Shown here: positions 1-64,000 of the stretch, in pieces | How positions within the stretch are numbered: the stretch's first letter is position 1 | How the letters are laid out: every line of letters starts with the position of its first letter | Source: Methanocellales archaeon | GTDB lineage: Archaea > Halobacteriota > UBA148 | Direction of reading: 5' to 3' | NCBI GenBank assembly: GCA_030019435.1 | Contig: JASEEV010000001.1 | Span: 28,064 to 92,063, forward strand | DNA: 64,000 nt | Notes under the pieces: generated by a model | Databases searched by the model: none | The model's input: only the letters and a program-made list of their open reading frames with translations | What the model was told of the DNA's origin: nothing | Program-made: the position numbers and the translations under genes

Positions 1-674
1 CAACCATTGGACCCGCAAGAATAGCAGAGAATATCGCTATACAGTCTCGTACATTAGTTCTTGCACCAACGGTTATCGTAATGTGTGAAGCCACCATTAT
101 CAGCAGACCTGCAACTATTATCCCTATAAGTTGACCTTTGATCCCTGGTTTTTCTGCGACGAGGAACTCCACAAATTTTTTCCACTTGGTCAAGAAGTGG
201 AGAACTATTATACAAAGTGCAATGAAAATCAATAGATCAAATAACGTTTGTAAGGATGCCATCAAAATCTCTTCCAAATTTATTCACCTTCCTATTCTTT
301 CATAGATCTTTACTTGCTTAAATGGCTTAAAAATATGGATGAGATGAAAAGAGGATATTGAGACTCTACGTGAGCTCATCGGATTCTCGCGTGTTAGGCT
401 CCCATTTTAGCATTATAGTGGCTAAAGCCAAAAAGATGCCGAAGGTGATCACAAATCCCACTGCTCTCTGGACATCCATGCTGATCATGATCATCAGAGC
501 GCTGACGATATACGCCACCCAGAGCAGGGTCCAATGATTCATCGTTAATTGATTTCACATACGACCTTATAATACTTACCAAATTCTAAAATTTTTTATC
601 TGAACTTACTCATTTTTCTTTAACAATTTTCGGTAGCTCTTTCAGTTTCACCAAACAAAAAGCACTTTTTTATA

Positions 675-1835
675 ATGTTCAGAGCTAATTACTTATGCAT
701 GAACGTGATGGATAAGGATGCCATATATGTGATCCAAATATACACGCGCCAGCCCGTTGTGATCGCAGAGGGCAAAGGCGCAATTGTATGGGATGTGGAT
801 GGCAAGGAATACATCGACTGCGTGGCTGGCATAGCGGTCAACAACGTCGGACACTGCCACCCAAAGGTCGTTTCTGCTATTAAGAAGCAAGCAGAGCGAT
901 TGATCCACACATCCAATTTGTATTATACGGAGACGCAAGTTGAATTGGCGGAAAAAATAGCCTCTCTGACAAACTTGGACAAAGTGTTCCTCTGTAATTC
1001 TGGCACGGAAGCGGCTGAGGCAGCGCTAAAGCTCGCGAGAAAAGCGTCTAACGAGAAAGACTTCATCGCCGCCGACGGTTCTTTTCATGGCAGAAGCATG
1101 GGCGCACTGAGCGTCACATCGAGGGAAAAATATAGGAAAGCGTTCGAACCATTGATTCCTGGGGTCAAGTTCGTACCATATGACGATGCAGAGGCGATCG
1201 AGGATGCGATCACGCCAAGAACAGCTGCGGTCATCCTAGAGCCGATCCAGGGCGAGGGTGGGGTACGTATACCTTCAGATGGATATTTAAGGGCTGTGAG
1301 GGATATCTGCGATGATTCTGGTACGTTGCTCATTTTCGACGAGGTACAGACGGGCTTTGGCAGGACTGGGAGATGGTTTGCATCCATGCACTGGGGTGTG
1401 CAGCCAGATATTATGATCATGGCAAAGGCAATGGGCGGTGGCTTCCCCATAGGTGCGATGGTTGCGAAAGAGTCTGTGGCGCAAAAATTTCAGAGGGGTG
1501 ATCATGCCTCCACGTTCGGGGGGAGCCCCCTAGCGTGCGCAGCCTCGCTTGGAGCGATCAGCGCACTAGAGAAGGGTTTGGTCGAACGATCAGCGAAGCT
1601 TGGAAAATACTTCATGAAAAAATTAGGTGAGCTAAAGCATGATTACATCAAGGAAGTTCGGGGGAAGGGATTGATGATCGGGATGGAGTTGACGATAGGT
1701 GGAGATGCAATCGTCGATAAAGCAAGGGAAAGGGGGGTCTTGTTAAACTGCGTCTCCGAGACGGTGCTCAGGTTTGTGCCACCATTGGTTATCACAAAAG
1801 AACAGATCGATAGGGTGGTGGAAGTGCTTGGCTAA
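675..1835 (+). CDS. argD: Acetylornithine aminotransferase (class III PLP aminotransferase)
   Basis: 386-aa ORF. Class III aminotransferase hallmarks in the translation (GSFHGRS, DEVQTGFGRTG, PLP-lysine region MAKAMGGGFP). True start is probably an internal Met downstream of 675. Confidence 0.8.
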   Translation: MFRANYLCMNVMDKDAIYVIQIYTRQPVVIAEGKGAIVWDVDGKEYIDCVAGIAVNNVGHCHPKVVSAIKKQAERLIHTSNLYYTETQVELAEKIASLTNLDKVFLCNSGTEAAEAALKLARKASNEKDFIAADGSFHGRSMGALSVTSREKYRKAFEPLIPGVKFVPYDDAEAIEDAITPRTAAVILEPIQGEGGVRIPSDGYLRAVRDICDDSGTLLIFDEVQTGFGRTGRWFASMHWGVQPDIMIMAKAMGGGFPIGAMVAKESVAQKFQRGDHASTFGGSPLACAASLGAISALEKGLVERSAKLGKYFMKKLGELKHDYIKEVRGKGLMIGMELTIGGDAIVDKARERGVLLNCVSETVLRFVPPLVITKEQIDRVVEVLG

Positions 1836-1836
1836 G

Positions 1837-2904
1837 ATGAGGAATTCCATTCTCAAGATAAGCGAATATGTGCCAGGAAGGACCATAGAAGATGTAGCCA
1901 AAGAATATGGTTTTCTCCCCGAAGAGATCCTCAAGCTAGGTTCAAATGAGAATCCCTTGGGACCTAGTCCTGAGGCGATCAAAGCGGTGAGAGATCATGC
2001 AAACACCATCAGCGTTTATCCACCCACGGATGCTAAGGAGTTGAGATGTGCGCTAGCACAATATATTGGTTACCCAATAGATCAGATAGTGGTCGGCAAC
2101 GGCATGGACGGCGTGCTCGATGTCTTGACGCGATTATTTGTGGAGAAAAATGATGAGGCGATCATCTCGATCCCAACGTTCCCATATTACGAGCTTTTCA
2201 TATTAGCCTGTGGAGGGGTTCCGCAATTCGTGCCCAGAAATTCGAATTTTGATGTTGACGTTGACAAATTGCTGAGAGCGGTGAACAAAAAGACCAAGAT
2301 CATTTTTCTATGCTCGCCAAACAACCCGACCGGGAACCTGATGAAGGAAAGTGACCTTAGGCATCTGCTCGATACCACGGAATCGATGGTGATCGTGGAT
2401 GAAGCATATGCAGAATTTGCAGACTTCTCTATAGTAGAACTTGTCAGAAAATACGAAAATCTTGTTGTGACGCGCTCGATGTCCAAAGCATTTGGGTTGG
2501 CAGGATTGAGAATCGGCTATGCTGTTACACCTCCTGAGATCTCCAAAGAATATATGAAAGTGTCCCCTGCATTCAGCGTTAATAGAATTGGGATAGCTGC
2601 AGGAGTAGCAGCATTGGAGGATAAGGAGCATCTCCGCCAAACGGTCAAAACTATAAGGAGTGGTAGGGCATTCCTCCGGGATAACATACCATTCAAAACG
2701 TATCCTTCCCAAGCAAACTTCGTTTTAGTAGATGTCTCGCCATTTACCGCCGAAGAAATGTGCGAAGCGCTCTTGCGAAAAGGGATAATCGTGCGGGACT
2801 GCAGCTCTTTCAGAGGCGCAGGAAATTCACTGATCAGAATCAGCGTAGGTACGAAGGAGCAAAATATGCGTGTGATCGAAGCCTTTAAAGGTGTCAAGAC
2901 TTGA
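1837..2904 (+). CDS. hisC: Histidinol-phosphate aminotransferase
   Basis: Class I/II aminotransferase similarity (SNENPLGPSP, CSPNNPTG, RSMSKAFGLAGLRIGY). ATG at 1837 follows the argD stop at 1833-1835 by one base; the ORF-track start at 1774 overlaps argD and is unlikely. Confidence 0.8.
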   Translation: MRNSILKISEYVPGRTIEDVAKEYGFLPEEILKLGSNENPLGPSPEAIKAVRDHANTISVYPPTDAKELRCALAQYIGYPIDQIVVGNGMDGVLDVLTRLFVEKNDEAIISIPTFPYYELFILACGGVPQFVPRNSNFDVDVDKLLRAVNKKTKIIFLCSPNNPTGNLMKESDLRHLLDTTESMVIVDEAYAEFADFSIVELVRKYENLVVTRSMSKAFGLAGLRIGYAVTPPEISKEYMKVSPAFSVNRIGIAAGVAALEDKEHLRQTVKTIRSGRAFLRDNIPFKTYPSQANFVLVDVSPFTAEEMCEALLRKGIIVRDCSSFRGAGNSLIRISVGTKEQNMRVIEAFKGVKT

Positions 2905-3416
2905 AGATCGGCATCACCGGGACCCCAGGGACTGGAAAAAGTTCCGTCTGCAAAATCCTCAAAAAATACTATCCCGTGATCGAGCTGGAGCAACTCATCA
3001 AGGAAAAGAAACTTTATACGAGAAAAGATCGCCAGCGCGATACCTTTGTAGCGGACATAGATGCGCTCGTAAGTTATGTGTCACATTATGTGACACATCC
3101 AACGGCCATACTTGGGGGGCATTTGGCGCATTATCTGCCCCTAGATCTGGTCATCGTGCTCAGGGCATCGCCATCTGAGCTCAGGAGACGACTGAGCAAA
3201 GAGGGATTTGATGAGGCAAAGATAAAGGAGAACGTCGAGGCAGAAGCACTGGATGTCATACTCGTTGAAGCTCTTGAAAGAAATGATAACGTGCACGAAA
3301 TAGATACGTCTGAAAGAGATATAGCTGAGGTTGCGAACTGTATCATGGAGATCATCAATGGCTCGGATGAATACAAGCCAGGATCAATTGACTGGAGCGA
3401 AGAGGTGTTCAGATGA
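2901..3416 (+). CDS. Putative adenylate kinase / NTPase, archaeal Fap7-AK6-like
   Basis: N-terminal P-loop MKIGITGTPGTGKSS; about 170 aa, as in archaeal putative adenylate kinases. Overlaps the hisC stop by 4 nt. Confidence 0.6.
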   Translation: MKIGITGTPGTGKSSVCKILKKYYPVIELEQLIKEKKLYTRKDRQRDTFVADIDALVSYVSHYVTHPTAILGGHLAHYLPLDLVIVLRASPSELRRRLSKEGFDEAKIKENVEAEALDVILVEALERNDNVHEIDTSERDIAEVANCIMEIINGSDEYKPGSIDWSEEVFR

Positions 3417-4024
3417 CTCTTGACTCGTTCAGACCATATGTTAGGGAGATGATCGACTCGATCGCAAGTTTGTTGGAGAAGCTGGGGGTTGATCCAAATT
3501 CCTTATCAGTTGCATCGTTCGTCTTTGCAGTGCTGGCCGGCGTTTTCTTCTATTTCAGATTTTTACTCCTCGCTGGACTCATGATCTTTCTAAATGCATC
3601 CTCTGATGCAATGGATGGGGCACTGGCACGTCATATTGGTACAGCAGACTTGCGAGGTGACTTTCTGGATCATGTGATCGATAGATATGCTGACATATTC
3701 ATCATCTGCGGAATCTTCTTTGGAGGATATGCACCCTGGCAGATCGGTGTTGCTGCAATCACAGGCGTGTTATTAACCAGTTATCTAGGAACACAAGCAC
3801 AGGCTGTGCACGTTGGGAGATATTATGGAGGCATTTTGGGCAGAGCTGATCGGCTGGTAGTGATATTGGTCGCGACCATCGCAAATTTTGCCTACCCGCT
3901 CGAGGTCTATTGGCTACCCATCCTCGGATGGATGTTGCTCGCAATAGCAATTACAAGCCATTTCACAGCCATTCAACGATTTGTGTACATTTGGCAGGAG
4001 CTATCAAACTTGGGAAAGAGTTGA
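3413..4024 (+). CDS. CDP-alcohol phosphatidyltransferase family membrane protein (archaetidyl-lipid headgroup synthase type)
   Basis: Signature DAMDGALARxxxxxxxxGxxxDxxxD in the translation, plus multiple hydrophobic helices. Confidence 0.75.
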   Translation: MTLDSFRPYVREMIDSIASLLEKLGVDPNSLSVASFVFAVLAGVFFYFRFLLLAGLMIFLNASSDAMDGALARHIGTADLRGDFLDHVIDRYADIFIICGIFFGGYAPWQIGVAAITGVLLTSYLGTQAQAVHVGRYYGGILGRADRLVVILVATIANFAYPLEVYWLPILGWMLLAIAITSHFTAIQRFVYIWQELSNLGKS

Positions 4025-4033
4025 ACGATCTAT

Positions 4034-4273
4034 TCACCACTCTTTTTTCTCAAATTTCCTTGCTTGTGTCTCATCCAATTCCTGAATGATCTTTGTCAAC
4101 TCTGCTACATGCTCCTTTTCATCATCTCTGATACGGCTGAGCAATTCCCTTACTTTTTCGTTGTCTGCTGAATCGATGTGATCTTGGCACTGGCTTATCG
4201 CTCCTAGTTCCCCTATCAGGTCCTCCCTTAGTAGCTTCAAATGACGAAACTTTTGAAAAAAAATCTCAGGCAA
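4034..4273 (-). CDS. Hypothetical small acidic protein (79 aa), co-oriented and overlapping the PAN stop
   Basis: ORF only. It has a helical EKEH (ferritin-like E-x-x-H) segment. Function unknown. Confidence 0.35.
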
Positions 4274-5498
4274 ACATCTCGCCAGAATCAGATAATGGTA
4301 CCGTTTTCGGAGCGCTGGCTAGCACTTTCTTTACAGCTTTATCGAAATCGCTCATCATTACCGACTCTCTACCATCCCGGATGGCAAACATACCAGCTTC
4401 CATGGCGATGGCGCTCATATCAGCACCACTTAAGCCATCCGTTGCAGATGCTATTTGCCCAAAGTCGATTTCATCAGCGAGATTCATGCCCCTGGTATGG
4501 ATTTTGAGTATCTCAACCCTGGACTCAAAGTTTGGTAGCGGCACATAGATCATTCTGTCGAGCCTACCAGGGCGAAGCAAAGCAGGATCGAGGATGTCAG
4601 GTCGATTGGTCGCTGCGATGACCTTAACGTCGCCTCTCGGATCAAATCCGTCCATCTCTGCTAGGAGTTGCATGAGCGTTCGCTGAACTTCCCTGTCGCC
4701 GGATGTCGCACTTTCGAGACGCTTAGCGGCTATCGCATCCAACTCATCGATGAATATGATGGATGGTGATTTTTCTCTCGCCATTTCGAATAACTCGCGA
4801 ACAAGACGAGCGCCCTCACCGATATACTTTTGAACCAATTCGGAGCCCACAATCCTAATAAACGTGGCCTCTGTCCGCTTGGCAACAGCTTTTGCCAACA
4901 GTGTTTTCCCGCTTCCAGGTGGACCATACAATAACACTCCTTTTGGTGGCTCTATGCCCACCTTAGCGAAGGCCTCTGGCTTAATTAACGGCAGCTCAAC
5001 GGTCTCCTTTAATTCTTGTATTTGCGCCTCGAGCCCACCTATTTGATCGTAATCCACAGATGGAGATTCGATGATCTCCATGCCATAAACTGTTGGATCC
5101 TTGGGTGGCGATAACACGCCAACAACTGCAAGCGTCTGCTGATTCAGAGCGACCCTGGTTCCAGGCAGTAGATCGGATCCTTCGATAAATTGCGATGCGT
5201 TTACCACAAATTTGGGGCCTGTACTGCTCTTAATTACCACTTTCTCGTTTTCTAGAACATCCAGGATGGTCCCCACCACTAATGGTGGACCTTTCAATCT
5301 TTCAAGCTCACTCCTCAGCTTTCGAATCTCTCGCTCGTACTGTATTTTTTGGTTTTCGGCAAATCGCCTTTCACTCTCTATTCTGCGATACTCCTCCCAA
5401 AGTCTGAGATTTTTCTCCTCTAATTGACGAACTCTATCAAGCAAGTATTTCGAGAACTCACCTCGCTCCGTGTCAACACTTGCATCATCCATCTGCAA
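4266..5498 (-). CDS. pan: Proteasome-activating nucleotidase (AAA+ ATPase)
   Basis: N-terminal coiled coil, Walker [16 protein letters not shown], Walker B IIFIDELD, second region of homology, C-terminal hydrophobic-Tyr-x tail. About 410 aa, typical of archaeal PAN. Confidence 0.9.
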
Positions 5499-5540
5499 TC
5501 CCGTGTGTTATTTAAGCCCATGTCGTATATATGCTTTGGC

Positions 5541-6068
5541 ATGATGTACTGTGAGATATGCGGCGCAGAGATCAAAGGACAGGTACATGAGATCAAAATA
5601 GAGGGATCCGAGTTAAATGCATGTGATAACTGCGTACAATACGAAGGGGTTTCACCCTCCAAAGGGGGCTACGCCCCTCTTGACACCCCAGGGGTCGAGG
5701 GGGCGAAGTCCCTCGAAGGTCAAGGGAGAGATGTCAGCATTAAAAAAGTCAGAAGACGCAGAGACATATATAACCAAATGATCGAGGAGCTCGTCCCAGA
5801 TTTTTACAAAATAATTCGCAAAGCACGCCAAGCCCATGGTTGGACCCAAGAAGAGCTTGCATCCATGGTAAAAGAGAGATCATCACTGATACGTAAAATA
5901 GAGCGTGGTGACCTGTTGCCAGAAGATGATGTGCGAAAGAAATTGGAGCATGTTCTCGGCATCAAGCTAACTGAACGAGTCATGGAACCCAGGTTGGATG
6001 TACAGACCCCAAAAGAACTTACGTTTGGAGAGGTCGCTGTGATCAAGCGTAAAAAGAGATATGACTAG
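5541..6068 (+). CDS. mbf1: Archaeal multiprotein-bridging factor 1 (zinc ribbon + HTH_XRE)
   Basis: N-terminal CxxC...CxxC zinc ribbon (YCEICGAE...CDNC). C-terminal HTH ([23 protein letters not shown]). Start chosen at MMYCEIC; the ORF-track start 5424 reads through AT-rich leader. Confidence 0.75.
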
Positions 6069-6619
6069 AGCAGGAATATGGCAGCAGCCACCACGGTCGT
6101 CCACGAACCGTTTTTGCCCCCAATGGCGGATTGCGTTATGTTCGTCGTCCTGACTATTTTACCACTAATTTTCCAGAGTTCTCTCTTCTCATCATAGCTC
6201 ACATTTGGATCAAATTCAACACCTAAGGTGGATGCCAACATCGATGCAGCCAAATCTTCTGCATACTCGCCAGCTCTTTGTTCCGTCTCACCAAAAGAAT
6301 GATGTTCACTCAGGTAACCATATGCATTTGGATCTGATGGGATCGCACATCCAACCGAGGCGGCAATTAGCCTATTATGCTCATTTGTGGCGTTCTTTGC
6401 CATAACACAAAATACGACTTGTCCCGGTTCTAGTCCGCTTAAACCCTGTTTTCTTGGGACTGTTTTACAGCCAGGAGGAAAAATGCTCGAAACGGGAACG
6501 AGATTATATTTTTCTATCCCAGCATCTTTTAGTGCCAGTTCATATGAGCTTAGCATTTCTTTATGCCTCCCGACACCTCTGGTAAAGAATATCCTCTTAG
6601 GCACTAATGATGGGTTCAT
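6065..6619 (-). CDS. pdaD: Pyruvoyl-dependent arginine decarboxylase
   Basis: About 180 aa. Conserved FFTRGVG and the self-cleavage serine region [11 protein letters not shown], as in PdaD proenzymes. Confidence 0.85.
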
Positions 6620-6775
6620 TTGTCACCTCTTGCAAAGCATATACCTAAATATAATCTCCACCTTAAAATGATTTTTCACACCACATCTGGTAAAAAGTTT
6701 TGAGAGAAATTACCAGATTTGGTAACAAAGGATAGACATCTATATACCCATGCATAACAAAATGGAAGGACTAGG

Positions 6776-7567
6776 ATGGAAAGAAGACAGTACCATATCG
6801 GTTGTCGTCCAGGAGATGTGGCACGGTATGTTTTACTACCTGGCGACCCTGCACGAGTATCGATCATCTCCAAACTATGGGATGGCTTCCAGGAAGTGGC
6901 AAGCCATCGAGAGTATTGCACCCATACTGGAGTATATAAAGGAGTGTCCATTAGCGCCGTCTCCACTGGAATAGGCAGTCCTTCTGCTGGAATAGCAGTA
7001 GAGGAGTTGGCAAGAATTGGCGCGGACACGATGATACGAGTCGGAAGCTGTGGTGCGATTCAGCCCGACATCAAGTGCGGTGACATTGTGATATCAACTG
7101 GGGCAGTCCGCCTCGAGGGAACGAGCAAACAATATATCTGCGCAGAATATCCAGCTGTCGCGAACTATGAGGTCGTGTTGGCACTGATAGAGGCAGCAGA
7201 GCTCTTTGGGCATCGATATCATGTGGGAATTACCGCATCGACTGATTCGTTCTATTGTGGACAAGGGAGAACTGGGTTCAGGGGATACAAATCAAGCATG
7301 ACAGATACGTTGGTTCCAGATCTCCAGAAAGCAAGGGTGCTTAACTTAGAGATGGAGATGGCAGCCATATTCACGTTGGCAAATCTCTTCGGGCTCAGGG
7401 CTGGAGCTATCTGTGCGGTGTTTGCCGAGCGCATGGGTGGTGTGTTCGATGCGAAGGGAGAAAAAGATGCAGCCCAAGTCGCTAGTGAGGCGGTTAAGAT
7501 ACTCAGCGAATGGGATGTAAGGAAAGAAAGGCAAGGGAGAAAATATTGGCATCCCTCTTTGAGGTGA
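6776..7567 (+). CDS. Nucleoside phosphorylase, PNP/UDP family 1 (DeoD/Udp-like)
   Basis: PNP_UDP_1 motifs (GDPARV, STGIGSPSA, RVGSCGA, EMEMAAIF). Confidence 0.75.
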   Translation: MERRQYHIGCRPGDVARYVLLPGDPARVSIISKLWDGFQEVASHREYCTHTGVYKGVSISAVSTGIGSPSAGIAVEELARIGADTMIRVGSCGAIQPDIKCGDIVISTGAVRLEGTSKQYICAEYPAVANYEVVLALIEAAELFGHRYHVGITASTDSFYCGQGRTGFRGYKSSMTDTLVPDLQKARVLNLEMEMAAIFTLANLFGLRAGAICAVFAERMGGVFDAKGEKDAAQVASEAVKILSEWDVRKERQGRKYWHPSLR

Positions 7568-7571
7568 TGAG

Positions 7572-8342
7572 ATGAGAATCGCCATAATAGGTGGAAGTGG
7601 TGTTTACGATATTGCATTGGTTGAGCCAAGAGAGGACGTCATCAAGACAGAATATGGCGCTGCAAAGGTGATGATTGGACTGCTTGAGGGTAAAGAGATC
7701 GTCTTTCTGGCAAGGCATGGCAAAGGGCATACGATACCCCCACATAAGATCAACCACCGAGCGAACATTGCTGCACTGAAGGCCATGGACATCAAAAGGA
7801 TCATCGGAACGACTGCTGTGGGAAGCATAAATCCCGACATGAAAGCTGGGGATTTTGTCCTGCTAGATCAGTTCTTGGATTTTACAAAGCAACCTATGAC
7901 ATTTCATGATGAAGAGGTGGCACACATCGACGTGACAAATCCATATTGTCCAGAGCTTAGGGAAAGCATCATGAAAGCAGCAAGAGCACTGAAAATGAGC
8001 TTGCATGAAAAAGGAACGTATGTCTGTGTTGAGGGTCCACGATTTGAAACTAGTGCGGAGATACGGATGTTTGCGCTTCTAGGAGGCGATGTGGTTGGAA
8101 TGACTGCCGCCAAAGAGTGCATCTTAGCTAGAGAAATGGGAATCTGCTATGCTGCGATTGCAATGGTTGCAAACCCAGCAGCTGGTATCTCACATGAAAA
8201 GCCGATAATTCGCCAGATAATATCTTTTGTAGGGGATAAACAGAAGGAACTCAACAAACTTCTCATGAAGAGCGTAGCATTGTTGCCAGAAGAGAGGAGT
8301 TGTGCATGTGGAGAAGCGCCAGATAGAGCATATATACGGTGA
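7572..8342 (+). CDS. mtnP: 5'-methylthioadenosine / purine nucleoside phosphorylase (PNP family 2)
   Basis: MRIAIIGGSG N-terminus; HGKGHTIPPHKINHRANIAALK and GTTAVGS motifs typical of MTAP. Start is 4 nt after the upstream phosphorylase stop. Confidence 0.8.
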   Translation: MRIAIIGGSGVYDIALVEPREDVIKTEYGAAKVMIGLLEGKEIVFLARHGKGHTIPPHKINHRANIAALKAMDIKRIIGTTAVGSINPDMKAGDFVLLDQFLDFTKQPMTFHDEEVAHIDVTNPYCPELRESIMKAARALKMSLHEKGTYVCVEGPRFETSAEIRMFALLGGDVVGMTAAKECILAREMGICYAAIAMVANPAAGISHEKPIIRQIISFVGDKQKELNKLLMKSVALLPEERSCACGEAPDRAYIR

Positions 8343-8938
8343 GCAGGATGATCGAAATTTATGGGTTCTCCCAAGCCTTCGTTGCACTGCTCATCATCGT
8401 CGACCCACTTGGTAATCTCCCCGTATTCATAAGTTTGACGGAAGGCTTGACGAATAATGAGAGACTGAACGCCTATAAGATGGCGACGCTAACCGGACTT
8501 GCTCTCCTAATTTTATTCACTTTTGCTGGGACAGCAATCCTTCATTTATTCGGAATAACGCTCCAGGATTTTATGATCGCCGGGGGAATCTTACTGCTCG
8601 TGATCGCCATAAAAATGCTTGTGGGAGAGAAGTGGGCATTGAAAATTAGCTCAGAAGAGATCGGAGCCGTCCCATTAGCATGTCCTCTCCTGGCTGGTCC
8701 AGGGGCGATAACTACCACCATGGTCTTAATAGGAACGGTTGGATTGCTGAATACGCTGCTTGGCGTACTTGCTTGCTTTGGAATAACTTGGATCACACTT
8801 AAAAAATCTGCATATATCTATGAGTTCCTTGGGAAAAGTGGGACTTTGATAATAGCCAAGATAATGGCCATTCTCATAGCGGCAATAGCCATCCAGTTTA
8901 TCCGACTAGGAATTGAGGGGATATGGTGGACACTTTGA
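8339..8938 (+). CDS. MarC-family integral membrane protein (UPF0056)
   Basis: Signature DPLGNLPVF near the N-terminus; six predicted TM segments; about 200 aa. Confidence 0.75.
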   Translation: MSRMIEIYGFSQAFVALLIIVDPLGNLPVFISLTEGLTNNERLNAYKMATLTGLALLILFTFAGTAILHLFGITLQDFMIAGGILLLVIAIKMLVGEKWALKISSEEIGAVPLACPLLAGPGAITTTMVLIGTVGLLNTLLGVLACFGITWITLKKSAYIYEFLGKSGTLIIAKIMAILIAAIAIQFIRLGIEGIWWTL

Positions 8939-8984
8939 ATTTGTTTACCTGATGACTTTGCTAATATCGTTTTTCATCAAGGAA

Positions 8985-9084
8985 TGCGGCTGCCGGGATT
9001 CGAACCCGGGCTTCAAGCTCGCTCCGAAACCTTTTCTAAAAGTTTCTTGGGAAGCTTGAGTCCTAACCACTGGACCACAGCCGC
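8985..9084 (-). tRNA. tRNA-Gly (anticodon CCC) with a canonical-position intron of about 28 nt
   Basis: Reverse complement folds as a tRNA. Acceptor GCGGCUG/CAGCCGC; D-stem GUCC/GGAC; anticodon stem CAAGC/GCUUG with loop UUCCCA|intron|A; T-arm CCGGG-UUCGAAU-CCCGG; discriminator A. Exons sum to about 72 nt. Confidence 0.65.
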
Positions 9085-9112
9085 TGATCAATACTGAAAC
9101 GCTACACTATTT

Positions 9113-9889
9113 ATGACGAGCATCCATATTAAACTTACAATGACATATGACCCGCTAAAGGTCGCAGCGCAACTTGAACGAATCGTAATGAAGGATGATG
9201 CAAGGAAATACTATCGTTTTAGAGCTGACAGGTGGTATGGCGGCATTGCCACTGCGGATTGCGTTGGCTGCCCTTTGAGATGCGTTTTTTGTTGGAGCGG
9301 GTTTCCACGTGATCGACCAAAAGAGGCTGGAGAATTTCACACACCAGAAGATGTCTTTGATCATCTGGACTTAATAGCTCAGAAGCGTGGCTTTGAGCAA
9401 TTGAGGGTAAGCGGAAATGAACCCACTCTAGGCAGAGAACATCTTTTAGAGGTGTTAAAATTGGTGGACCAAACGGATTACTCATTCATACTAGAGACAT
9501 CAGGCATCCTAATCGATGCGGACTATGCTGAGTCGCTTTCCATATTCAAGAACGTACATGTGCGCGTATCGCTAAAAGGCGCCACCTCAGAGGAATTTTC
9601 GATGTTGACTGGTGCAACTCCCGAAAGCTTTGAGCTTCAATTGAATGCATTAACGCATTGTTTGGATGCGAGCGTCAGCGTTCATCCCTCTGCCATGCTA
9701 TCGTTCAGCCCACAGGAAAACATCCAAAAACTGCTAGATCGGTTGGATGAGTTCCAACCACATCTATCCAAACGCCTAGAAGCAGAGTACGTGATCATGT
9801 ACCCAAATGTCAAAAAGCGATTAAAAGCGGCGGGAGTCAAGCCAAGGATGGCTTATGCCCCAAGTGGAGTGCCCCTAGAGTTGATATAA
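9113..9889 (+). CDS. Radical SAM domain protein (CxxxCxxC = CPLRCVFC), function unassigned
   Basis: Cys cluster ADCVGCPLRCVFCW followed by Gly-rich SAM-binding-like segment; 258 aa. Confidence 0.55.
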   Translation: MTSIHIKLTMTYDPLKVAAQLERIVMKDDARKYYRFRADRWYGGIATADCVGCPLRCVFCWSGFPRDRPKEAGEFHTPEDVFDHLDLIAQKRGFEQLRVSGNEPTLGREHLLEVLKLVDQTDYSFILETSGILIDADYAESLSIFKNVHVRVSLKGATSEEFSMLTGATPESFELQLNALTHCLDASVSVHPSAMLSFSPQENIQKLLDRLDEFQPHLSKRLEAEYVIMYPNVKKRLKAAGVKPRMAYAPSGVPLELI

Positions 9890-9891
9890 AA

Positions 9892-10548
9892 CTAAAATTG
9901 TAATGGAGTTGCTCCACGACTTTTCATGATGTGCTGGGGGATGTCAATGACCTTCTCAATGAAATCAATGATGTTTCCATCACTTGTCGCTACTACTGCA
10001 TTACACGTCTTCAGCTCGTGATCAACGCTCCTCGATGTGCGCACATCTCCCTCCAGCCCGAACTGAGTTAGCATCTCCCTAACATGTCTTGCTAGTTCTC
10101 CGCTCTTGCTGACCTGCGAATCGAAGAGGAATAGGATGAGAGAAGGAGAGTTTTCAGATAACACGGTCAATATCTCAGTGAGAGCCACATCCGTTACTTC
10201 TGTCCACTTGTATTTCCCAAAAACACCTTTTATATCTCTGATAAAACCGTCATCGCACAAGACGATCTCTCGGGCAAGCACGCTTTCGGTCGTGATCAAG
10301 ACGTTATATCCATCTATGATGACTTCCGTTCCCTTTATCTCATCGCATGCTATCAACTTCTTCCTACGCTGCTCTGCAAGACTTGATGGGAGCACTGCCC
10401 TGGTTATCATATGTCTTTCCGAGAACGAAAGTTTGTAGTGGTTACTTACAAATCGAATGACACTTGTGGAAGGATATCCACGATCCATGAGGGATCGTAT
10501 ATCCCTGGCGGGAGCTTCAAGACGTTTGAGCATCATTAACGACTTCAT
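9892..10548 (-). CDS. NYN/YacP-like predicted RNase domain protein
   Basis: VIIDGYNVL (NYN DGxNV motif) and downstream ATSDGNIIDF resemble YacP/NYN nucleases. Weak call. Confidence 0.4.
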   Translation of the reverse strand: MKSLMMLKRLEAPARDIRSLMDRGYPSTSVIRFVSNHYKLSFSERHMITRAVLPSSLAEQRRKKLIACDEIKGTEVIIDGYNVLITTESVLAREIVLCDDGFIRDIKGVFGKYKWTEVTDVALTEILTVLSENSPSLILFLFDSQVSKSGELARHVREMLTQFGLEGDVRTSRSVDHELKTCNAVVATSDGNIIDFIEKVIDIPQHIMKSRGATPLQF

Positions 10549-10676
10549 CTCTTGAGATAAAAACCTGATGACCAGCTGGTGCTTCCATTGCTTGGGACTA
10601 GATTCTCCTTGTTAGTAGCGGATATTTTGGCAATGCATATTTAAGAAAGATGAGAGTAATATAGTGATGATGACCT

Positions 10677-10967
10677 GTGAAGAGTGATTTAGACCTAAAA
10701 ACCTATGAAAGAACCATCTATGAAAGAATCGATTTGTTTATTCAACACTTTCATGCTGTTTCTGATAAACTAGAAGATGAGGAAGACGTTAAATCGAGTA
10801 TTATCGACAAGTTTATAGACATTTTGGGTTGGGATTTAGGCGATCCTTTAGAGGTCAAAAAAGAGCAAAAAATCGAGGGCAGAAAAAAGGCAGATTATGC
10901 CCTCAAAGTCGATGGAAAACCAAAATTTAAAATACAAAGTCTATTGGGTAAATCATGGAACGGGTGA
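10677..10967 (+). pseudogene. Truncated fragment of a restriction enzyme/methylase N-terminal (HsdR_N-like) domain
   Basis: The 96-aa ORF has the Mrr-cat/HsdR_N-like core (ILGWDLGDP...EGRKKADYALKVDGKPKF). It ends abruptly and runs into a 190-bp AT-rich tract. Confidence 0.4.
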
Positions 10968-11157
10968 AATCTTAAAAACAAAATTTGAAATTATCCGATA
11001 AGAAATAGATAGTAAAATCATGACTTAGTCTTCTATTCATCAAGTTTAAATTTTGAGTCTATTGTTCAACTGAAATTCATAAATCTGTCATTTGGCAACA
11101 GGCCCTTATTTGATTAAATTAATCTACTTTCCGAACTACTGGGGTATTTAGAACCCT

Positions 11158-12339
11158 TTATGGGTATAATTCGTCTGGTATTAACATTTTGAAGTAACCT
11201 TTGCCCTTCTCAAGTGCACGATATTTGCATATAGCTGCGAGAGTAGAGTATCTTGGAGGAGGTAATTTATCGGACATTTTTATAACTCTGGCACCTACAA
11301 GTCCAACTCCTCTAAAAGTCAAGTCCCCCGGAGTAAGATTATATGCCCGTGGATTTGAAACTGTGTAAAGCTCATCCAAAATATACTCTTTTCTATAACG
11401 TTTAATAGTCCATTGCCAAGTTAACAGAACACCGCTTATATCTCGATTATAGTCCTGAGTGAATTCCCTTTTAACAATAACCGGAAACATTCTATCCGGA
11501 GCCTGATACCTCGTAAAATCCATAGAGATCAAAGCAGGAGAATCTTCTGGCAGCTGTTTTTTAGCCTTCTTAAATGTATTACGTACACGTTTAACTTCGC
11601 TGTAATCTACGGGAGCAGAAACATACACGATTCTATTATCACTATACTCAAAGCCTTCGGCTTGAATGAACACAGGAGATATCCTAATCGTGGGGACTCC
11701 ATTGTGGCGTAGAGGTTTACCATCAAAACGAAGAATGCCCTCTTTTACAATCTCAACAATTTGTGAGATATGCTCTTCAGTCAAAGCGCCAGGCAAGTCT
11801 ATCTTAATGTCACAAGATTTCTTAGCCTGGTCCAGCTCATCAAAAACACGCTCCTCTAAAACCTTAGCAAGCTTACCGAACGCTCTCTGTTTCTCTGACG
11901 CCCTAAATTTCTTACATTCAATGTATATCCATTTATTTCTGATTTTTACCCGCATATCTGGAGCTCTCTTTCCAGAGGATGGATAGAGTTCAATGCATTT
12001 ATTTTTTGAGTTCCTTCTAAAAAGAGCGGCTATGTGCGCCTCGTAAACAGCCGCCTCGTACTTTTTGCGATCTTTTAAATTATTAATTAGTTCATCGAAG
12101 CCAATAACTCCTTGTAGAACTTCGAGGTCTAGCCCTAACGTGGTGAGTTGCATTATGTTCGGCATTCCTTTCTGCTTCCATTTTGCACCGATTGGATGGG
12201 CCGACTTGAAATCTTTCGAAGCTTCTGCTTGTAGCCATTCTTCTCCAAGAATATCTTTGAGCAGATTAAAAATATGGATACACTGTTTCCTACTGAATTG
12301 ACTACCATTTATGGATTCGTTGTCTTCAATCCACACCAA
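11158..12339 (-). CDS. Hypothetical protein with predicted PD-(D/E)xK nuclease core
   Basis: The 393-aa ORF is AT-richer than its neighbours. Central segment YEAAVYEAH...CIELYP...PDMRVKIRNKWIYIECKK fits the E...PD...(D/E)xK arrangement. N- and C-terminal domains unrecognised. Confidence 0.45.
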   Translation of the reverse strand: MVWIEDNESINGSQFSRKQCIHIFNLLKDILGEEWLQAEASKDFKSAHPIGAKWKQKGMPNIMQLTTLGLDLEVLQGVIGFDELINNLKDRKKYEAAVYEAHIAALFRRNSKNKCIELYPSSGKRAPDMRVKIRNKWIYIECKKFRASEKQRAFGKLAKVLEERVFDELDQAKKSCDIKIDLPGALTEEHISQIVEIVKEGILRFDGKPLRHNGVPTIRISPVFIQAEGFEYSDNRIVYVSAPVDYSEVKRVRNTFKKAKKQLPEDSPALISMDFTRYQAPDRMFPVIVKREFTQDYNRDISGVLLTWQWTIKRYRKEYILDELYTVSNPRAYNLTPGDLTFRGVGLVGARVIKMSDKLPPPRYSTLAAICKYRALEKGKGYFKMLIPDELYP

Positions 12340-12487
12340 TTTTGCATCTCCTTATAGCTAAAATTGCATATAACTACCTATATGCGAACCTCCTCATAAA
12401 AAGACTCTTACTAAATTTAAAGCTAAACTTGTTTACTACCCAATCATCGACTTGGTTAGAAGAATTTGACCCTCGGAAGTACTGAAG

Positions 12488-12507
12488 CACATCAAATCTC
12501 ATCTGGT
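12488..12507 (+). repeat. Copy 1 of 20-bp palindromic repeat (CACAYCARATCTMATCTGGT)
   Basis: cacatcaaatctcatctggt, followed by gaatagcatgg (extended similarity to copy 3). Lies in the divergent intergenic region. Confidence 0.6.
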
Positions 12508-12556
12508 GAATAGCATGGGAATAAAGCTTTAAGCTTTTGAGACAAATTGTTTTTAG

Positions 12557-12775
12557 GTGCCAGAAATGAGCAGCGTAAGTAAGACGTTTGATTGGTATAC
12601 TCGACATCCAAAAGAACTTAGGGGACATGCAGGAAAACACGTCGCAATAGTAGACGAAGAGATCGCCAGCGTCGCCAACTCCGCCATAGAAGCCTATGAG
12701 AAAGCCAAGAAAAAGTATCCGAAAAAGATACCCCTTCTAACATACGTTCCAAAGGGCGAAACACTGGTCCTATGA
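12557..12775 (+). CDS. Small protein (72 aa), upstream partner of the aspartic protease
   Basis: 72-aa ORF with a conserved-looking core HAGKHVAIVDEEI. Its stop overlaps the start of the next gene (ATGA), indicating translational coupling. Confidence 0.5.
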   Translation: MPEMSSVSKTFDWYTRHPKELRGHAGKHVAIVDEEIASVANSAIEAYEKAKKKYPKKIPLLTYVPKGETLVL

Positions 12776-13182
12776 CTAAGAAACACTATTTTCCCTATAA
12801 GAGAGAGCCCTCTAAGATATTTGGAGAGATCAGCAGACCAGTCGTCGAGGCTTATCTAGAGACAAGGGACGGGGATTGGTTCCAAGTGTCTCCTTATGCG
12901 GATTCTGGGGCAGATGTCACGTTATTCCCCAGATCAATCTGTGAGATCTTGGGTCTAAAACTCAAAGAGGGAGAGAAGAGCAGTATCACTGGCGTCTCAG
13001 GCGAAGAAATAAAAATATTCATCCATAAAATCAAGATCAGAATTGGTGACGAGGGGCTTGAAATACCTGCCGCCTTCGCCGAGAGGGAGGACATACCCTA
13101 TCTACTGGGCAGAGCAGGCATCCTGGATTATTTTGATATTTGGTTTGAGAAGGACAGGGTTTGCTTTATCGTTAGGAATTAG
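12772..13182 (+). CDS. Retropepsin-like (clan AA) aspartic protease
   Basis: Catalytic motif ADSGADVTLFP (D-S/T-G-A); about 136 aa, the size of single-lobe retropepsin-like proteases; C-terminal ILDYFDIWF dimerisation-like strand. Confidence 0.7.
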   Translation: MTKKHYFPYKREPSKIFGEISRPVVEAYLETRDGDWFQVSPYADSGADVTLFPRSICEILGLKLKEGEKSSITGVSGEEIKIFIHKIKIRIGDEGLEIPAAFAEREDIPYLLGRAGILDYFDIWFEKDRVCFIVRN

Positions 13183-13246
13183 TTGAATTGGTTGAGGGAG
13201 ATCATAAGCGTAAAGATTACTAGAATGCCAACTTCAATAACCCAAT

Positions 13247-13266
13247 CACACCAAATCTCATCTGGT
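13247..13266 (+). repeat. Copy 2 of 20-bp palindromic repeat
   Basis: cacaccaaatctcatctggt between the convergent protease and vapC genes. Confidence 0.6.
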
Positions 13267-13290
13267 TATGGTGGAGCGAAAAGGGGAACA

Positions 13291-13713
13291 TCAAAACTCT
13301 GGCAACCTCTTGATTTTATCAACGTTTTCAAAGCTACGATCAAATGAATAGATCTCTTTTATTCCCTCCCTCCTCATGATCTGTATGGCAAGAGAATCGT
13401 TCGGATCCATCTTCGTCTCATCCATGAGCTCTATCGCTCCCAGATAATCGTTTTTGGTGACGTCCACGATCTTGATGTTGTCCGATGAGTACAGTCCGAT
13501 CAATAGCGTGGCAAGCTCATCCAGTGGCAATGCTCGTTTTAGTATATTTGAAACCTCAGACAGATGAACGACGGCTGTTATCACCGTCTCTCCTTCATTT
13601 ATCCTCCTCACAATTTCCTTTGATTTCTCCTTCATCGCCTTTTGCTTTGGACTCAGGTCATGCACTGGCTTATAATAGGCGTAGATGAAGATGTTTGCAT
13701 CTAAGAACCTCAA
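13291..13713 (-). CDS. vapC: PIN-domain toxin
   Basis: MRFLDANIFIY N-terminus (first acidic residue) and SFDRSF C-terminal motif; 140 aa. Confidence 0.8.
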   Translation of the reverse strand: MRFLDANIFIYAYYKPVHDLSPKQKAMKEKSKEIVRRINEGETVITAVVHLSEVSNILKRALPLDELATLLIGLYSSDNIKIVDVTKNDYLGAIELMDETKMDPNDSLAIQIMRREGIKEIYSFDRSFENVDKIKRLPEF

Positions 13714-13964
13714 ACCTCTCCCTCATAGAACTCTTTTTCAAATTCGTCCCAATCTCCTATGTTCATGCCTAGATCGGCTTTATCAAAGAATTTCGTCAGG
13801 TCCACCTTCTTCTTCGGAATCATCTTGAGATATCCTTTTCTCTTTATTATGAACACCTCATTGGTCCCTTTCAACTCTTCTTTTCTCCAGTCAGACGGCA
13901 ACACGAATCTCCCTTGCTCATCAACTTTCTTCGCTTCAACGCCCTCGACCAAATCTATCACCAT
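13710..13964 (-). CDS. vapB: AbrB/SpoVT-fold antitoxin
   Basis: GRFVLPSDWRKE swapped-hairpin motif; 84 aa; stop overlaps the vapC start by 4 nt. Confidence 0.7.
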   Translation of the reverse strand: MVIDLVEGVEAKKVDEQGRFVLPSDWRKEELKGTNEVFIIKRKGYLKMIPKKKVDLTKFFDKADLGMNIGDWDEFEKEFYEGEV

Positions 13965-14107
13965 AGTAAAGTAAATGTGCCATATATTAATAGTTTATGG
14001 TCAAAATAATATAATCTGGCATCACGTCATATACTTCGCATTGATCCTGACATAATCGTATGTGAGATCGCAGCATCATCGGTCGTTTAGTCACATCGCA
14101 GATCAAA

Positions 14108-15796
<1,689 letters not shown>

Positions 15797-15819
<23 letters not shown>

Positions 15820-16102
15820 CTTCTGCCTTCTTCTTAAATTTTCTCTTGAATTCAGCGCATTGTTTACCCAGTCGGGCGGATGCATCCTTTAACACTATGA
15901 CCGGATCTATACCATTCGTCCTGACATATAGCACTGGATTACTGATATCTGGATGCTTGATGTCATAGGAGGCTATTCTTACCCTTTCATCCTCCAAGAG
16001 GGTGGATTTCAGCGCATTTAAGAGTGTGTGAGTCTCACCCATGATCTCCAACTTGATTTCTCGAGAAGTTTTCTTAAAAATCTTGATCTCCATTCTGTTC
16101 AC
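15797..16102 (-). CDS. rpoL: DNA-directed RNA polymerase subunit L (Rpo11)
   Basis: EIKLEIMGETHTLLNAL ... SYDIKHP ... PVLYVRT motifs; about 95 aa. Confidence 0.8.
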
Positions 16103-16690
16103 CTATATCATGCCGGATCCATAATCATCAGCGATCTTTCGAGTTTCGATTCGCCCACACCCCGAACACTCCAGTTTATCGCCCTTCCTTCTCAGCGTTG
16201 CTCTACATCGGGAGCAGATTGCTTTGATCACGCCCAAATCCTTGTGGTCGGTGCTCAGCCGTAATGTCTTGGCATCGATGACCTTTGCCCTTACGATGTC
16301 CCGGAAACCAAATTCATAGCCTAGTTCCTTGACATATGCGTCTTTTATGTTTGATATGTGAATTGCACCCTGTTCTGGAGTAGCTATCTCCCTGTCCTCT
16401 TGACCTTTTATCCGTGCAATATCCACGAGGACGACTGAACTCTTAATATCTGAAACCCTCCCTATGACGATATCCCCAACTTTAGGAACGGGTGGCGTGT
16501 CCGTCTGAGGCACTACAGATACGCTCCTCTCCTTTGTATCGATTTTTACGACTCCTGTACAAGCTGCATATATATTTCCCTTGTCCTCGTAAGTTCCATT
16601 CCTGGACAGAAACTCCTCAGAAGTTCCTATAAAGTCGCCAGGTATGACAAAATTGTCCTTTATTTTTGGCATATCACTTTCTCCTTTCAA
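16103..16690 (-). CDS. csl4: Exosome complex component Csl4
   Basis: N-terminal beta domain, S1 region ([10 protein letters not shown]) and C-terminal zinc ribbon CSRCRATL...CSGCG. Confidence 0.75.
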
Positions 16691-17288
16691 GTCTATATAA
16701 CTCTACATTCACTATTTCTATATCTTTCTTGTGAAACTTAAATGTCCGTTTTATTGGAAAATCGATCGCTATTTGGTGCGTTATGATGGCGTGGGGATGG
16801 ATGAATTTACTGATAAAGTTCCCACTCCCAACGTTATGAAGCGAGTAGACGACTTCTCCGATCTCCAATGCTTTTCGCAAGAAAGGACGATCACTCCCTT
16901 TTATTTGTGCTCCGAAGGGGGGATTCATTATTACCGAAGGGCTAACGCCCTCTCGACACCTGCATACTGTAAAGTCTTTTACATCACAACAGATGAACTC
17001 GATGTCTACGCCAAGGCGTTCAGCATTTGCTCTAGCGATGTGCAGCGCCCTCATATCAACATCCACACCTATAACCTTTTCTGCCCCAAGCAACTTTGCT
17101 CCTATGGCGAGGGTGCCAGTGCCACAACCCAGGTCAAATACCGTACCACTGAGGTCTCCTTGCATGTATGCGAAGTGGAGCAGTTCAGCAGCTATGGGTG
17201 CGGGCGTCACATATTGCTCCTTGCGCACATCCGGCGCTGAGAAGCCCCTGACCTCCTCCAAGATCATCTCAAGTTGTTTTTTCTTCAT
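16674..17288 (-). CDS. Predicted RNA methyltransferase (class I SAM MTase, N6-adenine/NPPF type)
   Basis: SAM motif [15 protein letters not shown] and catalytic IMNPPFG; archaeal exosome-neighbourhood methylase. Confidence 0.7.
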
Positions 17289-17295
17289 ATCGAAC

Positions 17296-17682
17296 TTAAT
17301 CTCGTTCTAGGCTTAACTTTCTGGTGAGGGAGAATACGATCTCCCTCATAAATTCCACTAATCCGATCAACGCAAGGATGATGATGAGCGATCCTGTGAT
17401 CATGAGGAGCGTATGCTGCCTTTGGAGGAATTCAAAAATCACAAGGAAAGACGCTGCAGACCAGAGTGCCAAAGCCCCTATGAGATAGCACCTTAGATGC
17501 CTTACCAGGAAGCAAGCATAGGACCAAAGTCCAAAGCTACAGATTGATATGACCAGCGCTCCGAGACACATAGAAGGTGGCCAATTTTTGTAGGCGGAAT
17601 AAAGTGCTAGAAAGAACAGCGCTAAGCCAACTAAAAGTGAAGCACATACTAAGCGCAGTTTATTTTTCTCCATCTCATTCAC
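17296..17682 (-). CDS. Hypothetical membrane protein (about 4 TM helices)
   Basis: ORF only; hydrophobic segments. Confidence 0.4.
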
Positions 17683-18668
17683 ATCTCATCAAATTTAATA
17701 TCATCCCACGATCTCTCGCCTAATACGATCTCAAATTCTATGGGCGTGAGCATTGGCGTCTTGAACAACGCAGCATCATCGATGGCAATGCGTGGACAGG
17801 CGGTGTTGACGAACGCATCTGCTTTGAATGAGAGCAGTCGCTCTGGAGTGATTTCATCCATTGAAATCAGATGCGCTTCTAAACCCTTTCGCAAAGCCTT
17901 TTCTTGCAATCGTTCTGCTAACTCCATCCTTGTTTGTGCACTCTTTGTGCTGACTATGATTCCAAATGTTTTCGCATCTAGCGCTTTCGCGATGATGGTA
18001 TGCCGCTGACGAAGAATTGGCTCAGGTTCAACTTCTCTCACTTCATTTGATATCGGATCTGCTATGATGACACGCTTAGAGGTGGCAAGAGTGACACCCA
18101 ATGGATGGAAGTTCCCACTTCCTAGATAGATGAATTCGTCCACATCTACACGTGCAGCAGAAAAATTACAGCCAAGTATCTGCCCGTCATGTTTAACCCT
18201 GGAATCGCCTTTTCCAATGATACACGTCTTCCCATGCTTGGTGAGAAAATCTCTTGCTTCACCTAACTTGTGAACGTGCTGTACCGTGGTGATCAGCCCA
18301 ATCCGCCTCCCTTTGAGCAGCTTGATCGCTTGCTTTAGGGCAGGAATGACATCCGCATCTGATCGAACTTCGATGAACACCACCTTATTCATGGGCTCTA
18401 TTTCTGCATGCCCGAAATGAAATAATACGTCCACATGGGTGCGCAAACTCTCATCTACATCGCATGCGCCATGGCAAGGATTTCCAGAGATGAGAACGAT
18501 GGCACCGGTTCGCTCCTCAATTTTTTTTGCCATCTGCAACGCAGATCGTCTTAGCCCCTCTGGAAACTGGAGTCCAATCTTTTTGGCACCTCTTTCCTCT
18601 ATGATGGCTATGACTCGATCTAGCTCAAACTCAAAGCTAGCATAGGATGACATTGCCCTCAGAGACAT
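17679..18668 (-). CDS. dph2: Diphthamide synthase Dph2 (2-(3-amino-3-carboxypropyl)histidine synthase)
   Basis: About 330 aa; conserved Cys-containing segments (NPCHGACD) and overall archaeal Dph2 architecture. Confidence 0.65.
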
Positions 18669-19188
18669 CTACTCTAACCAACACCTTGGGAGAATATCCC
18701 ATCTCTTTGATTTTCTGTACTCCCTCGCCCCTACTGATCACAGCGACTATGTCTTTGATCTCCGCACCTGCCGTCTCAAGAGCTTTGATCGTTGCCTGCA
18801 TCGTGCCCCCAGTACTTATGACGTCATCGACGATCAGCACCTTATCTCCCCTATGAATGCCATTCAGGTATAATTCGCCTTTAGAATAGCCGGTTACTTG
18901 ATGAATGGCAATCTCGCCTGGTAAGTCGTATTTCTTTTTTCTGATGATCACCAAGGGAATGTCTGTGAGCAATGAAAGAGCTGTTCCGACATGGATGCCC
19001 ATCGCCTCTATTGTGACGATCTTGTCGACCTCCATGTTTGCCATCCTGAGGATGTGCATGCTTACTTCCCTGATCAGATCAGCCCGCAACTCAGGCACGC
19101 CATCAGTTATGGGATGGATGAAATAGTGATAGTCCCCGCGCTTGATCACAGGTGCATTTCGCAACGATTCTTTCAGCCTATCTAACAT
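18637..19188 (-). CDS. hpt: Purine phosphoribosyltransferase (archaeal Hpt-like)
   Basis: PRPP-binding motif [13 protein letters not shown]; 183 aa. Confidence 0.65.
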
Positions 19189-20305
19189 AACTTATTACCT
19201 CCTCTAAGTCGTCGAAGAAACTTCGCAAACTTTCTTCAGTTATATGTGGCATCATGATCAGTCTAAGCGCTTTCGGTTTGATCGTCGTTGAGACGTACCA
19301 GTTTCGCTTCTCCAGCTTGGATACGACTTCATCCAGGTTTTGGACAGAGAGCGCAATGATGTTGAGCACGGGCTTGATCACTGGATCTATGTCGAGACTT
19401 CTGGCTCTCTTCTCTGCAATCTTGGTCAGCCGCATGCACCTATCTACGATGCGCTTGTATCCTCTGCGTCCAAGATGCTTGAAAACCGCATAGGTCGCTG
19501 CTATGGAAGCGCCGGACCTAGTTCCAGTGAGTGAGTGCTGTTTTTCCTTCATATAAGTGGAGATCATTAACTGGTCCAAGTGTTCTCTACGGCGAAAGAG
19601 CAAGCCACCAGAAGGTATGGTGCTGGCTCCCATCTTATGTGGGTCCACTGTGATCGATGACACTCCGTCCAGCCTAAAATCAAACTTATGGTCCTCCTCT
19701 AAGAAAGGAATGATAAGACCTCCAAAGGCAGCATCCACATGTAGAAATATGTCCTCTGAGGAGGCAATATGGGACAATTGCTCAATTGGATCGATCTGTC
19801 CATATTCAGTGGTGCCAGCTATTCCCACAAGTGCTATGGTGTTTTCATCGATGAGATTTTCCACGGATGTTATGTCCACTCGATAGCGTTTATCCAACGA
19901 TGCTTTTCTTAGCTCCAGCCCGAGGATGCTCGCTGCCTTCTCAAAGGAAAAATGCGCTGATGCAGGAACGATTACATTAGGATTTCTCTCTGAGCTAAGA
20001 TTTCTGGCTACCCGAAGAGCTTGGATATTTGATTCCGTTCCCCCGGTCGTGATGTAGCCAGAGGCGTTTTGTGTACCTAGAAGAGAGGCAAGCATCGCTA
20101 TTACGCTGTCCTCCAGCTCTTTGGTACCGGGAAAAAGGTGGGGGTCACCCAAGTTCGTTTCTATGAACTTCTGATGCGCTTTGATTGCTAGAGGATGCGG
20201 TCTGGTACACATCGAACTAAATACTCGATCGAACGACGCGTCCCTTTCCCGAGCTTGGCATAGGAAATCTAATACTTCTCCCTCGGCAACTCCATTCTCA
20301 TCCAC
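19178..20305 (-). CDS. mfnA: L-tyrosine/L-aspartate decarboxylase, MfnA family (PLP)
   Basis: About 375 aa group II decarboxylase; SVDPHKMG PLP-lysine motif; N-terminal region typical of MfnA. Confidence 0.8.
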
Positions 20306-23300
20306 TTAAGATCTCCTCGCAACATCGAGAAGCATTCTTTGTTCAGCCCGTAGGACTGCTTCTCTGACTGACTCGACAGCATCTATGTTTGCAGATATGC
20401 TGGTTATGCCAAGCTCCACCAATTTCCTTGCCATAGAGGGAGATGAGCCAGCTTGTCCGCAAATAGATGTTTTCACGCCAGCTTTGTTGCACTCCTTGAT
20501 TACATGCTCGATTAGCTTTAGCACAGCAGGGTGATGCTCATCATATAGGTAGGCCACATTCTCGTTGTTCCTGTCAACCGCAAGCGTATATTGCGTGAGG
20601 TCGTTCGTGCCGAATGAGATGAAATCTAAGCCTTCTTCAATGAACTGATCGATAACAAGCGCTGATGCGGGCGTTTCTATCATGATTCCGAACTCGATCT
20701 TATCTAAGTCCAGGCCGGATTCAACCATGATCTGCTTTGCTTTGCGCAACTCCTTCGGATGCTGTACCAATGGAAGCATTATCCCAACATTGTCGTACCC
20801 TAGCTCATACAATTTCTTGAATGCCTGTAGTTCGAGCTTGAAATGCTCCACATCGGTTAGGTCACGTCGGATACCTCGCCATCCCATCATGGGGTTGTGC
20901 TCAACTGGCTCATCCTCACCGCCTTGCATGCTCTTGAACTCATCCGTCGGCGCATCCAGTGTTCTCACCCAGACGGATCTTGGATAAAACGCATCTGCAA
21001 CGGTGCGAATTCCCTTGACCAATTCGGCGACATATTCCTCTGATTTCCCTTCCTTGATATATAGCCGGGGATGTTTGCCCAGTCCGAGAATCATGTGCTC
21101 TATTCGCAGCAATCCTACACCATCTGCTCCGGTGGCTGCTGCCCTCTCTGCAGCCTCTGGAATGGATATGTTTACCTTGACCTCGGTGACGGTGACCTGT
21201 CTTGTTCTTGCTACGGGCGCTACAACTTGCGCTTCTTTGGCAATAACTTGCTCTAATTTTCCTTTGTACACATGTCCTTTCTCGCCATCGATCGTTACCA
21301 CCATCGCATCCTTCAGCACCCTCGTACCTTTTTTGGTACCAACGATGCACGGTATTCCAAGCTCCCTGGAGACAATGGCGGCATGACAATTGTTCACGAG
21401 GATTGGCGTCAAATGCTCTGTAAAGACTATATAGTTGTGATCGCCCTCCACTTCGATGTTGAACACCGTCTTCTCTCCAAGTTCCTTCAATTTTCGGATC
21501 CTTTGCATCCTTAAGCTGGAGTTAACGATCCTCTCTAACTCGATGTTAGATCTCCCCTTGACCAAAGGCAAGACATGTTTTTCCAGCTTGTCCGCGCCGA
21601 TTAAGAGGTTGTTGTTCACGTATGGCTTGATTTTTCCACCATTGTTCACATCGTTCACGATGCCACCGAGAATCTGACTTGCTGCAAACAGTTTAGTTCC
21701 AAGCACCTTATCACGAGGTTTGCCCTTTACCCGTTGTGTGTGTCTTAGCAGCCTATCCAAGCCCTCAACGATCTGCACGTTATAGATAGTTCGATTCTTG
21801 CTTACCAGGGGCAGTATGCCCAATCTGAGACATGCCAGAACCACTGCCTTAATCAATTCGTCACCAACATATATGTGTATTCTGCCACTTTCATGTGCAA
21901 TGTTGAACGATCCGTCACCATCGATGAACCCAACTAGGAACTTCACGATCGCATCCTCGCTCAGATATAAAATGAACTCCTCTAGATTATCTCTGATGTT
22001 GAGAAGCCTAGTGGCCGGTTTTTTCTGACTGCATATATATCGATTGGCGCTTCCAACCATTTCACGTCCTCGTATAACGCCAGAGGACACGTCTTCACCA
22101 TAATCTGTGAGCACAGTGCTAAATTCCCTATTAAACGCTTCACGAACACTGTTTATGTAGTTCAACTTTTCTGGAATGTTCTTCTGTCTAAATGTGACAC
22201 TACCTCGTCTGTTAGTCAATCTAATGTGGCCATCAGAAAATATGGCGCCAGCTATATATGCAAGATCCTCCGAGCAACCGCTAGCTCCATTGAACTCGTT
22301 GAGTGGGGTTGGAACTCTATCGACTGCAACGACTGCCTCGTTTCTGTCCAGCAGATCCTCTAGTTCTCGTTCCACCAATTTTCTGTCATCAAATGTCAAC
22401 ATTTTGTGATTCGGCGTTATTTTTAACGTATTATGCTTTGCTCTGCCCGTCTGTGATACTGCCACTTCCCAAACGTTTGAGGTCCGCCTCATCGAGCTTA
22501 AAACCCTCTTCCATTCAGGGCTTAAAGTGTCCTTGTTCACCGAGAGGACACGCACGTATTCGCCAGAACGTATCAATCTATCGAGTTTTTCTAGCTCGAT
22601 GATACCTCTGTCGGTTAGCACTCTTGTATCGCCAGTAAAGCAAGTCAATCCGCCCTCATCGGTTATGATCCCAACAGCGCGCTTCATGGCTGGAACCATA
22701 TCTGGTGTGGTCATCTTGGTGACCAAAATATCACCTTCCCCCACTCTATCCAACTCATCGAGTTTTGATACGATCTCCACGTTTCCGTAAGCAAGACCGG
22801 GCGAGGCGCCAATCCCCTCTAAAATCACTTCTCCCGCCTCTTCTGGCTTTAGCTCCTCCTCCCTTCGTTGAATGGTGGTGATTGGACGAGATTGCAACAT
22901 GTAGATTTTCTCATCCGCTATTGCCCACTCCACATCTTGCGGTATGCTATAATGGTTTTCCACGATCTCCCCAAGCTCAGTCAACTTCATCACCTCAGCA
23001 TCGGTCAAAACTGGTTTGTTCCTCATGTCATCTGGAACCTTCGTTTGGATTGTCTTTCCGGTCTTTGGGTCTTTGACATGCATGATGTCCTTGGTTGCGA
23101 TGTTACGTTGGACGATTTTTTTCGTCCTTCTGTCGACAACATAATTGTCTGGTGATATCGACCCAGACACGACCGTTTCACCTAAGCCCCAACCAGCTTC
23201 GATGATCGTTAGTGGCTCACCGCTAGTGGGATGTGAGGTAAATATTACGCCAGCCTTATCTGCATCCACCATTTTCTGGATGATGACGGAAATATTCACA

Positions 23301-23821
23301 TGCTCGTGCTCAAATCCCTGCTTCACCCTATAGAAGATCGCTCTAGCGCCATACAACGAGGCCCAACATCGCTGGACCGCTTCTACAACGGCTTCTCCTC
23401 CGCGAACGTTGAGAAATGTCTCTTGTTGACCGGCAAAGGATGCATCCGGTAGGTCCTCAGCCGTCGCAGATGAGCGAATGGCAACGAAAACATCCTCGCC
23501 CTCCCTCTTACATAATTTATCGTATGCATCTAAGATGGCTCTTTTCGTCTCATAAGGCATTTCAGCGCTGAGGATCAAGCGTTTAGCCTTTTTCTCCGCA
23601 CTCTTGAGAGCCTCAGAATCATCCACATCTATTTCCAATGAGTTGAACAGCTTTTTCGCTATCCTAGTCTCATCGAGGAATTGCCTAAATGCAGGTGCCG
23701 TCACCGCAAACCCCCTTGGAACTGGCAGCTCTGCGTTCATCATCTCGCCAAGGCTGGCGCCTTTTCCACCAACCAAGGACACATCCTTAGATCTTACCTC
23801 TTCCAACCATACGATTGTCAT
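20306..23821 (-). CDS. ppsA: Phosphoenolpyruvate synthase interrupted by an in-frame intein
   Basis: Exteins give a normal PpsA of about 753 aa (ATP-grasp N-domain, phosphohistidine domain, PEP-utilising C-domain). The conserved GGxT-SHAAI motif is split as EGGLT|intein|CHAAIVSRELGIP. Confidence 0.85.
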   Translation of the reverse strand: MTIVWLEEVRSKDVSLVGGKGASLGEMMNAELPVPRGFAVTAPAFRQFLDETRIAKKLFNSLEIDVDDSEALKSAEKKAKRLILSAEMPYETKRAILDAYDKLCKREGEDVFVAIRSSATAEDLPDASFAGQQETFLNVRGGEAVVEAVQRCWASLYGARAIFYRVKQGFEHEHVNISVIIQKMVDADKAGVIFTSHPTSGEPLTIIEAGWGLGETVVSGSISPDNYVVDRRTKKIVQRNIATKDIMHVKDPKTGKTIQTKVPDDMRNKPVLTDAEVMKLTELGEIVENHYSIPQDVEWAIADEKIYMLQSRPITTIQRREEELKPEEAGEVILEGIGASPGLAYGNVEIVSKLDELDRVGEGDILVTKMTTPDMVPAMKRAVGIITDEGGLTCFTGDTRVLTDRGIIELEKLDRLIRSGEYVRVLSVNKDTLSPEWKRVLSSMRRTSNVWEVAVSQTGRAKHNTLKITPNHKMLTFDDRKLVERELEDLLDRNEAVVAVDRVPTPLNEFNGASGCSEDLAYIAGAIFSDGHIRLTNRRGSVTFRQKNIPEKLNYINSVREAFNREFSTVLTDYGEDVSSGVIRGREMVGSANRYICSQKKPATRLLNIRDNLEEFILYLSEDAIVKFLVGFIDGDGSFNIAHESGRIHIYVGDELIKAVVLACLRLGILPLVSKNRTIYNVQIVEGLDRLLRHTQRVKGKPRDKVLGTKLFAASQILGGIVNDVNNGGKIKPYVNNNLLIGADKLEKHVLPLVKGRSNIELERIVNSSLRMQRIRKLKELGEKTVFNIEVEGDHNYIVFTEHLTPILVNNCHAAIVSRELGIPCIVGTKKGTRVLKDAMVVTIDGEKGHVYKGKLEQVIAKEAQVVAPVARTRQVTVTEVKVNISIPEAAERAAATGADGVGLLRIEHMILGLGKHPRLYIKEGKSEEYVAELVKGIRTVADAFYPRSVWVRTLDAPTDEFKSMQGGEDEPVEHNPMMGWRGIRRDLTDVEHFKLELQAFKKLYELGYDNVGIMLPLVQHPKELRKAKQIMVESGLDLDKIEFGIMIETPASALVIDQFIEEGLDFISFGTNDLTQYTLAVDRNNENVAYLYDEHHPAVLKLIEHVIKECNKAGVKTSICGQAGSSPSMARKLVELGITSISANIDAVESVREAVLRAEQRMLLDVARRS
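21389..22642 (-). mobile_element. Intein (about 418 aa) with LAGLIDADG homing endonuclease, inserted in ppsA
   Basis: Block A CFTGDTRVLTD, block B TPNHKML, two LAGLIDADG motifs (LAYIAGAIFSDGH, VKFLVGFIDGDGSF), block F FNIEVEGDHNYIV, block G PILVNN followed by +1 Cys. Codon-checked boundaries: Cys1 at 22642-22640, terminal Asn at 21391-21389. Confidence 0.8.
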
Positions 23822-23823
23822 GC

Positions 23824-24192
23824 TTAGACCCCCAATTTTTCAAGTGCTATGCCCAAAATCTGATCGAGTTTAGCAGATGAAATTCCAAACTCCTTTGCGA
23901 TTCGCTCAAAAAAGGGAAACTCAACCTCATGACCCTTGCAATACGTCTTGGTAGCTTCTGCTATGGCTAAGATGCCAACAAAATTCTGAATAAAATTCAC
24001 AGTGGAGTTTACCTTGCCATTCTCAATGCGTGAAATCGTCTCCCTGCGAAGATCCAGTAACTGACCAAGTTCTTTTTGAGTTATTCCATAGTTTTTTCTA
24101 TATGCCTGAATTGCACTTCCATGCTCTGGTGACATGACTATGTTGCCAGCCATATTCTGTGCAAACTTGGCCAACCATTCGGGCGTGTACAT
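23824..24192 (-). CDS. HTH XRE-family transcriptional regulator
   Basis: HTH segment ITQKELGQLLDLRRETISRIENGK; 122 aa; immediately upstream of and co-oriented with ppsA. Confidence 0.65.
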   Translation of the reverse strand: MYTPEWLAKFAQNMAGNIVMSPEHGSAIQAYRKNYGITQKELGQLLDLRRETISRIENGKVNSTVNFIQNFVGILAIAEATKTYCKGHEVEFPFFERIAKEFGISSAKLDQILGIALEKLGV

Positions 24193-24360
24193 GTCACCAC
24201 TCCAGTGTTACAAGATATGTAACATAATTATCTGCAAAATACAAATGAAACACATTATACTTAAACTTTTCTGATTATTGTGACAATCTACATCACAACA
24301 GCATTTACGAGGGTAACGAAAAGATGAAAAAGGAGTAATCTAATCATATATCGAGGAGTT

Positions 24361-25923
24361 ATGAAAGTTCTCATCACGGACCCCATTTCTCAAGAGGGTA
24401 TTGAGAAGATTAAAAAAGAGATAGATGTGGACATAGCAACCGATCTGACCGAAAAAGAGCTGATAAAACGAATCAAGGATTATGACGCGCTCATCGTCAG
24501 GAGTGGAACAAATGTAACAAGAGAAGTCATAAATGCTGGCGTTCGGCTGAGAGTTATAGGACGAGCAGGTGTCGGCGTGGATAACATCGACGTGGATGTT
24601 GCCACTGAGAAGGGCATCATCGTCCTAAACGCCCCAGAGGGAAACACCATATCTGCAGCAGAACACACCATTGCAATGATACTTGCATTGTCGAGAAACA
24701 TACCCCAAGCTAATACGTCGCTAAAAAGAGGAAAATGGAGCAGGGGCAAGTTCATGGGCACTGAAGTTCAAGATAAAACTCTTGGAATAATAGGGCTTGG
24801 AAGGGTCGGTGCCGAGGTTGCGAAAAGGGCGCATGCGCTGGGAATGCACATACTTGCATGCGATCCGTTCATACCTGTAGAGAGAGCTGAAAATCTTGGA
24901 GCCTCACTGGTGGGAATTGATGTGCTATTAGAGAGAGCAGATTATATAACGATTCACGCTCCACTCACAAAAGACACGTATCACATGATAAGCGATGCAC
25001 AATTTGGGATGATGAAGAATGGAGCAAGGATCATAAACTGCGCTAGGGGTGGCATCATCGACGAGGGTGCACTGCTCCAAGCCATCAAAAGGGGAAAGGT
25101 TGCAGGTGCAGCACTAGACGTATTTGAGAATGAGCCCCCAGAGGGCAGTCCTCTGTTGGATCTGGATGAAGTTATCGTGACTCCTCATCTGGGAGCCTCG
25201 ACGCAAGAGGCGCAGGTCAACGTTTCCATTGCAGTTGCAGAAGGCGTACTAAATGCAATAAAAGGCGAGCCAATCAGAAATGCGGTCAACATGCCCTCTA
25301 TTAAGGCAGAAATAAGGCCGTACTTGACGTTAGCTGAAAAATTGGGGCGACTTTGTGCGCAGTTGGTGGATGGCTGGATAAAGCAAATTGAGGTTGCATA
25401 TAGCGGTGATATCGCAGAAAAAGAGACAGGGGCGCTTACGATTGCTGTGTTAAAAGGCATATTAGATCCAATACTGGAGGAACCGGTTAACTTCGTAAAT
25501 GCGCCCATGTTAGCGAAGAACAGAGGAATTAAGGTCATAGAAAGCAAGGTTGGCACAAGCGAGGATTTCACAGGACTGATCACCGTCTCCGCAAAGACAC
25601 CTAGAGAAGAGAAAAGCGTTGCTGGGACATTATTTGGAAAAAAGGATGCCAGGATCGTGCGAATTGACTCTTATAGGGTAGATGCAGTACCATCTGGTTA
25701 TATGTTAATTGCCTCTCATATCGATAAGCCTGGAATGATCGGGCGAGTCGGAACCATTCTAGGAGAGAACAAGATCAATATTGCGGGAATGCAAGTTGGA
25801 AGAGAGTTCATCGGTGGCAACGCAGTGATGGTGCTGAACATAGATAGTGCGGTCTCAGATAAGATATTAAAGCAGATAAAAGCGATTGAGGGCATACAAG
25901 ATATCAAGCTCGTGACACTCTAG
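24361..25923 (+). CDS. serA: D-3-phosphoglycerate dehydrogenase with C-terminal ACT domain
   Basis: NAD-binding GIIGLGRVG, catalytic RG...H segments, about 520 aa with ACT tail. Confidence 0.9.
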
Positions 25924-26537
25924 CTTTGCTCAACGAGTTCCGCAAATGCTAGATTGCCGGAGATTTTTTTGATCTTAGCTTTGACGATGCTACCTTTAGC
26001 GACATTTGGAACAAATATCGTGTATTTATCCATCTTAGCTATGCCGTCTCCCTTTCTGCCAACCGCATCGATCCTAAGCTCATAGACTTCACCTTCTTGG
26101 ACCGCTTTTTTTGTCTCCATCCTAATTCGCCGTTTTTTGACCGGGCGGTGCCCTCCGCATGCATCACACCTTAACATCAAAATGCGCTCGCTCTTGATCA
26201 GATGGGTATCAGGTCTTCCACACTCTGAGCATATCACGTATTCCTCGACATAATCATCTATCTGTGACTTGAGGACATCAGCTGAGAAACTCCCCTGAAA
26301 TATCGCTCTGCTTCCCTCGATCTTCCCAGCAGTCCCAAGCTCTTGCAACAAGAACTTCATGAGATGGTCCACATCTCTATTCAAAACATCAGCGATTTCT
26401 CCGAAGTTATCTAGAACGGTCGTCCTACCCTCCGAAAATGTCTTTGGAGGGGGCACCACAAACCTAGATTTCTCGGTCACTATACCTGGGATTTGTCCTA
26501 GTGCCCGATCCAGAAGTGCTTCATAATCTTCCATCAC
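25920..26537 (-). CDS. eif2b: Translation initiation factor 2 subunit beta fused to a C-terminal TRAM domain
   Basis: N-terminal 140 aa is aIF2beta (C4 zinc ribbon CSECGRPDT...CDACGG). C-terminal about 60 aa ([40 protein letters not shown]) is a TRAM-like beta-barrel. Confidence 0.7.
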
Positions 26538-26542
26538 ATCAC

Positions 26543-27061
26543 CTATGAAACCAACTCAGCACCCTTTTCTACAACTATTCGATGTGGTGTGGGTAGCTTA
26601 TTGCCTGCCCTCCTCAACGCATCCTTGGCCTGGGGAAAATGCTGAGGATGTACCCCCAAACTCATGATCTTCTGTCCTTTGTGGACTCTAGCTGCCGTTC
26701 CGACCGTTTTACCAAAAGACCTTCGCATTCCATCTGATACCCTATCGGCACCAGCACCGGTTGCTTGTTTGTTTTCCCTGAGGACCTGATGGGGGTATGT
26801 CCTGAGCTTCAGGTGGAAGTTTAAGCGTCCTACATCTCTGAGCAAAAACCTGTTTGCAGAAATGCGAGCTGACTCCAGAGCGCTGTCCCTGATTTGGCAG
26901 GCTTCCTCTGCTATCAAGGTCAGTTGTACTGGGAAGTCCTCCGTCAGATTCCCCATGTCAAACTGAACGATCTTGCTCCCTGGGATGCCGCCCATGTACT
27001 CTCGGTGCGTATATGCTCTGTCCTTTAGCTTCCGGTACATGCTCGCTGGTTTTCTAGCCAT
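26543..27061 (-). CDS. rpl10e: 50S ribosomal protein L10e (uL16)
   Basis: [12 protein letters not shown]-terminus and conserved uL16 core; start set at the conserved Met. Confidence 0.85.
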
Positions 27062-27080
27062 ATGGACCACTTCAATTGAC

Positions 27081-28052
27081 TTATGAGCTTATAAATCTTA
27101 TCGATGCCCCTTTATTTCTTGCTCTTACCCTCATGCATTTTCCCCTTTCACCCAAGTGCTCTTCGATGGCGTTTTTTACCTCTGAGGGAGAGTCCGTAAT
27201 GCCGTAAACAAGAGGGCCAAATGAGCTCATTCCTGCCCCCTCTGCCCCGCTCTGGAGCATGACATCCATGATTTCCCTAGCTTGGGGCAGGAGCTCAACT
27301 TCTCTTCGCTTGAAGCCAATTTTTTGAATTCGATTGATGGCGGATCCAAAACCATGCAAGTCCTCTTCGATCAAAGCGGGCAGTAGCTCCATGAGAATGA
27401 TGTGCGAGAGAGCTTGCACCTCTCCTAGGGGAATTGGGCATTCTTCCTGAAATATGTTCACCTCGCGCATGCCAGATGCTCCTTTAAGATGCGGAATCGC
27501 TAACACGATATCCCAGTCTGGAAAATCATGATGCAATAGCACGGGAGGCGGTGGAGCACGACTGGCTGCTGATGGCATGAAACCTTTCTCATGGAATTTG
27601 TGCCCGCCATCAAGGATGAATCCCCCTTTCTCGAATGCAGTGACGCCTATGCCAGATGTTCCCCCCCTTTTGACGATCTTTGCCATCTCCCTGACAGACA
27701 GCCCAAGATCATAGAGCATGTTGGCAGCCATTCCCCCTGCGAGAGATGCCTGTGTGCCAGAACCAAGTCCTATATGAGGGGGGATGTCCTCCTCGATGAC
27801 CATGTGGACACCTCCATGATTTTTGGCTATGAGCTCTGCGCTCTTCCTTATGCGTTCTGAGAGTGCGCTTTTGCCCTCCACACTCACTTCATCAGCTTTT
27901 TCAGCTGAGATCACAAGGGAAGGATGATCTAGAGCGATGCCGATGCCACCATCTACTCTGCCTAGCGCCCCATTCAAATCAATCAGTGTGATGTGTATTC
28001 TCGATGGCGTCCTGATTCTGATCATCTGCTTATAATTGGCTTGTGGGGGCAT
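27081..28052 (-). CDS. mptG: Beta-ribofuranosylaminobenzene 5'-phosphate synthase-like (GHMP-kinase fold)
   Basis: N-terminal [11 protein letters not shown]...GRVDGGIG and GHMP-like Gly-rich segment GLGSGTQ; about 320 aa. Confidence 0.55.
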
Positions 28053-28145
28053 AAGTTTTCTGGAGTTGTGAAAATGGTGCTAACCGTCATCACGATTTTA
28101 ATCCATATTTCTCTCATAAATCCAGAAGAAAAAGGAATAAATCCT

Positions 28146-28394
28146 TTATCGCCTTCTTCTAAGCAGATATGCAACTGCTGCTATCGTGAGAATTGCGAAT
28201 ACTGCCTCAAATCCTGGTACTGGTGGCGATGGCGTTGGTGTTGGAATGGATTCGATACTATTGTTCCCTTTAGATGCAATTAATATACATTTTTCCGGTC
28301 GCACAAAAGGATTAACACACGTCTCACAATATGTTGGATTGGATGTTAGGAGAACGGCCACAAGGGATGTAACAGTCTCTGGATCTCCAGCCAA
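28146..28394 (-). pseudogene. Orphan C-terminal fragment carrying a PGF-CTERM archaeosortase sorting signal
   Basis: Ends TPTPSPPVPGFEAVFAILTIAAVAYLLRRRR (Thr/Pro linker, PGF, TM helix, Arg tail). No ATG and no signal peptide; in-frame stop 23 codons upstream; 480 bp of non-coding DNA upstream. Confidence 0.4.
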
Positions 28395-28668
28395 TGCGGC
28401 TTTGGAAAGCCGTGGGCATCGTGCAAACCCTTCTCCTCTGCTACAAAATCCCTGGAGGGATTAATAGAACAGACTCCAAACCGCATTGGTTTCTGGTTCA
28501 CGTGGGCGAATCACCATCATGAGCCGCACTCCTGTGCAACGCATAAACCACCCTTTCCTTTTTCACCTCTAAACTCATAAGTACGCCCACAGACCATAAA
28601 AGGCTTTGGATTTTTGAAAGTTTTTTTGATAATACGTTCAAATTTAGTATAAGAATATGTTAAAATAT

Positions 28669-28682
28669 GTCAAATATTTGAC
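28669..28682. promoter_or_regulatory. Perfect 14-bp palindrome GTCAAATATTTGAC in AT-rich promoter region
   Basis: Read directly from the sequence; flanked by duplicated AATATGT. Confidence 0.3.
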
Positions 28683-28873
28683 CGAGATTCTTGTCCTTAG
28701 AATATCTTGTCATGAGTTTCCTTGTTTAATGTCGTCTGTCCATCGACTCCAGCGACAAAACCCACTCTTTCCCCCTTCAGCCACATATAGCAAACGCAAA
28801 GATTATTAAAATGAGAATCAGCTCACGAACAAGCAGAAAGATATATTTCTCGATACGATAGTTTTAACATCAA

Positions 28874-29767
28874 ATGAACCTGACAACTAATGCAGCAGGC
28901 TTGAAACTGAGAAATCCCACCATATTAGCTGCTGGAATCCTTGGTAGCACTGCTGCCTCGCTAAAAAGAGTGATACGAGGCGGTGCAGGTGCAGTCGTAA
29001 CCAAATCAATAGGTGTTGTGCCAAGAGAAGGTCATCCAGGACCAGTGATGATAAAAACAGAGCATGGCTTTTTGAACGCAATCGGCTTAGCCAACCCTTC
29101 ATATCATGAGTTCATACATGAGTTAAAGAAGGCGAAGGGAGAAGTTCCTGTCATTGCGAGCATATTTGGCAGCAATGCAGAGGAGTTTAGAGAGGTTGCA
29201 TTAGGGTTGAGCGAGGCTGATCCAGACGCCTTTGAGTTAAACGTAAGCTGCCCACATGCTGAGGGATATGGTATTTCCCTCGGGAGAGACCCCAAGGCGG
29301 TCGAGAATATCACCAGAGCCGTTAAGAAGGCGGTGGATGTTCCAGTCTGGGTGAAACTTGCACCTCTTGCAGATGTCATCGAGACGGGATTAGCTGCTCA
29401 AAGTGGTGGGGCTGAAGCCATTGTTGCCATAAACACGATACCAGCCATGGCAATCGACATAGAATCCTGCTTTCCAGTCTTGGGCAATATCAGTGGAGGG
29501 CTTTCTGGAGCGGCGATAAAGCCAGTTGCCCTAAAATGCGTCTATGATCTATACGATGCACTGGACATTGATATCATAGGCGTCGGTGGAATTTCCTCTT
29601 GGAGGGATGCCATCGAGTTCATCATGGCTGGTGCCTCTGCCATAGAAATCGGATCAGCTGTCTACGACGATATAGAGGTGTTCCGACATATCTCGGACGG
29701 AATCTCACGTTATCTACAAAAGAACGAATGCAGCTTAGAGGACATTCATGGAGTTGCGGTGAGATGA
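28874..29767 (+). CDS. pyrD: Dihydroorotate dehydrogenase catalytic subunit (class 1B)
   Basis: FMN-binding TIM barrel motifs (NAAG, GPVMIKT, SCPH, GGIS); 297 aa. Confidence 0.9.
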   Translation: MNLTTNAAGLKLRNPTILAAGILGSTAASLKRVIRGGAGAVVTKSIGVVPREGHPGPVMIKTEHGFLNAIGLANPSYHEFIHELKKAKGEVPVIASIFGSNAEEFREVALGLSEADPDAFELNVSCPHAEGYGISLGRDPKAVENITRAVKKAVDVPVWVKLAPLADVIETGLAAQSGGAEAIVAINTIPAMAIDIESCFPVLGNISGGLSGAAIKPVALKCVYDLYDALDIDIIGVGGISSWRDAIEFIMAGASAIEIGSAVYDDIEVFRHISDGISRYLQKNECSLEDIHGVAVR

Positions 29768-30534
29768 TGCCAATGGACGCTGAGATAACGAAGATCGTAG
29801 ATGAAACGCCATCTACTAGAACGTTCTTTTTCGACTTTTTCCTGGAGCACATCCCAGGACAATATGTGATGGTCTGGATTCGGGGAGTGGATGAGATTCC
29901 GATGTCTCTCTCGTATCCCAATGCCATCACAGTCCAGAAAATAGGTGATGCCACCTCAGCCTTGTTCGAACTGGGTAGAGGCGACTCGATAGGAGTAAGA
30001 GGACCACTCGGAAACGGTTTTTCGCTGAAGGGAAAATCGATTCTGTTGATTGCTGGTGGAGTTGGAGCCGCACCGTTAGCGGCGTTGGCAGAGAGGGCAA
30101 AGTGCGATGGGGCAAAGGTCGAGACGATTCTGGGCGCAAAGAGCGCTGACGAGCTATTGTTTGAAAAGCGTTTCATGAATGCAGGAGATTTGCTGGTAGC
30201 AACAGATGATGGCTCGCTTGGGCATCATGGACTCGCCACTGAGTTGGTTGGCGAACTAGACCTAACAAAATATGATGCGATCTATTCATGTGGTCCAGAA
30301 AAGATGATGTTTCGCGTTTTGAACATGGCAGAAGACGTTGGCATGTCATCTAGAGCACAATTCAGCCTTCAGCGCTATGTCAAATGTGGCCTGGGCATCT
30401 GTGGGACATGCTGCATCGATCCTTCTGGACTGCGCATATGCAGAGATGGACCCATATTCAGTGGGGATCAGTTGATAGGCACGGAGTTCGGGCAATATAT
30501 GAGGGACGCAAGCGGAAGGAGGGTGAAGCTATGA
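29764..30534 (+). CDS. pyrK: Dihydroorotate dehydrogenase electron-transfer subunit (FAD/[2Fe-2S])
   Basis: Start MMPMDAEI overlaps the pyrD stop (ATGA). C-terminal Cys cluster CGLGICGTCC. Confidence 0.85.
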   Translation: MMPMDAEITKIVDETPSTRTFFFDFFLEHIPGQYVMVWIRGVDEIPMSLSYPNAITVQKIGDATSALFELGRGDSIGVRGPLGNGFSLKGKSILLIAGGVGAAPLAALAERAKCDGAKVETILGAKSADELLFEKRFMNAGDLLVATDDGSLGHHGLATELVGELDLTKYDAIYSCGPEKMMFRVLNMAEDVGMSSRAQFSLQRYVKCGLGICGTCCIDPSGLRICRDGPIFSGDQLIGTEFGQYMRDASGRRVKL

Positions 30535-31094
30535 AAAAATTGAGGGGTGTATATGGCGAAAAATCTAAAATGCATAAAGAGTTGTTTGATTGGCTCAAAG
30601 ATGAGAATCTTCCAGAAAAAGAGATACCAAGAGATGAAAAAGAGTGGTTCAAAGAGATAGCTGTCGGCTTCAGTAGATTGGAGATGGAAAAACCAGACCT
30701 ATCTGAATATTATAAAAGAGCTGAGGAGAGAATAAAAGATGAGAATCTAAAACGTATCATGAGAAAACAAAAGGAACTTGGATTAATAGATTATGATTTA
30801 TTCAGGGGAATTGTTCAGAGAAAGTGGAGTGACAAATATGGATTTTTAGTTCCAAGTTTAATCCAATCTATTGATTTCATATGTATAGTAGGGAAAAGAG
30901 CTTGGATTCTTGAGGGCAAAAAAGAGCCTGACCACACCGCCATAGGTCAAGTTCTTGTCTACAAAGATTTATTTGAGCAGGATTATCCAGATTTTGAGGA
31001 GGTTAAAATGGGAATTGTGTGCAATGAGCTACATCCCCTTAATGAGCCTACTGCAAGAAAACTAGGTATTTCTATCTTTAAGAAGAAAGAATGA
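30531..31094 (+). CDS. Hypothetical K/E-rich protein with C-terminal PD-(D/E)xK-like module
   Basis: 187 aa from MKKLRG (ATG overlaps the pyrK stop). C-terminal SIDFICIVGKRAWILEGKK resembles a restriction-endonuclease-fold core. Local AT-rich composition. Confidence 0.4.
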   Translation: MKKLRGVYGEKSKMHKELFDWLKDENLPEKEIPRDEKEWFKEIAVGFSRLEMEKPDLSEYYKRAEERIKDENLKRIMRKQKELGLIDYDLFRGIVQRKWSDKYGFLVPSLIQSIDFICIVGKRAWILEGKKEPDHTAIGQVLVYKDLFEQDYPDFEEVKMGIVCNELHPLNEPTARKLGISIFKKKE

Positions 31095-31107
31095 GGATTG
31101 AAGGATT

Positions 31108-33501
31108 ATGAAAAAGGAATATGATCCCAATGCAGTGGAGGCAAAATGGCAGAAACAGTGGAATAAAGATGACCTATACCACTTTGATCCAGAGGCAAGT
31201 GGTCCAATATACGTCCTCGATACTCCGCCGCCGTTTACCTCCGGCTCTCTACACATGGGCCATATATTGAATCACACATGGATTGACATTGCCGCTCGAT
31301 ATAAAAGAATGAGAGGCTATAATGTTCTGCTGCCGCAAGGCTTTGACTGTCATGGCTTGCCCACCGAGCTGCAGGTCGAGAGGTTGGGCGTATCAAAAGA
31401 TGATAGGACAAAATTTAGGGATGCATGTGTCGCCTGGACTGAAGATAGCATAGCCAGAATGAAGTCACAGTTCAAGAGACTGGGCTACTCCGCTGACTGG
31501 TCGAGGGAATACAGAACCATGTCCACTGACCATATAATCAAAGTCCAGTTGTCCCTACTCAAATTTAATGAGCTAGGATTAATCTACCGAAGAAAGCATC
31601 CGGTCCACTATTGTTGGAACTGTAATACAGCGCTGGCAAAAGCAGAACTTGGGTATGTGGAGCAGGAGGGTGTTCTCACCTACATAAAATTGGATGTCGA
31701 AGGAGAGCACATAGCCATCGCCACAACTAGGCCAGAGTTGATGTGCGCATGCGTAGCGGTCATGGTTCATCCAGATGATGAGAGATTCCGTAGATATGTG
31801 GGGAGAAAAGCACGACTACCCATCTACGGGAGAGATGTTCCAATAATCGCAGATGAAGGGGTTGATATGGAATTTGGGACCGGCGCAGTATACGTCTGCA
31901 CATATGGCGATGAACAGGATCTGGCATGGCAACAAAAGCATTCATTACCAGTGATATCTGCGATAGACCAAAATGGAACCATGACAAAAGCCGCTGGCAA
32001 ATACAAAGGGCTAAGCATAGCTGAATGCCAAGCGCGGATCATAGAGGATTTGAAGAAGCTGGGCAGCATCATCAAACAGGAGCCGATAACTCATAGGGTC
32101 TTGATCCATGCTGAGCGATCCGAATGCCAGAGACCTATTGAGCTTATACCAACACCACAATGGTTCATCAGGATCAAAGACCGCACTGGAGATGTGATTG
32201 AAGCTGCTAAGAAGATGAATTGGTACCCATCGTACATGCTCCAACGACTCATTGATTGGGCAACCTCCCTGGAGTGGGATTGGGTCATTTCCAGACAAAG
32301 GGCATTTGGAACTCCCATTCCGTTCTGGTATTGCTCCAAGTGCGAATCCACGATAGCACCTTCTCCGAACAAGCTACCAGTAAATCCTGCTATAGATGAG
32401 TCACCGGTCAAAAAATGTCCACATTGTGGCTCGAAAGACATCTTAGGCAGTAGGGATGTGTGCGACTGCTGGGTCGATAGCTCGATCTCTCCGCTCATGG
32501 CAAGCAACTGGATGGGAGATGACTTCGATGAGCTCTATCCAACCTCTCTTAGGCCACAGGGATATGAGATCATTCGGACATGGCTGTTTTACACGATCTT
32601 CCGTTGCCTCATTCTAACTGGAGAGGCGCCATTCGAGGATATTTTAATCAATGGAATGGTGCAAGGACCAGACGGCAGAAAGATGTCCAAAAGCTTAGGC
32701 AATGTCATCGAGCCAGAGGAGATCGTGGTGAAGTATGGCGTCGATCCCGTCAGACAATGGGCTGCTACCGCCTCGCTGGGAGAAGATTATCCGTTCGAAT
32801 GGAAGGAGATCGTGTATGGGAAGCGATTCCTGACGAAGATGTGGAACATCGTTCGGTTCAGCACTCCTCATTATTCTACTATGAGCTCAAAAAAACTGAG
32901 CATCATCGATCAATGGATGCTTAGCAAGCTAAACAGGTTGATTCGGGAAGTCACAGCTGATCTGGATAGATATGAGTTCAAGACGCTCCAGAAGATCAGG
33001 GATTTTGCCTGGAAAGACCTGGCGGATAACTACATCGAGATGATAAAGTACAGGTTATATGGCGATGACGTAGAGGCGAAAGAAAGCGCGCAGTATACGC
33101 TGAGCACTGTTATCGATACAATAGTGCTATTGTTATCGCCGTTCATTCCGCACTTTACAGAGGAGGTTCATTCTTGCTTTGGGGAGGGGAGCATCCATCT
33201 GCGCAGATGGCCTGTTGCAGATAAAACGCTGGTAAACGATGAGGTTGAGAGAGGCGGTGAACAGATCAAAGACGTGATCTGTGCCATAAGAAGATATAAG
33301 TCAGAGAGAGGTATGGCACTAAATGCTGAAGTGGAAAGGATCGAGATATATGCCCCTGATATTAGCTGGCTTACCCAAGGCATAAACGACCTCAGGGGAA
33401 CTACATGGGCGAGGAACGTTGAGGTTATAAAAGGAGAACCAGAGAAGAGGAGAGGAGATGTCCTCCAGGTGGGAGATGTGACGATTGTGATCGAGAGATA
33501 A
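31108..33501 (+). CDS. valS: Valyl-tRNA synthetase (class I)
   Basis: PPPFTSGSLHMGH (HIGH-class motif with the ValRS-type PPP prefix), DCHGLP, KMSKS; 797 aa. Confidence 0.7.
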   Translation: MKKEYDPNAVEAKWQKQWNKDDLYHFDPEASGPIYVLDTPPPFTSGSLHMGHILNHTWIDIAARYKRMRGYNVLLPQGFDCHGLPTELQVERLGVSKDDRTKFRDACVAWTEDSIARMKSQFKRLGYSADWSREYRTMSTDHIIKVQLSLLKFNELGLIYRRKHPVHYCWNCNTALAKAELGYVEQEGVLTYIKLDVEGEHIAIATTRPELMCACVAVMVHPDDERFRRYVGRKARLPIYGRDVPIIADEGVDMEFGTGAVYVCTYGDEQDLAWQQKHSLPVISAIDQNGTMTKAAGKYKGLSIAECQARIIEDLKKLGSIIKQEPITHRVLIHAERSECQRPIELIPTPQWFIRIKDRTGDVIEAAKKMNWYPSYMLQRLIDWATSLEWDWVISRQRAFGTPIPFWYCSKCESTIAPSPNKLPVNPAIDESPVKKCPHCGSKDILGSRDVCDCWVDSSISPLMASNWMGDDFDELYPTSLRPQGYEIIRTWLFYTIFRCLILTGEAPFEDILINGMVQGPDGRKMSKSLGNVIEPEEIVVKYGVDPVRQWAATASLGEDYPFEWKEIVYGKRFLTKMWNIVRFSTPHYSTMSSKKLSIIDQWMLSKLNRLIREVTADLDRYEFKTLQKIRDFAWKDLADNYIEMIKYRLYGDDVEAKESAQYTLSTVIDTIVLLLSPFIPHFTEEVHSCFGEGSIHLRRWPVADKTLVNDEVERGGEQIKDVICAIRRYKSERGMALNAEVERIEIYAPDISWLTQGINDLRGTTWARNVEVIKGEPEKRRGDVLQVGDVTIVIER

Positions 33502-33531
33502 AGTTTGCAGTCAATCTTCGTTTTTACGAGA

Positions 33532-34257
33532 TTAAACAAATCCCTTTATCTCCTTTTCGAAGTAGGGCTTAAAATTCGTTGCGTCCAGCAGGGATTGCAG
33601 AAAATCCTTTTTGATTTCACATGTCATTAATACCTTGATGTCCTGCTCGTCCTTCCATATCTTGCTGTTTATGTACGCTCTTTGGAGTGGGGAGAACTCT
33701 GCTCCTCTCCTCAGATCATACCTTCTATCTGCTAATGCCTTAACCTTGTACAATAGCAATACCTCGAGTAATGGCACTCTAGCAACCACATCTTGTATTT
33801 TCCATTCTTTGGAATGCTTCATGCCCAGTTCCCAAGGAATCTCCACATCAGCATTCTCGTGTAGAATGTTTTTATCAACCAATGAACAAGCATCCAGATA
33901 TATTCTTTCTATGCCCCTAGAGGTCTTGACCTCTTTATAGAACTCCTTTGTAAACACACCACTGCTTTTGTAACCAGCTGCACGATAATATGGGAGTAGA
34001 ACCCTGTGAGTACTCTCTCTAGAGGGAAAGATGATGTCGATATCCCTTGAACCAAGACCTGGAACATAGGAGAAGACTGCCCAACCACCTATAATGATTG
34101 GATGATAGCCATATTGTTTGTTTATCCATCTTACGAATCTAACGAGCTCTTTGTAGGACTCTGTGAGAATTTCATCATCGTAATATTCATCCAATTTCCA
34201 GCCCCCACAATTCTTTGAACAGATCCTTTGCTGCGTAGATTTTATTGTCGCATGCAA
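33532..34257 (-). CDS. AbiEii-like nucleotidyltransferase (DUF1814-type toxin)
   Basis: IIIGGWAVFSYVPGLGSRDIDIIF matches the Pol-beta NTase hG[GS]...DhD core, and a third acidic residue lies downstream. The ORF overlaps the upstream partner by 71 nt in another frame. Confidence 0.55.
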   Translation of the reverse strand: MHATIKSTQQRICSKNCGGWKLDEYYDDEILTESYKELVRFVRWINKQYGYHPIIIGGWAVFSYVPGLGSRDIDIIFPSRESTHRVLLPYYRAAGYKSSGVFTKEFYKEVKTSRGIERIYLDACSLVDKNILHENADVEIPWELGMKHSKEWKIQDVVARVPLLEVLLLYKVKALADRRYDLRRGAEFSPLQRAYINSKIWKDEQDIKVLMTCEIKKDFLQSLLDATNFKPYFEKEIKGFV

Positions 34258-34777
34258 GATCGATAACCGTTCTGAGCTTGGTTGTGATTTCTATTTTGTC
34301 TTTAACGATATCTGTTTCAAATTCCATGTCAGGTTTGTATATATGAAGAACGGTTTTCCCACCACTATATGGGGCAAAAACCTCTGTCACCTTTTTGATA
34401 TCCCTGCTGTATATGCACACCCTATCCGTTCTCAGATAAGGCGAGTATCTTTCCAGAGCGGAATCTAAGCAAAGTACGCTCCCTTTTGGCGTATTATCTA
34501 TGATATCCCCTGTTGACCCTCTAACCGGAATGGTCTTGATGAGAAGTTCTTTCATGCTTCTAAACAATGGAAAAATACTTATTATTCCTGCAGGATCAAT
34601 AACACTATACCTCCTCGTTGTCTTCTCGATAAAGTTCCTAGATAACAACCAATGAGTAACTGAGTTTATCTGTCCTATCGATACATCTGTTTTTTTGTGA
34701 ATGCCCAACTGAGTGAACTCTAGGGAACTTAAAACCGCCTTGATCACCATATAGGTCTTGGGACTTGTCGGATTCAT
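34187..34777 (-). CDS. AbiEi-like putative antitoxin/transcriptional regulator (N-terminal wHTH)
   Basis: 196-aa ORF directly upstream of the NTase; N-terminal helix-turn-helix-like segment LGIHKKTDVSIGQINSVTHWLL. Confidence 0.4.
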   Translation of the reverse strand: MNPTSPKTYMVIKAVLSSLEFTQLGIHKKTDVSIGQINSVTHWLLSRNFIEKTTRRYSVIDPAGIISIFPLFRSMKELLIKTIPVRGSTGDIIDNTPKGSVLCLDSALERYSPYLRTDRVCIYSRDIKKVTEVFAPYSGGKTVLHIYKPDMEFETDIVKDKIEITTKLRTVIDLACDNKIYAAKDLFKELWGLEIG

Positions 34778-34933
34778 CTCAACACCAGAACAATAATTGT
34801 TTCGTTATATAATGAAACTTTCGGTATATAGTGAAAATAAGATTCTTTGATGCCTATTTTAATCTTCGTTATTTATATCTGTCCATCAAACATTTTTTCA
34901 GTTAACTTTATAAATAATGCTGTTATCCTTCTG

Positions 34934-35503
34934 ATGAATAATATGATCCAAAAATTGAATAATAATCAAATCGAGATCGTCAAGTTCCTGCGTGAAAATG
35001 GGGAACGTTCCATAAGAGCCATATCGCAGGAGCTTGGTCAGGCTTATCCAACCACATGGAGGAACATGGTTAAGCTAAATAGTCTTGGCATCGTGGAGTT
35101 CAAAATTGTCGGAAAAAGCAGGATGTGCTCTTTGAACAAAAAAGCCATTTCCTATACAACTGATGTGGCTGAGGATATGGCTTCCAAGCTGGATTATAAA
35201 GTACCACCTGGACTCGTGGTTGCGGTTGCTAGAGACTGGTTGTTTGGGGAGATTTTGATGGTTGCATTTATGAATGAAGAAGCGGTGATGAAAACATTAG
35301 TAACTGGCGAGGTGCACTACTGGTCTCGCTCTAGGGAGAAGTTGTGGAAGAAGGGTGAAACGAGCGGAAACATCCAAATCCTGAAGGATGTGCACGTGGA
35401 CTGCGATGCTGATACCTTGCTCTTGGACATCGAGCAAGAGGGAGTGGCATGTCACACCGGCAAGAGAAGTTGTTTTTACAGGACATTTGATATGATTAAA
35501 TAA
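34934..35503 (+). CDS. hisI: Phosphoribosyl-AMP cyclohydrolase with N-terminal winged-HTH domain
   Basis: The C-terminal 110 aa is HisI (HYWSRSREKLWKKGETSGN...DCDADTLL...ACHTGKRSCFY). The N-terminal 75 aa is wHTH-like (IVKFLRENGERSIRAISQELG...LGIVEF). One continuous frame. Confidence 0.7.
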   Translation: MNNMIQKLNNNQIEIVKFLRENGERSIRAISQELGQAYPTTWRNMVKLNSLGIVEFKIVGKSRMCSLNKKAISYTTDVAEDMASKLDYKVPPGLVVAVARDWLFGEILMVAFMNEEAVMKTLVTGEVHYWSRSREKLWKKGETSGNIQILKDVHVDCDADTLLLDIEQEGVACHTGKRSCFYRTFDMIK

Positions 35504-35530
35504 TAGTAGTCATCATATTCATGTGGGGGA

Positions 35531-35893
35531 ATGAAGTTGAAAGAGGTAACCGAGATATTTGAAAACACTGGCTCCAGGCTGATAAAGGGCATCTTGGAGA
35601 GAGGAGGAGTAGTTCTGGGAATAAAAGTGGAAAACTTTGCTGGCGTTCTGGTGGAGGACAAGGTATACGCAGATGGTCTGGCAAAAAAAGTGGAAGGGCA
35701 AACAGGAGCGAAGGGCTACATATCCACAGACGAGCTCCCAGCCTATGGAATATCAAAAGAGGAGAAGGAGGCAGTGGAGGCTGCATTTGATAGCAAGGAA
35801 AACGATGTCGTCATACTGGTGGTAGATGAGGAGGAAAGAGCAAAGAAGGCACTGGATGTCATAGAAGAGGAGATCAAAATTAGATTGGGCTGA
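35531..35893 (+). CDS. Conserved hypothetical protein (120 aa, acidic)
   Basis: ORF with plausible spacing to hisI; no motif recognised. Confidence 0.4.
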   Translation: MKLKEVTEIFENTGSRLIKGILERGGVVLGIKVENFAGVLVEDKVYADGLAKKVEGQTGAKGYISTDELPAYGISKEEKEAVEAAFDSKENDVVILVVDEEERAKKALDVIEEEIKIRLG

Positions 35894-35897
35894 GCCC

Positions 35898-36449
35898 TCA
35901 TCTCTCCATCAAATTCGTCTCGATCAGCCTTTCGTGCAGCACGTGCAATATCTTGGCATCTTGGATGCAATGATCCTGTACTGCATCATAGTTTCCAGCC
36001 ATCCACTGCTCGATCACCCATTTTCCACTCTCACAAGGCTTTTGGTAAGGGATACCAAGATAGGCGCACACATCCTCAAGTTTTCTTGATTTCAGCAGTA
36101 GGTTACTCCTGACAACATAGTATAGATCGATGTGCTTGTCCCTTCCTACAAAGTTCTGTCTAAAACGCCTTATTTCATCGTACATCTTCCAATCATAGAG
36201 CCTGGTGATGATCATGGGATAATCGAAAGAGTAGCCGTAATAAGAAAGGATCTTGGAGTCCAGATGCCTCACCCTTAGATCGCAGAGATCTGCTATCAGC
36301 CGTCTGAGCAGCCCAGCCTCCTCTTCTGGGGTCTTTATGATGTTTGAATATGTTATGCCCTCTTGTCCTACGATGGCGTAGCACACGATTATGCCATCAT
36401 CAGCATGTAGGGATGTCGTCTCTATGTCCAATCCTATGTGATATGTCAT
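35898..36449 (-). CDS. DEDD-family 3'-5' exonuclease (DnaQ-like)
   Basis: Exo I motif GLDIETT and downstream H/D motifs (YDAVQDHCIQD). Confidence 0.65.
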   Translation of the reverse strand: MTYHIGLDIETTSLHADDGIIVCYAIVGQEGITYSNIIKTPEEEAGLLRRLIADLCDLRVRHLDSKILSYYGYSFDYPMIITRLYDWKMYDEIRRFRQNFVGRDKHIDLYYVVRSNLLLKSRKLEDVCAYLGIPYQKPCESGKWVIEQWMAGNYDAVQDHCIQDAKILHVLHERLIETNLMER

Positions 36450-37051
36450 CGCTCCCCCAAGTATTTGATGATTTTATCCATGACTTCTTCTTCCATCTCA
36501 TCCAATTCTCGTTCTGCGTCGATTTTGACAAAACGCTCCGGCTCCTCATCAGCCAATCTGAGATAATTGTGTTGTACTTTTCCCAAGAATTCGATTTCCT
36601 CGAATTTTGTTCTTTTGCGAGCACAGCGAGTTAATGCTACGACAGGATCAACCAAGAGCAAGAACGTCAGATCCGGCTTTATGGTCCATTCATCATGGAT
36701 TTGTTTGATCCATCCGATCGGATCGTCAATACGATCTGCAAGCAGAGCACCTTGATATGCATATTGGCTGTCTGAGTAACGATCAGATATGACGATTTTT
36801 CCTTGGCGCAATGCCGGCTGGATCCTGACAACATGCTCCGCATGGTCTGCTACGAAAAGAAATAGCTCCACCAACGAATCCGTATCGGAACATATCGATC
36901 TGCGAACGACATTTCCAATCCATGTCTGGGTTGGCTCTTTTGTGAAAACCACCTCATAATCACCTCTGAGATGTTCTACAACACGCTTTGCTAAGGTGCT
37001 TTTACCAGAACCATCGATGCCCTCAAACGTTATCAACCGACCTTTCATCAC
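36446..37051 (-). CDS. tmk: Thymidylate kinase
   Basis: P-loop ITFEGIDGSGKST and DRY-like DRYSDS motif; 201 aa. Confidence 0.9.
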   Translation of the reverse strand: MMKGRLITFEGIDGSGKSTLAKRVVEHLRGDYEVVFTKEPTQTWIGNVVRRSICSDTDSLVELFLFVADHAEHVVRIQPALRQGKIVISDRYSDSQYAYQGALLADRIDDPIGWIKQIHDEWTIKPDLTFLLLVDPVVALTRCARKRTKFEEIEFLGKVQHNYLRLADEEPERFVKIDAERELDEMEEEVMDKIIKYLGER

Positions 37052-37172
37052 CTCACAACTTTACTTAGGGGCAAAAAGCGTTTCGGTCTCGAAAGCGTAT
37101 ATGTTTGTACATTGTAGTACAATGGTACAAAACTTTAAATAGCAATTGAACTGAGAACGGAAAGGTGATCAG

Positions 37173-38531
37173 ATGGAAGAAACGAAAATCTTGTTGGATG
37201 AAAACGAGATACCAAAAAAATGGTACAATATCCAGGCTGATCTTCCGACACCATTGGATCCATACCTAAACCCGGCGACAAAGGAGCCGGTCGGTCCGGA
37301 GGACTTGGCACCCATATTTCCCATGGAATTGATCAAGCAAGAGGTAAGCACGGAACGATGGATTCCCATTCCTGATGAAGTTCGAGATATCTATCGACTA
37401 TGGAGACCTACACCACTATACAGAGCCCTGCGCCTAGAGAAGGCTCTAAAAACGCCAGCCAAGATCTACTACAAATGGGAAGGCGTCAGCCCACCAGGAA
37501 GCCATAAGCCGAATACAGCGGTGGCACAAGCATACTACAACATGAAGGAAGGTGTCGAGAGGATCACAACTGAGACGGGAGCGGGGCAATGGGGCTCTGC
37601 ACTAGCCTTTGGCACATGTCTCTTCGACTTGGATTGCACGATATACATGGTGAGGATAAGCTATGAGCAAAAACCATATCGCCGAGTACTGATGGAAACA
37701 TGGGGAGCTGAAGTTTTTCCGAGTCCGTCCCAGAGGACAAATGCTGGGAGGAAAATACTGGAAAAAGATCCAGAGACGACGGGGAGCCTGGGAATAGCCA
37801 TAAGCGAGGCTGTAGAGGATGCTGCAACACACGATGACACGAAATATTCATTAGGCTCTGTGCTTAACCATGTCCTGTTGCACCAGACCGTTGTGGGCTT
37901 AGAAGTGAAAAAGCAGTTTGAAATAGCAGAGGAGTATCCGGATGTCATGTTTGGATGCGTCGGTGGTGGAAGCAATTTTTCTGGAGCCTGCTTCCCATTT
38001 GTCGGTGATAAGTTAAGGGGTGAGAGACCAGATCTGCAAGTGATATCTTGCGAGCCAACCGCGTGTCCAACATTGACGAAAGGGCTCTATAAGTATGATT
38101 TTGGAGATACGGCAATGCTAACGCCGCTTCTCCTAATGTACACGCTTGGACACGATTTTGTTCCAGCTCCAATACATGCTGGCGGTCTAAGATATCATGG
38201 CGATGCTCCATTGCTGTGTAAGCTCACCAATGAAGGTGTCATGGGCGCTGTTGCATACCATCAAAATGAGGTGTTCGAAGCTGCGCTCACGTTTGCACGA
38301 GCTGAGGGCATTGTTGTAGCACCAGAGACCGCACATTGCGTAAAAGCCACAATAGATGAAGCAAGAAGATGTAAAGAAACTGGTGAAGAGAAGACGATTT
38401 TCTTCGCCAACTCTGGACATGGGCACTTCGATTTGGCGGCATATGATGCGTACCTTGCTGGAAAATTGGTGGACTATGAATACCCTGCAGAACTGATCAA
38501 GCGTGCACTGGCTAATTTACCGAAGGTGTGA
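37173..38531 (+). CDS. trpB2: Tryptophan synthase beta chain, type 2 (TrpB2)
   Basis: About 450 aa with the N-terminal extension typical of TrpB2 and a PLP-lysine region. Confidence 0.8.
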
Positions 38532-38613
38532 ATCCACTTCCTGATTTTGATGTCTCCCTTAAACCAACCAAAAGTTCATTAGGGAAAAGAGTGTTATTGT
38601 TCCGAAAAGATAG

Positions 38614-40071
38614 GTGGAGGACGTGTTCACGAAGAAACTAGATGCCCCCATGGGAATTACTTTTGATGATGTTTTGCTCCTGCCAAATGAGTCACGAGTC
38701 GAACCAGACCAAGCAGATGTTACATCACGAGTGTCGAGAGACGTTTCGCTTAACATTCCCATTGTAAGCGCGGCAATGGACACCGTGACAGAGGCAAACA
38801 TGGCAATCGCCATGGCACGTGAAGGGGGCATAGGCGTAATTCACCGAAATATGAGCAAAGAGCAACAGGTAAATGAGGTGCATGAGGTAAAGCGGGCTGA
38901 TGAACTTCTGGTGAGAGAAGTGGTGACGGTCACTCCAGACTGTTCGGTCAAAGCGGTCTGGCGTTTGATGACGGAGGAGGATGTCGGCGGTGTTCCTGTC
39001 GTCGATAAAAAATTGGTGGGGATTGTAAGCAGAAGAGATGTTCTTCCCATCGTGGAGTCTGATCCCACGAAAGAAGTTAAAGAGGTGATGACGAGGGATT
39101 TGATCACCGCATACGAGAATGTCTCATTGGAAGAGGCGCTCGACAAAATGTATGAACATAAGGTGGAGCGACTTCCTGTTGTGGACGAAAAAGGTAGTCT
39201 CAAGGGCATAATCACCATGCAGAACATTCTTCAGCGAAGGCAGTATCCTATGGCGAGCAGGGATGAGAACGATCGCCTCATAGTAGCGGCGGCAGTAGGT
39301 CCTTTCGACGTCGAGAGAGCGGTCGCACTGGATAAAGCTGGCGCAAATGTGCTGATGATAGACTGTGCGCATGCGCACAACATGAACGTCGTAGATTCTG
39401 CTAGGATGATCAAGAAGAAAGTTAAAGCGGATGTGGTAGTGGGCAACATTGCAACGGCAGAGGCTGCTGAAGAATTGGTTGACTTCGTGGATGGAATCAA
39501 GGTAGGCGTAGGCCCAGGATCTATTTGCATAACAAGAGTGGTAGCTGGAGTTGGTGTTCCACAGCTGACCGCCATAGCAGAGGTGGCAGATGTCGCATCT
39601 AAGCACGACATACCAGTGATCGCTGATGGAGGGATTAGATATTCCGGCGATATAGCTAAAGCCATCGCCATAGGCGCTGATGTTGTCATGCTGGGTAATT
39701 TGTTGGCAGGAACGGATGAGGCTCCTGGGCGAACGATCACCATCAAGGGAAGACGGTACAAGCAGTACAGGGGCATGGGCTCACTGGGAGTCATGTCTGG
39801 TGGAGAGAGTGTGGACCGATACCTCGGCAAGACGAAGTTCGTGCCAGAAGGCGTGGAGGGTGCAATTCCGTACTCTGGAACCGTCGGAGATACGCTTTAT
39901 CAATTGGTCGGTGGGCTCCGCTCATCCATGGGTTATGTTGGCGCACAGAGCATAGAAGAGCTGCACAAAAAGGCGCGATTTATCAGGATCACACCATCTG
40001 GATATTATGAGAGTCACCCACACGATGTTTTGATCACAGATGAGACGCCGAACTATCCGATAGGTGAGTGA
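38614..40071 (+). CDS. guaB: IMP dehydrogenase with CBS pair
   Basis: [10 protein letters not shown]-terminus, CBS pair, catalytic loop [20 protein letters not shown]. Confidence 0.9.
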
Positions 40072-40124
40072 ACACAAGCTTTATATACAATCATCACTAA
40101 CCTAAGGTTAGTAACCTAAAGTTA

Positions 40125-40763
40125 TTGATATACATGGATTCAGCTCAGCTACTGGACATCTTAGGCAATGAAAATCGAAGGAGGATACTTCAACTACTCT
40201 CGCACAAGCCATGCTACGTCTCTGAGATCGCAGATCGCCTGAGCGTAGGTCCTAAAGCCATCCTTGACCATTTGGACATGTTGGAGAGAGCAGGTCTCAT
40301 TGAATGCTCGAATGAGCAGCGGCGTAAATACTTCCATATCGCAGGTAATGTCCAACTGGAGGTTTCCGTCTCACCCCATTTATATGGCGTGGAGACAAAT
40401 TCCATCATGATCAGCGTTGAAGAGCAAAGGAGGCTAAGGCAAGAGTACAGTTCGATGGCATTGCTAAACCTGAACGATGAATTACGGCGATTGCACTCAT
40501 TACGCAGAGAACTGATGCTCGCACAGCGATCCACTCAAGCGAGGATCGCCGAGCTTATGAATCTATGCGCTGAAATGATCGACCAGATCATATCAGACCA
40601 CCTAGAAGCTGAGATCTTATTGGCTTTGGTCACGGGAACTAGAAGAGTGGAGATGCTTTCAGAGGAGTTGAACATCCCCGCAAACAAAATCGATAAAGGA
40701 CTTCATCAGTTGAAAGAAAAAGGAATGATCATAGAAAGACAAAAAAAGTGGTATATTAGGTGA
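40125..40763 (+). CDS. ArsR/HSR1-like HTH transcriptional regulator with C-terminal second wHTH
   Basis: N-terminal ArsR-type HTH ([22 protein letters not shown]) and C-terminal helix-rich domain. Immediately upstream of cdc48-hsp20. Confidence 0.6.
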
Positions 40764-42958
40764 GAAAAATGTCAGAAGAAGTCACGCTAAGAGTGGCGGA
40801 AGCATATCACAGGGATGCTGGAAGGGGAATTGCTAGAGTCGACATGGCCACCATGAAAAAGCTGGGACTCGTGAGTGGCGATACCATCGAGATACAGGGA
40901 AAACAGACAGCAGCAGCCATCGTCTGGCCTGGATACTCTGACGATACGGGCAAGGGAATTATCAGGATAGATGGCAATATTAGGAGCAATGCAGCCGTTG
41001 GTATCGATGACAAAGTTAAAATACGCAAGGTGGAGGCAAAAGAGGCAACCCGCATAACGATTGCGCCGACGCAGCCCGTCAGAATTGTTGGAGGCGAATA
41101 CTACTTACTTAGAATATTGGAAGGACGTCCTGTGATCAAAGGACAAAAAATAAGGGTGGAGATGCTTGGTAATCCCCTCACCTTTATAGTGACGGCAACG
41201 CAGCCATCTGGAATTGTGGTGACGTCAAAAAACACACAGATTGTGCTACAAGAAAGGCCAGTCGAGGAACTAAAAAGGGCAGTCCCACAGATAACGTACG
41301 AGGATATTGGTGGATTAAAACGTGAGATCGCTCTCGTGCGTGAGATGATCGAGCTTCCGCTGAGACATCCAGAGCTATTTCAGAAATTGGGCATCGATCC
41401 TCCCAAAGGTGTTTTACTCCATGGACCCCCTGGGACCGGCAAAACGATGATTGCAAAGGCTGTCGCCAACGAGACGGATGCATACTTTATACCCATCAGT
41501 GGTCCAGAGATCATGAGCAAATTCTACGGCGAGAGCGAAAAGCAACTCCGCGACATCTTCGATGAGGCTGAAAAGTGTGCTCCATCGATCATATTCTTGG
41601 ATGAGCTGGATGCAATTGCTCCAAAGAGAGAGGAAGTAACCGGCGAAGTCGAGCGTCGCGTGGTAGCACAACTCCTCGCGCTCATGGATGGACTGAAAGC
41701 AAGAGGAGAGGTGATCGTGATAGGTGCTACAAACAGACCAAACGCGCTTGATCCTGCCTTGCGAAGAGGCGGAAGATTCGACAGGGAGATCGAGATTGGA
41801 ATCCCAGATCGGAATGGACGACACCAGATTCTACAGGTCCACACAAGAGGGATGCCTCTTTCAGAGGACGTTAACCTGAAGGAGCTTGCGGACATAACCT
41901 ATGGTTTCGTAGGGGCGGACATAGCAGCACTGTGTAAGGAGGCTGCGATGCACGCACTGCGTAAAATCTTGCCGGAAATCGACATGGAAGCAGAAATCCC
42001 CCCTGAGGTCATTGAAAAATTAATTGTCACGAGGGGGGACTTCCATGAGGCTCTGAAGAGCATCGAGCCATCAGCGATGAGAGAAGTGTTCATCGAAGTT
42101 CCCAAGGTAGAATGGAAGGATATCGGGGGCCTTGAGAAGGCCAAACAGGAGCTGATAGAAGCGGTGGAGTGGCCGCTCAAGTACCCAGAGGTGTTTGAGA
42201 CGCTCCATACAGGACCTCCAAAGGGCATACTCCTGTTTGGTCCACCTGGAACTGGCAAGACGATGCTCGCAAAGGCGGTTGCCAATGAGAGTGATGCAAA
42301 TTTCATCTCCATCAAAGGTCCAGAGTTGCTTTCGAAGTGGGTTGGTGAATCAGAGAAGGCAGTACGAGAAATCTTCAGAAAAGCAAGACAATCAGCCCCA
42401 ACGATAATATTCTTAGACGAGCTGGACTCCATAGCACCCACGCGAGGGATGAGCGCCGACTCTAGGGTGACAGAAAGGGTCGTCAGTCAGATACTCACCG
42501 AGTTGGATGGATTAGAGGAGCTAAGAGATGTGGTAGTTTTGGCTGCAACCAACAGACCAGATATGGTCGATCCTGCACTTCTACGTCCTGGAAGATTGGA
42601 TCGATTGATCTACATCCAACCTCCTGATGAGGCGGAGAGGGAGAAGATTTTCAGCATCCACTTAGAGGGCAAGCCTCTTTCAAAGGACATTGACATAAAA
42701 GGGTTGGCGAAAAATACAAGTGGATACGTGGGCGCAGACATCGAGGCAATATGTAGAGAGGCAACGATGCTCGCCCTACGAGAATTCATTCAATCTGGAG
42801 TGGAGCAAGAACATGTAAAAGAGGGGGCCAAAAACATCGTGATAAAAAAGGAGCACCTTGATGCCGCGATGAAAAAGGTCAAACCAACGGTATCCAGAGC
42901 CACCTTCGAAAAGTTTGAGGACATGGCTGAAGATTTCGTAAAATATGCATATGCATGA
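40760..42958 (+). CDS. cdc48: CDC48/VCP-like AAA+ ATPase (two AAA domains)
   Basis: N-domain plus two Walker A/B sets (GPPGTGKT twice; DELD twice); 732 aa. Confidence 0.9.
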
Positions 42959-42967
42959 GGTGTAAAG

Positions 42968-43453
42968 ATGAAGAAAAGAGAGCGAAGACCTTGGAAGGAC
43001 ATATTCGGAGACTTGGACGAGGTAATAGAGCGAATGTTTGAGTCCATGGACATGGATGAGATGAGAATTAGACCGTTTGTCTACGGATTCTCGCTAACGC
43101 AACGACCCGGCGAGGAGCCTGAGATTCGAGAGTTCGGAAACATACGCCCATCCACCCGTGGTTTCGAAGTAGGCGAGAGAAAGCCGATCATCGATGTGTT
43201 TGAATCAGAGGATGAAGTTCATGTGGTGGCAGAGATGCCCGGCGTTGAGAAAGAGGATATCAAACTAGATGCAACCGAGACCTCGCTGGAAATTCATGCC
43301 AAGACCGAAAGTAGGGAATACTCCGAGCATGTCGATCTTCCCGTAAGCGTGGACCCAGACAGTGCAAAAGCCAGCTACAAGAATGGCGTTCTAGAGGTAA
43401 CTCTCAAGCAAACCAAGCCCGAAAAAAAGCAGACCTCGGTCAAAGTGGAGTAA
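42968..43453 (+). CDS. hsp20: Small heat shock protein (Hsp20/alpha-crystallin)
   Basis: Alpha-crystallin domain motifs (VDVFESEDEVHVVAEMPGV, LEVTLKQTKPE). Confidence 0.85.
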   Translation: MKKRERRPWKDIFGDLDEVIERMFESMDMDEMRIRPFVYGFSLTQRPGEEPEIREFGNIRPSTRGFEVGERKPIIDVFESEDEVHVVAEMPGVEKEDIKLDATETSLEIHAKTESREYSEHVDLPVSVDPDSAKASYKNGVLEVTLKQTKPEKKQTSVKVE

Positions 43454-43484
43454 ACCTCCACCTTCTTTTTGTATCAAATCCGCA

Positions 43485-44048
43485 CTAGTAGTAGAACTGA
43501 TACAGACCTAGGGGTGAGCCGAGCACAAATAATTTCCTTGGCCTGTGGCTGAGTCGCACAACCTTCTGAAAGAGCTCTACTTCACGGTATCTGTATACCC
43601 TCTTCTTTTCATTCTCCCTGGCGTATATCTTGTGTAGCACCTCGCCCTCATGAAGACCCTTAGCCAACAGCGAGAGAACGACCAACACAACAAGTTCATC
43701 TGCATTCCAATTACTGTAGAGCGTTCCGTTTTGCGAGTAGAGAAAAACGGAGCCAGACATCTTTCCAGGAATCCATCCGCCCGAGGGTTGAAATTTCGTA
43801 TGTCTTATACAGACATCCACATTTGGCAGCTTAGCTAAGATACGTTGCCCTTCTTGAGTTGATGCCCACTCCTCGCTATAATCGACGAAAAAGTACGCTT
43901 CAAAATCACCATCTTTAGTTAGAGCCACGTTCTCCCTGATCAAATCATTAAGCTCATACTTTTCATCCATCCCCACCCAGGAGCAACGAACATTATGTTG
44001 CGTCGCATACTGATTTAATGGAGGAAAGCCTGCAGCTACAACGTCCAA
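43485..44048 (-). CDS. Hypothetical protein (187 aa), last gene of the Roadblock/V4R operon
   Basis: ORF overlapping the upstream gene by 13 nt; no motif recognised. Confidence 0.35.
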   Translation of the reverse strand: MDVVAAGFPPLNQYATQHNVRCSWVGMDEKYELNDLIRENVALTKDGDFEAYFFVDYSEEWASTQEGQRILAKLPNVDVCIRHTKFQPSGGWIPGKMSGSVFLYSQNGTLYSNWNADELVVLVVLSLLAKGLHEGEVLHKIYARENEKKRVYRYREVELFQKVVRLSHRPRKLFVLGSPLGLYQFYY

Positions 44049-44410
44049 GATACGGTCAAACTCTTTTTGACCCTTTCACGATTGTATGAAGTGTGGAGCA
44101 TACAAAGACATGCTTTCGCACCCAAGGCACGCAGCGTGTGGATCAACTCGATGGCATAAAGGATTCCGTCCACACGCTCATCTATACCAGGTTTTGATGT
44201 AAGAGTTGAACGAGTTCCATCCAAAATATCGTATATGGTCAAACCTTCGAGAGCTTTGTATGCCTCTTGTGCGCCAATATCAATATCGACCCCTTCGGAG
44301 AGCATGTTCCAAACGTTATGAAAACATTCTCTTATTACCGATGCTGTGACGAAAAGTTTGTCAAAGTCGTACTTTTTGTTATCCCCTTGAGGCTGTGAAT
44401 CATGATTCAT
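44036..44410 (-). CDS. Hypothetical protein (124 aa)
   Basis: ORF; its start overlaps the upstream gene's stop by 4 nt. Confidence 0.35.
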   Translation of the reverse strand: MNHDSQPQGDNKKYDFDKLFVTASVIRECFHNVWNMLSEGVDIDIGAQEAYKALEGLTIYDILDGTRSTLTSKPGIDERVDGILYAIELIHTLRALGAKACLCMLHTSYNRERVKKSLTVSWTL

Positions 44411-45561
44411 TCTTTCCTGAACACAAACCTACACTCCTTTCCGTCAAATATGTCCGAGATCTTCTCGACTGCATAGCCATGCTTAGAACCAAGCGTTCCT
44501 ATCTGACTCTGGCACATCGCACAACTCGATGCCTTAAAGTGCTCTTCCACTGCCTCTGGTCCGATGAGGAAATGATACTTGTCTCGCTTTTTAGCCATGT
44601 GAAGCATATTCTCAGCCATGAGACATCTGTGTATGGTAAAGCAATCTTTTTGGAAGGTTGCAGGCAAGTCTAAACTAGCTGAGTAGACTGCAAGTAACTT
44701 CTCCAGAGTGCCCATATCTCGTTCATCCCAACCGATGTATAGTGGGGGCATACCACTCAGCGCTATCTCCATGACCGAGGCTCCAACTTCTCGGCAATAG
44801 CGTCCGACTAGTTCCTTCCCAATAATCGCCGAGGCGTTCACGATGATGGCACTAGTCAGAGTCCCCAAGACATCGTTTGCTGCCCCTACTGCATAGTCGA
44901 TGAATGCTTTGCATTGCTCTTCCTCATCCAAATATTCTTTGCCACCGACCAAACTGGCTAGGCCAGCTATTTCGTGCATTAATTTTGGGAGAAGCTCTTG
45001 GTTTTTGATCAGGTGCTTCATTACTTGCTCTGCGCTAATGGTCTTTGCTATGTGATAGTCGACACCCAACTGTTCCTTTCCCTCATGGAACTGATAGGTG
45101 CACTTTTCACCACCAGTGAGTACGTAGCTTGTTCTCTCAACCGCTCCGCTGGAGAAGTAGTTTGTCCACCCCACTGTGTAGCCCCTGCAAATTTCGCAGA
45201 TCAGCTCTGACCCAGATTGCAGGACGAACAAGCCGTAGGGGCACATCAAAGTGTCCCAGGAGTATTTACCACGTTTTTTATACGCTTGGGAGGGGTTTCT
45301 GATCAGAGTGCTGTTGATCTTCACGAAGTATGGAATTCCGTCTTCATCCTCAGGTATGCCAAAGTCTCTTACATACTTCTCTGCCGCATGCAAAGCCGGT
45401 CCCCTACTACACAGAAATAAAGGTGCAACCGCACCGGTCATGGTAAGCTTGGCCCCAAAAGACGCCAGATTATTTCCCCTGATCAACACTGCATGCTTCC
45501 AGGCGTCTTCTCGAGAATATCCAATTTCAGATGCAAGTCCCCTCAGATCATCTTTTCTCAT
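44407..45561 (-). CDS. V4R-domain-containing protein (384 aa, Cys-rich)
   Basis: ELICEICRGYTVGW ... GGEKCTYQF matches the V4R (4-vinyl reductase) CxxxxGxxxG / GxxxCxF pattern. Additional CPYG and CAMC motifs. Confidence 0.45.
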   Translation of the reverse strand: MRKDDLRGLASEIGYSREDAWKHAVLIRGNNLASFGAKLTMTGAVAPLFLCSRGPALHAAEKYVRDFGIPEDEDGIPYFVKINSTLIRNPSQAYKKRGKYSWDTLMCPYGLFVLQSGSELICEICRGYTVGWTNYFSSGAVERTSYVLTGGEKCTYQFHEGKEQLGVDYHIAKTISAEQVMKHLIKNQELLPKLMHEIAGLASLVGGKEYLDEEEQCKAFIDYAVGAANDVLGTLTSAIIVNASAIIGKELVGRYCREVGASVMEIALSGMPPLYIGWDERDMGTLEKLLAVYSASLDLPATFQKDCFTIHRCLMAENMLHMAKKRDKYHFLIGPEAVEEHFKASSCAMCQSQIGTLGSKHGYAVEKISDIFDGKECRFVFRKE

Positions 45562-45570
45562 TTCTTCGCC

Positions 45571-45942
45571 TCACAGCACCTCTTTGATTTTCTCAGCAGC
45601 TTTCCCCATCTCCACGAGGTGCAGACCGAGTCTAGCATAAGGACTTATTATCGCTATGAGCAGTGCCTTGGATCCAGCACCAGTTGTGATCACCTTGCCC
45701 TCCTTGGATTCCACGATGACCCGATCTGGAATCTCCCCCAGCTCGCTGATGGCAGTTTCTGCTGCGCCTAGCATCGTCGCATTCATAGCCGCAAAGGTCT
45801 CTGCACGTGTCCCAGGGGGAACATCAGAAGCCATGATCAGCCCGTCTCGTGAGATGAGCGCAGATGCTCTGATGCCCCCAACTTGTTTTAGATCGCTCAG
45901 CACTTTGTTTAGCATCTCTGCGGTTGTCGACATTTTATTCAC
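45571..45942 (-). CDS. Roadblock/LC7 (MglB-like) domain protein
   Basis: 123 aa with the Roadblock core (GIRASALISRDGLIMASD). Confidence 0.75.
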   Translation of the reverse strand: MNKMSTTAEMLNKVLSDLKQVGGIRASALISRDGLIMASDVPPGTRAETFAAMNATMLGAAETAISELGEIPDRVIVESKEGKVITTGAGSKALLIAIISPYARLGLHLVEMGKAAEKIKEVL

Positions 45943-46139
45943 TCATGTAGATCACTTTCGCCTTGGAACGAAATTGTGTGTTATAATGTAGCTCATTCTA
46001 AGATTTTTCTTATTTATAGGCTTCGCTTTACAAATAAAAGAAAGGGAGACTATATGTATTGTGGTATGTCATAGCCTAACTCCATCAATTATTTAAAAGA
46101 CTAACAGTTAATTCAGGGTAAGAGTAAAACGACGAAAAT

Positions 46140-46340
46140 ATGGTCACAAACATGAAAAAGAAATTTAAGATACTTGGAAGCGCTAAGGTTAGCACGAGAT
46201 ACCAACTGGTAATTCCAAAGGATATAAGAGAAAGGATAGACTTAGACAAGCGTGGCACGGTCATTTTTCTAGAAGACGAAAAGGGAAATATCATCATAAA
46301 TAAAAGTCCTCTGAACGTTGTTATAGAAAAGGAAGATTAA
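46140..46340 (+). CDS. AbrB/SpoVT-family small DNA-binding protein (solo)
   Basis: YQLVIPKDIRERIDLDKRGTVIF swapped-hairpin motif; 66 aa; AT-rich surroundings. Confidence 0.55.
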   Translation: MVTNMKKKFKILGSAKVSTRYQLVIPKDIRERIDLDKRGTVIFLEDEKGNIIINKSPLNVVIEKED

Positions 46341-46394
46341 GATTCTCCTGCCTAAACCCCTTCTTTTTACAAGTAGTACCACCATGCTCGGTAA

Positions 46395-46592
46395 TAGCGG
46401 GGAGTGGATTTGAACCACTGATCTACGGGTCTCTCACCGAGGAAAACGTAGTTTTCCGATGACCCTTTTTCTTGGGGGTTTCGAGAAGACAGAAACCTTT
46501 AGGTTTCTAGGCACAGGAAATCTTCGATTTCCGTGGGGCGACGCCCCTTTGGCTATGAGCCCGTCGGGATCTCCTGACTACCCCACCCCGCT
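46395..46592 (-). tRNA. Initiator tRNA-Met (CAU) with an intron of about 123 nt at the canonical position
   Basis: Acceptor AGCGGGG/CCCCGCU with A1:U72, U8, GG in D-loop, anticodon stem ACGGG/CCCGU (three G:C pairs), loop CUCAUA|intron|A, variable AGAUC, T-arm AGUGG-UUCAAAU-CCACU, discriminator A. Intron 46431-46553. Confidence 0.7.
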
Positions 46593-46598
46593 GCAAAA

Positions 46599-46919
46599 TT
46601 ATTTTACTTTCTCTCGCTTGCTCAACGTCGCTTGGATGGCATCCAGCAACTCGTCTTCTGTCTTGCCTTCCGTCTCGATTCCAAGTTCTTCTGCCATCTT
46701 CTTTATCTTGCTCTCCTTTTCCTCTACAGTGGTGCCCTCCAGAGATCGCTCGAGCTTCTTCAGGTCAAGCTCTGCTTCTCTCTGCGCCTTCTTGAACTCG
46801 CCCATCGACTTGCCCATGGATTTCGCTAGTTCTGGCAGTTTTGCCGCTCCAAAGAGCAGGAGTATGACCGCAAATATGAGCAGGATCTCATTCGTTCCTA
46901 GTCCTAACATGTTTATCAC
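46599..46919 (-). CDS. tatA: Sec-independent translocase protein TatA/E
   Basis: N-terminal TM helix plus amphipathic helix ([34 protein letters not shown]). Confidence 0.8.
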
Positions 46920-46945
46920 CTCACATCTTATGTCGATAATGGGAC

Positions 46946-47248
46946 TTAAACGTTCTCCTTAGCTCGCTTGCTCAACTCTTTTTGAATCTCATCCAACAGC
47001 TCGTCTTCTGTCTTGCCTTTGGTCTCGATTCCAAGTTCTTCTGCCATCCTCCATATTCTATCTGCTTTTTCTTTGTCCGCAGCCTCCTTCGAGCGCTGAA
47101 AGCTCAGTTCGTATTCTGCCTCTCTCTGAGCTTTTTTGAACTCACCCAAAGCTTGACCCATCGACCTAGCTAACTCTGGCAGCTTGTCCGCACCGAATAG
47201 CAACAAAACTACCACGAATATCAGTAGCAGTTCTTGTGACCCGATCAT
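46946..47248 (-). CDS. tatA: Sec-independent translocase protein TatA/E (tandem paralog)
   Basis: [35 protein letters not shown]; long nucleotide identity with the neighbouring copy. Confidence 0.8.
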
Positions 47249-47273
47249 CGAACATTATATTGCCGCTTTGGAC

Positions 47274-48608
47274 TTAAGGATTTTTGCCCAAAATGAATTC
47301 CATGACCTTGCGCTTCTTTTCCCTTGCCCTCTCTGCTGCCTCATCCACTTTGGTTTGCATCTGAGAGAGCTTAACACCAGGAAATTCGCCCACAACCTTC
47401 TTGATGGGCGTGTACGCGGACTCTCTGAACTTTGGAGTTAATTCATGGCGCTTACCATTTTTGATGAGCACGGCACCAGATCCCTTTTCGATGTGTCCAA
47501 CTGGTGCTATCGAAATGCCGTGCTTGCGCAGCACTTTCAGCACATCTTCTGCCACATTTTGAGGTGTAATGATCAGAAGCGCATCCAATGAAACGCCTAG
47601 ATAATCGATGTCCAACTCATCCAGCATGCTGAGCACAGTTGGATTGACCAATGAGCGGATTTTCTCCTCAACAAAAACGAGTTTTACTCCAGCGATCTTC
47701 GAGATCTCGGTTGCATCGCCTCTAATACCGCCATTGGTGATATCGGTCATCGCATGTATCTTGCCCACCATCTCGCTATCGAACAACACCTTGCATGCAT
47801 CCAAAAACCTCGTATTTATGGTTTCCCTAACGACGTTTGGCTTCCCAAAATAAAGGGCAGTTGTAGATATCGTTCCACCACCAGCTCCCTCTGTCATCAA
47901 GATTATGTCATTGGGCTGTGCACCTTTCCGAGCGGTCAGCACAGATGCAATGCCCACCGCGCCAACACACCCAGTCATTCTATCGCCAATAACCATGTCT
48001 CCTCCAATGCGGAGTGTGCTTCCCGTGACCAGTGGGACGCCGACGAGCTCTGATACAGCAGCGATGCCAGCAGTGTAATCGAATATCTTGGCAACATCTC
48101 CATCATCCGCCAAATGAACGTCAGAAAAAAGTGCAACAGGGCGGGCGCCCATGACATAGATATCACGCAGTGCAGCCCTGGTCACATGAAATCCTGCCAG
48201 AAACGGGAAATCACTTAAGCGAGAGTGCATTCCATCGACCGTCACCACAACATATTTGCCATCGACAGAAACGACACCGGAATCATCCAGTTGGGTGGAG
48301 TCGATCAAAGCACTTGTATCTCCGATGATCTCAGCAATTTTTTGATGAGCGTAAAAATCTCCATGGCCACGTGAACCAATGCCGAACTCCCCCATCGTAA
48401 CACCTGAGGCTAAGAATGATATTAGGTCATCATCAGGATGCAACGTTGCCTTTGCTTCCTCCAGAACGGCTTTAGCAAGGATATGGGCTTTGCTCCTAGA
48501 TATGCTCTTGATATCGAGAATGCGGTCTGTTAACTTGCGCACGATCGTATCATGGTCCTCACCCCTGCGCAGAGCGCGCTTGACATAGCCCTCAAGATCC
48601 ATCAACAC
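47274..48608 (-). CDS. AIR-synthase-related (PurM/HypE/ThiL superfamily) protein with N-terminal extension of about 95 aa
   Basis: PurM-like N-domain (DDSGVV..., GMHS) and C-domain; 444 aa. Divergent from the hydrogenase operon, so a maturation role (HypE-like) is possible but unproven. Confidence 0.55.
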   Translation of the reverse strand: MLMDLEGYVKRALRRGEDHDTIVRKLTDRILDIKSISRSKAHILAKAVLEEAKATLHPDDDLISFLASGVTMGEFGIGSRGHGDFYAHQKIAEIIGDTSALIDSTQLDDSGVVSVDGKYVVVTVDGMHSRLSDFPFLAGFHVTRAALRDIYVMGARPVALFSDVHLADDGDVAKIFDYTAGIAAVSELVGVPLVTGSTLRIGGDMVIGDRMTGCVGAVGIASVLTARKGAQPNDIILMTEGAGGGTISTTALYFGKPNVVRETINTRFLDACKVLFDSEMVGKIHAMTDITNGGIRGDATEISKIAGVKLVFVEEKIRSLVNPTVLSMLDELDIDYLGVSLDALLIITPQNVAEDVLKVLRKHGISIAPVGHIEKGSGAVLIKNGKRHELTPKFRESAYTPIKKVVGEFPGVKLSQMQTKVDEAAERAREKKRKVMEFILGKNP

Positions 48609-48890
48609 ACCTTCGTTTTTGGAACCCCCAAGTCCTTTTTGTGCACTAATGTAAACTGTGATTCACCTATATATGTTGTTATTAATTGACAGGCGCTGTT
48701 CAGTTAGGGGGCATCTTAAGATAGAATAAGCTCTATTGTGGGCGTTTAGTGATTGTCTATTTCGCTTAACTGAACACTACCAATTGACAAACAGGGTAAC
48801 ATTTTATCCATATCTAATGTGTGTGGCTCCTTGGTTGATCTGGATTACCATCTCGAAAAAACGTACCGCATGCTGTTTGGGGAGGGTGAA

Positions 48891-50000
48891 ATGAAATTCG
48901 AAAATTTGGACATATTGAAGTTGGATAGAAGGACGTTCCTCAAAGTGGCTGCAGCCATGGGCGCATCCGCTTTTCTGGGAACGTACAAGGCAGACATCGT
49001 CAGAGCGATCGCAGAGGCTGACCGAAACATCGTATGGTTGCATGGTTCGGAATGCACAGGATGCAGCATCTCGTTTTTGAACGCAGAACATCCAGACGTC
49101 ATTCAAGCAGTGACAAAGCTGAACGTCATGATCCAGTATCACGAGACCATAATGGCGCAGCAAGGTCTTTTTGTTGACGGAGCTGCGGTGAAGGATGCAG
49201 CGCTGAACGCAAACTATGCACTGGAACATTTTCTGGACAGTGGCAAGCCATTTATCCTCGTAGTAGAGGGCTGCGTTCCACAAGGTCCAGAGGGGACAGG
49301 GGACTACTGTAAAATCGCAGGAAAACCGTTCTTGGACGAGGTTAAACATGCGGCAGAAAAAGCGCTAATCACGGTAGCCATCGGCACCTGTGCCGCATAT
49401 GGGGGCATTCCTGCGACGCCGCCAAATCCAACCGATGCAGCAGGACTGCAATTCTTGAAGACCACGAAGGGAGGAGTCCTTGGAGCAGGTTACAAGTCAA
49501 AAGCAGGTCTACCAGTGATCAACATTCCAGGCTGCCCGGCACATCCAGACTGGGTGCTACTGACATTGGCAGCAGCCATTCTCGAGAAGGTTCCAGCCGA
49601 CTTTCTGGACAAATATCAGAGACCGAAACCATTCTTCCCACCAGCCTACACCATACACGAGAACTGTCCGAGAAGGGGATTCTACGATAGAGGCGAGTTG
49701 GACACCGAATATGCGGGCGGCAAATGTCTCTGGAAGCTTGGCTGTCGAGCACCAGTAACTCATTCGGACTGCCCACTCAGACTTTGGAACGATGGACATA
49801 ACATGTGCACGCAAGCAGGTGCACCTTGTATAGGATGCGTCGAGCCGATGTTCCCAGATGGGACACTCGCAGAGGAGATCGAGAAGATACCAACGCTCGT
49901 AGGCGTGGACATAAACACCATAGCCAAAGTGGCTGTCGGAGCCGCCGCGATAGGCGTTGGAGCGCATGCGGTGCGCAGAATAGCCATGAAGGAGGAATAG
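48891..50000 (+). CDS. vhoG: [NiFe] hydrogenase small subunit with Tat signal (Vho/Vht G-type)
   Basis: Start MKFENL preceded by a GGAGGGTGA RBS. Twin-arginine signal RRTFLKVAAAMGASAFLG. Fe-S Cys ligands throughout. Confidence 0.85.
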   Translation: MKFENLDILKLDRRTFLKVAAAMGASAFLGTYKADIVRAIAEADRNIVWLHGSECTGCSISFLNAEHPDVIQAVTKLNVMIQYHETIMAQQGLFVDGAAVKDAALNANYALEHFLDSGKPFILVVEGCVPQGPEGTGDYCKIAGKPFLDEVKHAAEKALITVAIGTCAAYGGIPATPPNPTDAAGLQFLKTTKGGVLGAGYKSKAGLPVINIPGCPAHPDWVLLTLAAAILEKVPADFLDKYQRPKPFFPPAYTIHENCPRRGFYDRGELDTEYAGGKCLWKLGCRAPVTHSDCPLRLWNDGHNMCTQAGAPCIGCVEPMFPDGTLAEEIEKIPTLVGVDINTIAKVAVGAAAIGVGAHAVRRIAMKEE

Positions 50001-50004
50001 AGAT

Positions 50005-51633
50005 ATGCCAAAAGTCGTTATCGATCCGTTAACCAGAATCGAGGGACATCTGAGATTCGAGGCAGATGTCGCGGGAGGAAAGGTAACCGATACACATTCT
50101 TCCGGTCAACTCTTCAGGGGATTCGAGAGAATCTTGCAGGGCAGACATCCCTATGATGCACACATGTTCACGCAACGATTCTGCGGCGTTTGTCCAGTAG
50201 CACATGCGACGGCATCCATTCGTGCCTTGGACACGGCATATGGTCTCTCCACTGTGGACATACCAGAGAATGCAAGGCTGATCCGAAATCTGATCGTGGC
50301 TGCAAACACGATAATGAGCCATGCCACACACTTCTATGCACTTTGGGCACCGGACCTGGTCAATCCACTCTACAAAACTGTGTTAGAGGAGAAGGCAGGA
50401 GAAACTGGAGCGGCAATATACAAAGAGCTAGCAGCTAGGCTTACGCCACTTGCGGGTACATCATGGATAAGAGCAGTCCAAACGAGAAAGATTCTGCACA
50501 AGGTAATCGCCATTCTGGGCGGCAAGATGCCCCGCCACATGACATTCGTGCCAGGTGGGGTTACAGTGACGCCTACAATAGGAGATATCGCAAAGATATA
50601 CTCGTTCTGGTTGCAGGGAAAGGACTTCGTCGAGCAACAAGTGCTTGGCATATCAGTTGAGGACTGGCTCAAGACTGAAACAATCGGCGATGTTGCAAAC
50701 TATCTAGCCATGTTTGATGACAAGCCGCTTTCAGAAGTGCCAGACATATATCTGCTGATCAAATTCGGTGCGAAGGGAATTGCGGAGAACATGTACGACC
50801 TGCCAGTAAGCCTTGCACTCGACACATATGGTGGCTATAGAGGCGATGAGCCGATAGGATTTTTATCCTATGGCGTGTACTATGAAGGAGACGACTGGGG
50901 ATGGCTCAAGTCTGGCTTCACTGATGGGGTGACGCTAGCCAAGGAAGCATTCGATCCGAACAAAGTCACAGAGCACATCCAGCACTCTTGGTTTGAGGGA
51001 TATTCTGGTGGCAGGCATCCATACGAAGGAATGACCAATCCGAAGTATGCGCCTGGGACAGAGAAGTATTCATGGCTAAAAGCACCAAGGTATGACAACA
51101 AGCCAGCCGAAGTAGGACCGCTAGCAAGAATGATCAACGATCAAGACCCGCTTGTGATGGCGCTGGCAACCGCATTTGGGGCAAATGTGTACACGAGGAC
51201 ATTGGCAAGATTGCATGAAACCGTGCGAGTGTTCGCCAAGATGACAGAATGGGCTTTTGCCCTGATCGACAACATCAATGCAGGCTACACGAAACCATCC
51301 GACTTCTGCAATACTACGCCGGTTCCGAAGACCGGAGACGGTTACGGGCTGACGGAAGCGCCGAGAGGCGCACTTGGACACTGGATCAAGATCAGAGATG
51401 GCAAGATCGCCAACTATCAAGCAGTGGTTTCAACGACATGGAACTGCTCTCCACGTTGCGCGAACGGCTATCGTGGACCTGCAGAACAGGCAGCTCTTGA
51501 TACGCCAACCCCTGTGGCTAGCAATCCGGTCCAACTCGGATCCGTTGTTCGTTCGTTCGACCCATGCACCGCCTGTGCAGTGCACACGATTGACAAGAAG
51601 ACCAACAAGAAATACGAGCTCAGGCTGCTCTAG
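50005..51633 (+). CDS. vhoA: [NiFe] hydrogenase large subunit (group 1, membrane-bound type)
   Basis: N-terminal RIEGHLRFE...CGVC and C-terminal DPCTACAVH Ni-binding motifs, with a cleavable C-terminal extension. Confidence 0.9.
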   Translation: MPKVVIDPLTRIEGHLRFEADVAGGKVTDTHSSGQLFRGFERILQGRHPYDAHMFTQRFCGVCPVAHATASIRALDTAYGLSTVDIPENARLIRNLIVAANTIMSHATHFYALWAPDLVNPLYKTVLEEKAGETGAAIYKELAARLTPLAGTSWIRAVQTRKILHKVIAILGGKMPRHMTFVPGGVTVTPTIGDIAKIYSFWLQGKDFVEQQVLGISVEDWLKTETIGDVANYLAMFDDKPLSEVPDIYLLIKFGAKGIAENMYDLPVSLALDTYGGYRGDEPIGFLSYGVYYEGDDWGWLKSGFTDGVTLAKEAFDPNKVTEHIQHSWFEGYSGGRHPYEGMTNPKYAPGTEKYSWLKAPRYDNKPAEVGPLARMINDQDPLVMALATAFGANVYTRTLARLHETVRVFAKMTEWAFALIDNINAGYTKPSDFCNTTPVPKTGDGYGLTEAPRGALGHWIKIRDGKIANYQAVVSTTWNCSPRCANGYRGPAEQAALDTPTPVASNPVQLGSVVRSFDPCTACAVHTIDKKTNKKYELRLL

Positions 51634-51641
51634 GTGGTACC

Positions 51642-52391
51642 ATGGCTGAGCAAATAGCAGAGAGATGGAACAAGCCGATGATGGCGATGCACTGGATACA
51701 CATGGTCACATGTCTGATACTGATCGTCACAGGCTTCAGAATCTACTTGGGCTGGGGGTTTCCCCCCTCCTATTCGCAGGCAAGAGCTTTGCACATGGTT
51801 GCAGTGTGTGGATTTCTGGTAGCAAACTGCATACTTCTTCCATACGGCATGATTCTGGAAGCTCTAGAGGGCATCAAGCACTACGGCACCAAGGACGGAA
51901 TCAAGCACTTCATGAAGGCGAATCTGTTTGGTAGGGAGGATGCACGTCGATTAAAGGCAATCTTGCTCAACTTCTTTGGAAAGCAAAAGGAATATCCAGC
52001 GCTCACCATCTATGACGAAAAGGCAGGACTCTATGTGAACAGAAGCCATCCAATCACGAAGATACTGATACCACTAGAGGGAATCGCACTCGTCCTCATC
52101 ACGCTGACTGGCATCGTCATGTACGATCTCAACTGGAGCATCCTAGGACTCAACATAGGCGCAGCCATAACGGGCGTTGCGACATGGATCGGCGCACCGT
52201 TCGGATTAGGTGCGATGGTCCTCAGCAGAACGCTGCATCTCGGCATGTGTTACTACTTCATCTTCGACCTGTTCATACATGTCGGCATTCTGCAGTTGGA
52301 TCTGAGAGTCAAACAGGCATGGAAGGCAATGTTCCTCACTGGCAAGGAAGATCTTAGTGCTTCACCATACGCAAAAATCATAAAAAAATAG
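51642..52391 (+). CDS. vhoC: Ni/Fe-hydrogenase b-type cytochrome subunit
   Basis: Five TM helices with conserved His; 249 aa; directly downstream of the large subunit. Confidence 0.8.
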   Translation: MAEQIAERWNKPMMAMHWIHMVTCLILIVTGFRIYLGWGFPPSYSQARALHMVAVCGFLVANCILLPYGMILEALEGIKHYGTKDGIKHFMKANLFGREDARRLKAILLNFFGKQKEYPALTIYDEKAGLYVNRSHPITKILIPLEGIALVLITLTGIVMYDLNWSILGLNIGAAITGVATWIGAPFGLGAMVLSRTLHLGMCYYFIFDLFIHVGILQLDLRVKQAWKAMFLTGKEDLSASPYAKIIKK

Positions 52392-52418
52392 GGCTTCTGC
52401 CCTTTTTTTATTTTTTAG
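52391..52418. terminator. Hairpin plus oligo-T tract between convergent vhoC and apbE
   Basis: GGGCUUCUGCCC stem-loop followed by TTTTTTTATTTTTT. Confidence 0.5.
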
Positions 52419-52419
52419 T

Positions 52420-53448
52420 TCATAAGCCACTAGATCTCAGTATTTTTCCGTCATTCGTTATTATCAATGCCTCTGCACCTACTCTTTCCACCAGATCCAT
52501 GCCCTCTTCTGCTCCCAGCACAAATACGGCAGTTGACAACGCATCCGCATCCATTGCATTTTCAGCAATGATGGTTACGCTGCTCAGGGACTGAGCAGGA
52601 TAACCAGTTCTTGGATTTATGATGTGAGGTGTTGTTTCCTCATTGAGATATCTCTCATAATTTCCACTAGTTGCAATTGCTTTATCGCAGAGCTCGATGG
52701 TCGTTATACATTCCTTCTTGTCCTCTGGATTACGCAGGGCAACTCTCCAAGGCACTCCATCTGCCTTATCCCCAATGGTCCTGATATCTCCACCTGCGCT
52801 CACTATTGCATGCTCTATGCCGTTCTGCTTCAGAACTTCAATTGCCTTGTCCACAGCGTACCCCTTCGCGATTCCACCAAGCGTTATGCCCATGCCATCC
52901 TTTTTGAATCGTATATTTCCATCCTCGATGACGATGTTCTCATGATCGAGCAACTCCAACGTCTCCTCGATTTCCGCTTCTGCCGGAATGCCCTTCTTCC
53001 ATAGCTCTAGGATGGGCAAGACGGCAATGCTGAACGCTCCATCGCTCAGCTCAGAATGATGATTCGCCCTTTCGATGACATGTATGGTATCTGCACTTGC
53101 CCCTTCATAAAAGCCATTTCGGTTGAGAACGCCCACCTCGCTATTCTCTTTGTAAACGCTCATCAAATCGTTGATCTTATACATCTCATCAAAGGCGAGA
53201 TCCATTGCCTTCTTAGCATTCTCTACATCGGAATGTATCACCGCCATCATCACGGATGTCCCCATTATGCTATGCGTGCTCTCTAGGATGTATGGTTTCT
53301 CTTTGCCTCCTAGCCAGAGCTTGCCACCAGTCAGAAGCGTCAAGGCAAGGGCGACGCAGCCTTTTATAAACTCCCTCCTATTGATCATCTTACCCCTCCG
53401 ATCGCATTTCTGGGACATTTTTCCACGCAGATGCCGCAACCGTTGCAT
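52420..53448 (-). CDS. apbE: FAD:protein FMN transferase (ApbE family) with Tat signal
   Basis: RREFIKGCVALALTLL twin-arginine signal; ApbE core (GGIAKGYAVD, ATSGNYER). Confidence 0.8.
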   Translation of the reverse strand: MQRLRHLRGKMSQKCDRRGKMINRREFIKGCVALALTLLTGGKLWLGGKEKPYILESTHSIMGTSVMMAVIHSDVENAKKAMDLAFDEMYKINDLMSVYKENSEVGVLNRNGFYEGASADTIHVIERANHHSELSDGAFSIAVLPILELWKKGIPAEAEIEETLELLDHENIVIEDGNIRFKKDGMGITLGGIAKGYAVDKAIEVLKQNGIEHAIVSAGGDIRTIGDKADGVPWRVALRNPEDKKECITTIELCDKAIATSGNYERYLNEETTPHIINPRTGYPAQSLSSVTIIAENAMDADALSTAVFVLGAEEGMDLVERVGAEALIITNDGKILRSSGL

Positions 53449-54116
53449 CGCTCCTGGTCGATTACGGCCAGATTATTCGTAAGCGTTATCGCCTCAGAAG
53501 GACATGCTTTCACACAGATGCCGCAGCCTATACAACCGAATTCGCAGATTTCCTTTACATATTTGCCTTTATCCTGTGATGAGCATAGCACGTAAACCTC
53601 GCTGAGCTTTGCCATCACCAAAATACCCTTCGGACATGCATCCACGCACAGACCGCATCCCCTGCATGCATATTCATCGACCACCGGTAGCCCGTCTTCA
53701 TTGATGCTAAGGGCATCAAAAGGACATGCTTTCACACAACTACCATGTCCTATGCAGCCATAGGAACAAGCCTTCTCCATTTCCGAGATCAGCATAGCTG
53801 CTCTGCAATCCTCCACACCATCGTACCGGAATATGCTAATGCAGTTTACCCCGCCGTTGCACAGAGTGATGGGAACCTCTTTCTCCTTTTCCTCGACAGA
53901 AACACCCATGATCTCTCCGATCGATTTTATAGAGGCAAAGCTAGCAGAGGTACAAACGTTTGGTGAGAGCTCTCTCTTAGCGATGCGTTCGGCAGCGGCA
54001 ACACATCCAGCATATCCACACGCGCCACAGTTAGCACCAGGCAAGAGTTCTAGTATTGCCTCCATTTTTGGGTCTATCTCGACATGGAATTTCCTCGATG
54101 CCCACACCAACATCAT
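53385..54116 (-). CDS. rnfB: Rnf complex subunit B (polyferredoxin)
   Basis: LPGANCGACGYAGC plus multiple CxxCxxCxxxCP ferredoxin motifs. The upstream in-frame codons encode the expected N-terminal TM helix (ILVESIAVLGIVGLGCS), so the true start lies upstream of the first ATG, probably a non-ATG start. Confidence 0.8.
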   Translation of the reverse strand: MMLVWASRKFHVEIDPKMEAILELLPGANCGACGYAGCVAAAERIAKRELSPNVCTSASFASIKSIGEIMGVSVEEKEKEVPITLCNGGVNCISIFRYDGVEDCRAAMLISEMEKACSYGCIGHGSCVKACPFDALSINEDGLPVVDEYACRGCGLCVDACPKGILVMAKLSEVYVLCSSQDKGKYVKEICEFGCIGCGICVKACPSEAITLTNNLAVIDQERCNGCGICVEKCPRNAIGGVR

Positions 54117-54160
54117 GCTACATCCAAGTCCTACGATGCCCAGAACTGCGATGGATTCGA

Positions 54161-54757
54161 CTAGAATTTTATCACCCCAAAGTAGTTCACGATGATCAGT
54201 GATAGCAGCGCAGCAACGAAAAATGCGCCGGTAAATCCCTCAAATAGGTCAACGCCTCTTTGCCATAATTTTTCTCTTATTCCAGACGTAACGAGCATGA
54301 TCAAGCCATATCCAAGTCCAGCGCTGATGCCATATACGATGCTCCCAGCATAGGAAAAATCTTGTCTGACGTTCAGCAGGACGACACCAAGTACGGCACA
54401 ATTGGTCGTTATCAAGGGCAAATATATCCCCAGTGATCTATACAACGCTGGCTTGTGTTTCCTGATGATGAACTCTGTCAGCTGAACAAAAGATGCGATC
54501 ACCAGGATGAAGCAGATCGTTTCTAGGAACTCCAAACCATGAGGGGCTAAGATGAAGTGGAAAATGGGCCATGTGATGATCGATGCCATCATCATGACGA
54601 AGGTTACAGCCACTGACATGCCTACTGAGCTAGTGGTTTCCTTGGTCAGTCCCAGGAAAGAGCACAGTCCAAGGAAGTAAACTAACAGAAAGTTCTTTGT
54701 GAATATTCCTGTCATCACTATCTCAAGCAAGTTTTCGGTTGGAAGCAAGCTTGGCAT
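54161..54757 (-). CDS. rnfA: Rnf complex subunit A
   Basis: 198-aa polytopic membrane protein of the RnfA/NqrE family. Confidence 0.8.
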   Translation of the reverse strand: MPSLLPTENLLEIVMTGIFTKNFLLVYFLGLCSFLGLTKETTSSVGMSVAVTFVMMMASIITWPIFHFILAPHGLEFLETICFILVIASFVQLTEFIIRKHKPALYRSLGIYLPLITTNCAVLGVVLLNVRQDFSYAGSIVYGISAGLGYGLIMLVTSGIREKLWQRGVDLFEGFTGAFFVAALLSLIIVNYFGVIKF

Positions 54758-54759
54758 AT

Positions 54760-55437
54760 TCAGTCACCTCTCCCTCTCTTCTCCCTTATCTTCTTTCCTA
54801 CAAAATTGAAGAAAAACATAAGCGCACCTATCGTGAAGAACGCTCCAGGGGGAAGGATCATAACCGTGGCGGGCTCAATGGGTATGTGCAACGTAGCCAG
54901 TTCTAGGAAGCCAAGCTGTCCGTTTTCCAACAGCCATAGCATAACAAACGTGATCTTTCCAGTCCCCAGTAACTCTCTGATACCCCCGATCAGCGTCAAC
55001 ACCAGGATGAAGCCAACTGATATTCCCAATGCATCTGCTATTGATGGGAGAACTGGATTTCTATTGGCATATGCCTCCGCCCTTCCGATGACGATACAGT
55101 TCACCACGATCAACGGAACAAATATCCCCAGGGCTTCGTACAAAGGTGGCAGATAGGCTTCTATGACCATATCCACGATCGTGACAAAGGTGCCGATGAC
55201 CACGATAAAAATGGGCAATCGTACAATAGAGGGAATTTGCTTCCTTAGCAAGGATATGAACAAGTTGGATCCAAGCATCACGAAAGTGAAAGCCAGCCCC
55301 ATGCCCAGCCCATTTTCAAAAGATGTGGTCACCGCTAGAGTCGGGCATATGCCAAGCACCAAACAAAAGACTGGATTGTCTTTTATTATCCCTCTTACAA
55401 GCTCGCTTGAGAGGCTTCGTCTTTCCTCCATGTTCAA
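54760..55437 (-). CDS. rnfE: Rnf complex subunit E
   Basis: 225-aa polytopic membrane protein, RnfE/NqrD family. Confidence 0.8.
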   Translation of the reverse strand: MNMEERRSLSSELVRGIIKDNPVFCLVLGICPTLAVTTSFENGLGMGLAFTFVMLGSNLFISLLRKQIPSIVRLPIFIVVIGTFVTIVDMVIEAYLPPLYEALGIFVPLIVVNCIVIGRAEAYANRNPVLPSIADALGISVGFILVLTLIGGIRELLGTGKITFVMLWLLENGQLGFLELATLHIPIEPATVMILPPGAFFTIGALMFFFNFVGKKIREKRGRGD

Positions 55438-56189
55438 TCCCTCTGAATCTCCTCTATTTTATTTCTCATGGCATCCACGACCGCTTGCGAGGATATGGTG
55501 GCACCAGTAATGGCATCGATCTTGCCATCATCTTTCGTCAGCCTCAACTCCTCTATTGTAACACCTCTGAACTGCTCTTGGAACTCTGGCTCCGCTATCT
55601 TGGCACCCAGCCCAGGGGTTTCAAGATGACGTACTATCGTTACGCCCGTAACCCTATAGTCTAGGTCAATGCCACCCGCGATCTTTATGACATCCTGGCA
55701 GCCCATTATCTCAGAGTAGAACGCATAGCCCACCAGGTTCCCAGCATCATCATACGCCTCATAATATATCGCCTCCTCACTTTCGTCCATCACCGCTTTA
55801 AAGCTAGTTGCACCAGAGACGACCCTTGAGAATATCTCGCTCTCCACCCCAGCAGAAGTAATCTTCAGCTGCTCCTGAGTGGCCTCATACGTTACGGCCA
55901 ATGCGGCTGCAGCCACTATTACGATGAGTGTCAACTTAGCTATCGTTCCTATCGCCTCGATGAGTTCATCTGTAACGCCGAACGTCTCTCTCAACGACCC
56001 CGTTCTCTTGTAATCAGCGTATATCCCATATAATAGCGATAGCACACCTAGCATGATCAGGAACATTCCAAAACCCATGACCATCATCGTGGTCATGGAA
56101 TGGCCCACCATAAACACCAAGATGCACAACGCTCCGATGATCCCGAGCAACAGCGCCGCATAATAGAATTTTAGCTCCTTCTCAACCAT
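55434..56189 (-). CDS. rnfG: Rnf complex subunit G (FMN-binding)
   Basis: N-terminal TM anchor and flavinylation motif region (TGATISS). Confidence 0.8.
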   Translation of the reverse strand: MVEKELKFYYAALLLGIIGALCILVFMVGHSMTTMMVMGFGMFLIMLGVLSLLYGIYADYKRTGSLRETFGVTDELIEAIGTIAKLTLIVIVAAAALAVTYEATQEQLKITSAGVESEIFSRVVSGATSFKAVMDESEEAIYYEAYDDAGNLVGYAFYSEIMGCQDVIKIAGGIDLDYRVTGVTIVRHLETPGLGAKIAEPEFQEQFRGVTIEELRLTKDDGKIDAITGATISSQAVVDAMRNKIEEIQRD

Positions 56190-57028
56190 GATCTTTCACC
56201 CGGCTTGGTATATCTATCTATTAAGGGTGTGAAACAGTTCATCAACAAGATCGAGTAGCAAATGCCCTCAAAATAATTGCCAAAGTGCCCATATATGATG
56301 ATCAACGTTGCGCAGCCTGCGCCGAAAATAAATCGTCCGTTCTTCGTCACTGGTGTCGTCGAATGATCAGTGGCGAGGAAAAAAGCACCCAATATCAGAC
56401 CACCGGTGAAGATCGATGAGGCATCTATGCGAAGCAACAATGCCGACAGTGCTACGATCGCAATAAAGCTCAGCGGAATTCTCCAGTCGATGTATTTTTT
56501 GTACAATAAATATAGAGCTCCAATCATAGCAAGTGGCGATGTCTCCACCAGCCTACTGGCGCCGTACTCTAGGACGTATGGTAGCGTAGTACTAAATCGT
56601 GGAATGGGCGCAGGAATCATCAGTGTGGGCCATGCCATCATCAAAAAAGCAAATCCTATCAACGATGGGTTAAACATGGTGTGCCCAAGACCTCCGAAGG
56701 CATGTTTTGCAAATACTATGGCGATGATCACTCCAACAATGGGTATCCAGAGCGGAACATTTGGAGGAAGGAGTAATGCCAGCAATAAACCAATGAGCAC
56801 CGCACTACCGTCTCTGATGGTTATCCTTTTATTCGACGTTTTCTGAACGATCGTCTCCGTCAAAACTGCGGTGAACACGCTCATCAAAACAATATATAGA
56901 GCGGGCAATCCAAAGACGTATACTGCTACGATGGCTACTGGAAGCAACGCGATGACTGCGCTCCACATGATTTTTTCTACGCTTATGTCCTCCCTGATGT
57001 GTGGTGGCGCTGAGACGACCAGCTTCAT
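56171..57028 (-). CDS. rnfD: Rnf complex subunit D
   Basis: RnfD/NqrB family membrane protein; 285 aa. Confidence 0.8.
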   Translation of the reverse strand: MKLVVSAPPHIREDISVEKIMWSAVIALLPVAIVAVYVFGLPALYIVLMSVFTAVLTETIVQKTSNKRITIRDGSAVLIGLLLALLLPPNVPLWIPIVGVIIAIVFAKHAFGGLGHTMFNPSLIGFAFLMMAWPTLMIPAPIPRFSTTLPYVLEYGASRLVETSPLAMIGALYLLYKKYIDWRIPLSFIAIVALSALLLRIDASSIFTGGLILGAFFLATDHSTTPVTKNGRFIFGAGCATLIIIYGHFGNYFEGICYSILLMNCFTPLIDRYTKPGERSWLRRS

Positions 57029-58128
57029 TCCTCTCCCTCGAGCTCTGCTTTAGCATATTTTATCAGCTGTACTATGGGTATCTTGGATGGGCATGCATAG
57101 GCGCAAGCACCACACTCCACGCAATCCACCACCCTATACGTTGCACAGATGTCAAATCTGGCATTGTCCGCAGATGTTGCTAGCACGTTTGGTAACAGAT
57201 TCATCGGACACACATCAACACATCTAGCACAGTCAATGCACGGCTGCGTTTCTTCCATCTGGACATCATACTGAATCAATATTCCATACGTCCCTTTGAT
57301 GACAGGCACCTCGTCCGTAGGCTGAGCTACGCCGGTCATTGGACCATTGACGATGATCTTCTTTGGCTCACCTTTATAGCCACCGCAATGTTCAATTATG
57401 CTTCTCAAGGGGGTGCCTATTCTTGCCAATACATTTTGTGTTTCCCTTGCACCTGTTACCGTAACCACGGTCTCAATCAAAGGCTTGCCCATGAATACTG
57501 CATCATACACCGCTTTTGCCATTCCGACAGTGCTAACCATTGCCTCTGCATCTCGGATGATCGCATGTTTCAGCAGATCCTCCATCCCTTGTGTATAAGT
57601 GGTTTTTAATGGGATCGTTTCTATACCTCCCTCCCTCGTGGCATTCATGATCTCCATCGCATCTGAATCGCTGACGCCGATTCCAATGATGCCACGGGAT
57701 GCGCCCGTAGCCTTCATCAGAATCTTCAGCCCTTTTATTATTTCGTCTGGATACTCCAACATGAGTGCATGATTTGCCGTCACATATGGCTTTTCGTCTG
57801 TGCCATTCAAGATGACTATGTCTGATGGGCTTAGCTCAGCAGGGATCCCCGCCTCCTTTATGATTTGTTTTATCTCATCAGGGGAAGGATTCTTCTTCGG
57901 TTGAAATTCAACTGAGACATCCCCACTGGTTTTGATGACCGCGCTCAGTACACTTTTACCAAATGGGTGCGGTAGTTTGGAAATTGCAACCACTTCTCCT
58001 GAAACACTCGAATGCTCGCCTTCACCGATCTTCTGACCAACTTTCACCATCTCACCAACATCGACCAAAGGCTCACTTACCGGAATGACCACTTTCTCAG
58101 GCATCTTCATAGTCGTGATTTGCTTCAT
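57025..58128 (-). CDS. rnfC: Rnf complex subunit C
   Basis: NADH/flavin-binding-like domain and two C-terminal [4Fe-4S] motifs (CIDCARCVDVCP, CVECGACAYACP). Confidence 0.85.
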   Translation of the reverse strand: MKQITTMKMPEKVVIPVSEPLVDVGEMVKVGQKIGEGEHSSVSGEVVAISKLPHPFGKSVLSAVIKTSGDVSVEFQPKKNPSPDEIKQIIKEAGIPAELSPSDIVILNGTDEKPYVTANHALMLEYPDEIIKGLKILMKATGASRGIIGIGVSDSDAMEIMNATREGGIETIPLKTTYTQGMEDLLKHAIIRDAEAMVSTVGMAKAVYDAVFMGKPLIETVVTVTGARETQNVLARIGTPLRSIIEHCGGYKGEPKKIIVNGPMTGVAQPTDEVPVIKGTYGILIQYDVQMEETQPCIDCARCVDVCPMNLLPNVLATSADNARFDICATYRVVDCVECGACAYACPSKIPIVQLIKYAKAELEGEE

Positions 58129-58170
58129 ATCAAGGATTTTGTATGCAGGACTGCATTATATATCTAACTA

Positions 58171-58824
58171 TTAATCGTTATGTTTAGGGTGTCTTAGCAA
58201 AGCGATTGGCAGATACGGCAGAGCGATGCTAATTTTTAGCATTTTCTTGCAGATCGACAAATCCTCTTGCGTGTTCACATTAACCGCCAGCACTGGATCA
58301 TCCATTATGAGCAAGTGTTCATCTTGCTCCTCTCTTATCAAGCGCCCGTCCAAGATGTTCACGCCCACGGGTACGATCAATTGTCCGTCTCTATTCAGCA
58401 CGGTATCAGGGCGTCTGCCGATCGCATCACAAACTGTAAGGGGAACATAAACCGATAGTGCTGGCTTGTTCATCTTCCAGTAAACATCGATGACCTCGTC
58501 GATTAGCTTTGCATCTAGAAGGGGCAGATCAGACATCACGATGAGAAATGGTGATTTTAGTCCTATGATCTCCGTCGCTTCTACTAAATCGGACACATAT
58601 CCGATGCCCTTCGTCTCGATGACCTTTATGTGCGTATCTTCCAGACGCTCTCTTGTTTTCATCGTATAGGGTGAGGTTGCGACAAAAATTTCATCGACTT
58701 TCTCGCTTTGGTGAAGCGCATCCAACACATACGATATCATCGGTCTTCCGCGCAAATACATCAGTGGCTTCTCTCCTTTGCTCAACCTGGCTCCAGGACC
58801 TCCCGCCATCACAAGAGCGTCCAT
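58171..58824 (-). CDS. cobY: Adenosylcobinamide-phosphate guanylyltransferase (archaeal CobY-type NTP transferase)
   Basis: MobA-like NTP-transferase fold (MDALVMAGGPGARL); position at the head of the cobS-cobZ-cbiB-cobD cluster. Confidence 0.6.
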   Translation of the reverse strand: MDALVMAGGPGARLSKGEKPLMYLRGRPMISYVLDALHQSEKVDEIFVATSPYTMKTRERLEDTHIKVIETKGIGYVSDLVEATEIIGLKSPFLIVMSDLPLLDAKLIDEVIDVYWKMNKPALSVYVPLTVCDAIGRRPDTVLNRDGQLIVPVGVNILDGRLIREEQDEHLLIMDDPVLAVNVNTQEDLSICKKMLKISIALPYLPIALLRHPKHND

Positions 58825-59552
58825 GCCGCTCCCCCCACAACCAACGCTACTATGCGCCCCATTTCATTGATCGCCCCGAGAACGTCCCCACAGATGCCTC
58901 CAAAGTTATGATTTGCCAGGTGCACGACGATTAGTGCAGATGAAAGTGAGGCGGATAACGCAACGACTCCTCCTATACCCAAAGCGAGCCAACAAACCAT
59001 CGTCGAAAAGACCAGTCCGATCAAGAAATCATGCTTGGTGACGTTATCAACGAATATGGACCCCAGTCCTTTGTGTATGCTCCTTCCGAACGTTGCTGCA
59101 GTAACCATGGATTGCTTGGCGCAAATCTCCGCCACCAGGAGTGCGAATAATATGTTTTGCTGGAGTGTAGCTATGGCAGAGAACAAAATCAGCAGCGACA
59201 TCATACAAAAAACACTTCCACCTACACCTATGGAGGGGTCACGCATGACCCTAATTTTTTCCTCCACAGAGTCGTGTGTCAGGAGAGCGTCTCCAAAGTC
59301 CATTAATCCGTCTAGATGGTTCAGTCCAGTGATGCAATATAAGACTACTATGAGTAAGGCGGAGCACAGATATGATGGCAAATGCTGTAGCACAAGTCCG
59401 ATGCATCCGACCACCAGACCGATGAGGGCGCCTATAAAAGGGAACACGTATGCATGTGCGCTCAGCTTTTGCATACCATCCACATCGATTCCTACTGGGA
59501 AGGTGGTGAGAAAGCCGATGCCGGCTTTTATCGCGGAGAAAAAGTCACTCAT
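58809..59552 (-). CDS. cobS: Adenosylcobinamide-GDP ribazoletransferase (cobalamin synthase)
   Basis: Polytopic membrane protein with CobS family features; 247 aa. Confidence 0.75.
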   Translation of the reverse strand: MSDFFSAIKAGIGFLTTFPVGIDVDGMQKLSAHAYVFPFIGALIGLVVGCIGLVLQHLPSYLCSALLIVVLYCITGLNHLDGLMDFGDALLTHDSVEEKIRVMRDPSIGVGGSVFCMMSLLILFSAIATLQQNILFALLVAEICAKQSMVTAATFGRSIHKGLGSIFVDNVTKHDFLIGLVFSTMVCWLALGIGGVVALSASLSSALIVVHLANHNFGGICGDVLGAINEMGRIVALVVGGAAWTLL

Positions 59553-60015
59553 TTTTATCCCTCTTTCTCATCCCCACATCATACATGTTCGCCGAGACAC
59601 CCCCTATAAGCCCAGCCACCACATCATCCATAAAAGGACCCATCTTGGCAACTATACCTGGCTTCGTCTTATCGCACCGAATGTACTCAAACAAGCCCTT
59701 ATATCCGCCTATGTATTTTGCAATGCTCATCCCCAGCACTTCGTCGGCGATCAGTGATGCGGCATCTAGATGATACCTCTCCCCCAAAGGGATCAATCCT
59801 TTAGCGCCATCTCTCTCAAGAACGATCCCAGCATAGATCAGAGCACATAGGTTCGGATCTGCTAATGCGTGCTCCAGTTCTCTTCCAAAGATCCTCCTCG
59901 CCTCCTCCTCGGTCTCAACTCCTGGGTGTGGTACATGCATCTGCATTGCAGCAGAGACGATTTTTTCAAGCGATATCCCAAATGATTCGAGCAAATCTTT
60001 AATGTTCGTCGACAT
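59545..60015 (-). CDS. cobZ: PgpA-family phosphatase, probable alpha-ribazole-phosphate phosphatase (archaeal CobZ)
   Basis: PgpA-like motif PFMDDVVAGLIGG; 156 aa; lies between cobS and cbiB as in Methanosarcina cobZ. Confidence 0.5.
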   Translation of the reverse strand: MSTNIKDLLESFGISLEKIVSAAMQMHVPHPGVETEEEARRIFGRELEHALADPNLCALIYAGIVLERDGAKGLIPLGERYHLDAASLIADEVLGMSIAKYIGGYKGLFEYIRCDKTKPGIVAKMGPFMDDVVAGLIGGVSANMYDVGMRKRDKNE

Positions 60016-60020
60016 CCCTC

Positions 60021-60908
60021 CTAATACAGTGGCAGATATACAAAATGGATGATCGCAAAGGACATGATTATTACAAACATCGTCGCCATTTCCATAATAC
60101 GTATGGCTCTTTTGATGTGATGTGATTCTGGCATGCCAAGACCACTGCCAAGTATATAATGGTCTGGCTTCTTAAGAGATATGCCCAGTGCACCAGCCAT
60201 CGCAGCCATCGGCCATCCAGGGTTCGGACCTTTTACTAATGCATGGTCTCTTCTCGATGTCTGCAGGGCAGAAAGGGGTGAACCATAGAAAATGGCTCCT
60301 GCCGAGATAAAGAGTATGGATAGCCTTGCTGGTATGTAGTTCACCATGTCGTCTAATCTTGCAGAGACGTACCCAAGCTCTCCTTGCCCGACCATGGAAT
60401 CAAGGGTGTTGACCGCCTTATACGCTAAAGCTCCTGGTAGTCCAAATAGCACGAAGTAAAATAGTGGCGAAAAAATTCCGTCCACGAAGTTTTCTGCAAC
60501 CGACTCTATGACTGCAGAGCTAATCTCTTTTTTTGATAGCTGCTCTGGATCCCTCCCGACCAGCTTGGGCAAATTCTCCTTAGCATTCTCAAGATCGTCA
60601 TTTTCTAGATGCGCTCCTATCATATTTGCCGTGTCTGCCAAGCAATTGATGGAGAACGTCGACTTTAGAACATATGCTGATATAAGCAAGCCGACGATCC
60701 CATGCATAAGGGTGACCAAATATCCTCCCAATGTAACACCGCCCACAACGATTAAAGCCAAAATCGCCCCACATATTTTTGACTTGTCCATGTGCGCTCG
60801 TAAACCATCTACAAGTTTACCGATCCATATCACTGGATGAATTTTTTCAGGAGGCTCTCCAAAAATGAGATCGATTATGATTGCAATTAGCAAGATCTCC
60901 CAGCTCAT
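60021..60908 (-). CDS. cbiB: Adenosylcobinamide-phosphate synthase
   Basis: CobD/CbiB family membrane protein (LIAIIIDLIFGEPPEKIHPVIWIGKLV). Confidence 0.8.
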   Translation of the reverse strand: MSWEILLIAIIIDLIFGEPPEKIHPVIWIGKLVDGLRAHMDKSKICGAILALIVVGGVTLGGYLVTLMHGIVGLLISAYVLKSTFSINCLADTANMIGAHLENDDLENAKENLPKLVGRDPEQLSKKEISSAVIESVAENFVDGIFSPLFYFVLFGLPGALAYKAVNTLDSMVGQGELGYVSARLDDMVNYIPARLSILFISAGAIFYGSPLSALQTSRRDHALVKGPNPGWPMAAMAGALGISLKKPDHYILGSGLGMPESHHIKRAIRIMEMATMFVIIMSFAIIHFVYLPLY

Positions 60909-62239
60909 AGTCGCCTCTCTATGATTTTCCAGACTTTGCTCAATTCATCACCTGCAAGTATGCTGTCCAATATCTCCTGTGCAACGTCTGCTTGGTGTAT
61001 TATCTCACAGTCAATGCAACTCCATGCAACGTCGCCAGATGATGTTTCCACGTACTTTCCAAGGCGCTCATCCTTGCAAGGGTAGAACGGGCAGAAGCAG
61101 AATGTACAATCCTGTCCTCTGAAATGACATGGATAGTGCTCACAACTCTCTCTCGCATTTGGATCGATGACCCGTTTTAGTGCGGCAACGAGTCCCTCGT
61201 TCTCTTTTCTCGTTCTCACAGCCACCCTGACATAATCCTCCCCTAACGATCTGAACGAGCTACAATTTCTTATCAGAAAACCATGATAAAGCATGCGCTC
61301 CGTCAGCTCGCTGGAGCTGAGACCAGTGCCATTAATATCAAGCAAGATGAAGTTCGCATCGCTTCGCAAGGGATGCACACCGTTAATTTCGCTCAATTGG
61401 TTTATCAACCATTTTCGCTCACTTTTTATCAGTTCACGCGACGTTTCCAAGTAATCAGATTTTTGAAAAAGGTAGATTCCAACTGCTTCAGCAAAACAGC
61501 TTAGATTCCATGAAAGTCGTGATTTATTCAGCAATTCGATCAGTTGGGCTGAGCCAACACCATATCCAATCCTAATTCCTGGAATGGCGAAGCACTTGGT
61601 CAGCGATCGCAACACAAAGACGAAATCCTCTTTGGCGGCAATATTACCGACGCTTTGCTTAGGATCAGAGAGCTCAATAAACGTTTCATCCACAAAGAGA
61701 GACGTCTCGTTTTGGATACAACGAGCTGCCAATTCTTCTAAACGAGAACGTGGAAGCAAGTCTCCAGTTGGATTGTTTGGGTTACATATGAAAAGGATCT
61801 TAGATTCCTCTAGCATTTCATCCGATATTTGATCGTTGATAGCCGAGTACTCAACGAACAGGGGTTTTGCACCGAACAATCTGCACTGAAACTCATACTC
61901 ACAAAAAGTTGGATATGGTATTATCACTTTGTCGCCATGTTCAACGATTACCTCAGCAAACAACCTGATTATCTCTACTGACCCATTTCCTGGGACTATG
62001 TTTTCACTGTGAACGCCGACAAAAGATGCCGCCGCTTCTCTAAACCTTACATATCGATCATCTGGATATCTATCGATGTTCTCGCACGCACCTAGCAATG
62101 TTTCCCTTATATCTGGCGGACCGATTGGATTGGTATTGGTGCTGAAGTCGATCATCTTTCCACTCTGCTCCATTACTTCTGGCACTCTCCCACCATGTAT
62201 GCATTGCGCTAACCCTAATACTTCTTTTCTGACCATCAT
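60905..62239 (-). CDS. cobD: L-threonine-O-3-phosphate decarboxylase with Cys-rich C-terminal extension
   Basis: Class I/II aminotransferase-fold core ([23 protein letters not shown]) plus a C-terminal tail of about 80 aa with 9 Cys ([23 protein letters not shown]...CIDC). Confidence 0.75.
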   Translation of the reverse strand: [444 protein letters not shown]

Positions 62240-62736
62240 AGGTCTGCACCCAATATTTTTGATATCACATCTAGCTCCACGCTCATTCTGAAAATCTCGA
62301 TGAACTCGTCCCTTGCAGAGACATATGGGACTACTCCTACGAACGGAACTCCAGTTTTTTCTTCCAAGAATAGAAGCCCTGGCTCCAGGAGCTTGCCATC
62401 ACCTCTGAATTTGTTGACCAAAAAGCCAGAGATACGCTGACCTTTTAGCAGTGCATACGTCCCATATAGCACGGCAAACACACCACCTCTCTCGATATCT
62501 CCGACCAAAACAACCGAAGCATCAGCCATGTCTGCAATCTTCACATCCGCCAGCTCAGCGCCCTCTAGGAGTATACAATCGTATTCGCATTGTGATTGCG
62601 CAATCACCTCCTCTATAGAGTCATGCTTATTCAGCGGGACGACACTGTAGCCTTTTTCGCTGAGTAACGTGCGTAACGCATCTATTATGGTGCTTTTTCC
62701 ACACCTTTTCGCACCTAAGAACATTATGTTGTTCAT
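62236..62736 (-). CDS. Small P-loop NTPase of the CobQ/CobB/MinD/ParA-like fold (166 aa)
   Basis: Walker A FLGAKRCGKST; no glutamine amidotransferase domain. Confidence 0.45.
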   Translation of the reverse strand: MNNIMFLGAKRCGKSTIIDALRTLLSEKGYSVVPLNKHDSIEEVIAQSQCEYDCILLEGAELADVKIADMADASVVLVGDIERGGVFAVLYGTYALLKGQRISGFLVNKFRGDGKLLEPGLLFLEEKTGVPFVGVVPYVSARDEFIEIFRMSVELDVISKILGADL

Positions 62737-63542
62737 ATCGATGCCTCTACTCTTTCAACATCCATGCTAGCGGAAACGACGCTAGCCAGCCTATCGATCT
62801 CGTCATCTGATTCATCTATGCTCTCTTCATCACACTCCTCTCCATCAAAGGAATCTTCTACTGGAAGGCGTAAATTCTCCATATGTGGAATCACGCCGAG
62901 AACTGGTTTGCCAACGATCCTCTCAAGATCGCTTACATCAAGCGATTCGCCACGAAATTTGTTGATTATAATCCCGCTGTACAATTCCCTCTCATTCTCC
63001 AAGAGGCTCAACGTGCCGAATAAATATGCAAGCGGGCTGCCGTACTCGATATTATGGACAAGTATGCATTTTGCCCCCACCAATTTTGCTGGATACACGT
63101 TCACTATATCGTGTTGTAGGATATTGATCTCGGCTGGGCTGCCAGCCCCTTCCATGATGACCAGATCGTATTCTGATGCCAGATGTCTGAGGGATATCTC
63201 AACGATCCTCCGTCCATGTCTCTCGACAAACTCATGATATTCGCCAACGTTCATGTCGGCGTAAGCTCTGCCATATACGATCACCTGCGAAACATGCTCT
63301 GCTTTTGGCTTCAATAATATCGGATTCATCTCAGCAGTGGGCTCAATCCTAGCGGCATGTGCCTGCAATGCTTGCGCTCTGGCGATCTCCCCCTCTGGGA
63401 TGACATATGAGTTGAGCGACATGTTCTGAGCCTTGAAAGGAGCCACGCTGTATTCCTTGTCAGCAAATATTCTACAGAGAGCGGTCGCTATAATCGTCTT
63501 TCCTGCGCTCGATGTCGTCCCATGGATTGCCATCGCTGGCAT
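62733..63542 (-). CDS. CobQ N-terminal-domain-like ATPase lacking the glutamine amidotransferase domain
   Basis: IHGTTSSAGKTIIATALCRIFADKEYSVAPFKAQNMSLNS matches the N-terminus of cobyric acid synthase closely. Protein is 269 aa with an acidic tail and no GATase Cys/His region. Confidence 0.55.
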   Translation of the reverse strand: MPAMAIHGTTSSAGKTIIATALCRIFADKEYSVAPFKAQNMSLNSYVIPEGEIARAQALQAHAARIEPTAEMNPILLKPKAEHVSQVIVYGRAYADMNVGEYHEFVERHGRRIVEISLRHLASEYDLVIMEGAGSPAEINILQHDIVNVYPAKLVGAKCILVHNIEYGSPLAYLFGTLSLLENERELYSGIIINKFRGESLDVSDLERIVGKPVLGVIPHMENLRLPVEDSFDGEECDEESIDESDDEIDRLASVVSASMDVERVEASI

Positions 63543-63620
63543 CGCTATGGTATAGGACGATAACCTATATAAAGGTGGTTAACTTAACCAGCTTGATGGA
63601 TATATTAACCAAGGTGTGAT

Positions 63621-64000
63621 CATGGACTGGAAGAAGGTCGGGGCAATCTTGGTGATTGCATTTCTCATAGCATTCAGTGGTTGCATCGAATTACCACCGA
63701 AGGTAGAAGAGCGTCCATTAACCATTACAGACGATTTAGGAAGAGATGTGGCTATACATAAAGAGCTGAATAGAATTGTCTCTCTAGCACCCAGCAATAC
63801 CGAGATACTTTTCGCCCTCGGGTTGGGAGATAAGGTTGTGGGTGTAACAGAATATTGTGATTATCCTCCAGAGGCTCTGCAAAAAGAGAAGATCGGCGGT
63901 TTTGTTACCGTTAGTATTGAGAGAGTTGTTGATCTAAATCCAGATTTGGTTTTGGCTGATGCCCACTACCATCGAACGCTTGTGGAAGAATTGGAAAAAC
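63621..64000 (+). CDS. ABC transporter periplasmic substrate-binding lipoprotein, BtuF/FepB-like (5' part, runs off the window)
   Basis: ATG at 63621 after an AGGTG RBS. Signal peptide with lipobox FSGC, then [35 protein letters not shown] typical of cobalamin/siderophore-binding proteins. No stop before the window end. Confidence 0.65.

Follow-up and report, generated by a model that had tools for sequence, protein, structure and literature searches.

The retropepsin-like aspartic protease encoded in the 64-kb stretch of DNA analysed here (the window) is one half of a near-obligate gene pair. Its gene follows, and overlaps, a small gene for a DUF5678 protein, and the two genes move together in a cassette of 0.7-1.1 kb that is found inserted at gene 3' ends. 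We suggest that the pair may be a toxin-antitoxin (TA)-like module in which the protease would be the effector and DUF5678 its inhibitor, a reading to which we give a little less than an even chance. Retropepsin-like proteases occur widely in prokaryotes, and almost none has been characterised. The pairing places a large branch of them in a defined genetic context, with DUF5678 as the obligate partner in a two-gene unit that resembles TA and defence modules.

Table 1. Features of the DUF5678/protease cassette and its surroundings (positions in the window)
Feature	Position	Strand	Remarks
Repeat copy 1 (AAGCACATCAAATCTCATCTGGTGAATAGCA)	12485..12515	.	Decayed copy of the SepCysS 3' terminus with its hairpin; marks the outer edge of the cassette block
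Shine-Dalgarno-like AGGTG	12555..12559	+	6 nt 5' of ATG 12566; sequence inspection
DUF5678 gene	12566..12775	+	69 aa (probable start); Pfam PF18929 match
Retropepsin-like aspartic protease gene	12772..13182	+	136 aa; AF2 fold, Foldseek, profile match
Catalytic D44-S45-G46-A47 codons	12901..12912	+	Alignment; D44 = 12901-12903
Repeat copy 2	13244..13274	.	Separates the DUF5678/protease cassette from the vapBC cassette
vapBC-type cassette	13291..13964	-	Between repeat copies 2 and 3
VapC/PIN gene	13291..13713	-	PIN domain, E 1.9e-16
Small upstream VapB-like gene	13710..13964	-	4-nt overlap with the VapC gene
Repeat copy 3, intact	14105..14135	.	Perfect 8-bp stem, 3-nt loop; z -3.05
SepCysS (Sep-tRNA:Cys-tRNA synthase), housekeeping	14118..15284	-	PDB 2e7i, E 2.4e-167; context, outside the module

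A preliminary description of this DNA had placed two open reading frames at 12557..12775 and 12772..13182, and both were recovered there, on the + strand and with the stop of the first and the start of the second overlapping as ATGA. The first had been taken to encode 72 aa. A frame of that length does open at the GTG at 12557, but this GTG lies inside the Shine-Dalgarno-like AGGTG (Table 1); the NCBI gene call for a 97%-identical homologue (P0030) is 69 aa, and the remaining homologues start at the Met equivalent to ATG 12566. On this evidence the true start is probably the ATG and the product 69 aa long. The small partner had also been regarded as uncharacterised. It belongs to an existing Pfam family, DUF5678 (PF18929), which it matches with 51.4 bits against a gathering threshold of 23.2 (E 9.8e-14) over profile positions 2-48 of 49, and precomputed annotation places the same domain on its homologues.

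The AF2 model of the DUF5678 protein (pLDDT 86.8) has the topology ααββαβ followed by a tail. A structure search with this model matched no solved fold, and by structure comparison it has no recognisable DNA-binding or antitoxin fold (RHH, AbrB, HTH or Phd/YefM). The C-terminal tail reads VPKGETLVL in the window protein and follows the family pattern P-x-x-E/D-x-L-[IV]-L; its P62 and L69 are among the best-conserved positions of DUF5678, and it is modelled as unstructured (last-block pLDDT 71). A tail that is conserved yet unstructured in the model is what a binding element would be expected to look like. Clustered at 50% identity, the family comprises at least 1,670 clusters. DUF5678 was always a small, stand-alone protein: no fusion to a protease was found among the 1,670 clusters, the best 150 of which span 52-182 aa.

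The downstream product had been read as a single-lobe clan AA protease from an A-D-S-G-A-D signature. The signature is present, and the AF2 model (pLDDT 93.7, pTM 0.84) adopts a single-lobe retropepsin fold. Foldseek returned 174 matches in the PDB at E<=1e-3, the best 50 of which were all retropepsins at a probability of 1.00; the closest structures were Rickettsia APRc and the FIV, HIV and SIV proteases. D44, G46 and D48 do not vary in a 16-sequence alignment (A1), in which position 45 is taken by Ser or Thr. G74 and G77, in the Gly-rich flap, are likewise constant, and L111-L112-G113-R114 vary little or not at all. A wider comparison gave the same picture, with the catalytic Asp retained, together with D[ST]G[AS], the G-rich flap and LGRxD, in 94/94 distinct intact homologues. 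We are confident of the modelled retropepsin fold with an intact active site; catalysis is predicted. A profile built from the 16 sequences reaches the retropepsin domains of Ddi1 (E 2e-6), with DSGA aligned to DSGA and LLG to the LLG/LFG motif. None of four curated cut-offs was reached by the window protein: PF13975 (21.5 versus 28.2), PF13650 (20.5 versus 24.3), PF09668 (19.1 versus 26) and TIGR03698 (21.9 versus 57.35). By these profile scores, the protease is a divergent branch of clan AA outside the curated families.

The co-occurrence of the two genes, which the preliminary description had proposed to check in other genomes, is near-obligate. Among 73 genome loci from Archaea and Bacteria that were found through the protease, 68 were testable; at 66 of these the gene immediately upstream, in the same orientation, is an intact DUF5678 gene. 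The junctions bear out the compact, TA-like two-gene architecture that the adjacent small genes and their ATGA overlap had suggested: they measure -10 nt in 29 loci and -4 nt in 17 (46/66 measured), and the remainder are likewise of a few nt only (-14, -11, -8, 0 and small positive gaps). Both genes are kept together in well over 100 independent loci, a degree of conservation that puts the pair far beyond chance ORFs. We also calculated mutual information (MI) with APC between the two proteins (92 pairs, Neff 68); the top coupling, between DUF5678 column 57 (β3) and protease columns 51-56, 101 and 109, was weak and confounded by phylogeny, and we excluded it from the evidence. At one locus with a distant DUF5678 (L154), the next gene encodes a different clan AA protease, one that passes the Pfam cut-offs.

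The decay of the pair is lopsided, with the protease lost more often than DUF5678. In 53 DUF5678-anchored metagenome loci with downstream room, the protease was absent from 10 and clearly truncated in ~10. The protease is missing or truncated at about a third of DUF5678-anchored loci and a protease without DUF5678 is rare, in a count that sets MAG genomes searched with a narrow protease HMM against raw metagenome contigs searched with a broad DUF5678 HMM. The wide DUF5678 alignments (A3 and A6) diverged too far to serve in the metagenome pattern scan; the scan used a narrower set (A7), and its sample is biased towards one subgroup. In addition, the protease gene is ~2x the length of the DUF5678 gene and thus the bigger mutation target. 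A 99%-identical sister contig (L089) carries a 2-nt insertion, GGATTTTCTGGGG, in the D-S-G codons that shifts the protease frame and leaves the DUF5678 gene intact; this is a single case, and may be an assembly error.

The pair had been described as bounded by palindromic repeats. The repeats are real: a ~31-nt unit is present in three copies with no others in the 64-kb window, and 0/100 shuffles gave three matches. Their nature is a different matter: they duplicate the 3' terminus of SepCysS together with its hairpin, and resemble insertion-site duplications and not a dispersed repeat family. Copy 3 takes in the five final codons of SepCysS and its stop (TGC TAT TCA CCA GAT TAG on the - strand) and contains the perfect palindrome CACCAGAT-cta-ATCTGGTG, a hairpin that is terminator-like on the - strand. 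Copy 1 has 87% identity to copy 3 over 31 nt. The similarity of SepCysS to solved structures stops ~7-10 residues before the repeat-encoded tail, and the 3' end of this gene is the apparent insertion site. On the sister contig the similarity to the window begins at ~12483-12484, at repeat copy 1, and to the left of that point the two sequences are unrelated. The repeat is a simple 8-bp hairpin without a GTTRRRY core; the repeats gave nothing in Rfam at E<=1, and no tRNA was found in the window. The vapBC neighbour that had been reported is indeed there, with a PIN-domain VapC gene and an overlapping small upstream gene that fits VapB (Table 1).

Elsewhere, direct repeats of 21-115 nt flank 9/75 pairs, compared with 4/305 random pseudo-inserts. 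These flanking repeats are duplicated 3' ends of neighbouring genes, in one case the 3' 43 nt of tRNA-Leu; repeat sequences vary by locus, and repeat lengths over all loci range from 21 to about 200 nt. The module, presented before as archaeal, spans many archaeal and bacterial phyla, and in the Bacteria it is found in CPR, Deltaproteobacteria, Binatia, Gemmatimonadota, Planctomycetia and Chloroflexota. A copy from a Binatia bacterium is closer to the window protein (51% identity) than the Methanosarcinales copies are (43%). At least six genomes have two loci each, and some loci hold tandem pairs.

Locus contexts were read off precomputed annotations. At some loci the pair is accompanied by PIN/MazE, ParE/PhdYeFM, DUF4160/DUF2442, HicB or nucleotidyltransferase (MNT-type) genes, and many copies lie singly amid housekeeping genes and outside defence islands. 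Within the annotated neighbourhoods no CRISPR-cas genes were seen, and no export, modification or immunity genes recurred near the pair. A viral or plasmid origin was considered and rejected: tblastn found no match in 50,697 phage records or 72,556 plasmids, an IMG/VR scan gave no relatives, and neither protein has a PHROG match. Membership of a known defence system was likewise rejected, as the PADLOC models match neither protein.

The pair resembles type II TA systems, including the adjacent vapBC as well as phd/doc and parDE, in several respects: two small genes that run in the same direction and overlap by 4 nt, the smaller one leading; a patchy occurrence that reflects horizontal transfer, with multiple copies in a genome and other TA pairs alongside; the sharing, in the window, of one repeat-bounded insertion site with vapBC; and a partner gene that outlives the decaying enzyme gene. 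It differs in having an aspartic protease as putative toxin and, as putative antitoxin, a protein in which no DNA-binding or antitoxin fold can be recognised, and in matching no TA or defence HMM. The mobility, the multiple copies per genome, the lopsided decay and the frameshift in the catalytic motif on the sister contig strengthen a TA or defence reading circumstantially. We infer a physical binding of the two proteins, inhibition by DUF5678, toxicity of the protease and a trigger for its release. The module would be self-contained and horizontally mobile, and would work as a type II TA pair, in addiction or in abortive defence. The protease would be cytoplasmic and, by analogy with its relatives, active only as a homodimer. 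DUF5678, translationally coupled upstream, would be made in at least equal amounts and would bind the protease and keep it inactive, most likely by placing its extended C-terminal tail in the substrate cleft or the dimer interface. Where DUF5678 was lost or degraded, the free protease would cut cellular or viral proteins, leading to growth arrest.

Strict co-occurrence and translational coupling suit a heteromeric enzyme equally well. The two genes could encode an obligate two-subunit protease that is not toxic, in which DUF5678 acts as a cofactor, chaperone or substrate adaptor (compare ClpS and the non-catalytic domains of Ddi1). DUF5678 would then be required for the protease to fold, to dimerise or to choose its substrates, and the pair would serve regulated host proteolysis. 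The nearest sequence relatives, the Ddi1 retropepsin domains, work with accessory domains, and such an enzyme would be consistent with a DUF5678 that has no DNA-binding or antitoxin fold, with the many loci that are lone insertions amid housekeeping genes and with the lack of a match to any PADLOC defence model. We nevertheless hold a two-subunit enzyme to be fairly unlikely. The distribution is patchy across domains, with multiple copies in some genomes; the cassettes are flanked by repeats at variable sites, and a vapBC cassette occupies the same insertion site. Such mobility is rare for housekeeping complexes. Moreover, an intact DUF5678 gene often outlasts the protease, which would be unexpected if DUF5678 alone were useless.

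The conserved tail admits a further interpretation, in which DUF5678 is a precursor and the adjacent protease cuts its conserved C-terminal region to yield a functional peptide or an activated protein. Retropepsins favour aliphatic cleavage sites, and the tail, which is hydrophobic, extended (E-x-L-[IV]-L) and predicted to be unstructured, resembles such a site; the strict pairing would also be accounted for. Most of DUF5678, on the other hand, is modelled by AF2 as a compact folded domain without a leader/core layout. The tail is often the very C-terminus, so that cleavage would free only 1-3 residues, and where it is extended the extra residues vary. The neighbourhoods show no recurrent export, modification or immunity genes, and orphan DUF5678 genes persist without a protease. 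Taken together, these points make a precursor improbable. More improbable by far is a Gag-Pro-like arrangement, in which a programmed -1 ribosomal frameshift would produce a self-cutting DUF5678-protease polyprotein as in retroviruses. This is conceivable because, read against DUF5678, the protease ORF is in frame -1, as it is at both of the common junctions (-4 and -10), and the window has an AAA-AAG ~45 nt before the DUF5678 stop. The protease has its own ATG, however, at a conserved position overlapping the stop codon; ~40% of 94 loci have an in-frame stop 0-10 codons before the protease start; and the -14, -11, -8, 0 and small positive junctions put the protease in other frames. With these upstream stops and variable frames, and with no fused protein among the 1,670 DUF5678 clusters, a Gag-Pro-like fusion is effectively refuted.

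Several points weigh against the TA-like reading: aspartic proteases are not known to act as TA toxins, neither protein has a PADLOC, PHROG, phage or plasmid match, and many copies stand by themselves among housekeeping genes. A literature search on DUF5678/PF18929 and on retropepsins with an antitoxin found no paper on the pair. The TA survey of Makarova et al. 2009 (PMC2701414) does not list an aspartic protease; its sole protease-containing TA-like modules are those of the COG2856 (ImmA/IrrE) Zn-protease with Xre. These modules are similar in that a small protease gene is coupled to a small partner gene in a mobile TA-like unit. They differ in that COG2856 is a metalloprotease, homologous to neither protein here, and it cleaves its HTH repressor partner, which makes it an anti-repressor and not a toxin.

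Other comparisons concern the protease itself. With Rickettsia APRc (5c9b/5c9f), Ddi1 (4rgh, 7efy, 2i1a) and TIGR03698 (clan_AA_DTGF) it shares a single-lobe clan AA fold of ~130 aa, the D-S/T-G-A motif, the flap and an L-G-R near the C-terminus; by analogy, a homodimer is expected. Identity to these proteins is only 12-22%, the window protein is below every curated Pfam/NCBIfam cut-off, and none of the three is described with a DUF5678 partner. The window protease also lacks the UBL and UBA domains of Ddi1. Rickettsia APRc has a membrane anchor, and the window protease has none. Vestergaard et al. 2014 (PMC3973734) connect ~100-aa retropepsin-domain proteins of the Saci_1895 type with the type III CRISPR-Cas systems of Sulfolobales. 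These proteins are also small, stand-alone and archaeal, and are genomically tied to defence functions. By description they are shorter and form a separate family, and their neighbours are cas genes, not DUF5678.

If the protease is a toxin, it would represent a new enzymatic class of TA or abortive-infection effectors, and DUF5678 would be a natural protein inhibitor of a retropepsin, with a bearing on protease regulation and on the evolution of cellular and retroviral proteases. The fullest version of this reading is that the pair is the first TA or abortive-defence system with an aspartic protease effector; that it travels as an integrase-less 0.7-1.1 kb cassette at tRNA and protein-gene 3' ends in both Archaea and Bacteria, duplicating tens of target nt; and that the same vehicle carries vapBC, as at SepCysS. 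As a joint statement we consider this somewhat unlikely.

The repeat-bracketed 3'-end insertions themselves point to an unrecognised means of moving tiny cassettes, shared in the window by the protease pair and vapBC. Compared with integrative elements (attL/attR) and integron cassettes, the unit is only 0.7-1.1 kb long, with no integrase among its own genes; its repeats are locus-specific, and no attC-like structure was seen. It shares with those elements insertion precisely at the 3' terminus of a gene, a second copy of that terminus across the insert, the stacking of several cassettes per site and the carriage of TA genes as cargo.

Two genes, a small one for DUF5678 and, after it, one for a retropepsin-like aspartic protease, form a module that is real, widespread and had not been characterised before. 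The preliminary description had located both open reading frames, and the ATGA in which they overlap can be read directly in the window sequence. The 72-aa length it gave for the first product, counted from GTG 12557, is however doubtful: this GTG lies inside a Shine-Dalgarno-like AGGTG (12555-12559), an NCBI protein that is 97% identical (P0030) was called at 69 aa, and the Met equivalent to ATG 12566, nine bases on, is the start of all homologues. Judged from sequence, ATG 12566 is probably the start. The small protein is a bona fide member of DUF5678 (PF18929; 51.4 bits against a cut-off of 23.2), in which no known antitoxin fold was recognised. Profile searches retrieved only small stand-alone DUF5678 proteins. 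Searched exhaustively with HMMER, 1.84 billion cluster representatives yielded 1,670 matches at E<=1e-3; the best 150 of these were 52-182 aa long and included no DUF5678-protease fusion. Given this, and a junction spacing that varies between loci, we rejected a -1 frameshift fusion of the two genes. Variants include two DUF5678 in tandem (P0155, 182 aa) and a DUF5678 with a charged C-terminal extension of 85 aa (P0257). A plain DUF5678 (P0046) is labelled 'succinyl-CoA synthetase subunit alpha' at NCBI, evidently a mis-annotation.

The 136-aa product of the second gene scores under all curated clan AA cut-offs in Pfam and NCBIfam (PF13975, 21.5 against 28.2; PF13650, 20.5 against 24.3; PF09668, 19.1 against 26; TIGR03698, 21.9 against 57.35). 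It is 100% identical to a protein listed by NCBI under 'Methanocellales archaeon', which places the window in a Methanocellales MAG. Despite its low scores, the protein is plainly a retropepsin: a profile built from 16 homologues matches Ddi1 retropepsin domains (E 2e-6) and also reaches FIV protease, with DSGA and LLG(R) lining up with their counterparts. The AlphaFold2 model is confident (pLDDT 93.7, pTM 0.84), and its closest structural neighbours are the retropepsin-like Rickettsia protease APRc and the FIV, HIV and SIV proteases. Residues D44, G46, D48, G74, G77, G113 and R114 do not vary among close homologues. The clan AA signature that the preliminary description had pointed out holds in a proper alignment, where D[ST]G[AS] is kept in all 94 distinct intact homologues, as are a G-rich flap and LGRxD. 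By motif and fold, then, the protein belongs to clan AA, outside every curated Pfam or NCBIfam family, and is on sequence grounds a predicted catalytically competent enzyme under purifying selection.

We scanned one genome per GTDB species for the protease, which gave 73 loci, 68 of them with room upstream. The archaeal loci are from Methanophagales, Methanosarcinales, Methanoperedens, Archaeoglobi, Halobacteria, Bathyarchaeia, Hadarchaeales, Thermoplasmata and DPANN lineages, and the bacterial loci from CPR/Patescibacteria, Deltaproteobacteria, Binatia, Gemmatimonadota, Margulisiibacteriota, Planctomycetia and Chloroflexota. In 66 of the 68, an intact DUF5678 gene lies immediately 5' on the same strand; the two genes meet at -10 nt in 29 loci, at -4 nt in 17 and within a few nt in the remainder. 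Loci off this pattern comprise two solo proteases, together with copies that are frameshifted or lie at a contig edge. Conversely, each DUF5678 context inspected has a gene of ~108-137 aa directly 3' without a confident Pfam match, identified as the protease by our own HMM where scanned with it; downstream of a distant DUF5678 (L154), the clan AA protease is a different one, above Pfam cut-offs. A lack of co-occurrence in other genomes, or of the catalytic Asp, had been named as what would count against the original proposal; with the pairing in 66/68 loci and the Asp in 94/94 proteins, neither was found.

As the preliminary description noted, palindromic repeats bound the pair and a vapBC cassette lies next to it. 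The repeat occurs three times and nowhere else in the 64 kb, at spacings of 861 and 759 nt. The region has no terminator-like site other than the hairpin of copy 3, and the similarity of SepCysS to solved structures stops ~7-10 residues ahead of the repeat-encoded tail. The repeat positions and the overlap with SepCysS therefore give the order SepCysS 3' end, vapBC cassette, duplicate, DUF5678/protease cassette, duplicate. The window and a sister contig of another Methanocellales MAG (L089) become similar precisely at the outer repeat; the 180 nt of L089 beyond it are unrelated, with no match anywhere in the window. With window 12485-14135 and L089:1-1408 viewed together, the SepCysS 3' end looks like an insertion hot spot, a site for stacked small cassettes that are each delimited by a copy of the terminal hairpin. 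The GC content of the ~10.4-14.1 kb stretch is below that of its flanks. Just past the outer repeat, 10400-12480 has a GC of 0.34-0.41 (flanks ~0.46-0.50) and may be a further foreign insertion at this site.

Features of the window, and of other loci (L-numbers) compared with it
Locus	Feature	Position	Strand	Remarks
Window	ORF, 96 aa	10677..10967	+	no Pfam match
Window	ORF, 393 aa	11158..12339	-	no Pfam match
Window	Repeat copy 1	12485-12515		~31-nt unit, outer
Window	DUF5678 ORF	12557..12775	+
Window	Protease ORF	12772..13182	+
Window	Repeat copy 2	13244-13274		~31-nt unit
Window	Repeat copy 3	14105-14135		perfect 8-bp hairpin; overlaps last five SepCysS codons and stop
Window	SepCysS	14118..15284	-	PDB 2e7i, E 2.4e-167
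L033	Repeat	3574-3661 and 4420-4462		tRNA-Leu(CAG), 3' 43 nt
L053	Repeat			3' end of unidentified 236-aa gene
L021	Repeat			3' end of small gene
L013	Repeat			3' end of nucleotidyltransferase (MNT-type) gene
L104	DUF5678, then ATPase	324-752		archaeal-type (PF01637, E 2.8e-19)
L108	DUF5678, then ATPase	2960-3886		same ATPase type; DUF5678 split by stop codon
L079-L083	Pair with PIN + MazE-type pair	2182-3634		Bathyarchaeia; divergent orientation
L111	Second, divergent pair	959-1641		directly 3' of canonical pair

Of the distinct pairs, 75 have 300 nt of sequence on either side; nine of these are bracketed by direct repeats, compared with 4 of 305 pseudo-inserts placed at random in these loci. 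These repeats are 21-115 nt long in the scan (26-158 nt and 81-97% identical when extended by repeat search) and lie 716-1082 nt apart, so that they enclose just the two genes. They are duplicated ends of flanking genes and differ in sequence in each locus; no integrase lies inside the bracketed units. Besides the four loci in the table, L011/L012, L015, L054, L069 and L098 have repeat-bracketed pairs, and several genomes have two or more copies of the pair. Clearly, the two-gene module is a unit of horizontal movement. Searches for phage, plasmid and viral-contig relatives found none. In the window, the vehicle is common to this module and a classical vapBC module, and the vapBC-like neighbour in L079-L083 means that the association recurs in an unrelated lineage; an MNT-like nucleotidyltransferase gene is also nearby there.

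Loss of the two genes is asymmetric. At 53 distinct metagenome loci anchored on DUF5678, each with 430 nt or more of downstream sequence, the protease is intact by a strict criterion in 28, N-terminally shorter in ~5 more, clearly truncated in ~10 (e.g. L093, L097, L139, L152, L159) and not detectable in 10, where genes for a HicB-like antitoxin, an archaeal ATPase and an RNA polymerase subunit are among those that come next. A protease without DUF5678 occurs at 2/68 loci. This is the pattern that a toxin and antitoxin would give, with the caveats that the two samples differ in quality and collection, that our protease HMM is narrower than the DUF5678 HMM and that the protease gene is twice as long. 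The 1,408-bp L089 contig, ~99% identical to the window across the pair, retains an intact DUF5678 gene, whilst its protease is broken by a 2-nt insertion in the catalytic Asp-Ser-Gly codons (L089 ~600-615, window 12898-12912; GGATTTTCTGGGG vs GGATTCTGGGG), which may reflect either a true loss of function or faulty assembly. The ATPase at L104 and L108 could be a different partner or the neighbour remaining after protease loss.

The evidence strengthens, rather than proves, the toxin-antitoxin (TA) or defence hypothesis of the preliminary description, and a TA-like addiction or abortive-defence module is, tentatively, the best-supported reading. Translational coupling would ensure that DUF5678 is made first and in amounts at least equal to the protease; DUF5678 would bind the protease and keep it inactive; and loss of DUF5678 would free a toxic homodimeric aspartic protease to damage the cell or an invader. 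This reading starts from an anatomy, pairing, mobility and asymmetry that are observed, and infers binding, inhibition, toxicity and a trigger. The inhibitory element may be the conserved, unstructured C-terminal tail of DUF5678, which might sit in the cleft like a pseudo-substrate or block the dimer interface as a strand. The same tail would suit a precursor for which the protease is the processing enzyme, an improbable alternative that fits little else. The main rival, a heteromeric protease that is obligate and non-toxic and for which DUF5678 serves as cofactor or adaptor, would account for both the strict pairing and the missing antitoxin fold; we nonetheless consider it rather unlikely, as it leaves the mobility of the module and the orphan DUF5678 genes unexplained.

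The module resembles type II TA systems in architecture and population genetics, and differs in having neither a known antitoxin fold nor a known model. In a comprehensive 2009 TA survey, the sole protease module had a Zn-protease (COG2856) (PMC2701414), and a different, smaller retropepsin family adjoins type III CRISPR-Cas in Sulfolobales (PMC3973734); the literature searched yielded nothing on DUF5678 or its pairing with a protease. Were the TA-like reading true, the module would be a mobile unit with an effector class, an aspartic protease, that is without precedent.

The very divergent second pair of L111 also occurs in L113, L115, L116, L119 and L121. In L111 it comprises a weak DUF5678-like ORF (E ~5e-4 to our HMM, no Pfam match) and a 141-aa protein that has a D-T-G-A-S motif and matches clan AA below threshold, which suggests that the module has duplicated in tandem and diverged.

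Follow-up and report, generated by a model that had tools for sequence, protein, structure and literature searches.

What is the stretch of 418 residues that splits the phosphohistidine motif of phosphoenolpyruvate synthase (PpsA) in an uncultured Methanocellales-related archaeon, and can a gene interrupted at this point still give a working enzyme? The gene lies on the minus strand of the 64-kb stretch of DNA analysed here (64,000 nucleotides; henceforth the window), where a 3516-nt open frame (20306..23821) encodes a PpsA precursor of 1171 aa, insert included. An initial annotation had proposed a full-length intein with a LAGLIDADG homing endonuclease splitting the motif, strand unstated; junctions, curated models and predicted fold all agree with this proposal. 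We are highly confident that the insert is an intein of class 1 in which a monomeric LAGLIDADG homing endonuclease with two motifs is nested, and that it lies in ppsA at GGLT/CHAA (a slash marks the insertion point throughout). The evidence comprises a precise in-frame insertion, the fold, conserved catalytic residues, a presence/absence polymorphism in close relatives and the horizontal spread of the intein; splicing and DNA cleavage are activities that we infer from its sequence.

The interrupted gene and its intein-free alleles

The precursor scores 960 bits against the NCBIfam profile NF005057 and 924 bits against TIGR01418, and contains the Pfam domains PPDK_N, PEP-utilizers and PEP-utilizers_C. 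The insert (21389..22642, minus strand; ORF residues 394-811) is an open 418-aa stretch, CFTGDTRV...PILVNN, that lies between Thr393 and the Cys-His of the motif, with the junctions EGGLT/CFTGDTRV and PILVNN/CHAAIV. The N-extein (22643..23821, minus strand; aa 1-393) ends in ...ITDEGGLT and matches the NF005057 profile to position 419, and the C-extein (20306..21388, minus strand; aa 812-1171 plus the stop codon) starts with CHAAIVSRELG. The codons of the +1 Cys (21386..21388) and of the phosphohistidine (21383..21385), both on the minus strand, align to ‘tSHaaiv’ of the solved PpsA structures 8a8e and 9dae. Without the insert PpsA has 753 aa, the same length as the closest intein-free alleles, and the spliced protein (predicted junction peptide ...ITDEGGLTCHAAIVSR) is collinear with the intein-free 8a8e (E 3.8e-267) and 9dae, with zero gaps over the junction. 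The extein alignment suggested with the initial annotation thus identifies a precise, in-frame insertion.

Intein-free alleles in relatives, also to be looked for, do exist. One of them (L001) is syntenic and has an identical extein length of 2262 nt at 97.4% DNA identity; the DNA around it is 97–98% identical to the window over about 8.5 kb, and exactly the 1254-nt intein is missing; the record of its contig names run ERR2191546. An assembly artefact or chimera is ruled out by a contig from an independent assembly (Logan SRR23186779, locus L006), which has the same arrangement at 99.4% nucleotide identity. All of the roughly 90 intein-free relatives that we retrieved read GG[LMT]T-C-HAA, and the +1 Cys is therefore a native extein residue. 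The earlier statement that this Cys takes a position normally held by Ser is false for the lineage; Ser is found at +1 in other PpsA clades (e.g., the solved 8a8e and 9dae) and in some intein-bearing alleles.

The same relatives bear on a reading to which we give practically no chance, namely that the 418 residues are a native, lineage-specific domain of PpsA and not a mobile element. Nothing but the in-frame position speaks for it, and it is rejected by the absence of the segment from about 90 close homologues, including the 97.4% identical syntenic allele. In addition, the insert matches curated intein and LAGLIDADG models, its predicted fold resembles that of solved inteins, and homologues of it are also inserted in RtcB, a host protein of another kind with no relation to PpsA.

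Splicing motifs and predicted fold

Four curated models exceed their own cut-offs on the insert, i.e., Pfam Intein_splicing (44.0 bits; cut-off 35.8), Pfam LAGLIDADG_3 (31.3 bits; cut-off 22.5), TIGR01445 intein_Nterm (35.1 bits; cut-off 24.5) and TIGR01443 intein_Cterm (18.9 bits; cut-off 15.6), so the pattern is no chance event. Base composition gives a weak signal (GC 45.1% in the intein vs. 49.0% in the exteins). An HMM of the intein family detected no second copy in the window.

Blocks A, B, F and G and both dodecapeptide motifs, as listed in the initial annotation, are all present on the minus strand (block nomenclature follows PMC4031507; conservation refers to an alignment of 18 same-site inteins). 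Block A (CFTGDTRVLTDRG; 22604..22642) opens with the first nucleophile, Cys1 (22640..22642), and its C1, L9, T10 and G13 are invariant; the TxxH of block B (NTLKITPNHKML; 22397..22432) reads T76-P-N-H79, with T76 and H79 invariant. The first LAGLIDADG motif (LAYIAGAIFSDGH; 22226..22264) carries the presumed catalytic Asp137, with Y129, G132, D137 and G138 invariant, and the second (VKFLVGFIDGDGS; 21908..21946) carries the presumed catalytic Asp243, which is kept in 17 of the 18 inteins beside invariant D241, G242 and G244. Block F (TVFNIEVEGDHNYIV; 21425..21469) has an invariant Asn395 at F:4, where Asp is usual, and an at least 90% conserved His402 at F:13. Block G (LTPILVNN; 21389..21412; P413, V416 and N418 invariant) ends in the terminal Asn418, which is followed by Cys812, so that the +1 nucleophile used as a touchstone in the initial annotation is in place.

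The penultimate residue (G:6) is Asn417, as had been noted before, and not the His that is common, though not obligatory, in class 1 inteins. In many class-1 inteins the G:6 His and the F:4 Asp each play an assisting part (PMC4031507); the same source, in which the penultimate His is described as assisting, cites work on splicing in its absence. Across the PpsA intein family, position 417 is occupied by N, H, A, S, F, W, G, R, K, E or Y. The noncanonical states are family-wide, with G:6 hypervariable and the F:4 Asn invariant, and the host genes are still conserved.

Missing assisting residues (both the penultimate His and the F:4 Asp) could point to a dead, non-splicing remnant in a ppsA copy that is a pseudogene or an inactive paralogue, all the more as the insert adjoins the catalytic His and unspliced PpsA would therefore be inactive. 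We nevertheless consider this very improbable: the 3516-nt frame is open with all essential nucleophiles present, the gene order SerA-HTH-PpsA is the same as around intein-free orthologues, no second ppsA was found within the 64-kb window, and the noncanonical G:6 and F:4 states recur throughout the family within conserved host genes. Moreover, extein omega is 0.04–0.20 in comparisons with both intein-free relatives (L001 included) and intein-bearing ones. Judged by these values, ppsA is under purifying selection, and the precursor must therefore give a working enzyme.

An AF2 model of the intein (pLDDT 92.7, pTM 0.92) predicts a Hint fold and, nested in it, the pseudo-dimeric alpha-beta-beta-alpha-beta-beta-alpha fold of LAGLIDADG endonucleases. 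Its helices 125–137 and 229–243 terminate at D137 and D243, respectively. Based on the secondary structure of the model and a match to I-DmoI (target-normalised TM about 0.64), the endonuclease core lies approximately at 21743..22285 on the minus strand (intein aa ~120–300), and a further helical region follows in the model to about aa 373; I-SceI was also matched by Foldseek. The best solved Foldseek matches are all intein homing endonucleases: TliVMA (7qss; E 8.5e-19, with the top query-normalised TM of 0.71), followed by PI-PfuI (1dq3), PI-TkoII (2cw7) and PI-SceI (1vde), with E values from 8.5e-19 to 8e-13. Mini-inteins were matched as well (6frg, 5o9i and 4gig). Like the window intein, TliVMA, PI-PfuI, PI-TkoII and PI-SceI have a Hint domain interrupted by a pseudo-dimeric LAGLIDADG endonuclease, but they are only 13–15% identical to it in sequence and reside in other host proteins at other insertion sites. 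They are non-allelic analogues of it and not the same intein.

The intein family at the PEP-synthase site

In 28 full PpsA proteins, among them Methanocaldococcus alleles, the intein lies at exactly this site, and comparison with the catalogued PEP-synthase (PEPS) inteins, again a check suggested earlier, leads to the same site, given there as GG[TRM]T/CHAA (PMC10710043, PNAS 2023). The window intein shares 34–60% identity with the same-site inteins, all of which exceed the allelic threshold of ~30% intein identity used in that study. By this sequence measure it counts as one more allele of a PEP-synthase intein that was known before, and the site is not new. A profile search gave 53 cluster representatives at E<=1e-30; among the best 54 matches, which we inspected, 37 sat at the site in PpsA and 4 at that in RtcB, while for 13 no site could be assigned. 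PEP-synthase inteins can no longer be called rare and confined, as far as known, to a few hyperthermophilic archaea, as in the initial annotation: same-site hosts are Methanocaldococcus, MSBL1, Micrarchaeia, Woesearchaeota, Pyrohabitans, Methanocellales MAGs and Parcubacteria, a range that takes in both DPANN archaea and CPR bacteria. Two inteins from bacterial RtcB, a host protein unrelated to PpsA, also resemble the window intein (42% identity for P0002 and 37% for P0004); they lie before C403-H404 (P. horikoshii RtcB numbering). Clustering of an RtcB intein with PEPS inteins has been described (PMC10710043); that paper deals with Anaeramoeba and describes neither the Methanocellales allele nor its presence/absence polymorphism or junction tract.

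Methanocaldococcus alleles (P0046, P0049, P0054 and P0125) bear the NCBI label ‘intein-containing phosphoenolpyruvate synthase’. The classical example is the ‘Mja PEP’ intein of M. jannaschii (InBase); Chen, Benner and Perler reportedly found in 2000 that Mja PEP splices without a G:6 His. The Methanocaldococcus inteins have the same site as the window intein (GGLT/C...N/CHAAI), are class 1 with Cys1 and Cys+1, measure 409–420 aa, contain a two-motif LAGLIDADG endonuclease and likewise do without the penultimate His. By contrast, intein identity is only 34–38%, the penultimate residue is Phe instead of Asn, the hosts are hyperthermophilic Methanococci, and in some alleles the endonuclease is deleted. 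The closest relatives outside Methanocellales are MSBL1 PpsA inteins at the same site (P0015, P0017, P0019 and P0025; 57–60% intein identity), whose blocks are nearly those of the window intein (e.g., CFTGDT[KR]VLTDRG and HLTPILV.N); unlike it, they have the canonical penultimate His (LVHN), and the second catalytic Asp is gone from two of the four. Between MSBL1 and the window, inteins and exteins have diverged to a similar degree (about 56–60% each), so there is no sign of recent exchange between the two lineages.

Mobility, and the proposed splicing and homing

Within Methanocellales the picture differs. Compared with the MAG Yes46-10, the window-variant intein is 91.5–94.3% identical in DNA (pS 0.17–0.19), whereas the exteins are 70–73% identical (pS 0.77–0.81, i.e., saturated). 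Extein differences from L001 are also strongly clustered: 11 of the 58 mismatches fall inside 45 nt straddling the insertion site, a concentration reached in 0 of 100,000 permutations under either null. The cluster consists of an upstream arm (-10..-1; 22643..22652, minus strand) and a downstream arm (+1..+35; 21354..21388, minus strand), as delimited by the comparison of window and L001. The window-type fused site reads ACCGATGAGGGCGGATTGACT^TGTCATGCCGCCATTGTCTCCAGG and the L001-type site ...GAGGGGGGTTTAACT^TGCCACGCCGCCATTGTATCGCGTGAA; the differences are synonymous save for one amino-acid change, Ile405 in the window and Thr in L001. Because intein and extein divergence are discordant and differences cluster at the insertion site, the intein apparently has been mobile recently and has spread horizontally relative to its host gene.

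Attempts to polarise the tract against L002, L003 and Yes46-10 gave mixed signals. Specifically, the window agrees with the outgroups at -7, -4 and +2, L001 agrees with the flanks of Yes46-10 at 8 of the 11 positions, and Ile405 of the window is a derived state in relation to each of the 15 closest intein-free relatives. These states would be compatible with a gain on the window's side as well as with a precise loss on that of L001. Wider scans for relatives returned, among contigs of GTDB representatives (a single-protein scan; the window's own genome is not part of this set), only Yes46-10, one Micrarchaeia PpsA and two unrelated, distant inteins; metagenome contigs gave a single 50% relative and no donor allele able to polarise the tract. 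Viral contigs contained zero relatives of the window intein and hence no evidence for a viral vector.

Based on the conserved residues and the established class-1 pathway, we propose the following course of splicing. After translation, Cys1 would undergo an N-S acyl shift, helped by Thr76 and His79 of block B, and the native Cys+1 of the extein would attack the thioester to form a branched intermediate. In the third step, Asn418 would cyclise with the help of His402 (F:13) and without a penultimate His, releasing the intein. A final S-N shift would restore the peptide bond and yield an active PpsA of 753 aa with GGLTCHAA intact. Given that the G:6 His and the F:4 Asp, both assisting residues, are absent, splicing could be slow or conditional. 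As for homing, the expected target of the free intein is an intein-free ppsA allele, cut at about ACCGATGAGGGCGGATTGACT^TGTCATGCCGCCATTGTCTCCAGG, and repair from the intein-bearing copy would then copy in the element together with short flanking tracts.

Activity of the endonuclease is indirectly supported by the conserved catalytic Asp residues, purifying selection and the signs of recent transfer. An intein that splices but whose endonuclease is now inactive, i.e., a vertically inherited passenger late in the homing cycle, seems unlikely to us. The endonuclease is clearly lost in some same-site relatives, with D243N and D243V in MSBL1 P0015 and P0019 and internal deletions in Methanocaldococcus P0125 and P0050 (deleted forms of 365 and 382 aa). 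Between the window and L006 inteins there are six non-synonymous and five synonymous changes (omega 0.35, above that of the exteins), and only three near-identical or close copies of the variant occurred in the public data searched. Against this, the window intein keeps both catalytic Asp residues and the full length of 418 aa; its omega relative to Yes46-10 is 0.14–0.27 (0.24 over endonuclease aa 111–254); its pS between lineages is far below that of the host gene; and differences are concentrated at the homing site.

Could the intein be selfish and at the same time control PpsA as a conditional switch, sensitive to redox state or temperature? Other archaeal inteins are known to splice conditionally in this general manner. 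The splice site adjoins the catalytic His and has a cysteine on either side (Cys1 and Cys+1), and under oxidising conditions in an anaerobe a Cys1-Cys+1 disulfide, or a slow third step, would keep the enzyme inactive; in addition, the G:6 His, normally the accelerator of Asn cyclisation, is missing (PMC4031507). However, closely related strains live without the intein, some family members have Ser at +1, and the sequence data do not tell regulation from plain parasitism; we consider such a role improbable. The more specific version, in which a switch gated by redox state or temperature would hold back the gluconeogenic PEP synthase as long as conditions are not reducing, is suggested by the two Cys residues at the phosphohistidine and by a family that lacks the G:6 His and F:4 Asp that speed splicing; we regard it as quite improbable. 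If true, the recurrent targeting of covalent-histidine sites (PpsA T/CHAA and RtcB T/CHGAG) would be more than DNA microhomology.

For annotation, our preferred reading of a class-1 intein with a nested endonuclease means that the locus should be treated as a working ppsA with a predicted product of 753 aa after splicing, and neither as a 1171-aa fusion nor as a pseudogene. The locus holds a genuine selfish element of a well-known type and at a known site, and its importance is modest. With it, the range of the PEP-synthase intein comes to include an uncultured Methanocellales-related lineage with a moderate G+C content (46.5%) and no sign of hyperthermophily in these data. Occupied and empty alleles in 97–98% identical DNA, a sharp cluster of synonymous differences right at the homing site and the Yes46-10 lineage together make the homing cycle and co-conversion open to study in uncultured archaea. 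Finally, a family that lacks a fixed penultimate His and tolerates almost any residue at G:6 offers a useful natural series for work on the third splicing step.

An intein in the phosphohistidine motif of PEP synthase

Translation of the minus strand revealed an open stretch of 418 codons (CFTGDTRV...PILVNN; window 21389..22642) enclosed in one 1171-aa ORF (20306..23821, minus strand), of which it forms residues 394-811 with junctions EGGLT/CFTGDTRV and PILVNN/CHAAIV. The initial annotation had described an in-frame insert splitting the PpsA motif, and both the open frame and its junctions (GGLT/C and NN/CHAA) agree with that description. The host protein is unambiguously phosphoenolpyruvate (PEP) synthase, PpsA; the ORF matched NCBIfam models NF005057 (960 bits) and TIGR01418 (924 bits), each in two stretches of which the first stops at the insert, and it contains the Pfam domains PPDK_N, PEP-utilizers and PEP-utilizers_C. 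The insert alone exceeded the curated cut-offs (in brackets) of Intein_splicing at 44.0 bits (35.8), LAGLIDADG_3 at 31.3 bits (22.5), TIGR01445 intein_Nterm at 35.1 bits (24.5) and TIGR01443 intein_Cterm at 18.9 bits (15.6).

Without the 418 residues PpsA is 753 aa long, and its exteins (i.e., the host-protein parts flanking the intein) align gap-free across the junction with the solved intein-free proteins 8a8e (E 3.8e-267) and 9dae. That the insert is a native PpsA domain was ruled out, as intein-free solved PpsA and MAG homologues are collinear across the junction. Queried with the full-length ORF, a set of 5.8 billion proteins yielded a 1171-aa copy (P0013; 99% identical), many intein-free PpsA of 752-753 aa with contiguous GGLT-CHAA in Methanocellales MAGs, and 28 complete or near-complete PpsA whose insert lies at the identical position. 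Intein-free alleles are thus present in relatives, both in these MAGs and on L001, the contig encoding P0014. This contig has the same SerA-HTH-PpsA gene order as the window and 97-98% DNA identity to it across ~8.5 kb, with precisely the 1254 nt of the insert missing; the extein there (2262 nt) matches that of the window at 97.4% identity. The intein-bearing arrangement was found again in an independent Logan assembly (L006; 99.4% identity).

Elsewhere in the window, ~767 nt (28064..28830) have no counterpart in L001, which is otherwise 97-98% identical and syntenic. This stretch, flanked by dihydroorotate dehydrogenase and GHMP-kinase genes, contains a small ORF (28146..28394, minus strand) ending in a PGF-CTERM-like tail (PGFEAVFAILTIAAVAYLLRRRR). 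Rfam also matched a tRNA at 8985..9084 on the minus strand (60.5 bits). Archaeal tRNAs can contain introns, and this one probably does, because the match spans 100 nt for a 71-position model; ARAGORN found no tRNA within the window.

Splicing and endonuclease residues

In an alignment of the window intein with 17 others from the same site (n = 18), the invariant residues were C1, L9, T10 and G13 in block A, T76 and H79 in block B, N395 (position 4) in block F, P413, V416 and N418 in block G, Y129, G132, D137 and G138 in the first LAGLIDADG motif, and D241, G242 and G244 in the second; D243 and H402 (F:13) were at least 90% conserved. Blocks A, B, F and G, like the two dodecapeptide motifs, lie where they had been placed from sequence reading. 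The commonest class-1 pattern has Asp at F:4 and His at the penultimate position, G:6 (PMC4031507), whereas the window intein has Asn at F:4, as do all 18 aligned inteins, and Asn in place of His at G:6. The penultimate Asn, noted earlier, is real but not unique to this copy: G:6 is hypervariable within the family (N, H, A, S, F, W, G, R, K, E, Y), and several unrelated members likewise end in -NN.

The AlphaFold2 model of the intein, built with this alignment (mean pLDDT 92.7, pTM 0.92), has beta-rich ends (~aa 1-107 and 377-418), with a pair of long helices in between that terminate at D137 and D243. Its top Foldseek match in the PDB was TliVMA (7qss; E 8.5e-19, TM 0.71), and the further best matches (PI-PfuI 1dq3, PI-TkoII 2cw7 and PI-SceI) were likewise all intein homing endonucleases; the endonuclease core resembled I-DmoI and I-SceI, and the Hint part mini-inteins. 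The insert has all testable defining features of a class-1 intein with a two-motif LAGLIDADG endonuclease, apart from the non-obligatory penultimate His.

The +1 Cys (the first residue after the intein) had been taken as a substitute for a normal Ser, but it proved to be native, as GG[LMT]T-C-HAA was seen in every one of the ~90 intein-free relatives retrieved. Ser occupies this position in other PpsA clades (e.g., the solved structures) and in some intein-bearing alleles (SHAAIV).

Class-1 splicing would begin with an N-S shift by Cys1, with Thr76 and His79, after which the thioester would pass to the native Cys+1. Cyclisation of Asn418, with His402, and an S-N shift would then restore GGLT-CHAA, leaving the catalytic His one residue past the ligation point. 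Because the insert abuts the phosphohistidine, unspliced PpsA should be inactive, and the exteins are under strong purifying selection (selection ratio omega 0.04-0.20), which implies that splicing is functional. The prediction for the freed intein is that it cuts empty ppsA alleles near the fused junction and that repair then copies it in; we infer both splicing and DNA cleavage by the intein.

Family distribution and insertion sites

The window insert is an allele of an already known PEP-synthase intein. Its site is the catalogued one, GG[TRM]T/CHAA (PMC10710043), and the same study linked RtcB inteins to PEP-synthase inteins and remarked on the likeness of both sites. The Methanocaldococcus intein shares this site but is only 34-38% identical, and the MSBL1 alleles (57-60%) are the closest outside the intein's own lineage. 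The supposed restriction to a few hyperthermophiles did not hold: same-site alleles occur in MSBL1, Methanocaldococcus, Pyrohabitans, Woesearchaeota, Micrarchaeia, Methanocellales MAGs and Parcubacteria. When 1.84 billion cluster representatives were searched with a family profile, 53 matched at E<=1e-30; of the best 54 matches inspected, 37 were at the PpsA site, 4 at the RtcB site and 13 without site assignment. The family is small, yet widely scattered.

Same-family inteins were found in RtcB RNA ligases of Patescibacteria (P0002, P0004, P0143, P0147, P0162), with 42% (P0002) and 37% (P0004) identity to the window intein. Their junction (...T/CF...LVKN/CHGAGR) lies between T402 and C403-H404 (P. 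horikoshii RtcB numbering). Since His404 is the GMP-histidine nucleophile, PpsA and RtcB are both hit right before a Cys-His whose His carries a covalent intermediate. In P0159, a related intein lies 12 residues downstream of the usual position, at a second site in PpsA (SREMGIP/CFSGDTKI, before the Cys of GIPC), which suggests a non-allelic jump inside one gene. PpsA from Methanocaldococcus-like and Woesearchaeota sources (P0047, 1671 aa; P0052, 1732 aa) carry two inteins each, the phosphohistidine-site intein and an unrelated one in the N-terminal nucleotide-binding domain (AEDLP/S...THN/[ST]ASFAGQQ). A genome scan also returned two distant inteins (L010, L011) sharing only general intein blocks with the PpsA allele, one in a Paceibacterota protein (...HVIRH/C junction) and the other in an actinomycete protein whose C-extein (SPETTTGGRALKFY) looks RecA-like.

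Footprints of mobility

In Yes46-10 (GCA_030018435.1), a Methanocellales MAG, ppsA is spread over two contig ends (L004 and L005) that both stop within the intein, at aa 254 and aa 302, so that the NCBI annotation has two partial proteins. Either strain heterogeneity (intein-bearing alleles mixed with intein-free ones) or a repeated intein may account for the break. Between the window and Yes46-10, the inteins share 89% (N part) and 95% (C part) amino-acid identity (DNA 91.5-94.3%; synonymous divergence pS 0.17-0.19), compared with 73% and 81% for the exteins (DNA 70-73%; pS 0.77-0.81, saturated). Because the intein is far less diverged than the surrounding housekeeping gene, it must, judging from these divergences, have moved between the two lineages after their split. 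Omega values of 0.27 (aa 1-110), 0.24 (aa 111-254, endonuclease) and 0.14 (last 117 aa) indicate purifying selection on the intein across this comparison. These patterns are evidence that the intein is, or recently was, mobile. Decayed endonucleases occur as well: two same-site inteins of Methanocaldococcus, 365 and 382 aa long (P0125, P0050), have internal deletions, and in P0015 and P0019 from MSBL1 the second LAGLIDADG acidic residue is changed (D to N or V), so the family displays every stage of the homing cycle.

The window and L001 exteins differ at 58 positions, 11 of them within 45 nt spanning the insertion site (-10 to +34), the densest stretch of mismatches beginning 10 nt upstream of the junction. 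None of 100,000 permutations was as dense, also with mismatches restricted to third codon positions. All but one of the 11 are synonymous, the exception being Ile405 (Thr in L001), and the local divergence of ~24% resembles a between-lineage rather than a within-species level. Such a tract would be left by co-conversion of flanking extein DNA in homing, as described for haloarchaeal MCM inteins (PMC10643990), by precise intein loss through recombination with a foreign empty allele, or by selection for an empty site resistant to cleavage. Ile405 is a derived state compared with each of the 15 closest intein-free relatives, and Ile occurs here in 11 of 30 intein-bearing alleles elsewhere vs. 1 of 91 intein-free ones, which favours import along with the intein; other tract positions, however, point the opposite way. 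In this lineage of uncultured Methanocellales-related archaea the intein had previously been only auto-annotated, piecemeal, and the traces it has left at the population level illustrate the homing cycle well, if unsurprisingly.

Follow-up and report, generated by a model that had tools for sequence, protein, structure and literature searches.

Two overlapping genes, here called A and B, lie on the minus strand of the window (the whole 64,000-nt stretch of DNA analysed), which belongs to a Methanocellales MAG. Both are real, conserved genes. Their coordinates and the features of the junction between them are as follows.

34187..34777, minus strand: gene A, encoding a 196-aa candidate antitoxin that would also act as an autorepressor (NCBI MDI6902190.1, annotated as 'hypothetical protein').
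33532..34194, minus strand: gene B, putative DUF1814-superfamily nucleotidyltransferase (NTase) toxin, 220 aa from the TTG at 34194 (NCBI MDI6902189.1, 'hypothetical protein').
34187..34194, minus strand: 8-nt junction TTGGATGA, in which the TTG start of B overlaps the TGA stop of A.
34202..34206, minus strand: GGGGG run, Shine–Dalgarno-like, 7 nt 5' of the B TTG and within the conserved C-terminal L-W-G codons of A.
34255..34257, minus strand: upstream in-frame TTG, which yields a 241-aa ORF and an apparent 71-nt overlap; unsupported as a start.

Just two start candidates are found 5' of the conserved N-terminal helix of B, the TTG at 34257 and the TTG at 34192–34194. The apparent 71-nt overlap arises because the longest ORF is taken from the first of these, and the sequence-only reading had called it unusual, suggesting a non-ATG internal start, programmed frameshifting or a recent frameshift mutation. 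The homologue N-termini align at TTG 34194, NCBI calls the 220-aa form that begins there and, in the closest relative (L009, ~88 % nucleotide identity as estimated from the alignment), the upstream TTG is replaced by TCG, so that the TTG of the 8-nt overlap is the sole start available. All three place the start at TTG 34194, and the 71-nt overlap was not confirmed as a biological feature; on this evidence, the true overlap is 8 nt. Among homologous pairs, the 8-nt TTGnnT(G/A)A overlap was present in 19 distinct junctions; in other subfamilies the overlap is mostly ATGA (4 nt, n=17) or 10 nt (n=10). Short overlaps of this type are ordinary for AbiE; abiEi and abiEii of Streptococcus agalactiae overlap by 4 nt (PMC3985639). 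The 8-nt junction is likely a site of translational coupling. A G-rich element (TGGGG or GGTGA/GGTGG) precedes the TTG in 19 of the 19 junctions with an 8-nt overlap, and the G-rich run upstream of the B TTG may act as a Shine–Dalgarno-like element.

A functional 71-nt out-of-frame overlap would imply translation of B from TTG 34257, a programmed +1 frameshift yielding an A–B fusion, or a recent mutation that split one gene. The B frame is indeed open for 63 nt 5' of TTG 34194 and starts with TTG, a run of five G residues lies inside the overlap, and some gene callers extend homologue N-termini to give forms of 232–242 aa. However, these extensions look alike only through the C-terminus of A (KDLFxxLWGxxxG), which is strongly conserved and is here read in another frame. 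When close relatives are compared, the TTGnnTRA junction is constant but the overlap given by the longest ORF ranges between 8 and 71 nt, the models of A and B are each a complete and confident single-protein fold, and no fusion with both domains occurred among the 301 family proteins retrieved. Together with the NCBI annotation and the TCG in L009, this makes a functional overlap extremely improbable. The frameshift or fusion hypothesis was rejected on the junction comparison and the lack of fusions among the 301 proteins; the A/B module is ordinary in kind and contains no frameshift. For genome scans, the practical lesson is to compare homologues first, and only then to invoke a frameshift, when the longest ORF gives a long out-of-frame overlap.

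The assignment of B was based in part on its conserved motifs, using motifs I–IV as defined by Dy et al. 2014 (PMC3985639), in which motifs I and II, hG[G/S]-x(9-15)-DhD, form the Pol-beta catalytic core.

34027..34098, minus strand: motifs I and II of B, I-I-G36-G37-W-A-V, 13 residues, S49-R50-D51-I-D53.
34048–34050, minus strand: Ser49, candidate phosphoacceptor, within the motif I/II segment.
34036–34044, minus strand: catalytic Asp pair D51/D53, within the motif I/II segment.
33892..33894, minus strand: Asp101, invariant, in the central beta-strand; probable third metal-binding carboxylate.
33724..33747, minus strand: motif III, K150-V-K-A153-L-A-D-R157, matching the published KLxAaxxR.
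33640..33654, minus strand: motif IV, K181-D182-E-Q-D185, matching the DUF1814-specific +DxxD.

Across 51–60 diverse family members G36, G37, S49, D51 and D53 were invariant. Invariance also held for K150, A153 and R157 of motif III, in which the aromatic position is Leu in B, and for K181, D182 and D185 of motif IV. Asp101 was also invariant and falls in strand E94–104 of the predicted structure, where it would probably serve as the third metal-binding carboxylate. The catalytic Asp pair proposed from the sequence alone thus held up on alignment, along with all four DUF1814 motifs. The candidate phosphoacceptor position, Ser or Thr at −2 from the first catalytic Asp, is occupied by Ser49 in B, whose S49-R50-D51 mirrors the T39-R40-D41 motif of MenT1 (PMC11375011). 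The predicted fold was closest to solved members of the DUF1814 superfamily, with non-toxic small-molecule NTases such as ANT(2'') and LnuA among the modelled neighbours. Judged by these motifs, B is a compact DUF1814-superfamily Pol-beta nucleotidyltransferase with all published catalytic motifs intact. An MNT-HEPN assignment was set aside, the partner being a wHTH protein and B having the DUF1814-specific motifs III and IV.

Standard family models performed poorly on B. Neither the 241-aa nor the 220-aa form had a match reaching threshold in Pfam, NCBIfam or PADLOC. The Pfam AbiEii model PF08843 (gathering cut-off 22.5 bits) matched 12 of 60 close homologues, weakly (best E 0.0063), and the PADLOC AbiEii models matched 4 of 51 family members. 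The cut-off was reached by more distant relatives only: P0114, P0116 and P0127, which are 40–42 % identical to B and match the B-family profile at E of ~1e-57 to 1e-59, scored 27.1, 26.8 and 22.9 bits, with coverage of positions 34–227 of 238 in P0114 and P0127 and 128–221 alone in P0116. Since these three proteins pass PF08843 and are clear relatives of B, B belongs to AbiEii/DUF1814 by transitive homology. Searches of PDB sequences with the B-family profile at two alignment depths returned no NTase, MenT, AbiEii or AbiEi match.

Protein A was divided into two domains.

34598–34762 (residues ~6–60), minus strand: TrmB-like winged helix, the N-terminal domain of A.
Residues ~75–196, minus strand: C-terminal alpha/beta domain of A, with a predicted NTase-like fold and the catalytic motif absent.

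In the structural model, the C-terminal domain matched TM1012 (8.6), ANT(2'') (8.5) and LnuA (7.8) over ~100 residues; published structural neighbours of the AbiEi C-terminal domain include ANT(2'') and LnuA. As modelled, a wHTH followed by a small NTase-like C-terminal domain is the AbiEi architecture. At the sequence level, A had no match to any AbiEi model and none reaching threshold in Pfam, NCBIfam or PADLOC. AbiEi was absent from the Pfam tallies of 19 A-family members and from the best 25 of 136 families for 79 members. PADLOC AbiEi models matched at most 8 of 79 members (best 2.5e-6), and the one match inspected, in P0235, scored 15 bits over residues 16–123, mostly the wHTH. The A-family profile, searched against PDB sequences at two alignment depths, recovered wHTH regulators alone and no MenT, AbiEii or AbiEi; Foldseek matches of A to the PDB were likewise confined to the wHTH, and neither solved AbiEi (6y8q) nor Rv2827c (1zel) matched A directly. 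The idea that the C-terminal domain of A is a decayed paralogue of B was rejected at the sequence level, because hhalign of the two family profiles gave a probability of 0.4 %.

The region upstream of A contains two candidate operators.

34800..34817, minus strand: proximal operator candidate O2, 18-bp palindrome TTTCATTATATAACGAAA, with a TATA-like core centred ~31 nt 5' of the A ATG.
34819..34836, minus strand: distal operator candidate O1, 18-bp palindrome TTTCACTATATACCGAAA, 19 nt start-to-start from O2.

These tandem palindromes span −23 to −59 from the A ATG, over TATA-like cores, and O2 probably overlaps the archaeal TATA box. O2 is kept in L009 and L005, and at other loci equivalent palindromes occupy a conserved position, with half-sites that co-vary between subfamilies. 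The pattern TTTC-N8-12-GAAA was found 5' of A at 22 of 71 loci, compared with 1.2±1.1 in shuffles, and 59 % of loci, compared with 3.9 % in shuffles, had a perfect inverted repeat whose arms were 7 nt or longer. Tandem palindromes upstream of A are a putative signature of autoregulation. A third palindrome, AACAATTATTGTT (34789–34801, between O2 and the ATG), was not conserved in L009 and was therefore taken as chance. Results of a sigma-70 promoter and terminator scan, a bacterial model uninformative for an archaeon, were at or below shuffle expectation.

An A-family ORF lay directly 5' of B on the same strand at ~88 of 91 archaeal loci, its end falling between −11 and +41 nt relative to where the B profile alignment begins. 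These loci span Methanocellales, Thermoplasmata, Iainarchaeia, Micrarchaeota, Bathyarchaeia, Nitrosopumilaceae, Hadarchaeota, Thermococci and Halobacteriales. Family members range from DPANN archaea to Thaumarchaeota and number at least 1161 for the toxin, with ~155 clusters of antitoxins. Surrounding genes vary between loci and include a Y1 transposase, an N6/N4 methyltransferase and a MazE–PIN pair. Six assemblies carry two copies, and B is truncated or split beside an intact A in L009, P0295, L015/P0039, L057, L079 and L090, with the truncated variants P0295, from the sister MAG, and P0039 breaking exactly at motif III. This repeated decay of B beside intact A, combined with the two-copy assemblies, constitutes TA-like population behaviour. 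Neither the plasmids of PLSDB nor the viral contigs of IMG/VR yielded a copy, and there is no tRNA gene between positions 25000 and 42000 and no integrase adjoining the pair.

One of the closest known systems is AbiE of S. agalactiae and L. lactis (COG5340-COG2253/DUF1814), which likewise has the antitoxin gene first with a short start/stop overlap, an antitoxin in which a wHTH is joined to a C-terminal domain built on an NTase-like core, inverted repeats at the promoter, and a toxin with motifs I–IV in common with B and a Ser/Thr at −2 from the first catalytic Asp (T65-x-D67 in AbiEii, S49-R-D51 in B). There are also differences. AbiEii is ~33 kDa with its His tag, whereas B is smaller at 220 aa; the G-to-D spacing is 15 in AbiEii and 13 in B, the motif II Arg is at −4 in AbiEii and −1 in B, and the stretch from motif III to motif IV is ~13 residues longer in B. 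In A the wHTH resembles TrmB and MarR, and the top structural matches do not include solved AbiEi. Where AbiE has a bacterial −35/−10 promoter, A is preceded by a tandem pair of 18-bp palindromes lying over TATA-like cores of archaeal type, and the A/B family is restricted to archaea.

MenT1 (Rv0078A, Mycobacterium tuberculosis MenAT) has only 15 % sequence identity to B; its antitoxin MenA1 is small, unrelated to AbiEi and binds two toxins asymmetrically, while the partner of B is a 196-aa two-domain wHTH protein. An archaeal and experimentally functional COG5340-COG2253 TA is PygAT of Pyrococcus yayanosii, from genomic island PYG1. Its antitoxin (208 aa) lies upstream of its NTase toxin (253 aa), resembling A/B in sizes and order by description. 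Unlike A and B, PygA and PygT are matched by standard models (DUF4095/COG5340 and COG2253), and PygAT lies in an integrase-bearing island beside a tRNA gene whereas the window copy has neither nearby. Pb27, ANT(2'')-Ia, JHP933, LnuA and TM1012 are stand-alone DUF1814-superfamily or minimal NTases without a cognate wHTH partner; they are not TA systems, and several act on small molecules.

From the above, the locus is probably a bicistronic AbiE/MenAT-type toxin–antitoxin module, from a divergent family that is confined to archaea and has so far lacked annotation. The earlier suggestion of an AbiEi/AbiEii-like pair was borne out at the level of fold and motifs, in the order of the genes and in their conserved pairing, and the partner genes proved to be of one family at ~88 of 91 loci with the wHTH gene upstream. 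What failed was the expected HMM confirmation (AbiEi_4/AbiEii) of the window proteins themselves. The accompanying 'type IV' label is out of date, AbiE having been reclassified as type VII in a 2026 preprint.

It is unlikely that A is instead a conventional transcription factor and B, under its control, a non-toxic NTase that modifies a small molecule or another benign substrate, like the ANT(2'')/Lnu-type enzymes that act on antibiotics or metabolites. The invariant KxxAxxxR, +DxxD and S/T-R-D phosphoacceptor motifs are DUF1814/MenT signatures, B is linked to one partner by a strict short overlap across phyla and in unrelated contexts, genomes may carry several copies, and B has been lost repeatedly while A was retained; a plain repressor would also need no additional NTase-like domain. 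Somewhat more credible, although still improbable, is AbiE-like ancestry in which A neutralises B without contact, as in classical type IV systems, or does so purely by sequestration; Ser49 would in that case be catalytic or structural and not a regulatory phosphoacceptor. MenT4/MenA4 shows neither interaction nor phosphorylation, T39 of MenT1 is dispensable for antitoxicity (PMC11375011), and A has no structural or sequence match to AbiEi or MenA3, so that their loop mechanism is not transferable to A. Against this, the COG2253 and COG4849 families are reported to have, without exception, a Ser or Thr at the Ser49 position, the equivalent residue is phosphorylated in MenT1, MenT3 and AbiEii, and Ser49 itself does not vary within the B family.

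For the AbiE/MenAT-type module, we infer toxicity, tRNA targeting, A–B interaction, Ser49 phosphorylation and operator binding by analogy with the characterised relatives MenT1, MenT3, MenT4 and S. agalactiae AbiEii. Free B would add nucleotides to tRNA 3'-CCA ends and arrest translation, and A would bind B via its C-terminal domain. Neutralisation could then proceed by sequestration or, in type VII fashion, by A inducing auto-phosphorylation of Ser49, two residues before catalytic Asp51. A would also bind the palindromes, block TBP/TFB and repress the operon, and the weak TTG start, reached by termination–reinitiation from A, would hold B below A in amount. Such a module may be a selfish element, addictive or of the abortive-infection type, which spreads from one archaeal genome to another and in many cases loses the toxin. 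More speculatively, A/B may be the first described member of an archaea-specific type VII family, in which a hitherto unrecognised wHTH plus pseudo-NTase antitoxin with no detectable COG5340 kinship is paired with a MenT1-like minimal toxin, triggers its Ser49 auto-phosphorylation and represses from the TATA box, and in which the C-terminal Trp-Gly codons of the antitoxin double as the toxin RBS.

The analysis makes two 'hypothetical' genes interpretable, together with more than 1000 archaeal relatives missed by current Pfam, NCBIfam and PADLOC models, so that censuses of defence and TA systems in archaea count too few AbiE-type modules. Because of its invariant Ser-Arg-Asp site, the A/B family may be suited to testing, in archaea, the recent proposal that the antitoxin induces auto-phosphorylation of MenT and AbiEii toxins, and it may similarly provide a test case for TATA-box repression by a TA antitoxin.

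The two ORFs proposed in the sequence-only reading were recovered on the minus strand with exactly the coordinates it assigned, as was the peptide IIIGGWAV...GLGSRDIDIIF in the downstream one. The features of the locus are as follows.

34187–34777, minus strand: gene A, putative winged-helix antitoxin, 196 aa from an ATG start
33532–34257, minus strand: longest ORF of gene B, putative nucleotidyltransferase toxin, 241 aa when the first in-frame TTG is taken as start
34202–34206, minus strand: Shine–Dalgarno-like GGGGG, 7 nt upstream of the B TTG and inside the Trp-Gly codons of A
34819–34836: candidate distal operator O1, TTTCACTATATACCGAAA
34800–34817: candidate proximal operator O2, TTTCATTATATAACGAAA

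As had been described, the pair is AT-rich (GC 0.40–0.41 versus 0.46–0.50 in the flanks) and is flanked by valS (best PDB sequence match T. thermophilus ValRS, E=8e-120) and the PRA-CH (hisI) gene (Pfam PRA-CH, E=1.7e-35). The window matches a 132-kb contig from a Methanocellales MAG at 100 % identity, and NCBI annotates both A (MDI6902190.1) and B (MDI6902189.1) as 'hypothetical'.

Several neighbouring genes were also noted. The hisI gene (34934–35503, plus strand), divergent from A, carries an in-frame N-terminal winged helix of ~80–90 aa (Pfam HVO_A0114, 1.4e-7; HTH_24, 1.3e-5) in addition to its PRA-CH domain; NCBI calls it as a single 189-aa protein and sister MAGs have the same form. Its winged-helix part falls within the AT-richest stretch (GC 0.33–0.35), and the gene could be a regulator–enzyme fusion or a captured island gene. 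An AT-rich ORF directly upstream of valS (30384–31094, plus strand, probable start near 30531, GC 0.36–0.40) had no match in Pfam or among PDB sequences; its C-terminal part (IDF…ILEGKK) resembles, on visual inspection alone, a PD-(D/E)xK nuclease motif, and it may be another inserted gene. An RNase H-superfamily/PolB-like 3'-5' exonuclease gene (35898–36449, minus strand; RNase_H_2 1.3e-12, DNA_pol_B_exo2 2.5e-8) sits between a GAD-domain gene and tmk and is missing from the syntenic stretch of L009, the closest relative locus.

The HMM confirmation proposed for B was not obtained, with no Pfam, NCBIfam or PADLOC model significant for the window protein. Its fold neighbours were Pb27 (5uvd, 13.8), MenT1 (8an4, 13.5), ANT(2'') (4xje, 11.6), MenT4 (6y56, 11.1), TglT/MenT3 (6j7n, 10.5), TM1012 (2ewr, 10.2) and JHP933 (4ok0, 9.8), all seven of which except TM1012 are included in the DUF1814 superfamily list of a 2026 preprint. 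All four motifs defined and mutated in AbiEii by Dy et al. (PMC3985639) are present in B and invariant across 51 diverse members: motifs I and II as I-I-G36-G37, 13 residues and D51-I-D53, motif III as K150-V-K-A153-L-A-D-R157 and motif IV as K181-D182-E-Q-D185. D101 is also invariant in this set, and the Asp pair of D51-I-D53, on which the nucleotidyltransferase assignment had been made to depend, is conserved throughout. The invariant S49-R50-D51, with Ser49 as candidate phosphoacceptor, mirrors MenT1 T39-R40-D41, which act respectively as auto-phosphorylation site, triphosphate contact and Mg ligand (PMC11375011); the spacing is also that of T65/D67 in AbiEii. A profile search recovered 1161 B relatives, among which P0114, P0116 and P0127, all ~40 % identical to B, scored 27.1, 26.8 and 22.9 against PF08843 (AbiEii; gathering score 22.5 bits), the P0114 and P0127 matches spanning nearly the full model. 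Based on the fold, the motifs and these relatives above the Pfam cut-off, B belongs to the AbiEii/DUF1814 superfamily as a divergent member that current models are just too insensitive to detect.

For A, the N-terminal winged helix was borne out, the first 60 residues being of TrmB/MarR type. Neither the GG nor the DxD motif is present in A, whose corresponding stretch is CLDSAL...DRVCIY, and hhalign found no sequence relationship between its C-terminal domain and B. No AbiEi HMM in Pfam or NCBIfam matched the window protein, and AbiEi was absent from the family tallies for 19 A members and from the best 25 of 136 families for 79. PADLOC AbiEi models matched 8 of 79 A relatives, the one match inspected being mostly winged helix. 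A belongs to a small family, which amounts to 155 clusters at 50 % identity in a set of 1.84 billion representatives. The AbiEi-like label therefore holds for architecture, yet A cannot be filed in the AbiEi family.

The 71-nt overlap between the genes is an artefact of start-codon choice. Between the upstream stop and the conserved N-terminal helix, the B frame offers only two start codons, TTG 34257 and TTG 34194. The second is favoured by the homologues, whose N-termini begin at or align from it, by the NCBI call of a 220-aa form, and by L009 (~88 % nucleotide identity to the window, our estimate from the alignment), in which the upstream TTG reads TCG and the sole usable start overlaps the stop of A. 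Some homologue gene calls of 232–242 aa show similar N-terminal 'extensions', a similarity attributable to reading the C-terminus of A (KDLFxxLWGxxxG), itself strongly conserved, in the +1 frame. Programmed frameshifting and a recent frameshift mutation, both raised earlier, are unsupported, as is an A–B fusion protein, since no single protein among the 301 family members retrieved holds both domains. Among 70 non-redundant A/B junctions classified by overlap length, 19 had an 8-nt overlap (TTGnnT(G/A)A), 17 a 4-nt ATGA overlap and 10 a 10-nt overlap (Nitrosopumilaceae and relatives). A G-rich Shine–Dalgarno-like element precedes the TTG in every 8-nt-class junction. In this subfamily (window 34202–34210) the conserved Leu-Trp-Gly codons of A (TGGGG) are fixed 7 nt upstream of the TTG, and one sequence may serve as both A protein motif and B ribosome-binding site. 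Thaumarchaeal copies are without the G-run and have an ATG start with 4- or 10-nt overlaps.

Upstream of A, O1 and O2 form two tandem 18-bp palindromes 19 nt apart, each centred on a TATA-like core, that of O2 ~31 nt upstream of the ATG. Palindromes whose half-sites co-vary occupy the same position in homologous loci; examples are GTTCACTATATAGTGAAC, TATCGGTTTTTACCGATA and TTTCAGTAAAGAGTGAAA. TTTC-N8–12-GAAA occurred in 22 of 71 upstream regions versus 1.2±1.1 in shuffles, and perfect inverted repeats with arms of 7 nt or longer in 59 % versus 3.9 %. These palindromes are the signature of a predicted autoregulated operator, and their position suggests TBP/TFB occlusion. A third perfect palindrome, AACAATTATTGTT (34789–34801, minus strand), between O2 and the A start, is not palindromic in L009 and is probably due to chance.

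A locus scan using one genome per GTDB species gave 80 loci, archaeal without exception, including Thermoplasmata, Iainarchaeia, Micrarchaeota, Bathyarchaeia, Nitrosopumilaceae, Hadarchaeota, Thermococci, Halobacteriales and Methanomassiliicoccales. Rather than unrelated partners, a same-strand A-family ORF lay directly upstream of B in ~88 of 91 loci, while the genes around the pair were unrelated between loci. Six assemblies have two copies (L028/L073, L045/L084, L047/L074, L020/L027, L014/L023 and L053/L077), which have diverged; the hosts are an Iainarchaeum, two Nitrosopumilus, an unclassified archaeon, a Thermoplasmata and a Bathyarchaeia member. No copies were found in PLSDB plasmids or IMG/VR. 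At L088, 1.7 kb separates B from the A gene upstream, suggesting an intervening insertion. Some A-family proteins are extended, P0196 (543 aa) by a long C-terminal Rossmann-like extension and P0220/P0232/P0239/P0276 (330–373 aa) by ~100–160 aa preceding the A module; a B domain is absent from all of them.

In what resembles toxin–antitoxin evolution, B was truncated or split beside an intact A in L009, P0295, L015/P0039, L057, L079 and L090. The L009 pair adjoins valS as in the window, and its B (10611–10940 of JGI Ga0370355_1001085, aligned to window 33532–34194) has suffered deletion after ~68 codons, shortly beyond the DxD motif, with A and the operators intact. On its other side L009 is without the wHTH-hisI and RNase H-like exonuclease genes, and in their place are a gene with a PC4 domain and a membrane-like ORF of 74 aa. 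In two independent genes, P0295 (MDI6859944.1, sister Methanocellales MAG) and P0039/L015 (Thermoplasmatales), B ends early exactly at motif III (…LLLYKVKGISR* and …LLIYSQSTAV*), reflecting either repeated inactivation of the toxin or assembly errors at one and the same place.

Observed here were the gene structure, the 8-nt junction, which we describe as a coupling junction, both folds, the catalytic motifs, the operator-like repeats and the cross-phylum A–B linkage. The pair suspected to be AbiEi/AbiEii-like is thus judged real, and the locus is likely to be an AbiE/MenAT-like toxin–antitoxin module of a divergent, archaea-only lineage missed by standard models. It is ordinary in kind, since the ubiquity of COG5340–DUF1814 modules across bacteria and archaea has already been described, and its unusual-looking feature is the start-codon artefact. 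PygAT of Pyrococcus yayanosii is an archaeal precedent of similar size. A rather doubtful alternative is that A has no relation to COG5340 and forms its own family, having arrived at the same wHTH plus pseudo-nucleotidyltransferase solution by convergence or by radical divergence, and controls a MenT1-like toxin via Ser49 auto-phosphorylation. For the AbiE/MenAT-like module, by analogy with MenT1/3/4 and AbiEii, B would nucleotidylate tRNA 3'-CCA ends and block translation, and A would bind B, either sequestering it or inducing Ser49 auto-phosphorylation (type VII), while repressing its own promoter; coupling of the TTG start to termination of A would keep the toxin below the antitoxin.

Follow-up and report, generated by a model that had tools for sequence, protein, structure and literature searches.

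An initiator tRNA gene split by a 123-nt intron

The locus is a functional initiator tRNA-Met (tRNAiMet) gene of an uncultured Methanocellales archaeon, carried on the minus strand of a 64-kb stretch of DNA (hereafter the window). With its intron search enabled, ARAGORN calls a tRNA-Met(cat) at c[46395,46592] and places a 123-nt intron between tcata and acccg, and the 75-nt spliced exons alone are called again as tRNA-Met with a normal cloverleaf. The call coincides exactly with the coordinates that a first-pass annotation of this DNA had given, and with its placement of an intron of about 123 nt between tRNA positions 37 and 38, a site that is the same in all 10 relatives described below. The initiator features named in that annotation (A1:U72, three G:C pairs, CAU) are likewise seen in the cloverleaf and in the pair list: A1:U72, discriminator A73 and G29-31:C39-41 closing the anticodon stem, which correspond in precursor numbering to the pairs 1-197 (A-U), G31-C166, G32-C165 and G33-C164. 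The anticodon loop is CUCAUAA, with anticodon CAU. Among the matches listed, the exons hardly differ from the intronless tRNAiMet genes of Methanosarcinaceae, Methanohalophilus and Methanomicrobiaceae. No other tRNAiMet occurs in the window, nor in the examined locus of each relative. The gene and its upstream neighbor are laid out as follows, with intron nucleotides numbered from I1 (46553) to I123 (46431).

46599..46919, minus strand: tatA paralogue (Pfam TatA_B_E), ending 7 nt upstream of the tRNA; same arrangement in relatives
46554..46592, minus strand: 5′ exon, tRNA positions 1-37, 39 nt, anticodon at 46555-46557 (ARAGORN -i and sequence check)
46431..46553, minus strand: intron, 123 nt, between tRNA positions 37 and 38 (ARAGORN -i)
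46395..46430, minus strand: 3′ exon, tRNA positions 38-73, 36 nt, CCA not encoded
Predicted exon junction: ...GGGCUCAUA|ACCCGUAG...
Predicted back-splice junction of the intron: ...CGGUGAGAG|GCCAAAGGGG...

Standard searches pass over this gene. Default ARAGORN reports no tRNA in the window, Rfam at its gathering threshold finds only the tRNA-Gly at 8985-9084, and a permissive Rfam scan of 46300-46700 returns a T-arm fragment only, as a partial match to the generic tRNA model. It is the intron that causes both default ARAGORN and the Rfam gathering score to miss the tRNAiMet. A length of 123 nt also lies near the default limit that tRNAscan-SE sets on introns. Because default tools miss the gene, an initiator tRNA may be recorded as absent from genomes of this lineage.

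Farther upstream lies a gene for an AIR-synthase-related (AIRS) protein (47274-48608, minus strand), which is 98-99% identical to proteins from Methanocellales MAGs, 79-83% and 73-75% identical to those of further Methanocellales MAGs, and ~65% identical to that of cultured Methanocella. From contigs encoding AIRS homologues, together with one metagenome scan with the exon/intron junction, we gathered 10 distinct orthologous tRNAiMet loci, complete or partial. In most of them the gene order is AIRS, two to three tatA genes and tRNAiMet, followed by hsp20 and cdc48 on the opposite strand. This synteny holds in the loci L123, L126-130, L133 and L134, and extra genes lie between the tRNA and hsp20 in L135 and L141. 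In cultured Methanocella the AIRS gene is not syntenic with tatA and tRNAiMet; the M. paludicola genome paper reports introns in 4 of 48 tRNAs.

The region directly 3′ of the tRNA (43453-46394) has been gained or lost between close relatives. Metagenome contigs stop inside the tRNA or the intron, or just upstream in tatA, and the contig matched by the window's TatA stops 29 nt into the tRNA. An integrated element with an att duplication beside the tRNA was considered and set aside, as the tRNA 3′ end is not repeated and the neighboring ORFs hold no integrase.

[quoted passage not shown] The first-pass annotation had left this motif to be predicted; a canonical hBHBh′ forms in which every pair is standard, and the intron interior resolves into the hairpins H1-H4, arranged as local hairpins in one multiloop. 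The two strands of the motif are:

46551..46559, minus strand: BHB 5′ strand, with C32 U33 C34 A35 in the central helix, U36 A37|G-I1 in the bulge that carries the 5′ cut, and C-I2 C-I3 in the outer helix
46430..46438, minus strand: BHB 3′ strand, with G-I116 G-I117 in the outer helix, UGAG (I118-121) in the central helix, and A-I122 G-I123|A38 in the bulge that carries the 3′ cut

The central 4-bp helix pairs C32-G, U33-A, C34-G and A35-U with I118-121 and is flanked by two 3-nt bulges. Helix h, the anticodon stem, has 5 bp, and helix h′ has only 2 bp (C-I2:G-I117 and C-I3:G-I116). The CC/GG of h′ is kept in the relatives except L134, in which a C-C mismatch takes the place of one pair. The intron 5′ end, RCC or (G/A)CC(A)..., is kept in all relatives, and in most of them the 3′ end reads GG-UGAG-AG, or GG-UGAG-GG or UGGG with the pairing preserved. 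The exons differ from those of the window at 0-2 of 75 positions. Such conservation of exons and intron ends is the mark expected of a spliced BHB intron that is selected only at its splice sites. Endonucleases of the α2 type found in H. volcanii strictly require an hBHBh′ (PMC7714728). With cloverleaf and BHB imposed, the precursor has a folding energy of -71.2 kcal/mol; the unconstrained minimum free energy (MFE) fold, which mispairs the D-arm with I64-72, lies 6.8 kcal/mol lower, at -78.0 kcal/mol.

Between the BHB strands, the intron is occupied by hairpins:

46535..46547, minus strand: H1, GGGGC-GUC-GCCCC, I7-19; 5 bp with a GUC triloop
46516..46532, minus strand: H2, GGAAAUC-GAA-GAUUUCC, I22-38; module copy 1, a perfect 7-bp stem
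46490..46509, minus strand: H3, U-AGAAACC-UAAA-GGUUUCU-G, I45-64; module copy 2, seven Watson-Crick pairs plus U.G
46463..46476, minus strand: weak hairpin CCC-AAGAAAAA-GGG, I78-91; the flanking CGAAACCCC..AAGGGU is common to L138
46441..46457, minus strand: H4, GGAAAAC-UAC-GUUUUCC, I97-113; module copy 3, a perfect 7-bp stem

The first-pass annotation had described four near-perfect palindromic hairpins. Four hairpins are indeed present, but two details did not stand: the loop given as GUA is a plus-strand reading (the RNA has UAC), and GGGGCG-A-CGCCCC cannot form because a 1-nt loop cannot exist; the real hairpin has 5 bp and a GUC triloop. The 123 nt hold three perfect 7-bp hairpins that do not overlap, a number that none of 5000 dinucleotide shuffles attained; for four hairpins with stems of 5 bp or more, the same kind of shuffle gives P=0.0002. 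Perfect 7-bp hairpins number 34 calls in the whole 64-kb window, or ~0.5 per kb, and a hairpin of the GGAAAnC type is found nowhere in the window outside the intron. The folding z-score of the intron as a whole is moderate (-2.2 to -2.45). Neither a C box (at most one mismatch) nor CUGA is present in the window's intron, which agrees with the absence of box C/D motifs noted earlier, and Rfam at permissive E-values gave no match on the introns of the window or its relatives. A dispersed palindromic repeat of the REP or MITE kind was considered and, for the window, rejected, as the 64 kb hold no further copy and BLAST to the fetched loci returned orthologous introns only.

Variation and origin of the intron interior

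The first-pass annotation had proposed a comparison with tRNAi genes of related genomes. Every relative recovered has an intron at 37/38, with the following lengths.

L135/L136: 27 nt
L141: 123 nt
L134: 154 nt
L138: 158 nt
L126-128: 161 nt
L123: 164 nt
L129/130: 168 nt
L133: 194 nt
L137: 197 nt
L122: contig ends inside the intron

The closest strains differ from the window by a few substitutions. L141, with 0.4% divergence at 4-fold sites of the upstream genes, has three intron differences: a spacer base (I44), replacement of the U.G at the base of H3 with C-G (I45), and a base of the H4 loop (I106, giving UAU). In L122, at 1.3% divergence at 4-fold sites, the H1 loop changes from GUC to AU, and I45 U>C again turns U.G into C-G. 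The H1 stem is unchanged in L122 (loop AU) and in L138 (loop UCU). All 5-6 intron differences in L141 and L122 thus either lie in loops and spacers or make a pair stronger, and stems are spared; with 5-6 events, this sparing is no more than suggestive of constraint. Intron divergence is at least that of the 4-fold sites.

At greater distance the interior is rearranged. L138 is 96% identical to the window in its flanks and 7.9% diverged at 4-fold sites, and its intron shares only I2-33 and I58-79, at ~91% identity. A 24-nt deletion has removed I34-57, joining the 5′ arm of H2 to the 3′ arm of H3 in an imperfect GGAAAU/GUUUCU hairpin, which is the outcome expected of a slippage deletion between two paralogous modules. 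Downstream of I79, L138 has 103 nt that cannot be aligned with the 44 nt of the window; they lack H4 and hold other hairpins and an internal repeat of their own. The introns of the 83%-identity clade and L134 (type B) have AU-rich interiors unrelated to that of the window. They have blocks in common among themselves, for example AAAGUGCUACACUCAC and ACUAUAAAAAUUAUAGU, and have only a short CA(C/G)(A/G)GAAA(C/U) stretch in common with the window. All long introns fold somewhat better than shuffles (z -1.9 to -3.9), indicating that the hairpin-rich style is general and the sequences are not. In these comparisons the interior evolves at the neutral rate or faster, through indels, fusion and wholesale replacement. 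RNAalifold on six type-B precursors gave one compensatory pair only, from too few sequences. Covariation of structure appears only between paralogous modules within one intron; across orthologues the interiors are unalignable or rearranged.

The paralogous modules reveal how the array of the window arose. H2 and H4 form a 19-nt direct repeat, identical at 15 of 19 positions (79%), and their differences amount to two loop bases and one compensated pair. The similarity extends over a longer segment:

46435..46469, minus strand: I85-119, a diverged copy of I4-42 (46512-46550) within the intron; the local alignment scores 25 (P=0.0015 by shuffling)

H3 can be aligned to H2 as well as to H4. In the three stems together, 21 of 21 pairs are Watson-Crick; three double changes are compensatory, and no pair is broken. 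Across H2, H3 and H4 the first pair of the module occurs as two pair types and the sixth as three. The hairpin design is repeated because one module was duplicated twice with its pairing kept. The preserved pairing likely reflects either a structural constraint or a mutation process that corrects palindromes. Quasi-palindrome correction by template switching is an established mutational mechanism, and either this process at the DNA level or selection at the RNA level can maintain the pairs.

The 27-nt intron of L135/L136, ACCAACUUUUUAAGAAAAGGGCGAGAG, consists of the BHB strands and a single hairpin. The same hairpin comes first in L134 and in all type-B introns, and it closely matches the core of the 28-nt intron in the window's tRNA-Gly(CCC), AGAAACUUUUAGAAAAGGUUUCGGAGCG. 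Its likeness to other introns has shuffle P values of 0.000-0.024, depending on the partner. The ancestral intron was thus probably of normal, short length (~27 nt). The comparison suggests that it grew through insertions placed after the first hairpin but ahead of the 3′ BHB strand, and that in the lineage of the window even this hairpin was later replaced. The opposite polarity, in which a secondary deletion in L135 produced the 27-nt intron, is the less probable order of events.

Processing of the intron and possible roles of the hairpin array

The precursor is probably co-transcribed with the upstream tatA genes. Its anticodon-loop CUCA would pair with UGAG near the intron 3′ end, and the intron CC with GG, to form an hBHBh′ with two 3-nt bulges. 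Following the established archaeal pathway, EndA would cut both bulges, and RtcB would ligate the exons and circularize the intron. The 112 nt between the BHB strands are then probably no conserved functional RNA but a lineage-specific array of short self-contained hairpins, built by duplication of one ~20-24-nt module (GGAAAnC-loop-Gn′UUUCC) and subject to ongoing duplication, deletion and fusion of the slippage type. Only the splice-site strands and the Watson-Crick pairing inside the modules would be maintained, the latter by selection for compact local folding or by palindrome-correcting template switching. On balance we favor the reading that this is an ordinary EndA/RtcB-spliced BHB intron whose interior is a non-essential, fast-evolving hairpin array, circularized and probably devoid of any conserved function in trans. 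Against this reading, the sparing of stems in close strains and the compensatory changes hint at a structural constraint that could serve a function. Most of the clade's sampled lineages have also kept a long intron, and length itself might therefore be under selection; the outer BHB helix, moreover, has only 2 bp.

The first-pass annotation had taken the hairpin design as a sign of a functional RNA beyond a BHB substrate. We do not adopt this view, since the interior turns over, a lineage with a 27-nt intron exists, and duplication explains the repeats. A reading along these lines is, in our judgment, unlikely: the excised intron might be a stable, probably circular non-coding RNA, for example a multivalent binding platform or sponge for a protein that recognizes GGAAAnC hairpins, comparable to the box C/D RNA of tRNA-Trp introns or to the tricRNAs of metazoans. 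Such a role would fit the three perfect paralogous hairpins and their compensatory changes, as it would the avoidance of stems by changes among close strains and the retention of long introns in most lineages of the clade. Circularization is also a known fate of archaeal tRNA introns, and H. volcanii introns of 75 and 103 nt are detectable as circles (PMC7714728; PMC4536317). However, the loops vary between modules and strains (GAA, UAAA, UAC/UAU, GUC/AU/UCU), the 96%-identical L138 has fused two hairpins and lacks H4, and sister lineages do without these hairpins altogether, one with 27 nt only. Nor does the intron belong to an Rfam family, hold a C/D motif or have a copy elsewhere in the window.

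A more far-reaching proposal, which we consider quite improbable, is that the tRNAiMet introns of the clade form an undescribed class of long (123-197 nt) non-C/D circular RNA acting in trans. The GGAAAnC hairpins of the window would then be a multivalent protein-binding platform, and an RNA released stoichiometrically with the initiator tRNA could report or tune the capacity for translation initiation. In type-B introns a conserved block, AAAGUGCUA(C/A)A(C/U)UC, survives where the rest has diverged.

Similarly improbable is an account by DNA-level processes only, in which palindromic elements were inserted and amplified, or quasi-palindromes corrected, in an interior that tolerates them for want of constraint; the intron may then have been retained because it breaks up a tRNA sequence that serves integrating elements as an attachment site. 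This account largely overlaps with the favored reading and differs from it mainly on RNA-level selection for pairing. It is in keeping with the perfect palindromes, the internal repeats, the indels at repeat junctions, the gain and loss of 43453-46394 and the metagenome contigs that end within the tRNA or intron or just upstream in tatA. The hairpin module, however, has no copy elsewhere in the 64 kb; the intron has no match in phage or plasmid collections (blastn), nor its clade-specific exon/intron junction in viral contigs (0 matches); and the locus offers neither an att-like repeat of the tRNA 3′ end nor an integrase domain in neighboring ORFs.

We also asked whether the array helps splicing, by computing the ensemble free-energy cost of forcing cloverleaf and BHB on precursors with native or shuffled interiors.

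Window precursor: native 7.6 kcal/mol; shuffled 9.3±2.7 kcal/mol; fraction as good 0.32
L138 precursor: native 5.2 kcal/mol; shuffled 7.7±3.0 kcal/mol; fraction as good 0.20
L129 precursor: native 6.6 kcal/mol; shuffled 8.7±2.6 kcal/mol; fraction as good 0.22

The native interior carries the lower cost in all three introns tested, a trend that is not significant, so that we can only infer that the hairpins insulate the BHB. These values bear on a further alternative, that the long intron controls the supply of initiator tRNA in cis: folding or melting of the hairpins, or alternative pairing with the exons, would govern how fast the BHB forms and thereby link translation initiation capacity to temperature or growth state. 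The MFE fold that mispairs the D-arm with I64-72, 6.8 kcal/mol below the splicing-competent one, demonstrates that competing folds exist; the 2-bp outer helix could render cleavage sensitive to context, and the gene is the sole tRNAiMet in the window and in the examined locus of each relative. But the cost of the splicing-competent fold is no different from that of shuffled interiors, and the lack of conservation in the interior extends to any specific switch. We consider such control very unlikely.

Finally, the idea that the gene is a pseudogene or chance match, and its 'intron' intergenic DNA between tRNA-like fragments, could appeal to the silence of default ARAGORN and of Rfam at its gathering threshold, but it is exceedingly improbable and effectively refuted by exon conservation: the tools fail only on account of the intron, ARAGORN -i gives a clean call with a perfect cloverleaf, the exons, under strong purifying selection, barely change across lineages whose neighboring protein is only 73% identical, and the BHB strands are conserved.

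Comparison with known tRNA introns

Canonical introns at 37/38 are removed via an hBHBh′ by EndA and RtcB (Marck & Grosjean 2003, reviewed in PMC4090602), and archaeal tRNA introns measure 11-129 nt, with medians of 12-25 nt (2014 review, PMC4090602). The intron of the window has the same position and 3-4-3 bulge-helix-bulge geometry, and its splice strands are conserved in orthologues. By contrast, its 123 nt far exceed the medians, which bears out the unusual length remarked on in the first-pass annotation, and sister lineages reach 154-197 nt, so that the orthologous introns exceed the published range. Also different are the host, a Methanocellales initiator tRNA, and the interior, which is composed of duplicated hairpin modules.

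The intron of tRNA-Trp(CCA) in Euryarchaeota (103 nt in H. volcanii, a box C/D guide) is likewise long, canonically positioned and found in a euryarchaeal host, and is itself excised via a BHB and circularized (PMC4090602; PMC7714728). In contrast to it, the window's intron lacks the C, D, C′ and D′ boxes as well as any Rfam match or conserved guide-like single strand, and the interior, which is conserved in the Trp intron, is not conserved between the window's close relatives. Because the boxes were searched for and are absent, the window's intron is not of the tRNA-Trp type. A C box (at most one mismatch) and CUGA are also absent from the introns of L138, L123, L126, L129 and L133. L137 and L134 each hold one C-box-like heptamer with one mismatch, and L134 one CUGA, in neither case as a C/D pair in the expected arrangement.

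Metazoan tricRNAs resemble the window's intron as very long, highly paired tRNA introns with BHB-type cleavage and RtcB ligation, both predicted for the window. The structure of tric31905 (Drosophila CR31905) is conserved, with many covariant pairs across species (PMC4536317), whereas that of the window's intron turns over between strains. Should the excised RNA prove stable and functional, archaea would have a new counterpart of tricRNAs.

New here are a canonical initiator-tRNA intron that is modular, exceptionally long and of non-C/D type, and a hypervariable series of orthologues throughout the clade. These long introns sit in the tRNA that is needed for every protein. The series from 27 to 123, 158 and 197 nt, with less than 8% neutral divergence, displays module duplication, fusion and replacement, and is a natural example of a protein-spliced intron that grows and shrinks with only its BHB strands fixed.

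We also scanned contigs with the exon pattern GGGCTCATA-N(81-141)-ACCC-N10-GGTTCRAATCC, whose matches are mostly tandem bacterial fMet tRNA arrays. L111, L115 and L119 proved to be tandem intronless archaeal tRNAiMet genes rather than long introns. True long inserts among the matches listed are those of L104 (Sulfolobales MAG, 139 nt) and L081 (Aenigmatarchaeota MAG, a 93-nt gap), the latter not called as a tRNA by ARAGORN. Both resemble the window in the CAU anticodon loop, the GGG/CCC stem and a long insert after A37; their sequences, however, are unrelated, and the insert of L104 is one long helix with a 14-bp closing stem (z = -6.0), not beads on a string. Given L104 and the probable case of L081, a long tRNAiMet intron is uncommon but not unique. 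In Nanoarchaeum equitans, the tRNAiMet is split, being interrupted at 37/38 and rejoined via a BHB-type structure; in the window, by contrast, the two halves are contiguous in one gene, as a cis intron.

Initiator tRNA introns in sister lineages and other archaea

In sister Methanocellales lineages (the 83%-identity clade and L134, together type B), tRNAiMet introns are 154-197 nt long, above the range of 11-129 nt quoted for archaeal tRNA introns (PMC4090602). The type-B tRNAiMet loci are as follows:

L123:7472-7710
L126:7390-7625
L129:7389-7631
L133:7388-7656
L137:70-341, minus strand
L134:7652-7882

These introns have in common the conserved block AAAGUGCUA(C/A)A(C/U)UC. They also share a hairpin, ACUAU..AUAGU, and both elements are kept in L134 despite divergence of the remainder of its intron. 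Type-B introns contain no paired C/D boxes and have no match in Rfam.

Among other archaea, a Sulfolobales MAG tRNAiMet (L104:7307-7520) carries a 139-nt intron that forms one long helix with a 14-bp closing stem, AGCACUCCUCAACG/CGUUGAGGAGUGCU (folding z = -6.0). Each of three other contigs carries a tandem pair of tRNAiMet genes, both without an intron and separated by 50-62 nt:

L111, Methanosarcinaceae MAG
L115, Methanohalophilus strain
L119, Methanomicrobiaceae MAG

Their exons are nearly identical to those of the tRNAiMet gene in the window.

A similar hairpin in tRNA-Gly(CCC)

The window also carries another intron-containing tRNA gene:

8985-9084, minus strand, tRNA-Gly(CCC)

Its ordinary 28-nt intron, AGAAACUUUUAGAAAAGGUUUCGGAGCG, has a core hairpin (AACUUUU-AG-AAAAGG) that is almost identical to the first hairpin of the relatives' 27-nt (L135/L136) and type-B tRNAiMet introns (shuffle P up to 0.01-0.02). 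This likeness could reflect an intron family common to different tRNA genes, or convergence.

Transcription, annotation and assembly of the locus

Upstream of tRNAiMet (46593-46919, minus strand) lies a tatA paralogue, one of 2-3 tandem tatA genes, whose stop codon is followed by the tRNA start after 7 nt. The same arrangement recurs in the orthologous loci L122, L123, L126-L135 and L141. TATA/BRE-like elements are absent from the distances at which they could serve tRNAiMet, which suggests that it is co-transcribed with tatA and freed by RNase P. Near the tatA genes is an operon for a [NiFe] hydrogenase, with the small subunit encoded at 48819-50000.

The tRNAiMet at 46395-46592 escapes ARAGORN with default settings as well as the tRNA model of Rfam at its gathering score, and automated annotation may report the gene absent from such MAGs. 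Several independent metagenome contigs of the window lineage stop within or shortly before the intron:

L122, at intron position I67
L142, 29 nt into the tRNA
L121, in tatA

Such ends would be expected if differences between strains at this hypervariable spot disrupt assembly.

The variable region 3' of tRNAiMet

Between the tRNAiMet 3' end and hsp20, window 43453-46394 holds five ORFs:

MazE/AbrB-like protein, 66 aa
Roadblock/LC7 protein, 123 aa
Three proteins without Pfam match, 384, 124 and 187 aa

Neither an integrase nor an att-like repeat was found. The 83%-identity relatives lack the whole stretch, so that their tRNAiMet adjoins hsp20, and the orthologous locus L138 has lost parts of it (44802-46387 and 43452-44413 missing). 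Just 3' of tRNAiMet, GGGGUUUAGGCAGGAGAAUC (46344-46362) resembles the 5'-exon D-arm region GGGGUAGUCAGGAGAUC (46568-46584; both minus strand). The likeness may have been left by duplication of part of the tRNA, or may have arisen by chance.
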